A DNA stretch of 64,000 nucleotides. It comes from Hydrolagus affinis (Eukaryota). How positions within the stretch are numbered: position 1 is the first letter of the stretch; each line of letters starts with the position of its first letter. The position numbers and the translations under genes are program-made. Under the pieces are notes generated by a model, which did not search any database, was not told the DNA's origin, and saw nothing but the letters and a program-made list of their open reading frames with translations. The stretch lies in NCBI GenBank assembly GCA_012026655.1, contig JAAILG010001249.1, positions 1-64,000 on the forward strand. The letters are read 5' to 3'. This document shows positions 1 through 64,000 of this stretch, piece after piece.

Positions 1-86
1 TGTGGGGGATTGGTGGAGGGGAGGTGTGTGGGGGGGTAGGTGGGGAGTAAGAGAGAGATAGAGAGAGAGAGAGAGCGCGCGGAGAT

Positions 87-245
87 TTGGTCATTCAATC
101 CATGACTGTTTGTCGGATGATGCTGATTTGTCTGCTGGATTTTGACCACAAAATACACAGTCACTCCGCTTGACAGCGGATTCCGCGAAGCGCCTCGGGA
201 CGTCTCGACGACGTGATAAGGCGCTAGATCAAATCCAGGGATTAT
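87..245 (+). mobile_element. SINE 3' half (tRNA/Deu-type family), degraded
   Basis: ttggtcattcaatccatgactgtttgt...gaagcgcctcgggacgtc...gtgataaggcgct matches the family consensus seen at 52310-52623. Confidence 0.7.
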
Positions 246-737
246 CATTCTCCTTGTTTTAACAATTCGGGAAAACCGTGTACGCAAGCGGTGTGTGTGC
301 GCGCGCGCGCACGTGCGTATGCATGCGTGTAGGGGAGGGTGGCGAGGGCGGGTGAGGTAAAGGGAGGAGGGGGATATGATTGGATTTGATCCGCTGCTTT
401 GAATCACAAAGCGCTCGGGTTCTGTCCCCTCCCGGCTTTGTGTTTTGGCAAAAGAAAGTACACCGGAGGCTCTCGAGCCATTTGCTGTTTGGAAGCTGTT
501 GTGAAGATTGCAGCAGAGATAAACTGAGCACATGGCCATAGTGAAACCGCCGGCAATGTGTATGTGTGTGTGTGTGTACACACAGTCCTTAGCACGTGCA
601 GGCAGCCATCTCTGTTATTTAGATACAAGTGTCAGGGTGACAGCTGTCCACCACCACCAACAACAATATTAAAACGGCAAATTGCCTCTATATAGCGCCT
701 CGCTTATGGATGTTCAGAGTGGCTTCAAATCCCCTTC

Positions 738-917
738 AAATAACAATCCTCGCGTTTGATTTTGCACCGGATCGTGTCGGTTGAGACGCCTCAAAGCGTT
801 TCACAGAATACGACGACGGCAACATCGCGTTCTGGTATTCCTGTAAAGCGAATTGGCTGTACATTTTGTGGGCGAAACTTTGCCAACACAACAGCCACAA
901 ACAGCCGCGGATCGAGG
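738..917 (-). mobile_element. SINE 3' half
   Basis: Reverse complement of the family tail (tcaaagcgtttcacagaata...ttttgtgggcgaaac). Confidence 0.7.
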
Positions 918-1344
918 GCAATTACGCAGAGATGGTGGGAGACCTGTTTTTGCTTGCCGAGGGACAAATGTACAGTGAAGCGTCCTCTCTCGTTTCTTTT
1001 CACCTTAAGCTGCCCCTGTCGTGCAGTTATCTGGTGATTTTTGTGGCCGCGTTGAATGCACTCCAGTGTGTGCTTTGTTTAAGTGGAGTGTTTAACCCTT
1101 TCCTGAAGTTGGCCTTTGTGAATCTAAACCCGTGTCCTCTTGTTCTGTTGCTGTGTTCCGCTTGCTTGGTTTGTGGAGGTGTGTGTGTGTGTGTGTTGTT
1201 GTTGGGTTCGGCTGTAGGCCTTACTGTTTCCCGACAGATATGACAATGTGTTACAATTGTCTGATTGATGCGCAGAACTTATCAATATTAGCACAAAAAA
1301 TAGCACAGGCTATTGGGTTACAGTTCAGCTCCAATCCGTTAAAG

Positions 1345-1630
1345 TTCATCAGTGGCTGGGCGGGCCTTCATCCACTCTGCCACCCCCAGACCCACCTCTG
1401 GAACTCCATCCTACCATCCCTCCGCCTCGCCCCAGCCCTTGCCTCCTTGAAGACCTACCTCAAGATCCCCCCCATTTTCAACTGTGCTTTCGAATCAACC
1501 TTTTTCATCCCCTGCCCTCCATAACTCAACCCCAATTCCCTACCCCCAGCTCGGGTCTGAAATACTGTCTGTCCAGCTCCTTCGGATGTCCTCCCGACGT
1601 GAAAGGCGCTATACAAATGAAATTATGTTG
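1345..1630 (+). mobile_element. L2-clade LINE 3' fragment
   Basis: Translates as HLWNSILPSLRLAPALASLKTYLK..FNCAF (L2 ORF2 C-terminus). The 3' end is gtcctcccgacgtgaaaggcgctatacaaatg, and it is homologous to 20285-20722 and 61300-61530. Confidence 0.8.
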
Positions 1631-1691
1631 AGAAAGAAGTTAAATAATTGGTCCCAGTCTTGTGCTTTACCGTAAATGGCTGATCAGTTAT

Positions 1692-1825
1692 TACAACAAT
1701 AATAATACTAATCCTTGAATTTGATCTAGCGCCATATCACGTTGCTGAGACGTCTCAAAGCGCTCCACAGAATATACCGTGACTGTCATATATATTTGTG
1801 GGCAGCCAATTGCGCACAGCTCTGT
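1692..1825 (-). mobile_element. SINE 3' half
   Basis: (AAT)n tail, gacgtctcaaagcgctccacagaatat, gcagccaattgcgcacagc. Confidence 0.75.
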
Positions 1826-4272
1826 GCTGCAAACAGATGAAATGACAACCCCCGTATTGGCGAAAGAAAAAGTCCAATCACTTTGCTGCCCATTCACTCC
1901 AGATTGAATAGGCTCCTCATTTCAATAACAGTAGCTCTCGCTGCCTAGCTCAGCACTTTGAGATGGCGCTGTGTGAATGCAAAGCATCTCCTTTTGTGGC
2001 CTTGCTCTCTCGTTCCACCACTCTCATTCTTTCTCACACTCTTCCCGCCACCCTTCAACACTCCCTTCTTTTCTTAAAAAACGGACGAACGAACGAACAA
2101 ACAAACGGACAGCAACAAACGGTTTGCGATTTCGTTTAGAGCGGAAACCCGAAGCCTTCAATGTTTCTCTTTCTTGTAATCGACTCTTAATGTGAAACAT
2201 CCCGATCCCCAACACATGCCTCGCTCTGTTGTCAAAGACACAACTGACGCACAGTTCCATCGCTTTGGTATCCTATTAGCGTGTGAAATTCCCAAATGTA
2301 CAAACGCAATCCTTGCCCCTTTGATGCCTTACGCCCAGCAGTATCAGCCTTTCAAGTCTTTATCCCTCGACGCTGACTTATTGCTGTTAAAACCTCATCC
2401 ATTTCAATGCACTCTCCGACTTACAAAACTCGCTGCTAACATTTCCTTAATGTTTGCCACGCTGCTCAAGAGAGAGAAGTAATAATAATCCTTGCGTTTG
2501 ACAATCCTTAGAGCCATCACTAATTCCAGGTAGGAGAGTTTTGAAACCCCAAATCGCTCGCATTCGTGGTATTCTCTTTTGTTGTGGTTAGGCTTTGGCC
2601 CAGTAGACTTATACGCTGTTGTAAACATGAAACCTTTTGTTTAACAACCTGTCACTTGAAGCATTGCTGCTTTCGGGAAAGTAACTTGATCCATTTCCAA
2701 ACTGTCAGTCTCCGAACTAACGGGGAATTTGCTGGCTCCCTCCGGCCTTCCCCTTCACGCGATGCTCAGTGGGGCGAGCGCGAGCTGATTGACGGACAGC
2801 CGCTCGGTGAAGGTTATTCAAAGTGAAAGCAACAAACAATCGAGCAAGCAGGTGTAATTTCCAGAATCGTTAGGTGTAGGCATTAGTTTCGTAATAATTT
2901 CACCATCAGAAATTTCATAGTTTCACTCACCTTCAGAAGTTTTGTGTCGGTTTTCAGTTTTCACTGAAATTGCATCCCATTTCAAAATTACCAACACACA
3001 CACACACACACACACAAAATATCCGTTTGATACTTGGATTCAATATAGCGCCTTTCACGTCAGGAAAACCTTGCAAAGCTCTTCAGGGGATATATCATTA
3101 AAGTGTGTACAGCACTGTGCGTTGCAACAGTGATGAATGCAGTTTTGATGAAGAATGTGTGGACTGATCACAAGCAATAAGTGGTAAGATTGGGTAGAAG
3201 TTAGTTGTTTGTTTAAGACTTTCTAAAGCTGGTCGGCAATCCCCCCTAATAAAAATTAATCCTTTGCTTCATGGCTGTTCACGCGATGTGTATTAAAGTT
3301 GTTTGCCTATTAAAAAAAATACACAGTCACTACGCATTACCGTAAATCCCTGGAAGCACATTGAGACATCCGTCTGACCCGAAAGAGGCTCTGTCGAATG
3401 CAAGAATAATGAGTGTATTTCATCAAATATTCATCTGTACTTGTTAGCGACAGTGGCCAGACAGACCTAAACACTGATTGTCAAACCCTCTACATGAACA
3501 GCACTCAGGCACAATGCCTCGTGGACTACATGAAGCGCAAATTATTGCTGTCGTTGGAGAATCTGACGCATTATCAGTGCCCCCATGGCTCTCCTATTAG
3601 TGTTTATGTGGATACGTAAGCAAAGTGGACTCGGGAGAGAGAGAGAGAGAGAGGAAAAGAAAAATCTGTGGCGGTGGCTTCTTTCCTGGTTTGGTAGACG
3701 AGCAGAATTGTGGATCGGTTTCAAATGAACTTGGATCCGATTGATCCGCTGTGGCTGCCGGCCTAGTTTGACACGATGCACTGTGTATTGGTTGCTCTCG
3801 CTGAACCAACCTCGCAAAGCGCAAAGTGCAATTTTCCATTCTTAGCCGTCAATAGATGGGACTGCGAGTGTGTTGAATTCATTACAGGCAGCGTCACTGC
3901 GTCGGCTGGCTCCGATTTGCTGCCTGTTACTCACTCCCGTTGGCACAAACGGTAGCACAATTCCTGACTCCCGACTTTCGAATCCCATCCATTGAAAAGG
4001 GAAAATAATCGGCAATTTTGATCGGCGTTCGCGTTGATTCTCTCCATGACATCCTCAAAGGGCTTCAAGGCAATAATCCCGTGTGAACGCTCTAGCTCGT
4101 ATCAGCTCAAATTATTTGCCGAGTGGCAGCCTGGCCTCGGTTTGGTAAAGGCTCTCGTCTACCAAGTGAGCCAGGTAGGCGGGTTCAGTGGCCCACTGAA
4201 CATGGTTTAGCGCCATCTTGTAGGTCGATTGTTGAAACCCGATGGTTTTTATTACCTGTTAGTAAAACTGAA

Positions 4273-4305
4273 TTTTGTCTTTCTCTCTCTCTCTCTCTCT
4301 CTCAG
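4273..4305 (+). promoter_or_regulatory. KCNJ2: 3' splice acceptor of the KCNJ2 coding exon; polypyrimidine tract made of (CT)n
   Basis: ttttgtctttctctctctctctctctctctcAG|G. The exon would start at 4306, ~206 nt before the ATG. This fits the known KCNJ2 architecture of a non-coding first exon plus one coding exon. Confidence 0.75.
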
Positions 4306-4310
4306 GTCAA

Positions 4311-4343
4311 ATGACCGCTTATCTGTGGATGGTTGAGTGTTGA
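4311..4343 (+). promoter_or_regulatory. Upstream ORF (MTAYLWMVEC*) in the KCNJ2 5'UTR
   Basis: ATG 4311 to TGA 4343, with a second ATG at 4329. It lies just inside the predicted exon, in the same frame as the main CDS. Confidence 0.6.
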
Positions 4344-4511
4344 TCTGTAGACGAGAGCCCTGGGTGAAGCCAAGGCCGCCTGCGAAGGTCCACCCTCCCA
4401 TTCGTGGGTGCGTTCGTCCAGCGCGTTCCAAAACTGTTTCTTCAAAGGTTGCTGCGGACACTTTCGAGACTGTATCCCAAAGTAGAAACGCAGCAGTCCC
4501 AGGCGTTGGCA

Positions 4512-5801
4512 ATGGGCAGCGTGCGTGCCAATCGCTACAGCATCGTGTCTTCGGAGGAAGACGGAATGAAGCTGGCCACCATGGCGGTCGCCAACGGTTA
4601 CGGCAACGGCAAGAGCAAGATCCACACGAGGCAGCAGTGCCGGAGCCGGTTTGTCAAGAAGGACGGGCGCTGCAACGTGCAGTTCGTGAACATGAGCGAG
4701 AAAGGGCAGCGCTACCTGTCGGATATCTTCACCACCTGTGTGGACATCCGCTGGCGGTGGATGCTGGTCATCTTCTGCCTCTCGTTCATCCTGTCCTGGC
4801 TCTTGTTCGGCTGCATGTTTTGGCTGATCGCGCTGATGCACGGCGACCTGGAGAAGACGGTGAGCCCGACGGAGCACAAGCCGTGCGTGTCGCAGGTCAA
4901 CAGCTTCACCGCCGCCTTCCTCTTCTCCATCGAGACGCAGACCACCATCGGCTACGGCTTCCGCTGCGTGACCGAGGAGTGCCCCGTGGCCGTCATCACC
5001 GTGGTCTTCCAGTCCATCGTGGGCTGCATCATCGACGCCTTCATCATCGGCGCCGTCATGGCCAAGATGGCCAAGCCCAAGAAGAGGAACGAGACGCTGA
5101 TCTTCAGCGACAACGCCGTGATCGCCATGCGGGACGGCAAGCTCTGCCTCATGTGGCGGGTCGGCAACCTGCGCAAGAGCCACCTGGTGGAGGCCCACGT
5201 GCGGGCGCAGCTGCTGAAGTCACGGGTGACCTCCGAGGGCGAATACATACCCCTGGATCAGATCGACGTCAACGTGGGCTTCGACAGCGGCATCGACCGG
5301 ATATTCCTCGTGTCGCCCATCACCATCGTGCACGAGATCGACGAGGACAGCCCCTTCTTCGACCTGAGCAAGCAGGACCTGGACAACTCGAACTTCGAGA
5401 TCGTGGTCATCCTGGAAGGGATGGTGGAGGCCACGGCCATGACCACCCAGTGCCGGAGCTCGTACCTGGCCAACGAGATCCTCTGGGGCCACCGGTTCGA
5501 GCCCGTGCTCTTCGAGGAGAAGAACTACTACAAGGTGGACTACTCGCGCTTCCACCGGACGTACGACGTGCCCAACACGCCGCTGTGTTGCGCCCGGGAC
5601 TTGGCGGAGAAGAAGTACATCCTCTCCACGGCCAACTCCTTCTGCTACGAGAACGAGGTGGCGCTCATGAACAAAGACGAGGAGGAGAGCGAGGGCGGCT
5701 CGCCGGAGACCGTGAGCGCCGAGGCGGTGCCCGGCACGGACCACAACCAGGCCACAGTTCCCCTGGAGCCCCGGCCGCTCAGGCGGGAGTCCGAGATCTA
5801 A
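4512..5801 (+). CDS. KCNJ2: Inward rectifier potassium channel Kir2.1 (single coding exon, 429 aa)
   Basis: The ATG at 4512 (GCAATGG, good Kozak context) is Met37 of ORF 4404..5801. Motifs: N-terminus [19 protein letters not shown]1 WRWMLVIF, selectivity filter [10 protein letters not shown], rectification Asp in IIDAF, PIP2-binding [10 protein letters not shown]-export FCYENE, and the Kir2.1-type C-terminus [11 protein letters not shown] (PDZ ligand). Confidence 0.97.
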
Positions 5802-5877
5802 GAACAAAGCCGCCTTGAGTCCTTTTTTTTAATTAATGAATCAATCAATTAATTAATTGAAAAAGTATTGGTCAAAC

Positions 5878-5890
5878 GAGAGCGAGAGAC

Positions 5891-5924
<34 letters not shown>
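5878..5924 (+). repeat. (GA)n microsatellite in the proximal 3'UTR (others at ~50-75, 7732-7752, 17792-17812, 20261-20282, 21334-21358, 56162-56207)
   Basis: Directly visible dinucleotide runs. Confidence 0.9.
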
Positions 5925-5925
<1 letters not shown>

Positions 5926-6699
5926 TAAAAGCACATTGCGTTGAACTGTGCCCAGAACAGTGAAGCGAGGACGGTACACTCGAGGTGAGACATCGGCTCA
6001 AACGAACTGCCACACACACACACACAGGTCGATACCCTCTTATTGCAGAAGGCGACGAGAAATCGTTCTATCTTTCGAGCAAAAGCACTAAAATGGATGA
6101 TTTCCTACACAAACCGCGGAGGCACATAGTACAGTACGCACTGACGTACGCTACAACTGTTTGGCAACACTTGAACTTGCAAGCAAGACTGGGCGGATGT
6201 GAATGGATCTGGTAACTGCCCGCGCTCTACCAGACGCCTCATGATTGCAGCTCATCAATCCCCCAAATGGAGAGGATTTGGTCCGTCCATTCCACGGAAT
6301 GGCTTAACTCAATATCTGAAAGTATACTTTGTTCACTTTAAGTACAGTGACCACTGAGGACTGCAGTTACTAGACAAAGGTCTTACCGTTAGCAAGTGAG
6401 CCTGCATTCTTAATAGTATTTATTACACTGGTTTTCTTCCAATGATTTAAAAAAATATATATATATATCTATGTCTATATATATATATATATCGTGGGGG
6501 GAAAAAAAAAACTCAGCAATATTTATGCTCCACTATTTTTGGCGGGTTTAATGTCTATTTTTTTAAAATATATAAACAAAATCTCTCCCAAACTCTTCCC
6601 TCCCAAACTCTTCCCTCCCACCGCCTTCCCACCCCCAAACATTGCAGTTCTTTAAACTACGTTCGGTGGGCAGTCCCGAGACAGTGAGCGCTCACGGAA

Positions 6700-6868
6700 C
6701 CCTATGCCGCAGTTAATCGCAATGCTCGTCAACCCCACAAGACATACAGTTGTTCAGCCCGCAAAATATATACAGTCAATTCACTTTACAGTAAATTCTG
6801 TGAAGCGCTTTGAGACGTCTCAATGATGAGATAGGAGCTACTATCAATTGCAAAGATTATTATTATTA
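6700..6868 (+). mobile_element. SINE 3' half inside the predicted 3'UTR
   Basis: acagtcaattcactttacagt..ctgtgaagcgctttgagacgtc..gattattattatt. Confidence 0.75.
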
Positions 6869-8362
6869 ACCCTTGCCGATGACCAAATTGTGTGATGTAG
6901 ATGGGTTGGGAGCAAGTCTACTTGGGTACAAGATGGGGTGGGGTGGGGGGTGGGAAGGAATTTTTCAACAAGGTCCGGATATGCCCTGTTTACCCAACAT
7001 TTCAGGCAAAAACCAGGCTTTGGCAAATTGCTGAGTTCGTCCTCCACTTTGAAGCCAGCTTAAAACTAAACTTGCTGCTTAAAGGAGTTAAGGTTGGATC
7101 TAAGAATTTGTCGGGGGTTGGGAGGGGTGTGGTGGGGCGGTCGTGAATTGCTGCATAAATCCCACCCTGGAAGGAAGCCGTATTGTATAAAAGATAATGA
7201 AGGACAAACCGAAACACGGACATGGCGATACTTGAATCTTTCAAAAACCTTTCTCTATTTCGAAGAAATCTTCCGGCACAGGAGCTGAGAAGGTGAGACT
7301 CGAGTGCAAGTGACAGATTTGGACTATGTCCTGAGAATTGCGTCTTGAATAAAACCAGCTTGACTGGGAATCAGAGACATAAGCTTCGGGTGGATTTCAA
7401 AACAAAAGGCCCAGTTATCCCCAAGACCTTATCCTCCCAGGATGACGCGCTTCTTGTTTTCTTCCTCTAGCGTGGCTTCTAGCGTGCCAGGATTCTGGCC
7501 TCGACCTGTCTTCCCAGGAACCCGTTCCAGTTGTCAATTTGCCCACTCTGGCTGGAGAGAGAGAGAGAAAAGCAATGCTGCCTGACATTGGTTCCCAAAA
7601 CCCTGGGCCAAAATGCACCCTGAAAACACCCTTGGGGTTGTCGATCGGGCAAGAGGGTAAGAGGGTGTGCTGCCAACAAGCAAAGAGCAAAAGTGAGCTT
7701 CTCAGCGAGTATGCTGCTGAGGCAGCGGCTCGAGAGAGAGAGAGAGAGAGAGTGCGGGAAGTGGGGGAGTGAGAGAGAGAGAGAACGAGCACGGGTGGGA
7801 GCCACTTGAGGAGGTCAAACGTAACACGCTATTCTTTCCGGAAAGTAAGTTCAAAGGGACTTAACCTCCCATCTCCCCACTTCCAGCTCTTGGAAAGAGG
7901 GTTTCTAATTCCCTCCTTCCTATCCACCTGTTTAGCCGAATTGGCTGACACACAGGTCACGCGATACAAGTTGAAGTCTCACCAGTTTTAGTTTTAAAAA
8001 AAAGTAGATTGCCACAGCTGCATCAACAAGCTTGCCTCAGACTCACTCCTTCCATTCCTCCCCCCCCTCCCCCCAACCCCACCCACTCACCCACCATTCC
8101 CTGGCCTTTTACTCATCCTGTCCCAGATAACAGAAGCAAACAATCTTCCTCCGGGCGAAATTCAGATACTTACTAAAAATCTCAACTTTCTCAAAATCTG
8201 TCAATTTGAACGCTCCAACTTCCGAAAGGCTCGCTAATGTAGTCCAATGGGTCACTGAACTTTCAGGTATTAACTCACAGGGTTACAAATCCCGTTCAGT
8301 TACAGCAGAGTGAGTGAGTGGCCATGAGCTATCCCGTTAAAACGCCGAGATTGTCAAAATTG

Positions 8363-8482
8363 TGTTTCGCACACAAAAGACGCAGTCAAGTTCACTTTAC
8401 AGTACATCCTGCAAAGCGCTTTGAGACATCGACAGTGTTATAAGGCGCGATATCAAATGCAAGGATTATCATTATTATTATT
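8363..8482 (+). mobile_element. SINE 3' half inside the predicted 3'UTR
   Basis: ttcactttacagtacatcctgcaaagcgctttgagacatc..atcaaatgcaaggattatc. Confidence 0.75.
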
Positions 8483-9961
8483 GAAAGCGTTGTTTGTATG
8501 TGTGAGATGCGTGTGAGATGCTGAACGGAATTTCTACCCCTCCGTGCGCGAACAAGCTTGGTGACGTGCCGTTTTTTTTTTTCTTTTTCTTCTTTATTAT
8601 TTAAAAAAAACACACGGAAACGGCTTTCGACCATTTCGAAGCCGAAGTATTACTGAAGGAAAGCCTTGGAAGTGGAACACAAAGAAAGATGTGATTTCAT
8701 ACCAGTATTTTATCCTTTTTGTTTAAAAAGAAAAAAAAAGCAGAAAAAATAATCAGAAGGAAAGGCACACTTGAAGGATTTTCGTTGTTGTTGTCGTCGA
8801 GCTGACAGGAGGACTGTGTTCTTGAAAGGGTTATTGACATTCTGGAGGCAGATGCACATGGTTGCAACATACGTTCCATTGCAACTGGTCCTCTGCAATG
8901 TCTAAGAATAGCTTTGTTGGCAAACAGCCTCCCTGCGGACTCCAATCACCTGTTTAGGGAGTGTGACTGCCACTTAAGCAGGGCGACTGCACATAAAAGG
9001 GGGAGATGGTGCATCGCTGCGATCACCATAAGTGGTTAGGGAGGAAACTTAAGAAACCGAGCGACTGTCGAGCTGAAGGTTCGATGTTGGGTTCTGCGTG
9101 GGGTGGGCGGGGGGGTGAAGCGGTGGGGGACGTGGGGGTGGGACGGAAACGGGGGCGAGAGAAACTGAGCAATTTGTGAGACGCGTCTCGAAAGTCCAAA
9201 GATCCAAGGGAGATCCGAGGCAACTTGCTTGTCTATAACGTTCTTTTTTTTATATATATATATAAAAAAAACTTTTTTAAAAAAAACTTGCAGATTGTGG
9301 ATGAAGTGAAATGATTTGCTAAAAGCTGCTGCATGTGCTGCTAAAACCGTATCAGTCAGTTACTCAGAAGGGAATTGTCAACCAAAGAGTATTCAAACCA
9401 GCAAGTAAAACAATGCGATCGAGAGACAGAGAGAGAGAGAATATAAGGAACTGGATATTTAACCAGTTTGGATTCAACCTGCCAAAATGCTGCCATTTCA
9501 TGGAGGAGACTTTAAGCACATTTTTTTTGTGATTAGGGGAAGGAGGCAGGGGTGGGGCGCCCGGGGCGGTGGGGTGGGGAGGGAGGTGCGGAGAAGCAGA
9601 GAAATGCAGGAAAACCCCTTCTTGAACACAAATCGAGTCTCAATTTTTACTCTGATACGTATTGATCAGAAATGACATTTTGAAGAAAAACAAACTCTTG
9701 CAATATAGTTTTTAAGAGAAAGGAAATTGTACAGTTTATAAAAGTTTGACAAATATTTTCATATTTAAAAGCCAAATGTACAGAGATTCAAAAATGTAAG
9801 AAGATGCTGCGGGAAAGGATTAAAACTGGCAAAACAAACAAAAAAATTCAGTATCTTATCAAATGGATAGAACCTAGATGCTGCAAACTAGTGCAGGACA
9901 CTTGATTTTTAACATTGTTCAGCTTAATAGGGTTTTTTTTTCCGATGTAACTATGAACTTA

Positions 9962-9970
9962 TTATTTATT
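9962..9970 (+). promoter_or_regulatory. AU-rich element nonamer UUAUUUAUU
   Basis: ttatttatt within cttattatttattatttaag in the predicted 3'UTR. Confidence 0.5.
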
Positions 9971-10625
9971 ATTTAAGCATGACGTTAAATTCATAGAATA
10001 TCTTAGTGGCATTTTGTTTTATATTATAAATTAAAAAAAAACGGGAGGGGGGGGGTGGGGGGTGGGGGGTGGGGGGAGGGAGGGAAATCCCAAACAAAAA
10101 AACTTTTTATATGAAAAACACACACAAAAAAAAGAAAGTTTGGAATGTTGCAATTTTGTCGAGACCTGACAAGCTAGCTCATGCACTCTTTGTACAGAAT
10201 ATATTTCTACTCAAAAGAAGGAAGATTTTTTTTTGAAGCCTTTCTATCGAGGCGATTGTTGGGATAGCAAAATTGTGAAGTACTGTATCAATCATTAAAA
10301 TATAGCTGCTCTCGTCCAGTTAAATTATTCATTGCTGCCTAAAGTGGTCACCTTTTCAGCCAACGAGATTTTTCTTTTGTTGTCGTCTTACAAACTCTAG
10401 CTCTCCCTAGAGAAAACATTTGCAGCGGACACACTCTAGGTTAAAATGATTGTTTTTTTTCCTTCTTTTTGGACAATGTTCTGCATTGTTGTATCTCTTA
10501 CCTTCCTTATTTGCTGCCTTTATTTTCTTAATGTATCAATGTCTTCCTACTGTACTGCACAGGTCACCGTTTGGACAGAATTTTTTTTTTAAAAATCATT
10601 ATTGTATGTCTTATTTTATGGTTGA

Positions 10626-10631
10626 AATAAA
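10626..10631 (+). terminator. Polyadenylation signal AATAAA (distal)
   Basis: Preceded by U-rich sequence and TGTA elements (10532, 10551, 10603); followed by GU/U-rich tgctgtcgtttgc. A further AATAAA at 7348-7353 could be a proximal site. Confidence 0.6.
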
Positions 10632-10734
10632 TTTGTGAAAAATTATGCTGTCGTTTGCATTCTAGTCATGTCTTCTGCACTTCGGTTCCCCACCTCCCCT
10701 ACTTTACACAGTCTCAACCCTCTCCCTTACTCCA

Positions 10735-10940
10735 CTTTCCTTACTCCACACGCCTAATAATAATCCCTCAAAAAAAAATTGGTCATTTCAATCCACGACT
10801 GTTTGTGGGACACTGCGCAATTTGCTGCCACAATTCCCCCACAAAAAATACAGTCAATTCACTTTACAGTACATTCTGCAAAGCGCTTTGGGACGTCTAG
10901 ACAAAGTGAAAAATGCTATTTCAAATGCAAGGATTATTAA
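10735..10940 (+). mobile_element. SINE lacking the tRNA head
   Basis: tttccttactccacacgcctaataataatccc..ttggtcatttcaatcc..caaatgcaaggattatt. Confidence 0.85.
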
Positions 10941-12619
10941 TACTGTAGTATTATTACAAATGGCCGGGTTGCCTGCACGCACGTGCAATCAATGGTGTCC
11001 ACACTCCTACTTCGATATGAGCAAGTTCACACTGTAGGAAAGCACGGGTTTGCAGGGCTGCCTTGTATGTGTAGAGATTTCCATTTGTCCAGTGGTTTTC
11101 GAAGGCATATCAAGCTCACCTCGTTCGTTTCCCAGGGGTGTAAGATACAAATTAGCAGGAGCCAAGGCTTTGGAAACTTAACAACACTCATTAGAGTATC
11201 GCTGGAGTTTAATCAGCTCAAATCACAGATTGCCAATGCGAACGATGACAATGGGAACTGGCAGAGATCCCAGATCATGGTGAGAGGTTCTTCTTAAACT
11301 CCCAGCATTGACTTATTTATTTACTTGTTTGATATTACATTCCCGTCTCCACTCATGCGAACCCCAGGGAATGTATATCAACAGCTAAATATATATCACA
11401 AGCAAACAGGCAGGAAAATTACCACGATAGTACAGCGGCCCGAAATTAGCGTACTAACACAGCACGGCAGTTTGATGACTTGTTCAATGTGATCACGCAA
11501 AAGTGATTATCACATTAGACAAGTTATGAAAATGCTGCAGCTTTCATCCCTGAACAAAACATTGCCAATCACATGCCACATAACAGGAAAGGACCATGCA
11601 GAGTGATGTTAAGAATTAGTCTTACGCGGTGCCTGAGCGTAACACATGATGGTAGAAATTGGATGAGCTGCAAGTCAAATAGCTGATTGAGTTTATAAGA
11701 ACCACGGTGACTGATTTAGAAACTGTGGCTCACGGTTTCCGCAACAAACACGCATTTGCCAGCCAGTCGCAGGTATATCAAGTCTACTCACTTCATAGGA
11801 AAGGAAACCCATTGAGCACTACTCTGGGGTACTTAACAGGGGTCCTGAATAGTCTAGCCTCCTCAGAAGCATCCATTTGCACATCGCAGTAATAATGCCA
11901 CCCATGCTCTATGCACGGAAGAGAAGTGTGATGGATAGGGAGTGGGTGGAGAAAGTTTAGGGCAAAGGGATTCCAGAGACACGCTCAGATAACAGCACAA
12001 GAGTGGGGAAGGTAGCTTTCAAGTCAACGCAGTCACCAGCAATCGCAAGGTCCTTTTCACTGCATTGTACTTAACATCCTAGTTTGCATAGGAGCATTCA
12101 ACTTCCATTGCAACTGCACTACTTGTGGCAATGTTGGGGTAAGGCCAAACATCCTTAGCACTGTCCACCGTCCGCATAACTCAAACAAATTTCGACTTAA
12201 TTCCCATTCGCTTCACACATATCACTTGCTCCGTGCCCAGTGCAAGCCAATGGGGTGGACAAGACGCGAGTCAGAAATAGCTTGCGAATACCTGAATCTC
12301 AGTTGGCGTGTCCTTCCAACGGCAGTTACTGTGTGTGCTGCACAGTGTACAGCGAACCTCTGAATTCACCTGCAGAGAGAAAAGGGGATACAGTACATTA
12401 GTGAGCAGTCCATTAGAAGGAACTGGGACCATCATGTGAAAAGAGGTTCACTGAACAGTACATTCTGTGAAGCACTTTGAAACATCTTGAAGACGTGATG
12501 AGGCACTATATCAAGTGGAAGGATTATTAATATTATTGCTATTATTTTTAAGGTTAAATATTCTCATCCATATAACCTGTGTGAATTTCAGCTGCACCCA
12601 TTCATGTGATACGTTATTT

Positions 12620-12943
12620 TTCGATTCCAGGCAGGGTGAAACCTTGGGCGAGTTTCCTTACTCCGCACACCTGATAATAATCCCTCGAAAAACCCCAATG
12701 ATAAATTGGTCATTTCGATCTACAACTGTTAGTGGCACGCCGCTGTGTGCAATTGGCTGCCGCGTTCTGCCCACAAATGTACAGTCAATTCACTTTACAG
12801 CATATTCTGTGAAGCGCTTTGAGATAATAATCATCCTTGTATTTGATATAGCGCTTTTCGCGTCTTCTGGACTTCTCGAAGCGCTTTCTAGAAGATGTGA
12901 AAAGTGCTATATGAAACGCAAGGATTCTTAGTATTATTATTAT
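12620..12943 (+). mobile_element. SINE with an inverted tail segment inserted at 12825-12886
   Basis: Runs from the B-box remnant ttcgattccaggcagggtgaaaccttggg to the tail; see findings. Confidence 0.85.
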
Positions 12944-13511
12944 TTCCTCTGAGCCTTGGCGAGTGCCAGTAAGGTGGGCAAGATGTTAGTCAAACCTGAA
13001 ACGCGCCGTAGCAAATGCAAGTCATTTAACAAGATTACCAGGTCAATCTTATCGTGAGAAGTTGCGTGGATTCACGGTAAACACTACCCTGTTGCTTCCA
13101 CCATTGCTGTTAATATGTCTCACCCTCCCCCCACGACCAATGAGGCAAAGGATCAACCTGACTGTGTGATTTCTCCAAGGAGTCAGATGGCTCCAAGCGA
13201 AGTCATTACTCTGAGGGCTCAATTTCCTGCTTCTTAAAGCTGCTCCGTAATAATTATTGCAGCCTCTTGCCGATTGGGTGCCATCTCCTCTCACCAAATC
13301 GAAACCTTCACAATTGGACTCGGTGAATTTTGGCAGCAGCCGCAACTTGTTAACCATAAAAAGAAACGGCATCTCGAGAATCAATCCTTCTGACGCAAAG
13401 ACCTTCCAATGTTAATCTCTGAGTCAGGTTCAGACACCAATGGCTCTCGGTGATAGGGACACTGCTTGTCCTCGCGACATTGAAAATGCACTGGTACATA
13501 GACAGAGGTGT

Positions 13512-13730
13512 TTCATAGAGTTCACACAGCACAGAAGGAGGCCATTCGTCCCATCGTGTCTGTGCTGGCTCGTTGAAAAGAGCTGCCACGCTCAATCCCA
13601 CTCTCCCTGCCAAAACTCGTCCTCCCCGATTAATGATCTAATTATGGTTCTGCCAAGCACAGTTAGTTTAAAGGAGTCAAATCTGCCAACTGCTTCCACC
13701 GAAGGCAGTTTCAAGTTGTTCAACGTGGAA
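13512..13730 (-). mobile_element. CR1 LINE 3' end fragment
   Basis: catagagt..cagcacagaaggaggccattcgtcccatcgtgtctgtgctggctc, homologous to the CR1 3' end at 16354-16430. Confidence 0.75.
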
Positions 13731-13971
13731 ACGTGAGCTGCAAAACCAGCCAGGTCATGGATCAAAACAATTCATCGAGTCTTTGCCTTTACCACTTAAA
13801 ACGTACGATCGCTTGCAACCAGGCGTAATTTGGGAATGGTTTGTTTTCCCGTAGGCTTTTCAAGCAAAAACGACAAGGCTTCCGATTGAAGGATGTTCCA
13901 CACTTGCATTGGGATCTTAAACTGTTCAGACAAGTTGATCTTTCAGGAAAATCGGGCCTCTAATTCACCGA

Positions 13972-14002
13972 TGTGTTTGTGTGTGTGTGTATGTGTGTGT
14001 GT

Positions 14003-14040
<38 letters not shown>
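13972..14040 (+). repeat. (TG)n microsatellite, ~70 bp
   Basis: Directly visible, with a few interruptions. Confidence 0.95.
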
Positions 14041-14041
<1 letters not shown>

Positions 14042-14380
14042 GAGTTAAACGACTCGTGCTGAAACAAATGTAGGAGCGTTATTACATCGACCTCCCCGGG
14101 ATATAGAGGCAAAAGTCAGATGAGAGTTCTGATCACTTGCCTTTGCTCAAAAGTACGAGTCTGATAAAGTTGGCTGTCGCGCTTCGCCCACAAAACACCC
14201 AGTCACTCCGCCTGTTCACAGTATACACTGAGAGGCGCTTCGAGGTGTCCTTGTGACCTCAAAGATGCTGCAGGAAAGCTAAGGACCACTATTACAGGAC
14301 CCTTCTCATTGTTGTAGGGAAGCATACAGCCTTGCTGTTTGAGGCAGTTGATGCACATTTGATGTTGATGCTGGCAATTT

Positions 14381-14640
14381 GTGGAGTCCTGTAGCTCAGT
14401 GGTTAGAGCACTCGCCTTATAAGCGAGCAACCTGGGTTCATTTCTAGGCAGGACGAAACCTTGGGCAAGTTTCCTTACTCCATACGCCTAATAATCATCC
14501 CTAAAACAAAACAATAATAAATTGGTCATTTCAATCTGCGACTGTTTGTGGGGCACTGCTGTGCGCATTTGGCTGCCGCGTTTTCGCCCATACGTTGGCC
14601 CATTCGCCCAATCAATTCACTTTACAGCATATTCTGTAAA
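14381..14640 (+). mobile_element. tRNA-derived SINE, 5'-complete and 3'-truncated
   Basis: gtggagtcctgtagctcagtggttagagc (Pol III A box), gggttcatttct (degenerate B box), then the family body. Confidence 0.9.
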
Positions 14641-16353
14641 ATGAATTGACTTGTCAAATGCAATTGACTTATCGACCCGACAACACAGGGAAAGTGGGTT
14701 TGCAAGGCGCTTGAACAAATTACCACAAGAAGGAAGCTTTGTCTCAATTCATTTGATATCCCTCCTCAGTTTTAACCTTCTCTCGTCTTCCCGGTCGACC
14801 CAACAGGGAACAGGAGAAACTTCGAAATGCGTTGCGTATAATCCGGCCACAAAGCAAAACGTTTCTTAGAATGTCACCGAGTTAATCTCCCCCAAGGCAC
14901 CGAGCATCAATTTCTACTCTTGTAACCTGATGTGTGTAATCTTCTTAACTTGCGTGAGTCCTAATAAAAAAAAAACAAGCGAGTTGAAATTAAATTTAGG
15001 TATTACAGTATGAAAAATTGCAAAGCAATTTGTTCCCAATTGACAAAAAACCTTTGCGGGCAATCTCAATTTACAAAGTCGTGCCAAGATCATAGAGTGA
15101 AGATAATAATGTCTGTGTGCAAAAAAACAGGTCTTTTATACACAAGAGATAATAGCCAGGTTTGTTTGTGCCTTCTCCCTATTCAATTCTCATGCCTCTG
15201 ATTAGGCGACTCGCATCGAAATCGCGTCAAAGATTTTACCAGGTGTCGTCTCTGTCTCACCGAGATACAAAACACATTCCAGAGACAGGCACAAGGATTG
15301 CTTCTCAAGTTCAAAGTCACGAATTAGAAAGGGGCGAGCGCACAAAGCATACAAATTGCACAACCGATTTCACGCGACAATTTGATCAGCAAAGTGACAT
15401 TTGCCCAGGTCACCTCACGTGCTTTGTTCAGCCTGTTTGTCTTGCTCTCTCTCTCTTTCTCTCTCTTGCTCTCTCTTGATCTCTCTTGATCTCTCTCTCT
15501 GTGTCTATCTGGAAAGTCCACTTTCCGAAAGCAAAAGCAATCCATTTGCTAATCGATCTGATAAATAGGGTCTTTGGTGGTTGGCCTCTCTCTGCCTGTG
15601 GATGACCTCGGCACATGCATTGACAAACAATGGGCTCCCGTTTATCCTGTCTTCTTTCCCGAGGAGAGAGTGCGCGCGAACGCCAGGTTTTAAACGTGCA
15701 TTTATTTGGTGCTTTTGAATCTTTGACAAACTGAGGGAACCCCTCCAAAAAAAAATCTATATTATAATTCAGGCTGCCAGCGAAACAGTGGGCTTCCAGC
15801 TATACACTGCTGGCGTGACATCTGAATTGGCTTCTCTCCGTCTCTCTGTCTCACTCTCACTCTCATTGATGAGCTCGGTTTTGTGACGCGTGATGCATCG
15901 TGGAAAACTTCATTGTGCATTTGTTAATACCAACTGGTTAGTGAGAGTGATTCCTTCCCCATCTCTGCACCCCCCCACTCCAGTCCACCCTCCCCCCACC
16001 CCCCCCCCACCTCTCCCACTGCTCTATCACAATAGTTGCGTCTGAATTCATCCCGCATGGTGAGTTGGACATTCTGACCTTGAGATCGTCGCATTGGGCT
16101 GCAGTTTAGGAGGTGGCAGAGTTTAGTGGGTGGCAGAGGTGACCGACCCCTCAACAACAACAACAACAACAAATTACATTTATAGAGCGCCTTTCACGTC
16201 GGGAGGACGTCCCAAGGCGCTGTAACACCCCACCACCCTCCCACCCCCCCCCACCCACCGTTATCACATTAAAGTATTAGCCGTGACTGTGAGGTCAAAG
16301 CAGCCGTCATGGCCTGAATCGTCTGGCTCAGAATAATGACAACGACAACAATA

Positions 16354-16919
16354 ATCATAGAATCATAGAATGTTACGGCACAGAAGGAGGCCATTTGGCC
16401 CATCAAGTCTGTGCCGGCTCTTTGACTGAGCAAGTCATTTTCATTAACGCCAATCACCAGCTTTCTCCCCATAACCCTGCAAACCTGTCTTCCCCAGATA
16501 CCTATCTAGTTCTCTCTTAGAAGCTGCTATTGAATCGGACCTCACTACCCTTTCAGGCAGATCATTCTAAATTCAAACAACTCGCTGAGTAAAAAAAATT
16601 CTTCTAACCTCCCTTCTGCTTCTTTTGGTAGATATCTTAAGACTGTGACCACGGGTCATAGACACACCTACCAGCAGAATCAGCTTTTCCCTATCTAGCT
16701 GTCGAAACCTTTCATGATCTTGAAGACCTCTATCAGGTCCCCACGTAACCTTCTCTGCTCTAATGGGAAAAGTCCTAACTTCTCCAGTCTGTCCTCATAG
16801 CTAAGGTTCCCCATTCCTGGTATCACTCTCGTGAATCTCCTCTGCACCCTTTCCAGTGCCTTAATGTCCTTCCTGAAATAAGGTGCCCAGAACTGGACGC
16901 AGTACTCCAGTTGAGGCCT
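16354..16919 (-). mobile_element. CR1 LINE, 5'-truncated (ORF2 C-terminus plus 3'UTR)
   Basis: The minus strand translates [72 protein letters not shown]. It ends in the CR1 octamer repeat (ATTCTATG)2. Confidence 0.95.
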
Positions 16920-16923
16920 AACT

Positions 16924-17075
16924 AGTAATAATACTAGTAATAATAATCCTTGTGTCTTGACACAGAGCTTTATCAGGTTGTCGAGACGTCACAAAGCGCC
17001 TCTCTGGATATACAGTAAAGTGAACTGACCATGTGTTTTGTGGGGCGAGACAGTGGCAGCCAATCGCGCTCAGCA
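16924..17075 (-). mobile_element. SINE 3' half abutting the CR1
   Basis: taataataatccttg..gagacgtcacaaagcgc..gtaaagtgaactgac..gcagccaatcgcgc. Confidence 0.75.
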
Positions 17076-20000
17076 GAGGCGAGACAGCACAAGAGACCGG
17101 CAGAAAAGGAAAGCAGAAGTGTTTCAGCACACACACCAACCATCACTTCTCAAACATGAGTCACAGCCCACAACAAATGGAAATGTGTCATCATGACGTA
17201 AGTCAGAGCGATGCTCGACATGTATACAGACCCCACCACCTCCCCCATGCTTTAATCAGCTTCCAATTTTTCGACGCTCGCTGATCCATTGGGACACAAG
17301 TGGGAAATGCCCTTGCGTTTGTCCCGGCCGCAATTTTCACGTCACATCGGTGGTGAAACCTCGCTCCCTTTGTTTACCGCCCCCCCCACCTCCACCAATT
17401 TTTTGTTTGGAGTTTCGAAATTCTCTTTTTTTTGTTTAACTTGGTCAGCTGGGTGTCTGAGGCATACTGAAACTCAGCGCCTGCCTTGAGGCACTCCAAA
17501 CCACACGGAGAATTGAACTCGTGCTTGGAAATATTATTTGTCCACGCTCACTCTTTCCCCCGGACTCTGCAGTCTGTGGTGGGGGCAGCGGTGGTGGAGT
17601 GTGGTGGGGTGGGGGAGGGAGGGGTGGGGGGCGGCGGAAGGGGTGGAGCATAATTACTGGGGTTTAACCCTTTCTTCACTGATTGGACTTTTAAGGTGTA
17701 CGATCAAGTGTCTGTGTGGGTTGTGGGGGCAAATTACGCGATGCGAATGTGATCGTTAATGAGAAGTATCACATCGCCAGCCGCTAATTTCCTCTCTCTC
17801 TCTCTCTCTCTCTCACCCCCAACTCCCCAGCAAAAAAAAAACACATCTGTCATCAGGTAGCAGTAGTTCATCTCACAAAATACAGTGTCAATCCACTCCA
17901 CAGTACATTCTGTGAAGCGCTTTGAGGTATCTCAACAATGTGATTAGGCGCCATATCAGTTGCAAGGATTATTATTTTTATACACATCTCATCCCACAGC
18001 TTTGAATCGCCCGCGGAGGACATCCAGCTTCCGTGTGGGATTGAATTCTACGTCCAGTTGCACTGCAAACAGTTTTTTTTTTATGGTTGTAAAACACATC
18101 TGTGTGTTACTATTGGCAGTGAAGTCACCAACCTATTCTGGGAAATATGGAAACTTTGCTGGAACCAAGTACAGTACTTTGGTGGTAAGAAGGGAACGAA
18201 CGGTTTCTGCATCGAAACTGCATCAATTTGAGAGCACGATAGGTTGTTGTTTTTTTCCCGAACTTCGCACGCTAAAATAATTATGACTTCAAGGAGTGCA
18301 GAGAAACCGAGGAAGGTTCTGAAGCTTTGCGTGGTGATTTCCTTTGGGTCAGCGTTGCTATTCCTTTGTTGTGCTGCCATTCGGGTACCTGCTCTATGAC
18401 CTCTCGCACATTTGTTTGTTCCTCACCGCCCCCCTCTACAAACACCCCCCTACCCTCGCCCCCTTGGCCCTCACACACTCCTCTTCATCTTCTCCCTCCC
18501 TCTTTCCCTTCCTCTCTCCCTCCCTCCCACACCTCCCTCCCTCCCAGAAAGAAATCATTGTTTCAAACAGCCGACCAAAGGGAACACATTGAGTTATTAG
18601 TCAGCCCAGCCACCCATTGACAGCTAAGTTAACAACCCCTTTGGGCCTGCGTGTGCGATCATGAGCCAGTTCTGCATGCAAAGCCTGACGTTGTATTAAT
18701 TGGCCCTGGTGGTCTCATGGAACACATCTGATTCGTGAAGGTCTACCTTGGGGTGAGTTTGATGGCTGGCGGTGCGCGTGAGACCATCTGTTAACGTTTG
18801 CTGCACGTTTTGATGGCCTTCTCAGTGGCCCCCCCAGCGCAGTGGTGGTTTGTGTGGGAGAATGCTCAGATGGTAGTGAGCAAAGGGGGTCGGATGGGGG
18901 GGAGGGGAGGGGGAGCAGGTGGGGGGTTGGGTTTGTTTGGTGGAAATTCTTCCAATTAAAAATTGAAATGCAAATTCTTAAATTGAAAATTCTGCGAAAT
19001 TCACAGCTAATTGGGGGAATCGGCTTTCCAAAACGTAACCTGTGGAAAAATAGGCTTCCAAAATTGAGACTCTCATAGATTCTGTGCGACGTTCATCAAC
19101 AATAATACTGTACCAATCACCTTTACATCGCATTTGATGCAGCACATATCGGGAGGACGTCTCAAAAGTGTTTAGCAGGATTTTACCAGGAGGTGTAGTG
19201 ACTGTGTATGTTGAGGCCTGCGGATGCTCGTTTGTGTGAAGACAACGTTCTCGCAAACAGCCAATGGCGGCAAGTTGCTTAATTCAGTCTTTAATTTTCT
19301 AAACTCTTCTATTTCCCCTGTAGTTCTGAAGGGAAACTCTCAGAGAAAGCAAAATGGCTTCAAAATTAAGGCTGCGTTTTAAGAATTTACCAAATTCTGG
19401 ACTCTCTCTCCCCCCGCCCCCACCCGCCACCCCTCCCACCCACCACTGTCTCTCTCTCTCTCTCTCTCTCTCTCTGTCACTCTGAGGCGGTTAGGAAGCA
19501 GAGTAACATCTCGATCCAGGTGGGAATTTCAGGTGACTTCGCAAAAGTATCGTGGATTATTGGGTCAAAATGCCATTCGCCAGGACTGGAAAACCTGCAA
19601 TGCAAACATCTTTGTTGTTCTGCGACCGACCATGTGCTCAGGTGAAGCGTTTCACTGGAGACAAATGATCACACCAGCGTGAGTTGGGGCTCCCACAGGA
19701 ACCCACTGCTGCTCACAGCGCTTGGGATTTTCAAGCCAGACCCTGTTTATTATTGAGTAATTCCTTTGTAATCCAAAGAGCGGCGCAAAGCTGGTCCGTG
19801 TGAGGTAACAGAAGAGAACGGTTCTGACATTTTAGAGGCATTTGTGAAACGAGATCCCCACATGAATGCTTTCATTGCGTGCAGCCTTTCGATATTCGCA
19901 TTAATGACTTTATCCAAGGTCAGCTTGTTTAATTACACCACCTACAGCGTGCGCTGTGAAGGGAGTGAGAGAGAAGTATATTTCACAATGCCAAAAATCT

Positions 20001-20284
20001 TTGAACACTCCACAGGATGCGAGATTTAAACAAAGTGAGGTCCTTGGAGTACTGAATTTTCCTGGCAATTGTGCAAAAAGCGCAAAACAATTTTTTTTTC
20101 ATCACTTCGGTATCTACCAGAAATTATATTTAATAAAGGGGGAATGGGATTGCTGTGTGTTATCCAACGGGGAAGGCGAAACTCCTGTCGTTGTGAAGCG
20201 CTGCAGTACAGATGTTAACCATTCCTTGTGGACAGATGAGGCGAGGGAGGGAGAGGTACAGAGAGAGAGAGAGAGAGAGAGAAA

Positions 20285-20722
20285 AAAAAACAACAACAAA
20301 ATTACATTTGTCTAGCGCCTTTCACATCAGGAGGACGTCCGGACGTGATGGACAGTCAGTGTTTCAGACCCGAGCTGGGGTCGGGATCGGGGAGAGAATG
20401 CATAGGATTTGGGGTGACCGATGGGATCCTTGAAGAGGAGGGTCTTGAGGCGGGACTTGAAGGAGGCCGGGAAGGGGGGGCGAGGTGGAGGGCCTGCGGG
20501 ATGGAGTTCCAGAGGTTGGGAGCAGAGTGGGTGAAGAACGATGGTGCGGCGGGTGGGTCGGAGCACATGGAGCAGGCCAGAGCCCACTGAGAGGAGGCAG
20601 TGGACAGGATGGTAGGGGGTTATGAAGTCACAGAGATAGTGTGGGGCAAGGGCATGGAGGGCTTTAAAGGTGAGGATCAGGATCTTGAATTGAATCCTCT
20701 TGGTGATGGGGAGCCAATGGAG
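20285..20722 (-). mobile_element. L2 LINE, 5'-truncated
   Basis: The minus strand translates LHWLPITKRIQFKILILTFKALHALAPHYL...(frameshift) FTHSAPNLWNSIP. It has a 3' stem-loop and a (GTT)n tail. Confidence 0.92.
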
Positions 20723-21939
20723 GCAATTTTAACAACAAAGTACCCATCTTCAGATCACAGCTGAAGCCGTAGCTCTTCAACCATGCTTACGGTTACCTCT
20801 CCCCTTTTCCCACTGTCCAGCTCAGTGCTCAACTAAGCCACCATTAACAACAACAAGCTCCGAGACGCTGGCCCGTTTGAAGGGTGCTATATAAGTGCAA
20901 GTTGTTGTTGCTTTTCTCCTCTGTGTCCTCGTCGCTAATCCTCGCTGATTGCCTGCAACATTTTCATGTTTTCATGTATTCTGAAGTGCTATCCCGCCAA
21001 GCAGAGTGCTAAGCAGTAATTAATTACCCTCCGGGCAAAGAAATACTTCCTGGTGTCTGTCCCGAAATTGCCTCTGGAGACTTCTTCAGCCAGGCTGATT
21101 GCACTGCGATTACTTATTGCTGTCCATGCGCATTTACAACAGCAGCAGAGGAACATTCAGTACAAGCTGGGAGCATGTGGAATGCGGAGTCATGGGCGAG
21201 AGCGAGTTCTGTGCATTGTGCATTTTATGCAGAAAACTGCAGTCCACACAACCACACACACACACTCGCAACCCCATCACACATACCCCTTGCAATCTGC
21301 AACTCCGCGCACACACTCTGGTAGCCCGCAATCACCACACACACACACACACACACACGTAGCCATTACAGTACTGAACTAAAGTGGGGGGAAATCTTCA
21401 AACCTGCGGAAAGACTTGACAGAGTTTTGAACCCAGGTGAAATTCAGTGATGAAACCTTGTCACACTCCATCAACCCAACACCTTTCCATTTAGTCCATT
21501 CCCCACTTTCTCAGAATTGTTTCCTTCTGTCATTGGAGGCTGGGTGGTGGTGGTGGGCGGGGGGGGTGGGGGGGGGGGGAGGCTGAGGTGGTAAATAGCA
21601 TTTGAGATTTTGCAATGAAACAACACTTATGCGACTTAATGCAGGTTAAAAGCATTGTTTGCGCTGCTGAAAGAGCAATTCTGAGCACGCGGTAATTAAT
21701 TGTCAAGGGAAGCAGATAAAAGTGGAATCTTCTCTCTCGCTTTCTGTCACAACGCAACCACCTCCACCCCCGCAGGTTGCAATGACAGAATGCAGTGCTT
21801 TTGTGGAGAGAACGGAGGGTGGCTGGTGGGTGGGGGGGGTTTGTAGTTTGATGGAGAACGCGAGGGAATTGGCAGAGTCTCTCGGTTTACAATGAAGCCT
21901 GTCCGTTCCCCCATCCAAATGCAGCAGAGCAAAGGCCTG

Positions 21940-22039
21940 NNNNNNNNNNNNNNNNNNNNNNNNNNNNNNNNNNNNNNNNNNNNNNNNNNNNNNNNNNNNN
22001 NNNNNNNNNNNNNNNNNNNNNNNNNNNNNNNNNNNNNNN
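21940..22039. other. Assembly gap (100 N)
   Basis: Run of N. Confidence 1.
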
Positions 22040-22357
22040 TGTTTGCGCTGCTGAAAGAGCAATTCTGAGCACGCGGTAATTAATTGTCAAGGGAAGCAGA
22101 TAAAAGTGGAATCTTCTCTCTCGCTTTCTGTCACAACGCAACCACCTCCACCCCCGCAGGTTGCAATGACAGAATGCAGTGCTTTTGTGGAGAGAACGGA
22201 GGGTGGCTGGGGGGGGGGGGGTTTGTAGTTTGACGGAGAACGCGAGGGAATTGGCAGAGTCTCTCGGTTTACAATGAAGCCTGTCCGTTCCCCCATCCAA
22301 ATGCTGCAGAGCAAAGGCCTGAAATTTCACCTAATGGATTCACCATTTTACCAAAGA

Positions 22358-22640
22358 AGAATAATCCTTGAACATGACAAAGCACGTTGGCTTCCTGTTG
22401 AAGCGGTCCTCTCAAACGCTTCGCAGGATTCTCCTGTAAGGTGTAGTGACTGTGTATTTTGTGGTCAAATGCGGCAGACGATTTGCGTGCCCCGCGATGC
22501 CTTGCAAAGAGCCATGAAGTGAGTGAATCACTGTACCGGGGCGGGGGGTGGGTGTCAGCCAGGAAAACTAGTAGAGAGAAACTCCCTCCTTGTGTGCATA
22601 ACACCGCGGGATCTTTAACGTTCGTCTGGAGGGTCAAGTT
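22358..22640 (-). mobile_element. Older Deu-domain SINE
   Basis: SINE tail plus agagaaactccct..gggatctttaacgttc (reverse complement of the Deu core seen at 44641-44770). Confidence 0.65.
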
Positions 22641-25600
22641 TCCTATTGATTTCCAGTTCGTGCCTGCGTTTGATTGGGTCAAACGCTCTGACATGCTACC
22701 CAGTGTGAGGGGCACTATATAAATGCTAGTTATTCTTGTAATAATTTGGGTTGTTTGGACGCCTACCTCAATTCTGGATGCTATTTTGCAAAGAAATCTG
22801 GAGTCTTTGTCCCTGCATACCTACTGGGTTCCCATTGCATTTTATTCCAAGATGGGCTTGCTCCCTGCCTCACTGTGGTATTGAGCTACCACTTTGACTG
22901 CACTTTCGGTCATTTTTCACGTCCTCGGCTCGGATGCCAAGCCCGGGATGTTGTTGTTGTTGTATTCTCTTGTACCAGGTTCTCAGGCATATTACTGTAC
23001 AGAATGTTATGGATATGAGGCAAAGAGTTTCCGTTGTATAACAGCAGTGGCAGTATTTGGTCAGAGAATTGACTGTTTCATATCTCAGTGTTGAGCCCCA
23101 TTATTCACATGCTCACAAGATAATAGCTCTGCTTATCTCCTTCCAGCGATCCTTCAAGTGCTTGACATTCAGCCTCTGGCTATCTGATGTTCTCCTGCTG
23201 TGTACACAGTGTGCCAGTCTTGTGTGATCTTATCCTCCCATCGATGTGATCTGTGTTTATCGCTTACCGCTCTTTGGGGCATTCTGTTGCACTCCAAGAA
23301 GCTGAGAGAAATTGTCCGTCTCATGTTTGGCAGGATTTTAATGGCTTTTGTCATTTCATGGACCATTGAACAAAAGCAAACTTGCAATTTGTATGGCGCC
23401 GTTCTTGCAGGGTGACATCTTGTAGGGATTCACAATCACTGTGTCAGACACTGAGCAAGGTAGAGATGACCATAGGCAAGCTCAAAGGGGTGAGTTTTTT
23501 TTTGGGGGGGTGGATTTAATGTCAGTTAGTGAGGAATGAGACGGAGGAGTAACGGAGCAAGTTCCAAAGGTTAGGGACATAAATGCCAAAGGTACAATTC
23601 CTTGATGCTCTCACAATCTTCTAACCTTTGCTCAGAGGGGTTTGACACATACTAGGCATATAGATTTAATCTGCTTTAATCTGATGATAGTGAACGTTCT
23701 TATGTTGAATGATTTTTAACGTCATCATTCTCAGGTTGCATGTGAAACAAATACAACAAACCATTTTCACAACTCTCAACAGAGTATCCTTGGCTGTTGA
23801 GAAGGGAAGAGCCCATCCAGCTCATTAGAATCATTGAGACGCCGCAAAGAAGTGATAAGGCAGTATATTAAATGCAAGTATTATTATTAATTATTATAAT
23901 TAGCGTATCGACTCGGCGCCGTTTGTGAACATGCCAGAAAACGCTGGCCCACGAACACTATGGAAAATAAGTTGTCTGAAGAACAGGTTTTATTCCTCCA
24001 GCTTCCCAGACAATCCAGCCTGAAAATGGTAAAGTGTTCCCTTGGGTACAAGCAATGAGTAAAAGCCTGGAATTCATTCTAAAGCCTTTCTAATTAAAAT
24101 ATTTGGGGGCTGTGCTTTCTAGGACAAAATAGTCCAAAGCACACTTTTCTACCTCTGAACTGTAAGGGTTTAGACTTTAGACTATCTTCGAAGTTGAACA
24201 CAGTGAACTGAAAACTCGTCACTCCAACAGCAAAGATCTCAGTGAAGAGTTATTCAGAGTAGTGAGTTAGGCATATGTGTCAATACATAAATAAATACGG
24301 CCGAGATATTGATAGCATAGTGACTTAAGTGGTGACAAGGCAAGATCGAGTTATCAGTAGTTTACTGAATATGCTCTTTGACAATTGCGTTCAATTAGAA
24401 CAAGAAAAGCAATAAATCCCTGCGTTCAATATTGGGTCTATAATGCTAAATACATCTCAAAGCCCTCTCCAGGTATTTGTGGTCCAAGTGTAGTGACTGT
24501 TTTAGTACTAAGGTCATGTCTAGAGTATTAAGGGGAGGAATTCTGGTACGCCCCCTTGCGGAGACATCTGGCCTTGGCCAAACAACGTTATGAGGCACCA
24601 ATGGGGTCTAAAGGCGGACGAAAGAGGAACAGAAACCTTAAGCTACTTAGTGAAAAAATGGAGTAAGTGATGTTATAATTATGTACGCAGGTTGTTAATC
24701 TATCCCAAAAATTAGACCCCATTTTTAGCACACTAGGCTTTGTTGAACATAAAACAAATCTCCTTGAAGCAATACAAGTGAGGCATGTGTTATAAAAATG
24801 TCATTGAGCCAGACTGCATAATTTGGACCTTCTGCTTTCAATCCTAACTCCAAAATCCTTTTATTATTGGTAAGACCTGAAGTGAACCGTATTTTCAAAA
24901 CCGATCTGCATTAAGTTCATCCAGATTTATATACAGTGTATCTATATACTGTATATGTATGTACTGTAATATATATATATGTATAAATAGCAAAGTTTTT
25001 GACTGAAAATATGCTTTAAAATCTTATGGATCATTCTGAGGTGTCTCGACCTGGTGATATCAATGCTATTTTACTTGGGGCATTGTTAGCCAGGACATGA
25101 AGGAGAACACCCTTTTGTTCTCTAGTAATGTCTTGGAATCTTTAACGTCCATCTGAACCGGCAGACGAAATAGGACCTCAGGCTTATAGTCTCACCCAAA
25201 GGATAGTGCCTCCAACAATACAGCACTCAAAATTCACGTCTTTATTCCCTAAGTACAATGTAAACAATCCCGAGGCTGCCCTAGATCTGTAAAAGGCAGT
25301 CTTGCTTGGAAGACATTTGCACATTAAATTCAATTGGAAACTGTTTATTCAACTTTTTTCACATTGTCCAGAGCCCCCATTGACTTGAAACACATTTTTT
25401 TTTTAACGCCATGCCCTTAAATTTGGAGACAGAGGTATAGAGAAAGAGAGAGGGAGAAGTCTTTGGAAATATCCATTCTTAGCAGCTTGCGGCTTCAAAA
25501 GTCTTGCAAACTCCCTTTGTCTTGATTGCGATTAAGGTTTCCCTCCTTCTTCCCCTCTACCCCTCTGCCTGTTCTATTCCCCCCCGCCACCTCCCACCAT

Positions 25601-26139
25601 CCCTCATTCGTCCTCACATCCTGTTTCAAAACTCAGCTCTTCAACCCAAAATTCATCAATTTGGACTTCAGGTGGCAGGCAGCCCAGGGATCTTTGTGAG
25701 CAGCGGTGAGTAACCTGTGCTTCATTCACACAATTGTTGTTTTGGCTGACATCCAGGGGAACAGCCAAAAACTGGGCATAAGTGGAGCCACCCACTCCTC
25801 TCTCTCTCCCTCCCTCCCCCCATCCCTCCGCCCCCTTCCCCTCCACTCTCCTTCACCGTCAGTGTCAAAGTCAGAGCACGAAGCGATCAATTTTGAAACC
25901 GAATGAATAAAAGACTTTCTAAAGCACACTATTTGCATACGCCCCCAAACAAACCCCCCCCCCCCATCCCTCCACCACCACCACACAACAGGCACACACA
26001 GGACCCTCTTAGGCTTTGCAGAAGGAGCTTTCAGTCAAGTGATGTGTGCACATGTTATTTGCGATGGATAACTAACATGGGAATAGAGTCACATTCAACA
26101 AGTTTTTTTTTATTATTGTTTTACTTTAATGTTTTAACC

Positions 26140-26360
26140 TGATCTCTATATTGACCTGTCTGCTCCCTCTGCTCAGCGGGCTCTGGCTTGCTCCATGTTC
26201 CCCCCATCCCCCCAGCCCGCCACACCATAGCCGGTCAGACCTTCAGCCTTCCTGCCCTCACCCTTTGGAACTCCATTCTACAAACCCTTTTGCCTCGCTT
26301 GCCGAATTCAAGTCATGTCTCAAGATCTTCCTCTTTGACTGCTCCTTCAGTCACCCTCCT
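26140..26360 (+). mobile_element. L2 LINE 3' fragment
   Basis: Translates IAGQTFSLPALTLWNSIL and LAEFKSCLKIFLFDCSF. Confidence 0.75.
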
Positions 26361-27169
26361 ACCCCCCCCAAGTCTGGCTCTCTGGCAGGGCCTGGAAGGG
26401 AAGACCAGTCACTGGATCAGGGAGTCAATCCACTCAGCTACTGTGAACCCTGCAAGCCAAAGCCCTAAAGTGTAGGATGGTCCTAGCTGTATGAGCAGCG
26501 GATTTGCTTGCCAGACAGTGTGACATTACTCAAAAAGAGAAGGGATTTTATCCTGGTGTCCAGATCAATTCTCCCCCAGATAAAATCGGTAAAGCACTTC
26601 ATTGCTGTTTATGGGAATATTGCTGTGTACAAGCTGTCTGCCGCATCGCTGACACAAGGCGCAATCACTACACCTTACAGTAAATCTGCGGCCAGCGCTT
26701 CGAGTAGGCCACGGTTGTGACGCGAAAGGCCACTGATTCGAATGCAGGGGTTGCAATTGCCGTTATGATTATCGTTGATAAAGATAAGAACGAAAGAGGA
26801 GTTTTGGAGTACTTATTGCTCTGCTATCTTCTCTGGGAATGGAACCAGAGAGACCTGGCAGCAGATGGACGGGCTGGGCTAGTGCTTTTGGAACTGTGAG
26901 AAAATAAAACTGTCAGCGTTGAGAGTGGCTCGGTTTCATCACACTATCACGAAAGTTATGCAAATCGGGTCCATCTAGGGTAATAGTTGTTTTGGAATCT
27001 TCCAAGCCCTCCCCACAGGAGACTGACTTCAGAGAGTTACTGATCGTTTCTCAACGTAAATGTCAGCCAAAGGCCACAAGACTCTCTTTGGTAAAGTGAG
27101 TCTTGTCTGTGACACCGGGCAAGCTATATGTTACACCATCAATCCCCCTTCCCACCCCCCACACCCACA

Positions 27170-27530
27170 CCACAATCTCCTAACCCCATTCTTGCCAAGC
27201 TCCAATTTCTCCTGTTGCCCAATGGATTGAATTTAAGATCCTTGTTTTAACCGTCAATCTATAACTGTTAATTCGCTTTACAGTATATTCCGTGAAGCAC
27301 TTCGAGACATCCAGACAACGTGAAAAGCACCATATCAAATGCAAGGATTATTATGATTATTATTAACTGAGTCCAACTATATCTTTGGGATCTCCTGTGA
27401 TCTTGCTCCCCAAAGCCCACTCCACCAACTCAGGTCTGATCCAAGCCTCCAAGACCTCCCTGTCTACTCCACCATGGGTAGGCAAGCTTTTAGCCACCTT
27501 GCCCCCACTCAGTGGAATTCTCTCCCTAAA
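27170..27530 (+). mobile_element. L2 fragment interrupted by a SINE tail (27265-27365)
   Basis: cccattcttgccaagctcc..gattgaatttaagatcctt and MGRQAFSHLAPTQWNSLP flank the SINE tail. Confidence 0.65.
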
Positions 27531-29431
27531 TTGGAGGTGGTTTCAGCAGGAGTTTTTGGTATCCGGGGAAAGGAGCAATCACCGCCCTCGTTTGTGCTGT
27601 GGACTCTGGGAATTCTAGACAAGGCCCACCCTGTTTGGGAGTTTGCACACTGCGAGAGTAACATGAGCAAAAGACACTCTCCTATCTCCCGGTTTAACAA
27701 TACAGATTTACCCAGGATTTTAAATGCTACTGCAACCCTTGTTTTTGATAGTCTTTACACGTCGTCGGAAAGTCTCAAACAAACAACATTCATTGCCAAG
27801 CACGCAAGTATGACTGTGAATTTTACAGGTGAGCCTTCCAGCGTCTGGCCAACAATCCACTAGGTTAAATTGTTGATTCACTTGTTCATAGGCCAGTTAC
27901 AACACTTGAGTAACCCACGTGAAGCGCTTTGGGACATTTTTGATCTGATAAGTGCCGTGTCGAATGCGAAGGTTACTGTAATGAACAATCTGTCCTTCCT
28001 GTACTTTTGTGAAGCGTCAACAGGTGAAATGACGCAACCCGAGCTTGTCAATTATGACGTTAAAAGTTGTTTTCATTTTCAACCTAAGAACTTTCATTCT
28101 CATCAGATTATAGCGGATTAAAAACCACGCACCCAGTGATTGCCAAACTGAGCGGCAGAGAGAGAGAGAGAGAGTGAAGATTAGAAGAACATGAGAGAGC
28201 ATCACCCTGCAGCAAAGAATTGTATCTTCAATGGAGTTGTTAGCAAGGACTGTAACAACAACAACAGCTTGGATTTACATGGCGCCATCCACGCCGGACA
28301 GAGTCTGTAGGCCTAAAGTCCTTAATTAGTGGCATCTAATTTGTGATATATCTTAACAGAATTTAACAAACGTTCAAAAAAATCACCCTGACCTGGGTCA
28401 GATATTTGCCCGATCCTATAATGGAACAGAATTTGGGATAATAGGTTAAATTCAAGCTCAACTTTGACGCTGGTTTGCTGCCTGGTGCAAAAAGGGAGCA
28501 AACATTAATGACGTGCGTGAATGATTCCATTAATGTATGAATGACGGCGTTGGCTATGTCACAACCTGCACTGGTGTGTCAACAGCTGCATTGGTGTGCC
28601 AATTGATGCGCTAACACTGTGCGCTAATCACTGTATCAGTGTGTCACCCACAGGACTATTACAATTGCTTTACGTCCCAAAAAAGCAAGTCCGGTAACAT
28701 CCAATACCATTGTATAACAGTAAAACAAAATCTGAAAATATACGACATAAATCAAGGACGCGTGCACTATTTGTGGACCGCACAACAGCATCAGATGTAC
28801 AAGAACTATCAACCAGCTGTTTTCCATTCGCTTCAGTGGGAAACTAGCCCTGAACCATCGCAAACTGTTGAACTTTAACTTTGGCATGTTCTCTTTCCAA
28901 CAAAAACAAATAGCGCTGTACTGATGACATCAGCGTGGCATCATCTGGAAAATAAAATGGCCACGTTTCATTTCGGGATCTATACTCATCGCTGGATTAA
29001 TGGGAAAAGCCTCGGACGGGCCATGGCCAAGGGACGTAAGCTTTCGGGGGTTCAGCATATCTGCTGAGATCTCTTCATTGAGATCACGATCCAGGCTGAC
29101 CTTCCAAGGCATCCCTCAGTGTCAAGTCACTGGTCATTCACTGCATTGCTATTGCTGGAGGTGGTTGGGGGGTATTGGTGGGGTGGGTGGGAGGGGGGGA
29201 TGTTACACAAATAGTTGATGTACTGAGGCATTTACTTACAAAAACAGTCGCTACACTTGAAGCAGTTGGTGAAGGAGTTAAAAGGTTTACATCCCAATCC
29301 AAAGACCAGGATTTGTCTTCCAGGGGCTCCTCGGACTTCGGGGATCGGGGATGTGTCGTACTTTAAATTTCGTGGAAACAAATCATCTTTTTGGGGGTAC
29401 AATATGATACTGGATCCATTAAATATTAATA

Positions 29432-29710
29432 ATATCAATAATAATCCATGCATTTGATATAGTGCCTTACCGTGTCGTTGAGATGTCTCAAAGCACTTCA
29501 CAGAAAATACTGTAAACTGGAGTGGCTGTACATTTTGTGGGCGAAATGCGGCAGGCGGCAGCGTCCCACAAATGGGTCATGGATTGAGTGACCTTCAATT
29601 TTATTTTATTATTATTATTTTTGGAAAGGGATTATTACCCTCGGTAAGCGATCCGCCAATCCACTAGTGAGGTGAGAGCGCCCTAACCAACATGCTACGG
29701 GACTCCACAA
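29432..29710 (-). mobile_element. tRNA-derived SINE with internal deletion
   Basis: The minus strand starts gtggagtcccgtagc..ggttagggcgc and jumps to ggatcgcttaccgagggtaataatccc, then body and tail. Confidence 0.75.
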
Positions 29711-30969
29711 CAGAATATCAATTCTTCCAGCACTTTAAATGCAGGATAAAGGATAAGGTCCATTTACAAGGCATGAAGCCAACTGAGGGATTGACGGAAT
29801 AGAAACCGTACGATCAAAGCTCCAGGCTTTAAGCTCTTCATCCACTGTTAAAAATTGGATCGATGCTTTGACTTCACTACAAGTAGCCATTGTATTTCTG
29901 AATACGTTACAAAAACAGCCTGCCTTCAAAACACCACTCGTTGAGAAAACAATGCGTCAGTCTGGCTTTGTCTGTCGTGCTTTCACCTCCGAGTCAGAGG
30001 TTTGGTGGTTCAAGCCACATGCCAGGACTGTGATCCATTCCATTCTTTCCACTTCTCCCTCATCCATGCCACCTCTCCCTCATCCATTCCATCTCGGTCC
30101 GTCGGCCCAAATCCCCTTGGGTTATTTTTTTCCACGTGTTTTGTTGCTAGGCACCGGGGGATTGCGATTAAAGGTCGGTTTCACTGGAACATTTGGACAA
30201 GCTTCCTAGACGGTGCTCTCGGCCGGCAAACGACGTGGTTCTAATCGGTCACCCCTCCCCAAAGCCACAATGCACCATACAACAGGAACAATAATGATCA
30301 ACTATCTATTCCTGCCCTTCCTTAAAATCTCACAGAGCGTTCGGTTTCGTATGGTCACCAGGTAGGAGGTAACAGGGACAGAAAATTGTGCGAACAAGTC
30401 CTAGGTAAATACTATGTTCACCACCTTGTCTACCAAAGCCCCAGGGTTGAGGCAGATGCTACACCATTTGTTTTTCTTCACTGTTACTAAAACGCCTCAG
30501 TGAGTCAATTTGCAGCCTGTTTCATAGGCTTGTGTGTAAATACTGAGGAGCAAAATCAATAGCATTTTTTTTTGCAGAACGGCATCGATCAAAACACAGA
30601 ATTCTTCAGTTGCCAAAGATCGTTGGATTCTTCTGTTTGCCTTTCAGTTTGTTGGAAACCGACGACTGCATTCCTGTTTCTTTCGTGTCCCATTTTGTCA
30701 CGTCAAACTGGCAACGAATGCTCAGTGTAAAGGATGAAAGAAACTTTCACACAACCTTTTATCTCCCGAGCACTTAGCTCCCGATCTCAGCCGCACTGTG
30801 GGCAGCCAAGAGCTCCCCCAATAGTGGGGCAGAGTACTGCACCAGGGCTTCCACACGTATCATCATCAACAACAACAACTTGTACTTATATAACGCTCCT
30901 CACGCAAAGCAGAGTCCCACAGCCCCTTCAACCTTCAAAGTGGCGCTGGCGTAGAGTGTAATAAAAAAA

Positions 30970-31146
30970 AATTGGTCATTTCAATCCATGACTGTTTGTA
31001 GGACGCTGCTGTGTGCAATTGGCTGCCGCGTTTCTCCCATGAATATAATCAGTTCACTTTGCACTGTAATCTGTGAAGCGCTTTGAGATGTCTAGAAGAT
31101 GTGAAAAGCACTATATCGAATGCAAGGATTCTTCTTCTTATTATTA
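30970..31146 (+). mobile_element. SINE 3' half
   Basis: Close match to the family consensus. Confidence 0.9.
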
Positions 31147-31624
31147 TAATTAGAGCAAACCCACTGATTGGTTTGGTCGAGGAACAGAGAATATGGGACC
31201 TCAGAGATTGTAAACCATCGGTAAAATAGTGTGAGGGGAAGACACTATGGAGTGCCTTGAGACAAATGGATACCAAACGCACAGCAAAACAGGGATGGCC
31301 TCATTTCCTGACACACAGAGCCGGGAAAGCTCCGCGGCTTGTTCCTGGGGATCAGCGGTGAGTTCAGGCGCCAAGGGAAGTGGAACCAGCGAAAATACAT
31401 CATACGAGATTCAGAAATATCCTTTGCCAGGGGAGCAATCAATGTGACTGTTTATCTCAATGTCATGTGTGTCCCACAATCATATGGCAATCGATCGATG
31501 CCGGGGCTAGAGCTTTCGGATTGGCAAGCTCAGGAGCCCGGCAGCAAATGAGAGTTAGATTTTGTTGTCACCCAGGAGATATGTCATTTCCTGGCTGGCC
31601 TGTACTCACACTCCCAACGAGGAG

Positions 31625-31900
31625 AGCCTTCAGAGGATAGAGTTTAAAGCCCTCCATGGTCTTGCTACTCCCAACCTCTGCAATCTTTTAATTACGCACC
31701 GAGCTGTCTGATCCCTCTGCTCCCCGGGCACTGGCTTGCTCCATATCTCCCCGCCCACCTGGCCCCAAAATTGGGGCCTTTCTGTCCTCACCCCTCTGGA
31801 ACTCCATCCCGAAACCCCATCCATCTTGATCCCTCCCTTGCCTCCTTCCTTGCCATCTCCAGACTTTCCTCTTTGACTGACTATGCCTTTGGTCACTCCT
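31625..31900 (+). mobile_element. L2 LINE 3' fragment
   Basis: tttaaagccctccatggtcttgctactccc..ctctggaactccatccc; homologous to 20285-20722. Confidence 0.75.
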
Positions 31901-33154
31901 CAAACCCTTAACTGCCCTTAACTATCCAGCGCCTTTTGTTGTTCTTGTTGAAAATCCATCGCTGGACAGTGTTGGTGGTGGGGGGGGGGGGGGTGGGTGC
32001 AGGGAATATTTAAATAATTTTTCCCTTTTAAAAGCCAACATCGTGGCTCAGAGAGTTGATGGCTCGCACCATTGTGCAGCGACATCAAATCTGTTATCTT
32101 ATGTTGCGCGTTCGACCCGTTTCAATGGGTCTAGCTGCGAAACGAGATCCCAATGGTTTAAGGTTACAACAACACTACAAAGGAGGTCGATTGCCACACG
32201 CGAGCTCTGAGGGAAACAGCGCTCGAGTAGCTTTGGAATTTCATCTTTCTAATGTGGAAACTTCAAACAAACAACAGGCTGGTGTACAAAGATCCCCCTT
32301 CCCAGCGTTTAATCCCACTTTGTGAGAGAGGAGAGAGAGGGAGAGTTTCATGTTCCGCACCAGGAATATTCCGGCAACTGGAGTTCACGGGCTCCGGTTG
32401 CAACATGCAGTAACGGAGCTCCATTTCCTCTATTAAAATGCGTTGCGAAGCGCTGGGAGATGTTATCCAACGAGAAGGCATGGTATGTGAATGTGAGTTG
32501 TTGTATTAATTAAGTAATTAATTAGCTGTACAGGGGATTTGAAATCTCTCTCTCTCTTTCTCCCCCTCCCGCCGTTTGTCTGACACGTGCGGAAACTCAT
32601 TCACTTTACAGCTAGACTGTAAAGTGAGACATCGTGAAGACATGAAAAGCGCTATATCAAATGCAAGGCATATTATTATTATTATTGTAATTCCTACGCA
32701 TGGGAACCCCCTCACATCTGGAAATCGAGTATGCATTCCCCTCGCACGGTCACTTTCAAATCTGCAAGGCCCCGGCAATGAGTGTGTTAAATAAAACCCA
32801 CTCGCTGAAGAAAACAGTTCGTTGCAGGTCTTTTGATTTATTACCGTTAATAAATAATACTGAAAAGCCTCGCATTTGATGTAGCGCCTGTAACATCGAA
32901 ATATCTCAAAGTGCGTTAGAGTAATTAGTGTTAAGTGCAATGACTATGTGTTTTGTGGGCGAACACAGCAGCCAATTCTGTCTCACTAAAAGCTATGAAG
33001 TGCGTGATCAATTTTATCTGGGGGATTGTCGGCCAGGACACCAAAAGAGAGAGAAACTCCATCCTCTTTCTTTGGTGAGTGCCAGGCTGGACCAGGCTGG
33101 ACCTCATCCGATGCAGAGCACCTTGTAAAGTGAGTAGGCTGCGTATTTCCAATA

Positions 33155-33320
33155 ATTTGGTCACTCAATCCATCACCGCTTGTGGGACACCACCGTGCGC
33201 AATTGGCTGCCGCGTTTCGCCCACAAAATGTGCAGTCAATTCACTTTGCAGGACATTCTGCGAAGCGCTTTGAGATATGCCTGAATGACGCGATAAGGCG
33301 CTATATCGAATGCAAGGACC
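33155..33320 (+). mobile_element. SINE 3' half (an opposite-strand older copy lies at ~32865-33070)
   Basis: gtgcgcaattggctgccgcgtttcgcccacaaaa..gaagcgctttgaga..atatcgaatgcaagg. Confidence 0.85.
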
Positions 33321-34034
33321 ATTGTTATGATTAAGATTAGCTGAGAAGGAGAAGGAGAAGGAAGAAACAAAGTTTGAATTACTTTAAGTGCTAATGGAGA
33401 CCTCCCTTCTCCCCACCTGCCCCCACCCCACCACCCCCAAATAAATCTCCTGAATACTGGCTGACCTGCATTTAGAGCAAAGTTCAGGTCTGCGAGATTA
33501 TTCACAGATTAATGCTGGTCAACACGACACAGTCCAGACCTCATGTATATATCAAGAGGGCAAACTTCCCTTTGAAGCAAATCAAAGAGCGTGTTGGAAA
33601 GAAATGTTGACAGTGAACAGTTGGGAACTTGAGGGAAAAGAAAAGGGCCCAATTCCATGTTCGCTGCCTGCCATCGGATGTAACATTTTGTTGCAATTAA
33701 CCTGTGAGCGTGACCCCCGATGTCTTATTTTGCAAATTGAAAGCGTTGCATTCCCAGCTGTTCCGTCTTGAAGTGGTTATGTCTAAGTCTTCTTCGGCTA
33801 GCTACTCCATTGAGGAAATTGCCATTGCTTGGAGGAATCGTTGGGTGTCGTGATTGAGGGTGGGGGGAGAAAGTGATGGTGGGGATTGGGTGGGAGGGGC
33901 AGGTATGCAAAAAAATCCATGACTATTGTCTCCTGCTCCACTGCCCACCAAATGCTGGGACAATCACGACATTGGGTTTGGATGAAGAAGGCCCTTTGGT
34001 TCATCTGGTCTCATCATACAGTAATCAGGTATTA

Positions 34035-34201
34035 TTGCAATCCACGACTATTTGCGAGGACGCCGCTGTGTGCAATTGGCTGCCGCGTTTCGCCCACAAA
34101 TATGCAATCAATTCACTTCACTGCATATTCTGTGAAGCGCTTTGAGACGTCTAGAAGACATGAAAAGCGCTTTATCAAATGCAAGGATTATTATTATTAT
34201 T
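34035..34201 (+). mobile_element. SINE 3' half
   Basis: Near-consensus body and (ATT)n tail. Confidence 0.9.
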
Positions 34202-36338
34202 AGTCCACCATTTTTAAACATATCCCAGTGTCCTGGCCAGAACTGCCTTTCCTATTGACCCTTATTCCAGTCATTGGCAATCGATAGTTGGACCATTATG
34301 GGCTTTCTGTGTGTTTGCTATAAGATGCACATGCAGTGGCAGCTATCCGTGAAGCCCTTTTTACGCTCTAAGTGTAAATTCAAGGATTGTTATGATAAAT
34401 TCAGAATCTGCTTGTGTTCTGGGTGTGTCGGAATGCAATGTTTGATGTTTGAACAAGGTGCAGCCCTCACGAGAGGTGTGGTGGGGAGCGGGGAGGGGAG
34501 GCGGAGGAGAGGACATAGATTCTGTGTCCAATCTGTCCTATGACTCAACTGATCCACTTGGATTCGGAGCTCTATTTTTTCATTTCGTCTCCTAATCCTT
34601 TCTGTTGATTTTCTTTCAGCACTGTGAAAGCAAAAAATAGCCCACATTACACAACGGCAAACATAAGATTAACAAGTGGTGAGCTTTGTTCCGTCTTAAG
34701 AGGCGAGGCAATGCTTTCAGAGCTTAATCCTCTGCCCTTCTCTGCTCGAACCCCCATCCTTGAGATATTTAATTCATTGCCGACTAATTCAATTTGAAAT
34801 TAAAAAAAGATTGGAGGAAAAATAGGATGGCGTCTCAGCGGAATGTTGTGTAACACAAACCCACGGATGCTGAACACTTTACTGCTGTTATATAAATCTT
34901 TAATCTTGATGCTCTGAGAGCCTGATTGACTATCCCAACTCACAAGAAACACGAGATGAGATGTTGTGAGAATTCAATGGCAAATTGTTTCGTGTTGGTT
35001 GCTGGAGTGAGATATCCGATAAGCCAAGGTTTCAATCCTTTATCAAATTGACAATCCACTACTTGCTGCCTGCGCTCAATTGACTCCAGCCTTCTGCTTG
35101 TCCCTTGTGCCCTCTGTTCCACCACCTGCTGAGCTTTCAACCACTACAGGCATGAAGCGAGTGACCAACTTTATCGGTCAAGACTTTCCACTTCGACCAT
35201 GACCTCCGTCCCTTCCGCTCCACACCATCTTGGGCCCACCTCTCCTGAATCCAATCCCGAACTTGGGAGCAAACTCTCAACTACCTAACACCTTGGGACA
35301 TCCTTCCGATGGGACAGGTGCGATATAAATGCAATTTGCTGTTGTTCTTAGTGGTGTTGGTATATAGGGAAGGTTTGTTGGTGGTACACTGGGAGAAACT
35401 CCATTCACTGTTTCAAGTAGATCCAAGGGAACTTTAGCACCCAACTGAATTGTTGAGTTCATAGAATAAATGAAGAGAAATACATTGGTTAGTAGCTCTC
35501 TACATAATGTTATTTTTTTCCATAACTTTAACTGAGTGGGTTTCCAGCCTACAGTATAAATGCAAACCTGTACCTACTCCACTGAGTAATAATATAATCT
35601 TGGATCAGCGTATCATCTGTTGCCTTGCGGTTGTAGACCGACCTACCTGACGACATCGGTGACATTGCACCAATGGTAATTTAAGCTTTGGCCTCTTGTC
35701 AAAACCTTCGAGTTCCAACAATTTAAAAAAAATGTCTCTGCAAAGTTAACTTTACCCTTGGTCACCTTTCTCATTTCTTTCAACATTGCTTTCCTATTCA
35801 GCCAATCTGCGTCATAGCGGCCTATGCCAAAGTGATCCATGTCTTTGAATAACACAGGACTGTAATAAATATTATCCATGTAAAGCGCAGCACTCTAATG
35901 AAACCCTTGTTCCATTTGCCTAAGCCCCACATTGTGCGTAAGACCAGCTTTAGGATATTTGCTTTCCTTCCTCGTACATCGCTTCCAATTCCAACGGAAT
36001 CCAGATGACGCAGTCCCGTTGCACGCATGCCTTCCTAAACTTCACTTGGCACCTTGCTGAGGGACCTCTTGGAACATGAAAACACATCCCCTTCAAGTTC
36101 AATGCAATGAGGCTTTTTTTCATCGGCTCTCATCTCCTTGCCAATTTGGACGTTGCTGTACTCTGATTCAACCAAAACATTGGGAAATATCACATTTTTT
36201 GAACAAGGATCTAGCGTTGGTGCTCCTTAAGGGAGTCCTGGTCATTATAGTTTCAACGGAAAAACTTCAATCCTGCATCAAAGGTCTTATGAATTGAGCT
36301 AGATGGTGCTGCACGCAAGGGCTGATGACTGGCAAATG

Positions 36339-36722
36339 GTGAAGTCCTGGAGTTTCGTGGTTAGAGCACTCGCCTCACAAGCCAAAGGACCAAGGTTTGA
36401 TTGCTGGGCAGGGAGAAACCTTTGGCAAGTTTCCTTACTCTACTCGCCTCTGTTTGCCAAGCAGTAAGTAGGAACCCAATCGGTAATTGACTGGTGGATC
36501 ACTTTCTGAGAGTAATAATCCCATTAAAAAAAATAATAATTTGGTCACTCAATCCATAATAATAATAATAATCCATGATTGTTTGTAGGACACTCTCTGC
36601 ACAATTGGTTGCTGCATTTAGCTCACAAAATATAGTCAATTCAGTTTACAGTATATTCTGTGGAGCACTTGGAGACGTCTCAACAATGTGATAAGGCGCT
36701 ATATCAAATGCAAGGATTATTA
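36339..36722 (+). mobile_element. Full-length tRNA-derived SINE, long variant
   Basis: Head, an extra ~64-bp segment at 36449-36512, body and tail. Confidence 0.88.
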
Positions 36723-36782
36723 TATTCTATTCCATTCAGATCAATGCAGACAGGAAGTAAGGAGGCATATGTAGCCTGTACA

Positions 36783-37093
36783 GAATCCTATAGCTCAGTG
36801 GTTAGAGCACTCATCTTGCAATGAGAGACCCTGGGTTCAATTCCAGGCAGGGTGAAACCTTGGGCACTTCCTTACTCCACTGCCTAGTACTAAGCCCTCG
36901 AAAAAAAATCTAATAACAAATTGGTCATTTCAATCCCTGACTGTTTGTGGGATACTGCTGTGTGCAATTGGCTGCCGCATTCACCCACGAATATACAGTC
37001 CATTCATTTTGCAGCATATTCTGTGAAGCATTTTGAGATGTCTGGAAGACGTGAAAAGCGCTATATTAAATGCGAGTATTATTACTATTATTA
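36783..37093 (+). mobile_element. Full-length tRNA-derived SINE, short variant
   Basis: A box tagctcagtgg, B box gggttcaattcc, body and (ATT)n tail. Confidence 0.92.
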
Positions 37094-37418
37094 TGTACAT
37101 GATGGATGGAGTAGAACTTGCCAGTTGGGGAAGCTGAAAGAGATATGGGGATGTTAGCTGACTCATCGCTCACCATGTCCAAAAAACGTTTGAGGCATCA
37201 ATAAATAAGGATAGCTGGGCTGTATTACCAAATCAGTTGAGTTCAGTGTTGAATGTAAGGAGAATATTTATGGAAGGATGAGATCAGAAAGGCCAAAGGA
37301 ACTTCTTCATCTGAATCGATCTTGTGGATTATGTGCTGCCTCACAAGGCACCTACTGTAATAAACTGTGCGTTAAAAAGTAGATCACTGCTGGTCAATTA
37401 AAGCACTGATTTGCTATG

Positions 37419-37717
37419 ATAATAATAATATTAATCATCCTTGAATTGGATATAGCGCTTTTTCACGTCTTCTAGACGTCTCAAAGCGCTTCACAGAATA
37501 TAGTGTAAAGTGAATTGACTGTCTATTTGTGGGCGAAACGCGGTAGCCAGTTGCGCACAGCAGTGTCCCACAAATAGTAGTGGATTGAAATGACCAATTT
37601 TATTACTGTGGTTATTTTGGAGGATTATTAGACGTGTGTGGTAAGGAATCTTGCCCAAGGTTTCGCCTTGACCTGCCTGGATTCGAACACAGGTCTCATG
37701 CTCTAACCATTGAGCTA
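37419..37717 (-). mobile_element. Near full-length tRNA-derived SINE
   Basis: Reverse complement of the head (ctctaaccattgagcta), body and tail. Confidence 0.92.
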
Positions 37718-40556
37718 ATGGTAACTATCATCTTACCCTGTGCCCGTACACAGCGAGTTCTTTTTTTTAAACCTTCCCAAAGGCTACCATGATTTAATAT
37801 GTAGTGATCAGCGTATAATTCTCTTCTCACAAGAGAAATCACTCTCTTTTGTAACCTCCAAATGTTTGGAGATCCCGCACCCAGTATGCAAATCCCCTCC
37901 TTCATTATATGTTACACTCCAAGCTGAAGCACTTGTTATTTGACCAGTTAAGTTTGTTTCGTGAGGTTGCATACATGAACACACAAGGTTATATAAAGAC
38001 ATGACTTGAAATCTCATCAATCTCAATGTAGACCGCGGCCTTAGTTGTTGTTGTCTATTGTAATTGTAGTGCGGTAACTGATTTTATTTACAGTTTGAGA
38101 AGTGCTTTGAGACGTCCTCCCGACCTGAAAGGCGTTGGAATAAATGAAAGTGTTACGGGTTTTGTGTCACAAGCAAAGAATTGCATTGTTGTACCCAGTT
38201 TACACAAGCGCTCGCTCTGGGTTGCTACCCTGCGTATAAATGCAAGTTGGTGTTGCTGCATTCTGGACTGTGAGCGAGCTCAAGTCCCGATTGTAGGGTT
38301 GAACCCACAAGCTCCCGGGAGTGCTATCCACAGAGCCAGATCTCTGCGTTAGCGAGCAGGCTCGGCCAAGGTCTACATTTAACGTCCCGTCCACTTGGTA
38401 GATATACGCTAAATTTAGTGCTCATCTTCAATTTCCATTTTCTGCCCTGTTACCTGCCAAGCAATGCGGGCAATGCAGCTATCACAGACTTAACTATGGT
38501 AATGTGTACAGGTCTGGTTTATAAAGAGCGGTGAGCATGACATTCCAGGGCCATTGTGAAGTATCAGATCAGCTGCTTTATTTATGACAACAAAAACAAA
38601 AGCAGTCATCTGCTATCTTGGATAATAATAAATAATAATAATAATACTCATGATGATAATCCTTCTGCCTTCCACTTCAGGAAGATGCTTGACAGACTTC
38701 ACTGCAAAGTGACTTTGTATTTTGCAGGCCAGCGCCACGCCAGTTTGCCCACAGCGACGACCCCCAACACACAGCCGTGAAGTGAATGACCCGATTTTAC
38801 CTTGGAAGCTCATTGCCCAATGGTATAGGGAAAAATTCCCTCTTCTTTGTAGATATGGGCTACTAGAGCTCTCACCATCCGCCTGAGACAGGCCTAGACG
38901 TCTCTCTGCCAATGCAGCAGTCCCCAGTCGGCCGAGGTTTCCTCATTCCAACAGCCAATGTGGGGCTTGGGAACTGGATAACAACTTTAGAGTTTGATTC
39001 AGTCTGTTTCTGCAGGATAAGGCGAGGAAGGATATGAAGGCACAAGGGGTGCGTTGAGGTTTCCAGGGCAGCTGTACAGCACAGAAATACTCCCATCATG
39101 CGATAACGTCCGTATCAATGTCCAAACAAGTAAGCCATAGGTGTGATGGGGAACCAGATAATCAGCTCGCTACAGTTCAATTCCAGGTTGTAGTGCTTTA
39201 TTTTACCGTTGTTCGCTCATCACGTCCGGCAAGATGACCTTGTTGCGAGTGAGAGCATCCAGCAGGCCAAGGCTGATCAGTGAGCCGAGAGAAAAATTCC
39301 CTTTCTCCCCATCAATGCAATACCTTTGGCCTTAGTTTGCATAACCATTTTGCTTTAACGTTTAAAGATTGGGCCGAATCACAGAAAGATTTTTGACTTT
39401 GGAAAGCCTTTTTTTTCTTTTAAGGACTATGGGAAAATAGCTGGCAAATCCAACACAGGCTGAATTGAAGATATTTCCAGAACTCTGCCCAGTCTTAACA
39501 TTGAAGGCAAAATAATCTGACAGGCTAACACTAGGTGGGACTTTCGGCCTCTCGTTGCTCACACAAAGTTTGATGAATTAACCCTATTAAAGTTGAAATG
39601 ACCTAGCTATAGAGGCATCTGGACTACAATCGGGACCAATTTCGCACAGTGAGCAAATTATGTCCTTTCCACAACTAGATCCACATCCAAGTCTTTCAGG
39701 TGATACCACCGCCAGCAACAACAACAACTTCCTATACTTAGATGGCACCTTTCATATAGGACAATATCTCAGAGCATTTCACAGAGATCATCAAGCAGTG
39801 CGGAGCTCGCAGAAAATTTTGAGTTGTTGACCAAAGGTGCTGTGAAAGAGGAGAGGGGCGGTGGGGCAAACAGAGTGAGGCTTCAGTGGATGGGACGTCA
39901 AGAGAAGGGCAGGAACCCATTCAGAAAGCATTGGCTGGCACTGCGCATAAATAACCTGACATAACATGAGGACACGGTGCACAGAGGCAGCCAATGTGAA
40001 AACTAAGCTCGCCTTTCACCAGACGCCGCTGTTAAAAGTTGTTCTCAAGTAACCAATTCCGCACTGTTTCAAAAAAAAAAGCTTTAGTTCAAGAAGCAGG
40101 GGAAAAAAATCCCTTCCTGTAAAAGAGAATGTGACGAGCGTGATGTTTGTGTGTGTATGTGTGTGTTGGTGCCGTGCGTGGCTGACACGATGTGGAATAC
40201 ACTGTGCCCAGCCCGTTCAAACTCCTTATAAATAAAGAAGATCAATTTCAGCAAGCCGTGCGGTTTCCGACGCTGTTTCCACCACCAGATTGTTTTCGTT
40301 TCCCTTCTCCATGAGGGTCAAACACTGAGAATGCAAATGGCATCCCACCCACCCAGCCAGCTGGTGGAAAATTGATTAGAGGCTGGTGGGCTCGGGTGTC
40401 AGCCAATTGCGAGACCTGCGGTCGGTCAACGATTCCTTCGTGACAATAGCCTTTGCCCTTCACATTTCCTTCCCCTGTCTCCTTCAAAATACTGGGACCA
40501 TGCCATCTTTCCCTGAGGACTTGTTCGCCCTGAGTTCCTTTTTGAATATAATAATA

Positions 40557-40720
40557 CGACTAATAATCCTTGCAATTGACGTAGCGCCTTTTCATGTCAT
40601 CTCAAAACGCTTCGCAGAATATACACTGTATAGTGAATTGATTGTGTATTTTGGGAGGGAAGGAGGGTGGGGTTTGGCAGCCAATTGCACACAGCGGTGT
40701 CCCACGAACAGTGATGGGTT
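40557..40720 (-). mobile_element. SINE 3' half
   Basis: taataatccttgca..ctcaaaacgcttcgcagaatatac..ggcagccaattgcacacagcggtgtccca. Confidence 0.8.
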
Positions 40721-41294
40721 CAACGATCACATTATTATTACTGCTCCCAGAAAGCATTGCATCCGTCCAACTTACTGCCAGGTAAACACAGGTGTGCGCC
40801 TCAGGTTTCCAGTCTAGAGAATCAAACGACGGCACCTTTCGCTTGTGAGATGAGTGCTCTGGCCAACACAACCGATGAAGGCCTCTCCCTGCCATGCTGA
40901 CTACAAAAGTCTTCAGGAATTAGAATTGAGTGTAGTACAAAGGCACCTCCGATATTGCAATGGGTGCTATACCAAATGCAAGGATTATAGGATTACCTTA
41001 GTTATCCCTACAGCTTTAGATAGCTTTTTAAGATCGCTATGTAAAGTGCTCTACAGCTTTTGGTAGCTGTTCTTTTTGGAGGGGGTTGGTGTGTGGGGGG
41101 ATTGAGAGCTTCTAGGAATGCTCATTCTTTAGACCAAGCCTCCTGCCAATAATTCTGTTGAATCATCTAATAGGGAAGCTCGACTGATACCTCACAGGTT
41201 TGCCTGCACCTGTTGAGCACTTCCAGCTGGCAAAACCCATGTAGGCATCTCCCCGCCTTTAGTATGGTAATCATCCCTTTTTAAAAAAAAATAA

Positions 41295-41520
41295 CACCAC
41301 TCAATCAACAACTGTTTGTGAGCCACTGCTGTGCGGAATTGGCTGCCGTGTTTCGCACACAAAATACTGTCTATTCACTTGGAGCACTTTGAGACATCTC
41401 CACAATGTGATAAGGCACTCTAACAAATGCAAGGATTATTATGTTCCATTCAGATCCCTTGGAGATTTCCCAAAGACTTGATAAAGCACTATAACCAATG
41501 CAAGAATTATTATTATTACT
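41295..41520 (+). mobile_element. SINE 3' half with a second tandem tail
   Basis: Two successive ...aatgcaag(g/a)attattat tails. Confidence 0.7.
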
Positions 41521-41633
41521 ACAAATCATTAAATACACCAAGGGGGAACAGGCCGTTTCCAAGAGAGAAATATTCATTGGCTTGAAAATGTAGATTCAGT
41601 TGATGTAAATGTTTCCTTTCTTTTCCTTTAGGA

Positions 41634-41757
41634 AAATTTGCAGGGCTATGGGGGTAAGAGTGAGTGAGTGGGACAAGTTGGATAACTCTTTCAAAGAGCA
41701 GGCACAGACACGATGGGCCAAATGGCCTCCTCCTGTGCTGCAAGAGTCTATGATCCT
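41634..41757 (+). mobile_element. CR1 LINE 3'UTR fragment
   Basis: ttgcagggctatgggg..gagcaggcacagacacgatgggccaaatggcctcctcctgtgctg..ctatgat is the reverse complement of the 16354-16490 type sequence. Confidence 0.85.
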
Positions 41758-42061
41758 GTACGGAAACGGTCACTTCTCACAACTGAATTGCTCAGCAAGC
41801 GATTAATTGACACATTTCAGAGCTCAGCGAGTGAAACATCAGTGACTCGCTGGCCTGGAGTGCTGGTGTAAAGTTGAACGTGCCTGGAGCAAGACATGTG
41901 TGATCTGAAAAAACACAGAGAAGGCGTTTGGCTAATGGACCAAATTGACAAGCCGGTCAATTGATCTTTGCATCAAGTGTTCTTGGCTATGAGTAGCACG
42001 GTGTCCCATTCTGGGTGCAGAAATGTAGCCTGTCTGATCAGCAGGTATAGCTAGTATACTT

Positions 42062-42310
42062 GTGGAGTCCTGTAGGTCGGTGATTAGAGGATTCACCTCG
42101 CAAGTGAGAGACCTGGGTTTGATTCCTAGCAGGAGAAAATGTTTCCTTACTCTGCACGCCTCTGTTTACCTACCAGTAAGTAGGAACACGGTTGTCAGTT
42201 AATTCTTGGATTGCTTTTCCAGAGGGTAATAATTCATTAAAGAAAAGTTGGTCACTTCAATCCATGACTGTTTGTGGGACACTCCTGTGCGCAATTGGCT
42301 GCCATGTTTG
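42062..42310 (+). mobile_element. tRNA-derived SINE, long variant, 3'-truncated
   Basis: gtggagtcctgtagg head; extra segment at 42161-42226. Confidence 0.85.
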
Positions 42311-42897
42311 GCCCGCCCAGGACTAAATTCAAGTGGAAAGGACTTTTACTATTATAAAGTAAAGCCAGTGGCCTAGATCTCGAGCCTGGGAACTAGGGTG
42401 ACTGCAGCCCTGGGCTTTGTGCCAAGTTTTCCAAGAGTTTTCATATTGCCAGTAAAAGGAATGCACAGAACGATAGCTACAGTTACTCCCACCACCATCC
42501 TTTTCCTCCCCTCCCTCCGAGTCCGGCCCCTGTACCCACCACCCCAGGCTGTCCGTCCATTGCCTTTTGAACTTGGCAGAAAGGTGGCTACCCCATCTGT
42601 TGAACCATGTGTTAAGGCAATAATAAAGTGTTACTTCTGACTCTTGGCAGTCCACAATACAGTATTAAAACCTTCTGGCATTGTATTGTATAAAAAAATA
42701 ACATGTTCCCACAAATTTGAGTATTTCTGTGTGGCTTACGGCCAGCCCATTCACACCCAACCACTGAAGCCAGGGCGTTCAGTGCTAGTCAAGGGACCAA
42801 CCCAGGAGGGCACACGACACAGTCTATGTAGTTTTGTCAGTAGAAGGATAAGTCTTTGTTGAGTCTCCCTTAATTTGACGTGTTGAACTTTTGCCAA

Positions 42898-42997
42898 NNN
42901 NNNNNNNNNNNNNNNNNNNNNNNNNNNNNNNNNNNNNNNNNNNNNNNNNNNNNNNNNNNNNNNNNNNNNNNNNNNNNNNNNNNNNNNNNNNNNNNNN
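42898..42997. other. Assembly gap (100 N)
   Basis: Run of N. Confidence 1.
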
Positions 42998-43644
42998 ACC
43001 CCCCCCTCGCCACTGCACTCCTAAAACCCACCCCAAGTCTCCAGGCAACAGAACTGAATTGCCTGCGATGTTCAAACTAGTGAAATCTGGTTAAGAGCGA
43101 GCATCAGAAAGTGGCGATTCACAGACAATAAACAGCCGAGTGGCATCAAGCCACAACACAAGTGGTTTGTTTTTTCCATAATTGACTGCTATCCCACTGA
43201 GTATTTTGTTTCTATTACATGAAAACCAGGATATTTTCATTTATAATTATGGAATGGGGCAGAGTGCAGAAGAGGGAGAAGGAGAGGAGACTGACGTAGA
43301 AAAGGTCACAGATGGGGCCGTAAGATCAGACTCTTTTATTAAAAAAAATTAAAAATGGCTTTCACCCTTACAACTGATTTATTCCCCCGGGTATTGTCAA
43401 ACTATTTGTTAGGGGAAGGCTTCCTACGCATGTATAATAAACTCAGCATTGTAAGTCCGCTTTATCTGTATGTCAAGTGCTACTTGTGTTGCTGCTGCGA
43501 TCTATTTGGATGTGGAGGAGGGTATTTTCTTCCTGCCTTTAGCCGGCACTGTCATTGATGTCAGTGTTTCCTCCACCCACCCCCCCACACGACCCTCTAT
43601 CATGTGTTTTGCTCACCTCAACTCAGTACCAGTTTGTAACTCTA

Positions 43645-44040
43645 TAATAATCCTTGCATTTGATGGCGCGCCACATCACATCGGCGAAACGTCTCAAAGC
43701 GCTGTGTGGGATTTACTGTAAGGAGTGGTGGCTGTGCGTTTATGTGTAGGCGAATGCGGAAGCCAATTTGCGCACAGCAACGTCCTTCAAACAGCTGTGA
43801 AGGGAATTATCTAATTTTTTCTTGGGTTGGGGGTGGGGGTGGGCTCAAACAGGACAAATATTGTCAACGGATCTTTAATGTCCACCTGGGCAGGCAGATG
43901 GTACTTTGGTTTTGACATCTCACCTGAAGGACTTTCACTTGGGACAAAGCTTGGTTGGTTTATCACAGCTCAAAGCGGTGACGTGTAACTTGATCCCACA
44001 ACCTTCTCTCCTAAAGGCGAGAACACTACTAAGTGAGCCA
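43645..44040 (-). mobile_element. Older Deu-domain SINE (SacSINE1/AmnSINE1-like)
   Basis: Tail, ggatctttaatgtccacctgggcaggcaga (Deu core) and head cccacaaccttct..aaggcgagaacactactaagtgagcca. Confidence 0.7.
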
Positions 44041-44640
44041 GACACCCCATCACTGTAAATATCACAGTGGATGGAGTCCAGTTAAGAAATTGTTTAAAAA
44101 ACTGGCTGGTGGCTGTGATCTAGGCTATGAATAAGACATGTGTCTTCATAACAGTTTAGTAGATTGAGAGACATTTGGCAGAGACTTGAAGTAGCCGGGA
44201 GGAAACTTAACCCATGTTTAAAATAAGCTTATCAACTAGTTCCATACAACAGCCAACGTCTTATGCAAAGCCTTGCAGTATTTGAGAAATGTTAACAGTG
44301 AGAAATGTTAACAATTACGCTCAACTCTGACAAGATTCTCTTTATTGCTAAATATATTTCCATCTGTTTGATGTCTAAGGCAGTACATTCAGACGTTTTA
44401 ATGGACTCCATTGCTAGTTCAGCCGCAACTTGTACTTGAGCTAGTGTTATGGTAGGGGGTGGGGAGAGGTAAGCGGGGTCTGAACTGAGCTGGCTCGAAG
44501 GTGACATACTTGGTATGGATTCCTGGAATGAAGACAACCCTCTCTCTGGCAGTTTGGATGAAACTGGCATCTCCTTTGCACCGAGACGAAAGGAGTTTTT
44601 CATCTGATCAGGTGAAGTTTGCGTTCTTCCTATTTTACAT

Positions 44641-44945
44641 TGTCAGAGGTGCCGTTCTACGGATGAAATGTTCAAACCGCGGTCCCATCAGCCTGTTTGG
44701 GTTGGACTTTAAAGATACTATGGCCCTTTTCGCAAAAGGGAAGGGAGTTTCTCCCGGTGTCATGGCCAACCAGCCTCCTGATAAAAGTCATCACTCCCTC
44801 CAAGGCTGTTTGTGAGACCTTGCTGTGAGCAACACAGTCAGCCCACATTTCGCTCACAAAATACGCAGTCAATCCACTTTACAGTACACCCTATGAAGTC
44901 GAGATGGCATCAAAGGCGCAATATCAAGTGTAAGGATTATTATTC
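44641..44945 (+). mobile_element. Deu-domain SINE fragment
   Basis: tgtcagaggtgccgttctacggatgaaatgttcaaaccgcggtccc..aaagat..atggc..gggagtttctcccggtgtcatggccaa matches the Deu domain as I recall it; followed by the L2-type tail. Confidence 0.75.
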
Positions 44946-47900
44946 TATTGTCATTTATGATACAATTTTTTGTAGTGCCGTTTCTGCACAGGGGTGAAAA
45001 CAGAACCGTGTTGATAAGCCGAGGCAGTACGTGACATTGCCCACAATAGTGCAGCCTGTTGATCATCGCTTACTTGAATAGGTGCTTGAAGAGCACTCTA
45101 CAACGCAGGACATATTGGGTAAAGGATGTCAACCCACTCACATCTGGTGGTGTATTTATATCCTAGTGTTTACACGGTGCCAAAGAATGGGGCACAGCGT
45201 TAAATTCTTAAACGCAAACTCTGGCTTAGTCCAGTGTAGTAATTTTAATTGCACAGCGAGGACCAGGGGGAGAACCCACAAGGATCACTCTTCTGTTCAC
45301 ACTATTTATAAATCCCTTTAACAAAGATATAAAAAGTAGAATGAGCTACGCTTTGCTGACGCCACCGCGCCCGATGCTGAGGTGTCGTATCTGAAGCAGC
45401 AACGGGGAAGCCAAATCTGTTGTTGTTGCAAACATGGTAAGGTGTCAGGTAGCCATTACAATGCAAGCGCTTCCCTTGACAATCGCACGGCTCGATTTAT
45501 AACTGAGAAATAGTTTGTCCCCTTTCAGCCACTTCATCCCAGTGCTGGTCTGCTTCCAGTTCCAAATACTTAGTACAACTGACATACAATCACGCGCTGG
45601 CCTTTCTCCACAGTACTATCTTTGAGGTGTTAAGTGCAGAAGGTAAGCAGATCCCACACGCATGTTGCTACTGATATCCATGGGCTCTGAGGGCAAGGTG
45701 TTTGCTTGTGTGTACACCACGTTGTTGGGTTATTCGCTCCCCAGCCTCCCCTCCCCTCCCCCCAGATTAAGACCGATTTCGGGGCAAAGCTACGAAGAGG
45801 CGGAAGTCTTTTCTCTACCAATAAATGTTGCTGGACATGTGCAGACAGGTGAAACCCAAACACTAATTTAAAAAAAACATATATGGAAAAACAACAGCTG
45901 TTCCACGTTGAAATAAACACAGTCCATTTGGCAAGGTTCTACGTGGTGAAATGTTATATCTTGGTGTTCCTAAGTTTGACACTGAAGGACACACACTGCA
46001 TTTAACTTTCTATCTGGAAGACTTGAATACTTTTCTTGTGGAGGGGAACCAGGTTGGCACCGGCGATAAATGGGAGGTGCTTATTCCTTGGGGTTGGAAG
46101 ATTGAAACACCGGGATCATCGTTTGCGGCATTCAACGGGATTCCCTAGCAGATTTGGACGGGGCGGGGTGGGGAGGTGGGGGGGGAGGGGGGGTGCGGTG
46201 GGGAAAGGCGTTGGTGCGGACGATTTCCAATGATCGGAAGCACATTGCGTTTTGACCTGCGGGAACTCCCCCCCTCCCCGACATGGTCTACATCCGGAGG
46301 GTCGATGGGAATGCTGAAGAAACTTTTGCGCTATCTTAGTTTAAGGTAACAACGACAACAAAATAAAGCTGCAGAATTGATGCTGCCTGTGTAACTGATT
46401 TCATCGCACATTTGATAAGTGTTAACTTATCGCACAACTTCAGTCCCTAATGATGGGAGTATGAATTGGATTCTAAACCAGGTGCAGAGTGAAAGCTCGC
46501 AAAATGTAGGATATGGATGCTTGGAAGGGCGATCACGTGTATTAGAAATACCTGCCGGATTGGATGACAACCACGGTGGAGGGGGCTAGGTAGAACCCGG
46601 CCAAGATAAAACCTGCTTTGACCCTCCAGCAATGGATTTACACCAACACCCTCTCTCTGATCAACTGCCTATCAGCTTACACATGTCTCATCAGATACTG
46701 ATGTATGGTCAGTATGTTCATGGTGAGTGAGTTTTGTGGAAGTTCAATCCAGATTTGATTGTTTGCTTCCAACGTCCCGACTCCAATCAATGCACTCTGG
46801 TTTAACAGTCCTTGCATTTGCTATCGTGGCCAGGCTACCAAAGACCTCTGCAAGTGGAACTGCTTTCAAGTTTGTTTGTTGTCCATGGCTCCAATCCATT
46901 AATCTAGGCCCAAAAAATATATATACTACCGACAAAAGATGGTCACTAGACTTTGCAGTGTGTCCTGTGAAGCGCTTTGAGTTGCCTCAAAGACATGATA
47001 AGGTGCTGTATCAAATGCAAGGATTATTACTATCCGTTACCAGGGCAGAAGAATGTGCCATTGAGCACATTGTGTCTGGACTGGTACAAGTTGCTTTGAT
47101 GGAGAGATGTAATTCCACTCCATTGCTCTTTTCCCATTGGAGTTACGGTGTAATCCTATTCTCCTGCTGCCGTCCCCATCTAGTCTAATCCTATTCCATT
47201 GCATTTATTCACTGGCATTACACTCTCTAATCCTATTCCCCTCTCCTTTCCCCGAAAACCTTTCAATATTCTTGTTTTCCCAGGCGGTCGTAGAGTGGCA
47301 GAGGATGATGGCCATTTCTCACCGCCTAAGTTCTTTAAGGCAAATTACCCTGCCTCTAACGCCCTCACAGCAAACAACATCCATTGTGGATTTGGCACAC
47401 AAGTTAGTGCGAAGAATCCTGGCTGTCAATGCTCTACGGCATATCACCATGAGCAGCGTCCAATCCCTCGAGCGGATTTGTGCACGCCTACCTACTGTTT
47501 GCGGACGGGGTAGTGACAGGGAATAACAGCGCTCATTACTGACACCAGGCAAATAACTGATGGATGATTCACTCTCCTGAGTTTTCATCTCTCACCTAAA
47601 TAAACACTGGAAAATAACTTGGCTATTTCCGTTCCCTCCTTCCCTAAAGATCAAGAATGCGATAACAGCGAGACACAGTTTGGCACCCGTTGAGCGAGGC
47701 TGATATGTGCAGGGCTGCTTCTGGCTAGCAGCTCCTCACTGCCCAAGACAGCACCATTTACGCTCACATCGCGCCTTGCGCATCGGGAGGACGTCTCAGA
47801 GCGCTCGCCAGCTCTGACAACTGTATTGATAACAAATGCTACAAATTGTAAAATCTTCCCACATAATAACCCACTGAAAAGGCTTTGGTTCCCGCAAGGA

Positions 47901-48727
47901 CAACAGTGTTGGAAATTGCCTCTTTCGAAGAACATACACTTTCACCTTCTGTGTCAATCGCCAGATTCTGCTCCACTTCGTGTAATAATGTAATAAATTC
48001 TAATCGTTTTGTTTGATACAGCAGCTTATTGCATCGTCGAGATGTCTCAAAACGCAATCACTGTGGAGCGCGGTGACTGTGTTTTTGTAAGTGAATGCGG
48101 TCGCCAGTTTTGTACATACAGTAGTAACGTCCTGCAAACAGCCATGACGTGAATGGCTAATTTTATCTGTGGGGGAGAGATTGTTGCCGGATAGGAAAAA
48201 TATGCAGTAAACCAGTTGGCTGCGGGAGAGACAGAAATCTCCCATTGACCTGATGCCAGTGCAGTATCTATCCTCTCCATCGGGCTCCCAGGTGGACGGT
48301 TAGCAAATACCTTCAGACTCCACTATATGCGCATGATACGCGTGACCCACTAACCGAGATCCAACAACAGATTTTCCGTGAATGAGTTCCTGAAGCAATG
48401 CTCGAAGCAAAGTTATTAACTCCACTGAGGGCCTGTGTCGATGGCAGCATTTTGCGAGCAAGTGCCTTGCAAAATTCCACATGTGTTTATTTACCTACTG
48501 TGTTGGAGTAAATGATGCATATTGACTCCTCCCTGTTCAGTGAATCCTTCAGGATATGGGGATAATAATATTCATAATAATATTTGCATTTGATGCAGAG
48601 CCTGCCTTATCACTTCTCAAAGAGCTTCACAGTATCTACTGTAAAGAGAATTGACTGTATGTTTTGTGGGATGGGAGTTTATTGAGGTGTCCCCCTGAAG
48701 TGAACGATGCTGTCTCAATGTAAATTG

Positions 48728-48974
48728 CGGGGGACGCTCGATAGTCCGAAGGTTCAATAGTCAGAACACACAAATTTCCTATACCCGGCGCGGTTACCGT
48801 GGTTACTGCTCGATAGTCCAAAAACAAGGTTTATTAATCCGAACCTTTAGGATTAGGCTTACTGTTAGTATTAGTGTTAGGGTTAGTGTTAGGGTTACGG
48901 TATTAGGGTTAGGGGAAGCTTCGGACTAACGAATCTTCGGACTATCGAACCTTCGGACTATCGGGCGGTAACCG
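48728..48974. mobile_element. Non-autonomous TIR element (MITE-like) with a 15-bp TSD and internal TTAGGG-like repeats
   Basis: Imperfect ~39-bp terminal inverted repeats; the direct repeat tctcaatgtaaattg lies at 48713-48727 and 48975-48989. Confidence 0.8.
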
Positions 48975-50974
48975 TCTCAATGTAAATTGCGTAGCCGTGT
49001 ATTGTTATCACAGGTTTCGAATGACTGGCGACTCGAGGGGAGGGAATGTGATGCTGCGGACGGGAGAGAATGGGTTGAGATGAGCCCGCGTGTTTTTGCC
49101 TCGGGCTGCTGCCACTCATAATGTCCCCCTGCTCCTCACTGGGCCTTTCATTTTCCCACATTGCTCTGCCTTTCATTGCCGTTCATCTGGGAGAAACCTG
49201 CACCTGCCAATCACCCATTGAACAAAGGGAAGTGCTTGGGGGGGGGTGGCGTTAATTAAGAAACGAGTAAAGCTCTGCAAGTTTTGCTTAAAGCATTCCT
49301 TGCGCAAATTTAGGCCAGGTAGGTAGGTGTTTCCCTCTCCTCCTCCCACCACCCCCACCCCTCCACCTTGAGGGATGCACCCTGCTTACATAATTCTCGA
49401 GAGTATTAGGCACTGGTAGGCAAGAGCCAAGGTTTGGAGATCACAGAGTATGCGTTGGGGGTAACTGCTGGAGTCTATTCAGCTAAAACCACATAACTTG
49501 CCATTGAAATCACTGTCTGGTAAGCTTCCCATTGCTTGCCCGACACAGACTGTACTACCTGTTAAGGCTTTGGCTTGCAGGGTTAACAGGAACTGATAGG
49601 AAGATTCCCAGTGACTCCCAAGTCTCTCCAATTTCTGCTTGTACCTTCTCAACCTATTTTCTCTTGACTTTTCTCCCAGTAACCTTGCAATGCTAAACGG
49701 ATGACCTGCAACATTTCCTTGCAGATCAAGGCCTGCCAAAGTGTTTCTTCCCTATCAAAAGGCAGGGGCTGTGTGTGTACATATCTATCGCAAGCAATGT
49801 TTTCTCAGTCAAACACTTCAACCAAACTGGCAAAGGACATTCTTTCTGCAGCTTATTTGTTTTCCAAAACCTTTCATTCATTCTCACTTTGTATGGTTTC
49901 CCTTCCTGGCTGCATTCTTAAATGGGAAGTGGCGGTCCGATTGAAATGCTCTGTATCCCTGAACTTTAACTAGGAAGCAATCATTTAAAAAAACATTTTA
50001 TTGCAAAGCGCAAATTGGCTGCCACGTGTTTGTTTGTGGCTGCCCACAGTACACAGTCAATTCACTTTGCAGCACGTTACGTGAAGCGCTTCGAGATGTT
50101 CTCGATCATGTGATAACGCACTGTATCAAATGCAAGGATTATTATTCTTATAAACCTTTGCAGCAAATTTGCAGCAATTTCCCCGGAAATGTTTCACGTC
50201 ATTTACTTGACGTGACATCCAGTGAATTATGGCGTGTTCCGTGGGCTAAAATTTCCATTACGCTGAACAGGATTCCTCACCTAATCAAAAGGAAACCGGC
50301 CTAGATGCCAGAGGTACTACGGTAACTTTGCTCCCACACAATGTGGGCAGTTTCTCAAAGTGTCCAGGCAACAATCCTCCAGGCAAGATTAGTTATTCAC
50401 GTCATGGCTAGGCGTGGGCCACCGGCCACTAGATTCGCTTGCAAAATACGCACTCACTACACTTTCCAGAAGCGTCTGTGGTCACGTTCAACCTCTGTAT
50501 GTGCTAAGAATCGTTATCGAATGATTATTTCGTAAGGAGTCCGATTAAGAAATATCGCAGGTTAAACCCTATTGCATCAAACGTTGCGAATTCTTAACCC
50601 CCCCCAAAACCCCTCAGATGAAACTTCGGAATCTTAGCTACTCTTTAGACTCACCTGAACGTTAAGATTTGGGATCAGTTCAGGCTTTGGGTGACACTCA
50701 CTGGCCAGTCAGTGGAAGTGCAGTAACTGGGAAATGAGCACCAGGAGAATAAAATAATAACAGTAATTAAAAATCACAATATGAATGACCTTGCATTTGA
50801 TATACTGTAACGCTCTTTTACATCATCAGGGTTTCACAAAGCAAGGTTCTAAAGCACAGGCATGAAGTGAATGACTCAATTTTTTACTGGGGTGATAATT
50901 GGCTAGGACACTGGGAGAAACTCTCTTTTCCTTTTGGAGTGTCGGCTTAGACTATATGTTATAATAATAATGTT

Positions 50975-51288
50975 ATAATAATAATAATAATCCTTGCATT
51001 TGTTATAGCGCTTTTCACGTCTTCTAGACATCTCAAAGCGCTTCACAGAATATACTGTAAAGTGAATAGACTGTATATTTGTTGGCGAAACGCAGCAGCC
51101 AATTGTGCACAGCAGCGTCCCCACAAACAGTCGTGGATTGAAATGACTAATTTTTTTTGGAGTGATTATTATCAGGCTTGTGCCTGGAGTAAGGAAACTT
51201 GCCCAAGGTTTCGCCCTGACCTACCTGGAATTGAACCCATGTCTCCTGCTTGTAAGACGAACACTCTAATCACTGAGTTACAGGACTA
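50975..51288 (-). mobile_element. Full-length tRNA-derived SINE
   Basis: Reverse complement of the complete head, body and (ATT)n tail. Confidence 0.92.
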
Positions 51289-52309
51289 CTTTAATATAGG
51301 GTGTCTCAGGGAGCTACGCCGGTTTTGACTGTGAAGTGTAGTGACTGTGGCATTTGTAGGTGGCTCATGTTGTTCAAAGTCCCAACCTGGGGTGGGGCTT
51401 GAACCCACATCCTTCTGACTCGGAGGCGAGTAAGCATGACCGACCGGGCAAGTTGAGAAATACAAGTTGATCCGAACTATCACAGAGCAAAGTTGAAAAT
51501 GTTGGGACTGAGATGAGAGCGTAAGAATGTAAGAAATGCTAGAGAAAAAACAGACCGAGGTCCATCTAGTTGGCCTTCCACCTTCCTCCCGGTTGTACGC
51601 TTCTACGGCGCCAAACTGCCTATGCACTGTATCTCATAATCTTCTTTCCCAAAAGAAAAGTTTCCAATATCTGCGGTTGACTACAGACTGACCACATCCA
51701 ACTCTGTCTGTCCCAAAGGAAACGTTTGAAGCGCAGACAACATGGAAACTCCAAGAGGCCGACCCAGGCTCAGAAAATTATACTCAGCGGAGACCAAGCG
51801 AACGGTACATCTCAGAGCCCGAAAAGCAAAGGAACTGTCTTGATGCATCAGTGGCCACTCTGAGTGCGGTAGCTCTTATTGTATCTGAAGTCCTTGCTGC
51901 ACTGCCTGGCCTCCACATCGCTAATGATGCTTTGCGATATTTCTACAGCCCTTCTCTGCGTTAAAGGTGCGTCTCTCTTTCCTTCCCCCACCCACCCCCT
52001 ACTCCACCCCTCGTTTATCTAAGACATGCTTTTATTTCTTTCCTCTGCGTTAAAGTTCATGTTTTTGGCAAGTGAAAAAGTTCATTTGGGTGATTTTTTT
52101 GGTGTGTGTGTAGAGACGAAGAAGAAGAGGGGGGAAAAAAAGGGCTTTGCTCATCAAAGCCAAGCTTTCTAAAGAATTTTCCAACAACTGAGCTGGCAGA
52201 TTTCCTCTTGGCCCTCTCTTTAATGTCATCTTGTTTCCCCATCACCCCAGCCGCTATGCTCCTGCGAGAATTCTATTCAAGAAGCTCTCGGTTTAACTGC
52301 GGACTACTT

Positions 52310-52623
52310 GGAGTCCTGTAGCTCAGTGGTTATAGCACCCACCTCACAGGCGAGAGACCTGGGTTCGATTCCCGGCAAGTCAGGATGAATCCTTGGGCAA
52401 GTTTCCTTACTCCACACACGCACGCCTGATAATAATCCCTCAAACAATAATAAATTGGTCATTTCAATCCATGACTGTTTGTGGGACACGGCTGTGCGCA
52501 ATTGGCTGTCGCGTTTCGCCCACAAATATACCGTCAATTTCAATTTCCAGTATATTCTGTGAAGTGCTTTGAGACGTCTAGAAGACGTGAAAAGCGCTTT
52601 ATCAAATGCAAGGATTATTATTA
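52310..52623 (+). mobile_element. Full-length tRNA-derived SINE (best-preserved copy; >30 related fragments in the window)
   Basis: A box TAGCTCAGTGG 52319-52329, B box GGTTCGATTCC 52362-52372, a tRNA(Ala)-like head, the DeuSINE-type 3' block (ctgtgcgcaattggctg..), an L2-like tail stem-loop and (ATT)n. Confidence 0.95.
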
Positions 52624-52919
52624 GTGGTGATTTTTCTTCTTCCCACCCTGCCTCCCCGTCTTAGCCACAGTCTCCCCACCTGCCAAAGGGAATCTTCTGT
52701 GGGGGACATCGACTTGAAGAAATCTCTCTCCAGCACATTTCACGCATCAAATTGTCCGACAGAACACAGAGTCACCACACTTTACAGTACATACAGTACA
52801 CGGCATTTTGCAACACGAAAACGGAAGGGTTATTATCATTGCATCCGTGAAGCATTTGGAGTTCGTACTCCTGACGCAAAACGTGCTGTGTAACGAACAT
52901 AACGAAACGTTGGGGTTAA

Positions 52920-53075
52920 GTAATGACTTGAAGAGGTCGCCAGGAAGGATGGTTGAAGCCAGAACCTATTTTAAACACCAGTTTGATGTTGCAATGGAAG
53001 AATGGAAGGCTGGGTATTCTGGAACGATGAGATCAGATGGGCCTGAGGCCTCCTTCGTCTGAACTGATCTTGTGC
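52920..53075 (+). mobile_element. CR1-type LINE 3' end, degraded (similar copies at ~37115-37325 + and ~60970-61140 -)
   Basis: gccaggaaggatggttgaagc..cagtttgatg..gatgagatcagatgggcc..ccttcgtctgaactgatcttgt; the three copies share this 3' block. Confidence 0.6.
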
Positions 53076-54574
53076 CTAAATATTCCAAGACTTGCAACAT
53101 GCTGAAGTCCCTGGTCAGACCATTTCTCTGTCGCTCTGTCAGTCCTGTCGACGACTGGTTTGATGAGTTTGAAGGTAAAACTGCAAGCCAGGAGTTAACT
53201 GCGACCTTGTGCTCATCTGCCTCCCTGTGGGAGTACAGCGCGTGTGTTGGGTGGGCGGGTGAGTGAGTGGGTGTGTATGTCGTGGCGTGTGGGGCATGTT
53301 TCACATGTAGACGTGGACATGGGCGCTTCTGGAGCAAAGGCAATTAAAACACATGTCACTTTGCAATTATAAGACAATGTAGACGGAGAGGCCATCTCAA
53401 TGCATGGAACAATTCTGGCTGGGCGCTGGAAACTGAGAAATCAGATACTCAATAAATCAATTCATGTTGAAGCAGGGAGGGAGGCAGGGAGGGTGAGTTC
53501 AAATGAAGCATCAAATGATATTGCAATCATACTTTTTCTTGGACAAATGACTCTGTTTCCCAGGCTCGCTCCCGATTCTTCTCTTATTGCTTGGGAGCAT
53601 TTTGGACCAATATTCGGGCATTTCATCGACAATACCATCAACATGTCAAGCGACTGCCAGGATGACGGCAGAGGAACGGGATGGACGTTGGTCATCTTAT
53701 GCTCAGTTGGGCAGCCCTACGCTCCCTTTAAAACACTGTTTTTGTCGAACACGGCAAGATCCTTGCATTCGACACCATGACCGAGTGTCAAATCCTCTCA
53801 CCCACCCCCAAAAAAATGTGCTTTGCAGAGATTCGGGGGGAGAGGAGAGTGGGGGGGGAGCGGGTTTTAGAGGGAAGTACCAGAGTCAAGAGAACATGGA
53901 TTGAGGTAAAGAGAGGCCAATCTACTGTAGGAAGGTAGTGTAAGACAAAGGATAAGCTCTCGCTGAGATAAATACAAAGCCTTTTCAAAAACAATATTTG
54001 GGCTCCTGTTCAATGCCAAAACCCCGTGTAATGTGTTCGCTGGCCTCACAAGCTTTCAATTTGAGTAAAAATAGAAGCTATATTTGGCCGGGGAGAGAGA
54101 AGTCAAAGGAAAACAGAGGGAATAGGGGTCTAACACAGGAGGAACTGACGGTCTGCTGCAGCTTGTATCGCTCTTATTCATAAACAACGTTCCATTTGAA
54201 ATGCCTGTCATTTCTCTCTGTTGAGTCTAAAGGGCAAAGGTAATAGAAGTCCAAACAGTATTACATTGATGAAGCATCTGGGGCTAGTCAGCTTATTACT
54301 CAATGCTGCAATTTGTCAATAAAATGTAACGTAGCTTTTGTGCCCAGGCTGGAGAGACCGAGGAGTTTGGGGCGCAAACTTGCTGAAGGCCTTCGCACGC
54401 CGCAGGACACGAGTGTGGCAATTTGGCTGCAGCGAGCGTGCAAAGGCCGGGCACTCTTTTCGAGCCCGCTGATGCCGGTGATAAGACGGACGCATTTAGA
54501 TACAGGCTGCCTGCGGTGACTGCAATGCTGGTGTCCGTGGGTTCGTTGGTGTCAGGATTTGCTGTTATCATGGA

Positions 54575-54922
54575 GTGGAGTCCTGCAGCCTCGGTGGTTG
54601 GAGCACTCGTCTTGCAATGGGAGAGACCCGGGTTCGATATCAGGCAGGGCGAAACCTTGGACAAGTTTCTTTACTCCACGCACCTAATAATAATCCCATC
54701 CTGTCCCCCCCCACCACCCCCCCCCCCCCCCCGGCAACAAAAATTGTTCATTTCAATCCACGAGCGTTTGTGGGACGCTGCTTTGTGCGCGACTGGCTGC
54801 CGCGTTTCGCCCACAAAATGTACAGTCAAATTCACTTTACAGTATATTCTGTGAAGCGCTTTGAGACATCTAGAAGACGTGAAAAGCACTCTATCAAACG
54901 CAACGATTATGATTATTATAAT
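54575..54922 (+). mobile_element. Full-length tRNA-derived SINE with a poly-C expansion
   Basis: gtggagtcctgcagc head, gggttcgatatc B box, body and tail. Confidence 0.92.
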
Positions 54923-55084
54923 CTTTGCATTTGGTGTCAAGTCACGAGACTCCTCAAAGCGGCCGACAGGATATACAGTACTGTAAAGTACAGTGACTGT
55001 GTATTTTAGGCTGACAGACTGAACGCCCCCATTCAGTTAGCAGAGAGACCTTTGCAAATGACCAGTCAATCAACATCCCACCCT

Positions 55085-55375
55085 AGCATCAAGCTTGTCT
55101 TTTAAACGACTCCCACAGCATCCTGGCCTCAACCACCTTTCCTGGCAACCTTTCCCACTCATTTATTACATGCTGGGTTGGTTCAAAATTTTTTTTTGTG
55201 ACTTTCCTGAAATTGCCCATTGCAACTTGAAAACCCCTCGTCCTCTGTTCTCCTACCTGGTGCATCCTAAAGTATCGTTCTGGGTTTACTTTTTCAATCC
55301 CGTTTAATATCCTATACACCTGTATGAGGTCCTCTCTGAGATGTGTCTCACCACTAAAGAGCCCTAGCTTGTCTG
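55085..55375 (-). mobile_element. CR1 LINE ORF2 C-terminal fragment
   Basis: ORF 55089..55610 contains KLGLFS..LREDLIQVYRILNGIEKVNPERYF..RTRG..VINEWERLPGKVVEA. Confidence 0.85.
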
Positions 55376-56158
55376 ATCGTTTGATCATCCTCGTTGCTCT
55401 CCCCTGCCCTGACTCTAAGGCTTGGCCTCGTGTCGCGGTGAAATGAAGCTGCACGCACTCGAGTCTTGTGTAAAATCCCATTGCATCAATGTGACACACG
55501 CAAGGTTGCGACGTAAAAGTTTGCCTTACACCAAAGCACAGCCACAAAGAGACGATTCGCGAACTTTCCTGCTTCAAGAGCCGTCCCGGCCTGCAGACCC
55601 TCTCAGACAAAATTTGGGACTGTCACATCATGGCAGTTGATTCCGACGTTGCTGTGGGCAGATAGACAGCTGAGTTCGCCCTCCAAAAAAAACACGGTTA
55701 CTACACCTTGCGGTAAACGTCCTGTGAAGCTGCTTGCGAGGTCTGTGTCCCGCAGTGCGGCGCGAATACCCCCTTGAAGCGCTTTGACCCATGTCCTCGC
55801 CACGTGCAAGACAACGAAAGAAATGCAGCGATCAAATAGGACGATGAGTTATTTTTATTGGTATTATTATTATCATCATCATCATTACTATAGTGACGGA
55901 CAATGGAAGAGATTACAGATGATGATAGAGCAGCCCTGGAAACAAGAGTTGCGATCGCAGGGAAAGTGCCAAACGCCCGAGTTTCCTGTTCCCATCTGGA
56001 CTGCACAGTGGGCAAGTTTAGTCATCACATAGCAGATTGTTGGGACTGGTGCTGCCTCACATTAGTGTGAAACAAAACGGCTGTGACCACAGACCACAGA
56101 CTCTCTTTCTCAACACTTCATTTATCTAACAGCTTTTCCCTTCCAGGCGGGATGCCCG

Positions 56159-56194
<36 letters not shown>

Positions 56195-56653
56195 TACACA
56201 CACACACAAAACACACCGCCCTCCCTCCCTCCCCTCCCTTTGATGAAACGTCCTCTCATCCCATGCACGCAGGCCATTTGAAATGCTCGAGGTTTAACGT
56301 TTGGATGTGTGAGATACACAGAGCATATTGGAGAGCGCTGCTCCCTGAAAAAGAAAGACTGGAGGACGTACTTAAGAAACTAGCGTCACTTTGGGCAACG
56401 CTCACTCACCCTGGCTCTCATTCCTGTCGGAAGAATCTTTTACCCTGTTGCCTGTCAAACAAACAAGCAATGCGCTGACTGCAAAGTGAAGCTGGTGGCC
56501 ACTCCAGTTGAGAAGTGTCCTTAAAAGCTATCTATCCCTCATAAAATAACATTCAATTATTGAACACTTAAGCCCTCGTCCTCACTCTGATTGCAGTTAA
56601 AAGATTTTCCACGCCGCTGGCATTACCCGCAGCCCGCGGGTGTTGCCATGGCA

Positions 56654-56753
56654 NNNNNNNNNNNNNNNNNNNNNNNNNNNNNNNNNNNNNNNNNNNNNNN
56701 NNNNNNNNNNNNNNNNNNNNNNNNNNNNNNNNNNNNNNNNNNNNNNNNNNNNN
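56654..56753. other. Assembly gap (100 N)
   Basis: Run of N. Confidence 1.
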
Positions 56754-56774
56754 GTGCAGACACACAAGAGTAGA

Positions 56775-57112
56775 GGGATGTGGGTTACAAGCTTTGAACT
56801 CATTGTCTGGACTGGCATTCCAGTCCAGTGCTGGGGAGAGCAGTGCATTTGCAGAGGTGTCATCCTTCAGATGAGATGTTATAAAGCGAGGTCCCATCAA
56901 CCTGTTCAGGTGGATGTAAAAGATCCTGAAAGAGAGGGTAATTTCTCCTGGTGCTTGGCCAATAATTCCCTCCCTGCCCCCCACACAAAAATCTGTTACT
57001 CAATTCATGGTTGTCTGTGGGACTTTGCTGTGAGAAAATTGGCGTGTTTGCCCACAAAGTACACAGTCATTATTACACTGTGTAGCATTTCCTGTGAAGC
57101 GCATTGAGACGC
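56775..57112 (+). mobile_element. Deu-domain SINE (SacSINE1/AmnSINE1-like)
   Basis: ccagtccagtgctggggagag..gaggtgtcatccttcagatgagatgtt..ttcaggtggatgtaaaagatcc..ttctcctggtgcttggccaata. Confidence 0.8.
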
Positions 57113-60100
57113 CCTCCTGATGCAACCATTATTATGAACTCAAGAGTTGAATCCGATGGTGTCCAAATTGGGCCTTTGACCAGTTATTCTGAATCTCTTG
57201 GGTGTTTGTGAAATTTTCCTCCTGAACTTCGGTTAAAACGGGCTCGTGTTCACATTTGTCAGTTCAATTGTAAAGGGCACCCAAAAATATGACATCACGT
57301 CTGACCCCTACAAGCAACAGTTACTTTGCCCAAAAAGTAGGGGTGGGGGGGGGGGAGGGGGTGGGCATTATTTTGGCAGAAATAGGAGGAAAGGTCAAGG
57401 TTAATGGAAAGCAGTCTATTGTAGATAGAGCATCAGACAAAAAAACATACAAGAATATACAATCACTAAAATCACTGGTCAGAAATGCAGTATTAACACC
57501 GCAGCTCTCATCAGATCCTTTTATTTTAACCCCAAAGTAGTCCTCTGCTTTGGCAAGTGTCGGCACCACAGCTGGAGCTAATTCGTTCCCAAAACAGAGC
57601 CGATCGGTCCGTTTTGCTTTGCTCCGAGACGCTGCCCAAGGCGAAAGGCCGCTATATAAATAAATGCGAGTAGTTGTAGTTGTCGGTTTGTTTCCCCCTG
57701 TGAGTGCGAGCCAAAGTGTTGGAACACAGAAGAAAGTGTGTGGAACAAAGAGAGGCTTCCAACCCAGCCGCGTTTAAACTGCATCTCATCTTCTGACAGT
57801 TGTAAAAGTGAACAGAGATGCTGCAATGGCGTAATTAATCCCTTTCGGTTGAAGCTGCCAAGAGTTCTTTCTGTCGTTGTTTCGCTTTGTTTTATTTTAT
57901 TTTATGTTATGATTAAATGCCTTTTCCATCAATCAACGGCATAATTTTTTTTTGTTGTGGGGTAGTGGGTGGGGGTGAGTTGCTGTATCGATTCCCACCA
58001 TTTTCACCGTCACAGTGGCCAAAGTAACTCAGGTGTTTACAAACACATCCTCCCCAACGGTGCCCAGGATCAATGTTTTATGAATGGTTCTGTGCGTGGG
58101 ATTTGATCTGGTAGATGGATCACCAGCTCTCTCTCTCTCTCTCTCTTCCCACGGCGTGTATAATATGGTACATCTTAACACACAGAGAAGAGTCTGGCTC
58201 TGGTCTTTAAGACGTCTGTCCAATGCAAACTTGCAGAAATGATTTGAAACAGCTTCAGCTGGCTCAAAATGACATTTGCCCTCCATAAATCATTGGGATT
58301 TATAGAGGACGGGTCTATTACTGCTTGCGTAATTCTACTCTACGCAGAACAACATGCACGCAAAGTAGATAGGCAGGCGACTTTAAGTGCCTGGAATGGT
58401 TGCAACATGGAGCTCCAGCGTTTGGTCTGAGAAGGCTGAATGGCCCTTCTCTCTGCGCCGTAAATTTATTCAGGGTCTGCGAGCAAAAGAGATACTGGCC
58501 GGCCAAGTGCCAGTACCAGTGCCAGAGGCTGAGGGACTGGTTGGGTAACGAGCGGTTGAGTGGCTTAGGTAGTGAGCTTGTGAAACAGTCTACTCGTACT
58601 TGGCAAGGCACGGGAAAGCCTAATGATGGGTGGGAGGCAAGAGGGGCTGCGTGTTCGAACCCGACCTTTTGCCGTACAAATTTGGCCGCAAAATCATCTC
58701 AGCTCTGTGCGGCAAAGGAGAGAAAAGACTCTGGGGAGGAGGGGGGAGGGGGGAAGATCTCAGTGCGATAGGGGACACGCACACATCAGCTCCACATTAG
58801 GTGAGGGAAGAGGTGGTGAGTGGGTGGGTGGGTGTTCACACGAGTAGTGAGGAATTGTTCTCACTTTGAGAGACCCCTGAAAGGTGATCGACCGAATGTA
58901 AGGACTATCATCATTACATTTTGAATTCATCAAAAAATCCGACACAGGCTTACTCTGGGCAGAGACTTGTGGTGGATCATGCAGGCTGATGGTGATGGAG
59001 GAGGTGCAATAAGCCAGTTTGTGCAAAGGGTAACCTTAGAGACGCTGCCTCGGACTCGCTTGCTTTCAACAACTCGAAGCATTTCGGAGAAACAGCTGTG
59101 TTTGATGCGTTAAGAGCCAGAGCAATGACCTCCCCCACGCTGTAAAGGTTGAACAGCTAAATATCCACACATATATCACTTTCAAAAAGGCAGTACACTT
59201 CCAAAGCTAAGCCTTGATGTGCGCTGAGTCCCAAGACTCAGTCGCAATGCGTCCAAAAGAGCCAGCCTACGCTCAATGTCAGTTCGTGAACATCAGGGCT
59301 AATAGGGAACAGGCCTGCTGGAAATCCAGTAAACCTCACATCAGCCGTAGCAGTTGGGGCCACGCATTTAACATGACTTATGCAAGGTATGAGTTAGGTC
59401 AAACTTGCGTAGAATGTAACTTAGGCACAGGTACGGCTTAAGCGATTATACAATTCATACAGGTCAAGACGTGTATGTGACTATTACTCTTGGTGTCACG
59501 AGTTGGGATATGACATTTGCAAGGCTACCTTTCCTCTGGAAAACGATCCTGACCCCACACACTTTTCCTCCTCACGTTTCCACGTTGTATTCGATGGAAT
59601 CAACCTCCGCCTCGCCCAAAACACCAATATCTGTGTTGAAGTATTGTCCTGCGGAGGGATGTGCGTGGTCTGAGTGTAGAACGACTCACAGGATTTACTG
59701 TAAAGTGCAATGACTGTGTATTTGGTACCGTGTAACTGTTCGGGAAGTGCTGGGAGATATTTTGCCTTTCCAATCTAATTTTGCAATAGCTTATTTGGTC
59801 GCGTCTCCCCTGCTGATATTATTCATCCGCTGAAGCGAATACCAGCGGATTTGTATTTTTAGGAAGGTCTCTCGTGTTGCCGTTGCAATCACCGACAATA
59901 GGTTTGGAACACCACAACACTGCCAAGGTTGCAAATTCATTCCACAAGGGATTGCAGGCAGAAACCTGTCCCTATTGTACAGTGAACACAGTCCATGGCT
60001 ATGCCAACATTCTGCAGTGCCTCACCACCTGCTGAAAATGCAGTTGACAAATATATTAGCAAAAAGCCGTGCCCTGAACACAAACAAGAGTGGAGAGGTG

Positions 60101-61299
60101 GGAGAAAGGGTTGAGGCTGGAATCTTACTCCTTGCGCAGAGCGAGTTTCGAACCAGGGTTACGGCATCGTGTTGCACACAATTCTGAAACTGAGCCCTTA
60201 ACGGGGTTTAAAGTGAAGTGGACGCGGGGGGAGAAAACACAAGCGATCTGCAACACAAAATATTAAATTACGTATGAAAGGGAATGGGGAAAAGAGCAGG
60301 AGAATGGGATGGGAGTCAGGAGGTCCATTGTGGGTGTGAAAATAAGCACAGACATGACAGTGGTGGGTGGATGGGGGGGTGGGGGGAGGAATGGGGGGAT
60401 GGACGGGGTGGGGCGGGGGGGATGCTGAGGAATGGAATTTGAGTAGAGAGCTCCAGGGAGTGGGGAGCAAAAACCGGCGCAGACACAATGGGCTGGATGC
60501 TACAAGCCTCAGGAGATTGACTGATTGCGAGTAAAGGTTTCACTGACTAGTGCGGCACCCTGCATGGGTGGTGTAGGGGAGGGGGCATTCACACGCGAGG
60601 TGCTGAGTGGAGACACTCAGTCGTTTCGTTCCCCGAGGCAAGAGAGAAATAAACACCAGGAGTTATAAAACATTTCATCATTGGCTTCTTGACCTGTGGT
60701 TGGATGCTCTCCAGCTTGGTGTGGAAGGACACAAATAAAGAAGGAAGGAAGGAACTGTACTGAACACGGATGCAAACATGTAACCTCGGGAATGAGAGCT
60801 TCTCTGCAACACTGCCGATGAACAGCTCAGCGACTGCCATCAGCTGAGTCACTGGCAACTCCACAACACAGCTAGCGCTGACCCCAAGCAAACTGATTAC
60901 TCAGTGTCTCACTGTAGCTCTCAGCAAGTCAGGAGACTCAACAAACATTCGGGTAACAAAGCATGTCAGTCCTTGAACCACTCGCTGATGGTCTGGATGA
61001 AGAAGAGGACCTCTTCGTCCCCAGCTGATCGCATCCCCCCCTATACAGCCGCTTGCCCTATCGTCCTCCCTTCACAGCCCTGAGCTGCTTTAAAAATGAG
61101 TCTGAACACCCACCCTTCCTGGCGACATTTGTTAGTTGTTAATTGCCTTTCGGCAATGAAATAAATGAGATAGATTTCTGTTGGGAGAATAATATCTCGG
61201 GAGACAACATGTCGAGCGACTGCTGGGATGACGGTGGGCAAATTGGATGGGTCTTGGCTTCTTCTTTCTCCGAGCAAATTCTTACATTCTTACATCTGG

Positions 61300-61530
61300 T
61301 TCAACGTTGGTTTCTCTGCCCCCACCCCGTAGAACTCCATCCAGCCTTTGCCTCGCACCCTCCGTTGCCTCCTTCAAGGCGGGTCTCAAAGCCCTCCACT
61401 TCAAATGAGCCTATGGGCCACCCTACCCTACATTCCCTGCCCTCAGTGATCCGAATCCCCAGCTCGGGTCCAAATCCCTGACCGTCCAGCGCCTTGGGAT
61501 GTCCTCCCGTTGTGAAAGACGCTCTGCTAA
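61300..61530 (+). mobile_element. L2 LINE 3' fragment
   Basis: aactccatcc..cctccttcaagg..ccccagctcgggtcc..gtccagcgccttgggatgtcctcccg..gtgaaagacgct. Confidence 0.8.
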
Positions 61531-62759
61531 TGATATTCTGTATTGCGTTAAACCCCTCGCTGAGCTTCGTGAGTTGCTCTGAGCTACCTCGCTCCAACTT
61601 TCTGTTGTTTTTTTTTTGAGTTTGCCAAACATACTGATGTGACGCAGCCAGTTAATGTGGGATTTCACATCGGGAAGGCTAACCGCAACTTCTCAAGGTT
61701 GTTTCATGGATGGGGCAGGGGAGAAGGGGTAGGAAGGCTGTGCAAAGGGGTGTGTAAAAGAACTAATTTCCAAAGAATTGCAAAGGAAAGAATCTTTTTA
61801 CTTTCCCGGAATGTGGTTGCCTGCCATTGCCAGAAGGCATGGTTCAGGCATGAAAGCGTCAACATACTGTACAGTATAACAAACTCGATTCATAATTGAG
61901 GGCAAAAGCATTAGAGGGGATTGGGAGGGGTGGAGGGGTGATGTACTCCGAGATTTAAACTGTCTGCCTAGTCAGGTGGCTGCTAAAGTTTCCATGGCGC
62001 TGTTGGAAAAAAGAAGGGAGTTTCTTTCCCTTGATGTCCTGGCCAACAAATTCCCCAAATAAAATTGGTCATTCAATCCATGACTGTTTATGGGTTGTTG
62101 CTGTGCGCAAACCTGGTTGCCGCGATTCGCCTACAAAATAGTGGTCGACCTACTTTACAGTGTATCCTGGAAGCACTTGACATAATAATAAGAATAATTC
62201 CCTTATCACGTCTTCGAGGAGCTATTTCAAATGCAAAGAACATTGTCATTCAGATTGCGTTGCAGATTACGAGCAGTCCAGGGCTGCTGTTGCCTATATT
62301 GTACCGGTCTATGCTGTATTCAGCCCATTATCTGCCCCTATTCATAGCCACGGTTCTTCAGTTCAGAGTAGGACCCTTCAGGCCAGAAGAAGATTTCCTC
62401 CCTCTGCATCTGCAATGATCCCAGAATAGAATTCCGAGCCGAGGACAGACCTTTCTGTGGAAAATTCCTTGAGCGCCCAGCTATAGATAACCTCTCCTCT
62501 TCCCGTTTTAATGGAAGATATTCCCATACCTTCCCAGTGAGAATTGGACAGATATAGCCACACGGCACTTTCCATCTCTTAACCTAAAATTGCCAACCAG
62601 CATCAGCTGCCGACCCAAACAATCCTTTGGGTTCTATAAATGCACCAGTTTTCAGTCACAACTGTTATTTAAGTGACCGTGGTAAATTTAGAGAGGAAAC
62701 AAAAAAAGGGAGGCGGGGTGGTGCGAAGACATCAATCAGATACTCTCACCAGGAGCTGT

Positions 62760-63160
62760 CAGCTTTGGTAGCACTTTCTTCCTCTGGGTCAGAAGGTTGT
62801 GGATTCAAGCCTCACTCGTATCTCACTCTCATACCGAGAGCTCCCGGCACAGGCTGGCGTTTGTGAGTTGCGGTGCTGTTCGGGTGGGGGGGGTATGTGG
62901 ACAGCGCTGTTTTGTCATCTGTGCCTGTTTAGCTGAAGATCCCGCGGCGCTACTTGAAAAGAGACAAAAGTTTCTCCCGATGTTCTGGCCGACAATCCCC
63001 GCCCCCACAAGTAAACTCTCTCATTCGCCCCATGGCTGTTTGTGGGACATGCTGTGTGCGCATTGTTTTGCATACATATTACACAGTCACTCCGCTTTAC
63101 TGTACATCCTGCAAAGGTTGGTTGTACGATGTACAAGGCACTGTATAAAATGTAAGGACC
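62760..63160 (+). mobile_element. Older Deu-domain SINE, degraded full length (another at ~61930-62240)
   Basis: Head ggtagcact..cctctgggtcagaaggttgtggattcaagcc, Deu remnants aagatcccgcggc..tttctcccgatgttctggcc, and tail. Confidence 0.65.
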
Positions 63161-63874
63161 GTTTATTTAATCTCTCGATCCAGCCTTATTAGCCCTTGTC
63201 GCGAATGAGTTCAAAAACCTGCTGGGTCATGACAGAATTCCTTCTAAACTCTCCCCCAACGTTCCTGTCTAACTGTGCAGAAAACATGTCCCTTTGTCAC
63301 CCAACTCCCCCAAGTGAAGCGAATCCTCAGCTGAACAGCTTCCAATGACCCCGAATCCTCTCGACCCGATTCCCTTTTCCCGCAGCCGGCCACTGTTTAC
63401 GGAATAATAATATCGACATTCGTTTCCTGCGACATGCTTTTGTTGAAGTCATGTAAGTTGCGGCTTTAACTTGTGAGTCACGCGCTGCTTTCCCTTTCGG
63501 TTCGGCCCGGATTAAACCCCCCAGCCTTATACCGGTTTCTTATCCTGTGGCGGAAATTTGACAGGGTGAAAAAAATTGAGAACGAGAGGAGGGAGAGTGA
63601 GGAATAAAGTTGCTGGAGGTGACATATTTAAGCCACTTCCAACATTCCAGGGAGTGGGGCTTTCAACCTCGTCAACTGGCCAATAAATGAATTGTTCATT
63701 GTCGCGGTTGGATTTTATTCAGACAATCTCGATTTGAGATCGAGCACAAATCCTTGGCTGTATCTCCACCCCGGGTTTTGATCTCATAATCCAAGCCGAC
63801 CCTGGTGTTTGTGGGACACTTACAGTGCTCAACTGGCTTCCACATTTCGCCCACAAAATAATAATAATACGACA

Positions 63875-64000
63875 TAATAATAATCCTTGCATTGGATACA
63901 GTGCTTTCCACGTCTTCTAGACGTCTCAAAGCACTTCACAGAATATACTGTAAAGTGAATTGACTGTATATCTGTGGGCGAAATGTGGCAGCCAATTGCG
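63875..64000 (-). mobile_element. SINE 3' half, runs off the end of the window
   Basis: ataataataatccttgcatt..ctagacgtctcaaagcacttcacagaatatactgtaaagtgaattgactg. Confidence 0.9.

Follow-up and report, generated by a model that had tools for sequence, protein, structure and literature searches.

Does the mRNA of KCNJ2 code for a second and longer Kir2.1 protein that begins upstream of the annotated AUG? Heart, muscle and neurons owe their resting potential to Kir2.1, and KCNJ2 is the gene of the Andersen-Tawil and short-QT type 3 syndromes. To our knowledge it has been treated as a single-protein gene, and since the usual cDNA construct starts with the AUG, a long form of Kir2.1 would escape most functional work. 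The question was raised by a window of 64,000 nucleotides from Hydrolagus affinis (contig JAAILG010001249.1, the whole stretch of DNA analysed here), for which the original prediction had proposed a deeply conserved, CUG-initiated N-terminal extension of the protein resembling a mitochondrial presequence. From the comparison of sequences we think it probable that a minor long isoform of Kir2.1 is initiated at the CUG at position 4434 by leaky scanning.

The gene in the window is an ortholog of KCNJ2: the CDS finds its best match in Rhinoraja KCNJ2 (91% identity, versus about 70% with KCNJ12) and is closest to KCNJ2 rather than to KCNJ12, KCNJ4 or KCNJ14. A KCNJ12-like paralog sits on a different contig of the same genome, in which no second copy of the KCNJ2 leader was found. 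The layout is that expected for KCNJ2 exon 2, an intronless CDS preceded by a leader of about 215 nt, here 206 nt (Table 1); the lengths computed from Table 2 of PMC3277267, within the part of that paper available, are 218 nt in dog, about 235 nt in mouse and 216 nt in chicken. The context of the main AUG is strong, with G at both -3 and +4. The CDS has a GC3 of 0.95, and the long alternative and antisense stop-free frames that overlap it (4337-5818 on the plus strand, 493 codons; 4302-5219 and 5220-5828 on the minus strand, 305 and 202 codons) are probably a by-product of this composition. Further along the window, positions 22269-63192 contain nine stop-free frames of 150-183 codons without a larger gene.

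Table 1. Features of the KCNJ2 locus in the window (positions within the 64,000 nt)
Feature	Position	Strand	Remarks
Splice acceptor AG after (CT)n tract	4304..4305	+	From sequence; KCNJ2 exon 2 from 4306
In-frame uORF, 10 codons, closed by TGA	4311..4343	+	ATG 4311 and ATG 4329, both without purine at -3
Last in-frame stop, TGA	4365..4367	+	ATG absent from there to 4512
A-rich initiation context and CTG, likely non-AUG start	4428..4436	+	CAAAACTGTTTCT, identical in teleost locus L013
In-frame N-terminal extension, 26 codons	4434..4511	+	Codons 1-17 conserved, codons 18-26 variable linker
Basic acid-free 16-residue segment	4434..4481	+	Predicted amphipathic helix, ends R-L-Y-P-K
Weak AG, rival acceptor	4446..4447	+	Where several mammalian models join upstream AUG
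Second in-frame CTG, A at -3	4470..4472	+	CTG in L013 too
KCNJ2/Kir2.1 CDS	4512..5801	+	Intronless, 429 aa, annotated start ATG 4512-4514

As originally predicted, the KCNJ2 frame is open from 4368 to the ATG at 4512, and overall from 4368 to 5801, with AAA at 4431-4433 followed by CTG at 4434-4436, A at -3, and 78 nt or 26 codons from the CTG to the ATG. The stretch is bracketed by a stop and free of AUG. The base at +4 after the CTG is a T, where G would be optimal, and the CTG at 4470-4472 is a possible second near-cognate start, giving an extension of 14 residues. In the genome of the window by itself this open layout does not exceed chance: when the leader was resampled with a Markov model, the 26-codon frame was open in a fraction of 0.42, and open with a CTG carrying a purine at -3 in 0.05. 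Chance openness accounts for the window alone and fails to explain conservation; it is because the extension is conserved across vertebrates that it is lifted above chance. Initiation of a long form at an upstream AUG was considered as well and is ruled out in Hydrolagus affinis, as the TGA closes both upstream AUGs. The L-W-M of this uORF resembles an L-W-M in the mammalian models P0137, P0141 and P0149, and the Q-M-T encoded at the start of exon 2 (4306-4343) matches the catshark model P0238; together the two matches suggest that an upstream AUG, some 105-125 nt 5′ of the CUG, is conserved. The catshark model has an upstream in-frame Met, 61 codons apparently open into the CDS, and no stop.

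The stretch is retained in mature mRNA, judging from stranded RNA reads of one run from a close relative rather than from Hydrolagus affinis itself. This run gave 47 reads, all in KCNJ2 orientation, 33 of them at 99% identity or more and 10 under 90%, the latter probably stemming from the KCNJ12 paralog. They span 4296-4900 without gaps, the first falling in the bin 4296-4319, with a depth of 1-5 across the extension, where the only difference of the relative (4505) is synonymous. Among three other runs, X13 and X18 produced 0 contigs and X19 one, restricted to the CDS.

Conservation was assessed first of all in protein models. We fetched 417 proteins, 271 of which have a KCNJ2-type N-terminus; 229 begin at the AUG and 42 extend upstream. 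The whole motif is present in 19 of the 42, its 3′ part in 12, and 11 show no match; this is a biased sample, upstream models being visible only where the frame is open and the 229 AUG-start models being uninformative. The 19 whole-motif models, with extensions of 25-27 residues, include the catshark, cods, Labeo, Channa, Scleropages, Galemys and Pteropus, the last-named genera among those in which the motif of the original prediction is seen in mammals. The claim of deep conservation of an in-frame extension therefore stands for cartilaginous fish, teleosts and mammals, three vertebrate classes; none of the extensions seen is from a bird, reptile, amphibian or human. A search at the level of 50% clusters returned 15 matches and added one mammal-like fragment. 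The 11 models without a match comprise two from mormyrids, the degenerate one of Albula (P0005), four with an ATG three codons upstream and four that retain only the last few residues. The teleost kcnj2b models P0083, P0125, P0380 and P0391 have an additional in-frame ATG, located three codons 5′ of the usual start. When a profile built from bony-vertebrate extensions only was run against 3825 six-frame segments, the teleost-like locus L013 ranked first and the frame of the window second (E=0.03); the same profile finds the catshark at 1e-6.

Position 1 of the 19 full models is Leu in 14, Val in one and a model-start Met in four, a variation that suggests the CUG/GUG swap typical of non-AUG starts. 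The Val occurs in P0177, and the models of its close relatives P0068 and P0135 begin at that very codon. If their gene caller accepts ATG, GTG and TTG only, which we assume, the codon at position 1 of P0177 would be GTG, because the two related models begin there. A conversion to AUG in Scleropages, whose model P0018 begins at the position-1 codon, was not counted, a CTG start being sometimes written as Met; the model of the related Arapaima (P0121) does not begin at this codon. F2, L3, Q4 and L12 never vary in a hand-picked set of 11 lineage representatives; positions 6, 7, 10 and 13 carry hydrophobic residues only, positions 6-7 being limited to L, F, V or Y. The 14 substitutions in columns 2-17 have a mean BLOSUM62 score of +0.36 versus -0.69 for random single-base changes (p=0.016, in a post hoc test with one reference codon set). 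A joint p=0.001 for the hydrophobic columns was discounted, the reference being a probably derived Tyr codon.

Comparison at the DNA level is confined to a single pair, the window and L013, which was found via the CDS peptide and is hence unbiased for the extension. The metagenome scan gave two loci, one KCNJ2 (L013) and one KCNJ12-like, and no more leader DNA was found in the genome and viral collections. L013 and L014 are fish-like KCNJ2 and KCNJ12 contigs in a public metagenome assembly, presumably host DNA. CTG and A at -3 are present in both of the two DNA sequences, the remaining species being known as amino acids only; the CTG with its context CAAAACTGTTTCT is identical and the 78-nt spacing equal, while identity falls to 4/12 at -18..-7. 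Of the codons, 11 are identical, 3 synonymous and 11 non-synonymous, and the +1 frame of the extension contains a stop in both sequences. The coding-type synonymous bias that had been expected did not materialize in this one pair: the mismatches are distributed 5/8/9 over the codon positions (third-position excess p=0.29), and pN/pS is 0.27/0.42 in the extension versus 0.08/0.60 at the start of the CDS. Conservation at synonymous sites is, if anything, higher than in the CDS (pS 0.42 vs 0.60; identical codons 11/14 vs 14/25, p=0.19). As far as these alignments tell, constraint at the nucleotide or RNA level is present too, which fits an initiation context and also an RNA element.

Accordingly, what is conserved in the 5′ leader could be an RNA element, a protein-binding site or a structure, with the open frame as its by-product. 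The conserved synonymous sites and the absent third-position bias would be expected of such an element, which we nevertheless regard as unlikely. Two similar ACTGT-containing blocks speak for it, and so does the conservation that reaches 5′ of the CTG, where an H-S-K is common to mammals and teleosts and conservation begins 3-4 codons early; the catshark model agrees with the window from K-L on, not upstream of it. A further point in its favour is that an apparently frameshifted mormyrid copy is still recognisable. The mormyrid paralogs P0089 and P0202 start at a new ATG, read the extension's 5′ half in the +1 frame and then enter the main frame, which gives a 28-residue AUG extension with another sequence. 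The predicted preservation of the frame is thus upheld by the DNA pair, both of whose two indels are 3 nt long, but apparently not by these paralogs. Against an RNA element stand these triplet indels, the preservation of Arg5 through different codons (AGG in one sequence, CGC in the other), the divergence of positions 6-7 among hydrophobic residues only and the alternation of position 1 between Leu, Val and a start. The predicted folds of the window and L013 also differ, 40-nt windows at offsets 12-36 reaching -2 to -6 kcal/mol in the former and -4 to -9 kcal/mol in the latter, and no hairpin about 15 nt 3′ of the CTG is shared by the two (a comparison made with no shuffle control). Alternatively, the last ~21 codons might be read from an upstream AUG via an alternative acceptor within the stretch, the conserved CT-rich sequence being a 3′ splice site. 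Nine mammalian models (Castor, Desmodus, two Myotis, Pipistrellus, two Dipodomys, two Ovis) do join an upstream AUG after F-L-Q, fish models join after F-F-Q, and in the window an AG lies at 4446-4447, where coverage by reads goes up from about 1 to 3. L013, however, has no AG at the equivalent site, the site varies between lineages, codons 1-4, upstream of the acceptor, are the best conserved, and the joining gene models may be ab initio. No splice joint over the KCNJ2 leader was reported among the 47 reads at a threshold of 3 reads, and RT-PCR in dog gave a single product, alternative splicing not being found according to the available part of PMC3277267. We consider such an acceptor very improbable.

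Initiation at the CUG would operate as follows. Scanning ribosomes would pass the weak upstream AUGs or re-initiate after them, a small share would start at the A-rich CUG and most would continue to the strong AUG. A stable hairpin about 15 nt 3′ of the start codon can enhance such initiation, though it is not obligatory; none is shared by the window and L013 at this distance from the CUG (a comparison made with no shuffle control). The predicted product is a Kir2.1 of 455 residues with an additional basic amphipathic helix. Long and normal subunits would co-assemble, so that a long form amounting to a few per cent could touch many tetramers.

What the additional residues might do depends on their character. 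In the window, residues 1-16 contain four K/R and no D/E and have a hydrophobic moment of 1.01 (p=0.001 vs 2000 shuffles). The acid-free nature postulated for this segment extends to 15 of 16 sequences, which have a net charge of +3/+4 and zero acidic residues, but the amphipathicity does not: the moment exceeds shuffles (p at most 0.001) in only two of the 16, both from cartilaginous fish, and is not significant in the 14 bony-vertebrate sequences (p 0.10-0.32). Likewise the R-x-Y motif, a candidate R-2/R-3 processing motif, can be recognised by eye as R-x-[FY]-[SP] in 15/16 sequences, five of the 16 having Pro after the aromatic residue, yet in Scleropages the Arg is a Gly. ARL8 and ARFRP1, substrates of NatC, carry N-terminal amphipathic helices that begin with Met-Phe or Met-Leu. 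The extension may resemble them, in form rather than by demonstrated homology: a short helix with a Met-aromatic start, basic residues, and hydrophobic ones in an i, i+3/4 pattern. It is conceivable, if somewhat short of probable, that the helix acts in mixed tetramers within the secretory pathway as a sorting or membrane-binding signal for an anionic membrane or a trafficking factor and alters export, retention or PIP2-dependent gating. This role is preferred because of the dependence of Kir2.1 on PIP2 and anionic lipid, as stated in the accessible parts of the literature, and because N-terminal motifs already govern its exit from the Golgi (PMC6386995, from the part available). AlphaFold places a helix at residues 2-12 at a pLDDT of about 38 only, the mean of the model being 42, too low for the structure to be of use.

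The original prediction also raised possible targeting to mitochondria. The extension would then be a cleavable presequence that directs long Kir2.1 to the inner membrane, a special case of CUG initiation and the chief alternative to a secretory role, which we find doubtful. The basic, acid-free segment favours this, as does its termination in 15/16 sequences by R-x-[FY]-[SP] with the variable linker next. MCU and CCDC51 combine a presequence with the same two-helix topology. The segment is, however, short and Lys-rich in bony vertebrates, its moment there does not rise above that of shuffles, and the motif Arg is lost in Scleropages. Kir2.1 moreover requires PIP2 and has an ER signal anchor in its TM1, both of which count against a presequence. 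A precedent within the Kir family is ROMK2 (Kir1.1b): its sorting to mitochondria is reportedly determined by the N-terminal isoform, and its first 24 aa import GFP into mitochondria (PMC10052516 and PMC6386995, in their available text). ROMK2 differs in being a short isoform without the N-terminal residues of ROMK1 and without a non-AUG extension, and both its role as mitoKATP and the identity of mitoKATP are disputed in the sources accessible to us. That a long Kir2.1 with a cleavable presequence is initiated at the CUG in all jawed vertebrates, as an inward-rectifier K+ channel of the mitochondrial inner membrane, seems improbable. Were such a form real, it would have been missed because expression constructs begin at the AUG, and if the helix is a presequence it would supply a candidate mitochondrial K+ channel that can be tested directly.

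The extension most likely belongs with the conserved non-AUG extensions already known. Those of Ivanov et al. 2011 (PMC3105428; for example the vertebrate-wide ones of VANGL2, WDR26, C1QL1-4 and YPEL1/2/4) share with KCNJ2, as described in the available part of the paper, a near-cognate codon, a purine at -3, an in-frame upstream stop, the lack of any out-of-frame AUG ahead of the main one and conservation from fish to mammals. In contrast to that set, the Ka/Ks signal of KCNJ2 is weak and comes from one pair, and the translation of its extension is a prediction. KCNJ2 does not appear in the main text or supplement file 2 of this study, in which only KCNN4 was found. The GUG/CUG extension of KCNN4 (KCa3.1) is similar to the KCNJ2 candidate in that it is a short near-cognate extension of a potassium channel with GUG, CUG and AUG varying by species; peptide support is listed for it (PMC11317171), and KCa3.1 is counted among the mitochondrial K+ channels in the portion of the literature available. 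It belongs, however, to an unrelated channel family, and its extension is mammal-only whereas that of KCNJ2 reaches cartilaginous fish.

KCNJ2 is likewise missing from the supplement files searched of Fedorova et al. 2022 (PMC9789052; the controls SFPQ, KCNN4 and KCNQ1 were found) and from Rodriguez et al. 2024 (PMC11317171; controls found), and it was not found in PMC12718117, where no control was run. Its absence from the human PhyloCSF, Ribo-seq and proteomics lists searched is mild evidence against the extension. Fedorova et al. evaluated as many as 50 upstream codons together in a single block and discarded whatever overlapped annotated exons, which could dilute a signal of 17 codons. An Atlas feature search with the extension gave no match, and no description of an extended Kir2.1 was found in the parts of the open-access literature searched, PMC3778269 included. 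If the CUG is indeed used, the coding sequence includes 78 bases now assigned to the 5′ UTR, any variants in them would need to be re-read, and Kir2.1 may form mixed tetramers.

The KCNJ12-type loci L002 and L014 lack the motif in their upstream DNA and score nothing with the extension profile. In several mammals KCNJ12 models (P0094, P0097, P0104, P0056-P0058, P0061) are predicted with an AUG-started extension of 100-130 residues that shows no relation to the KCNJ2 motif; among them the three placental models are mutually similar.
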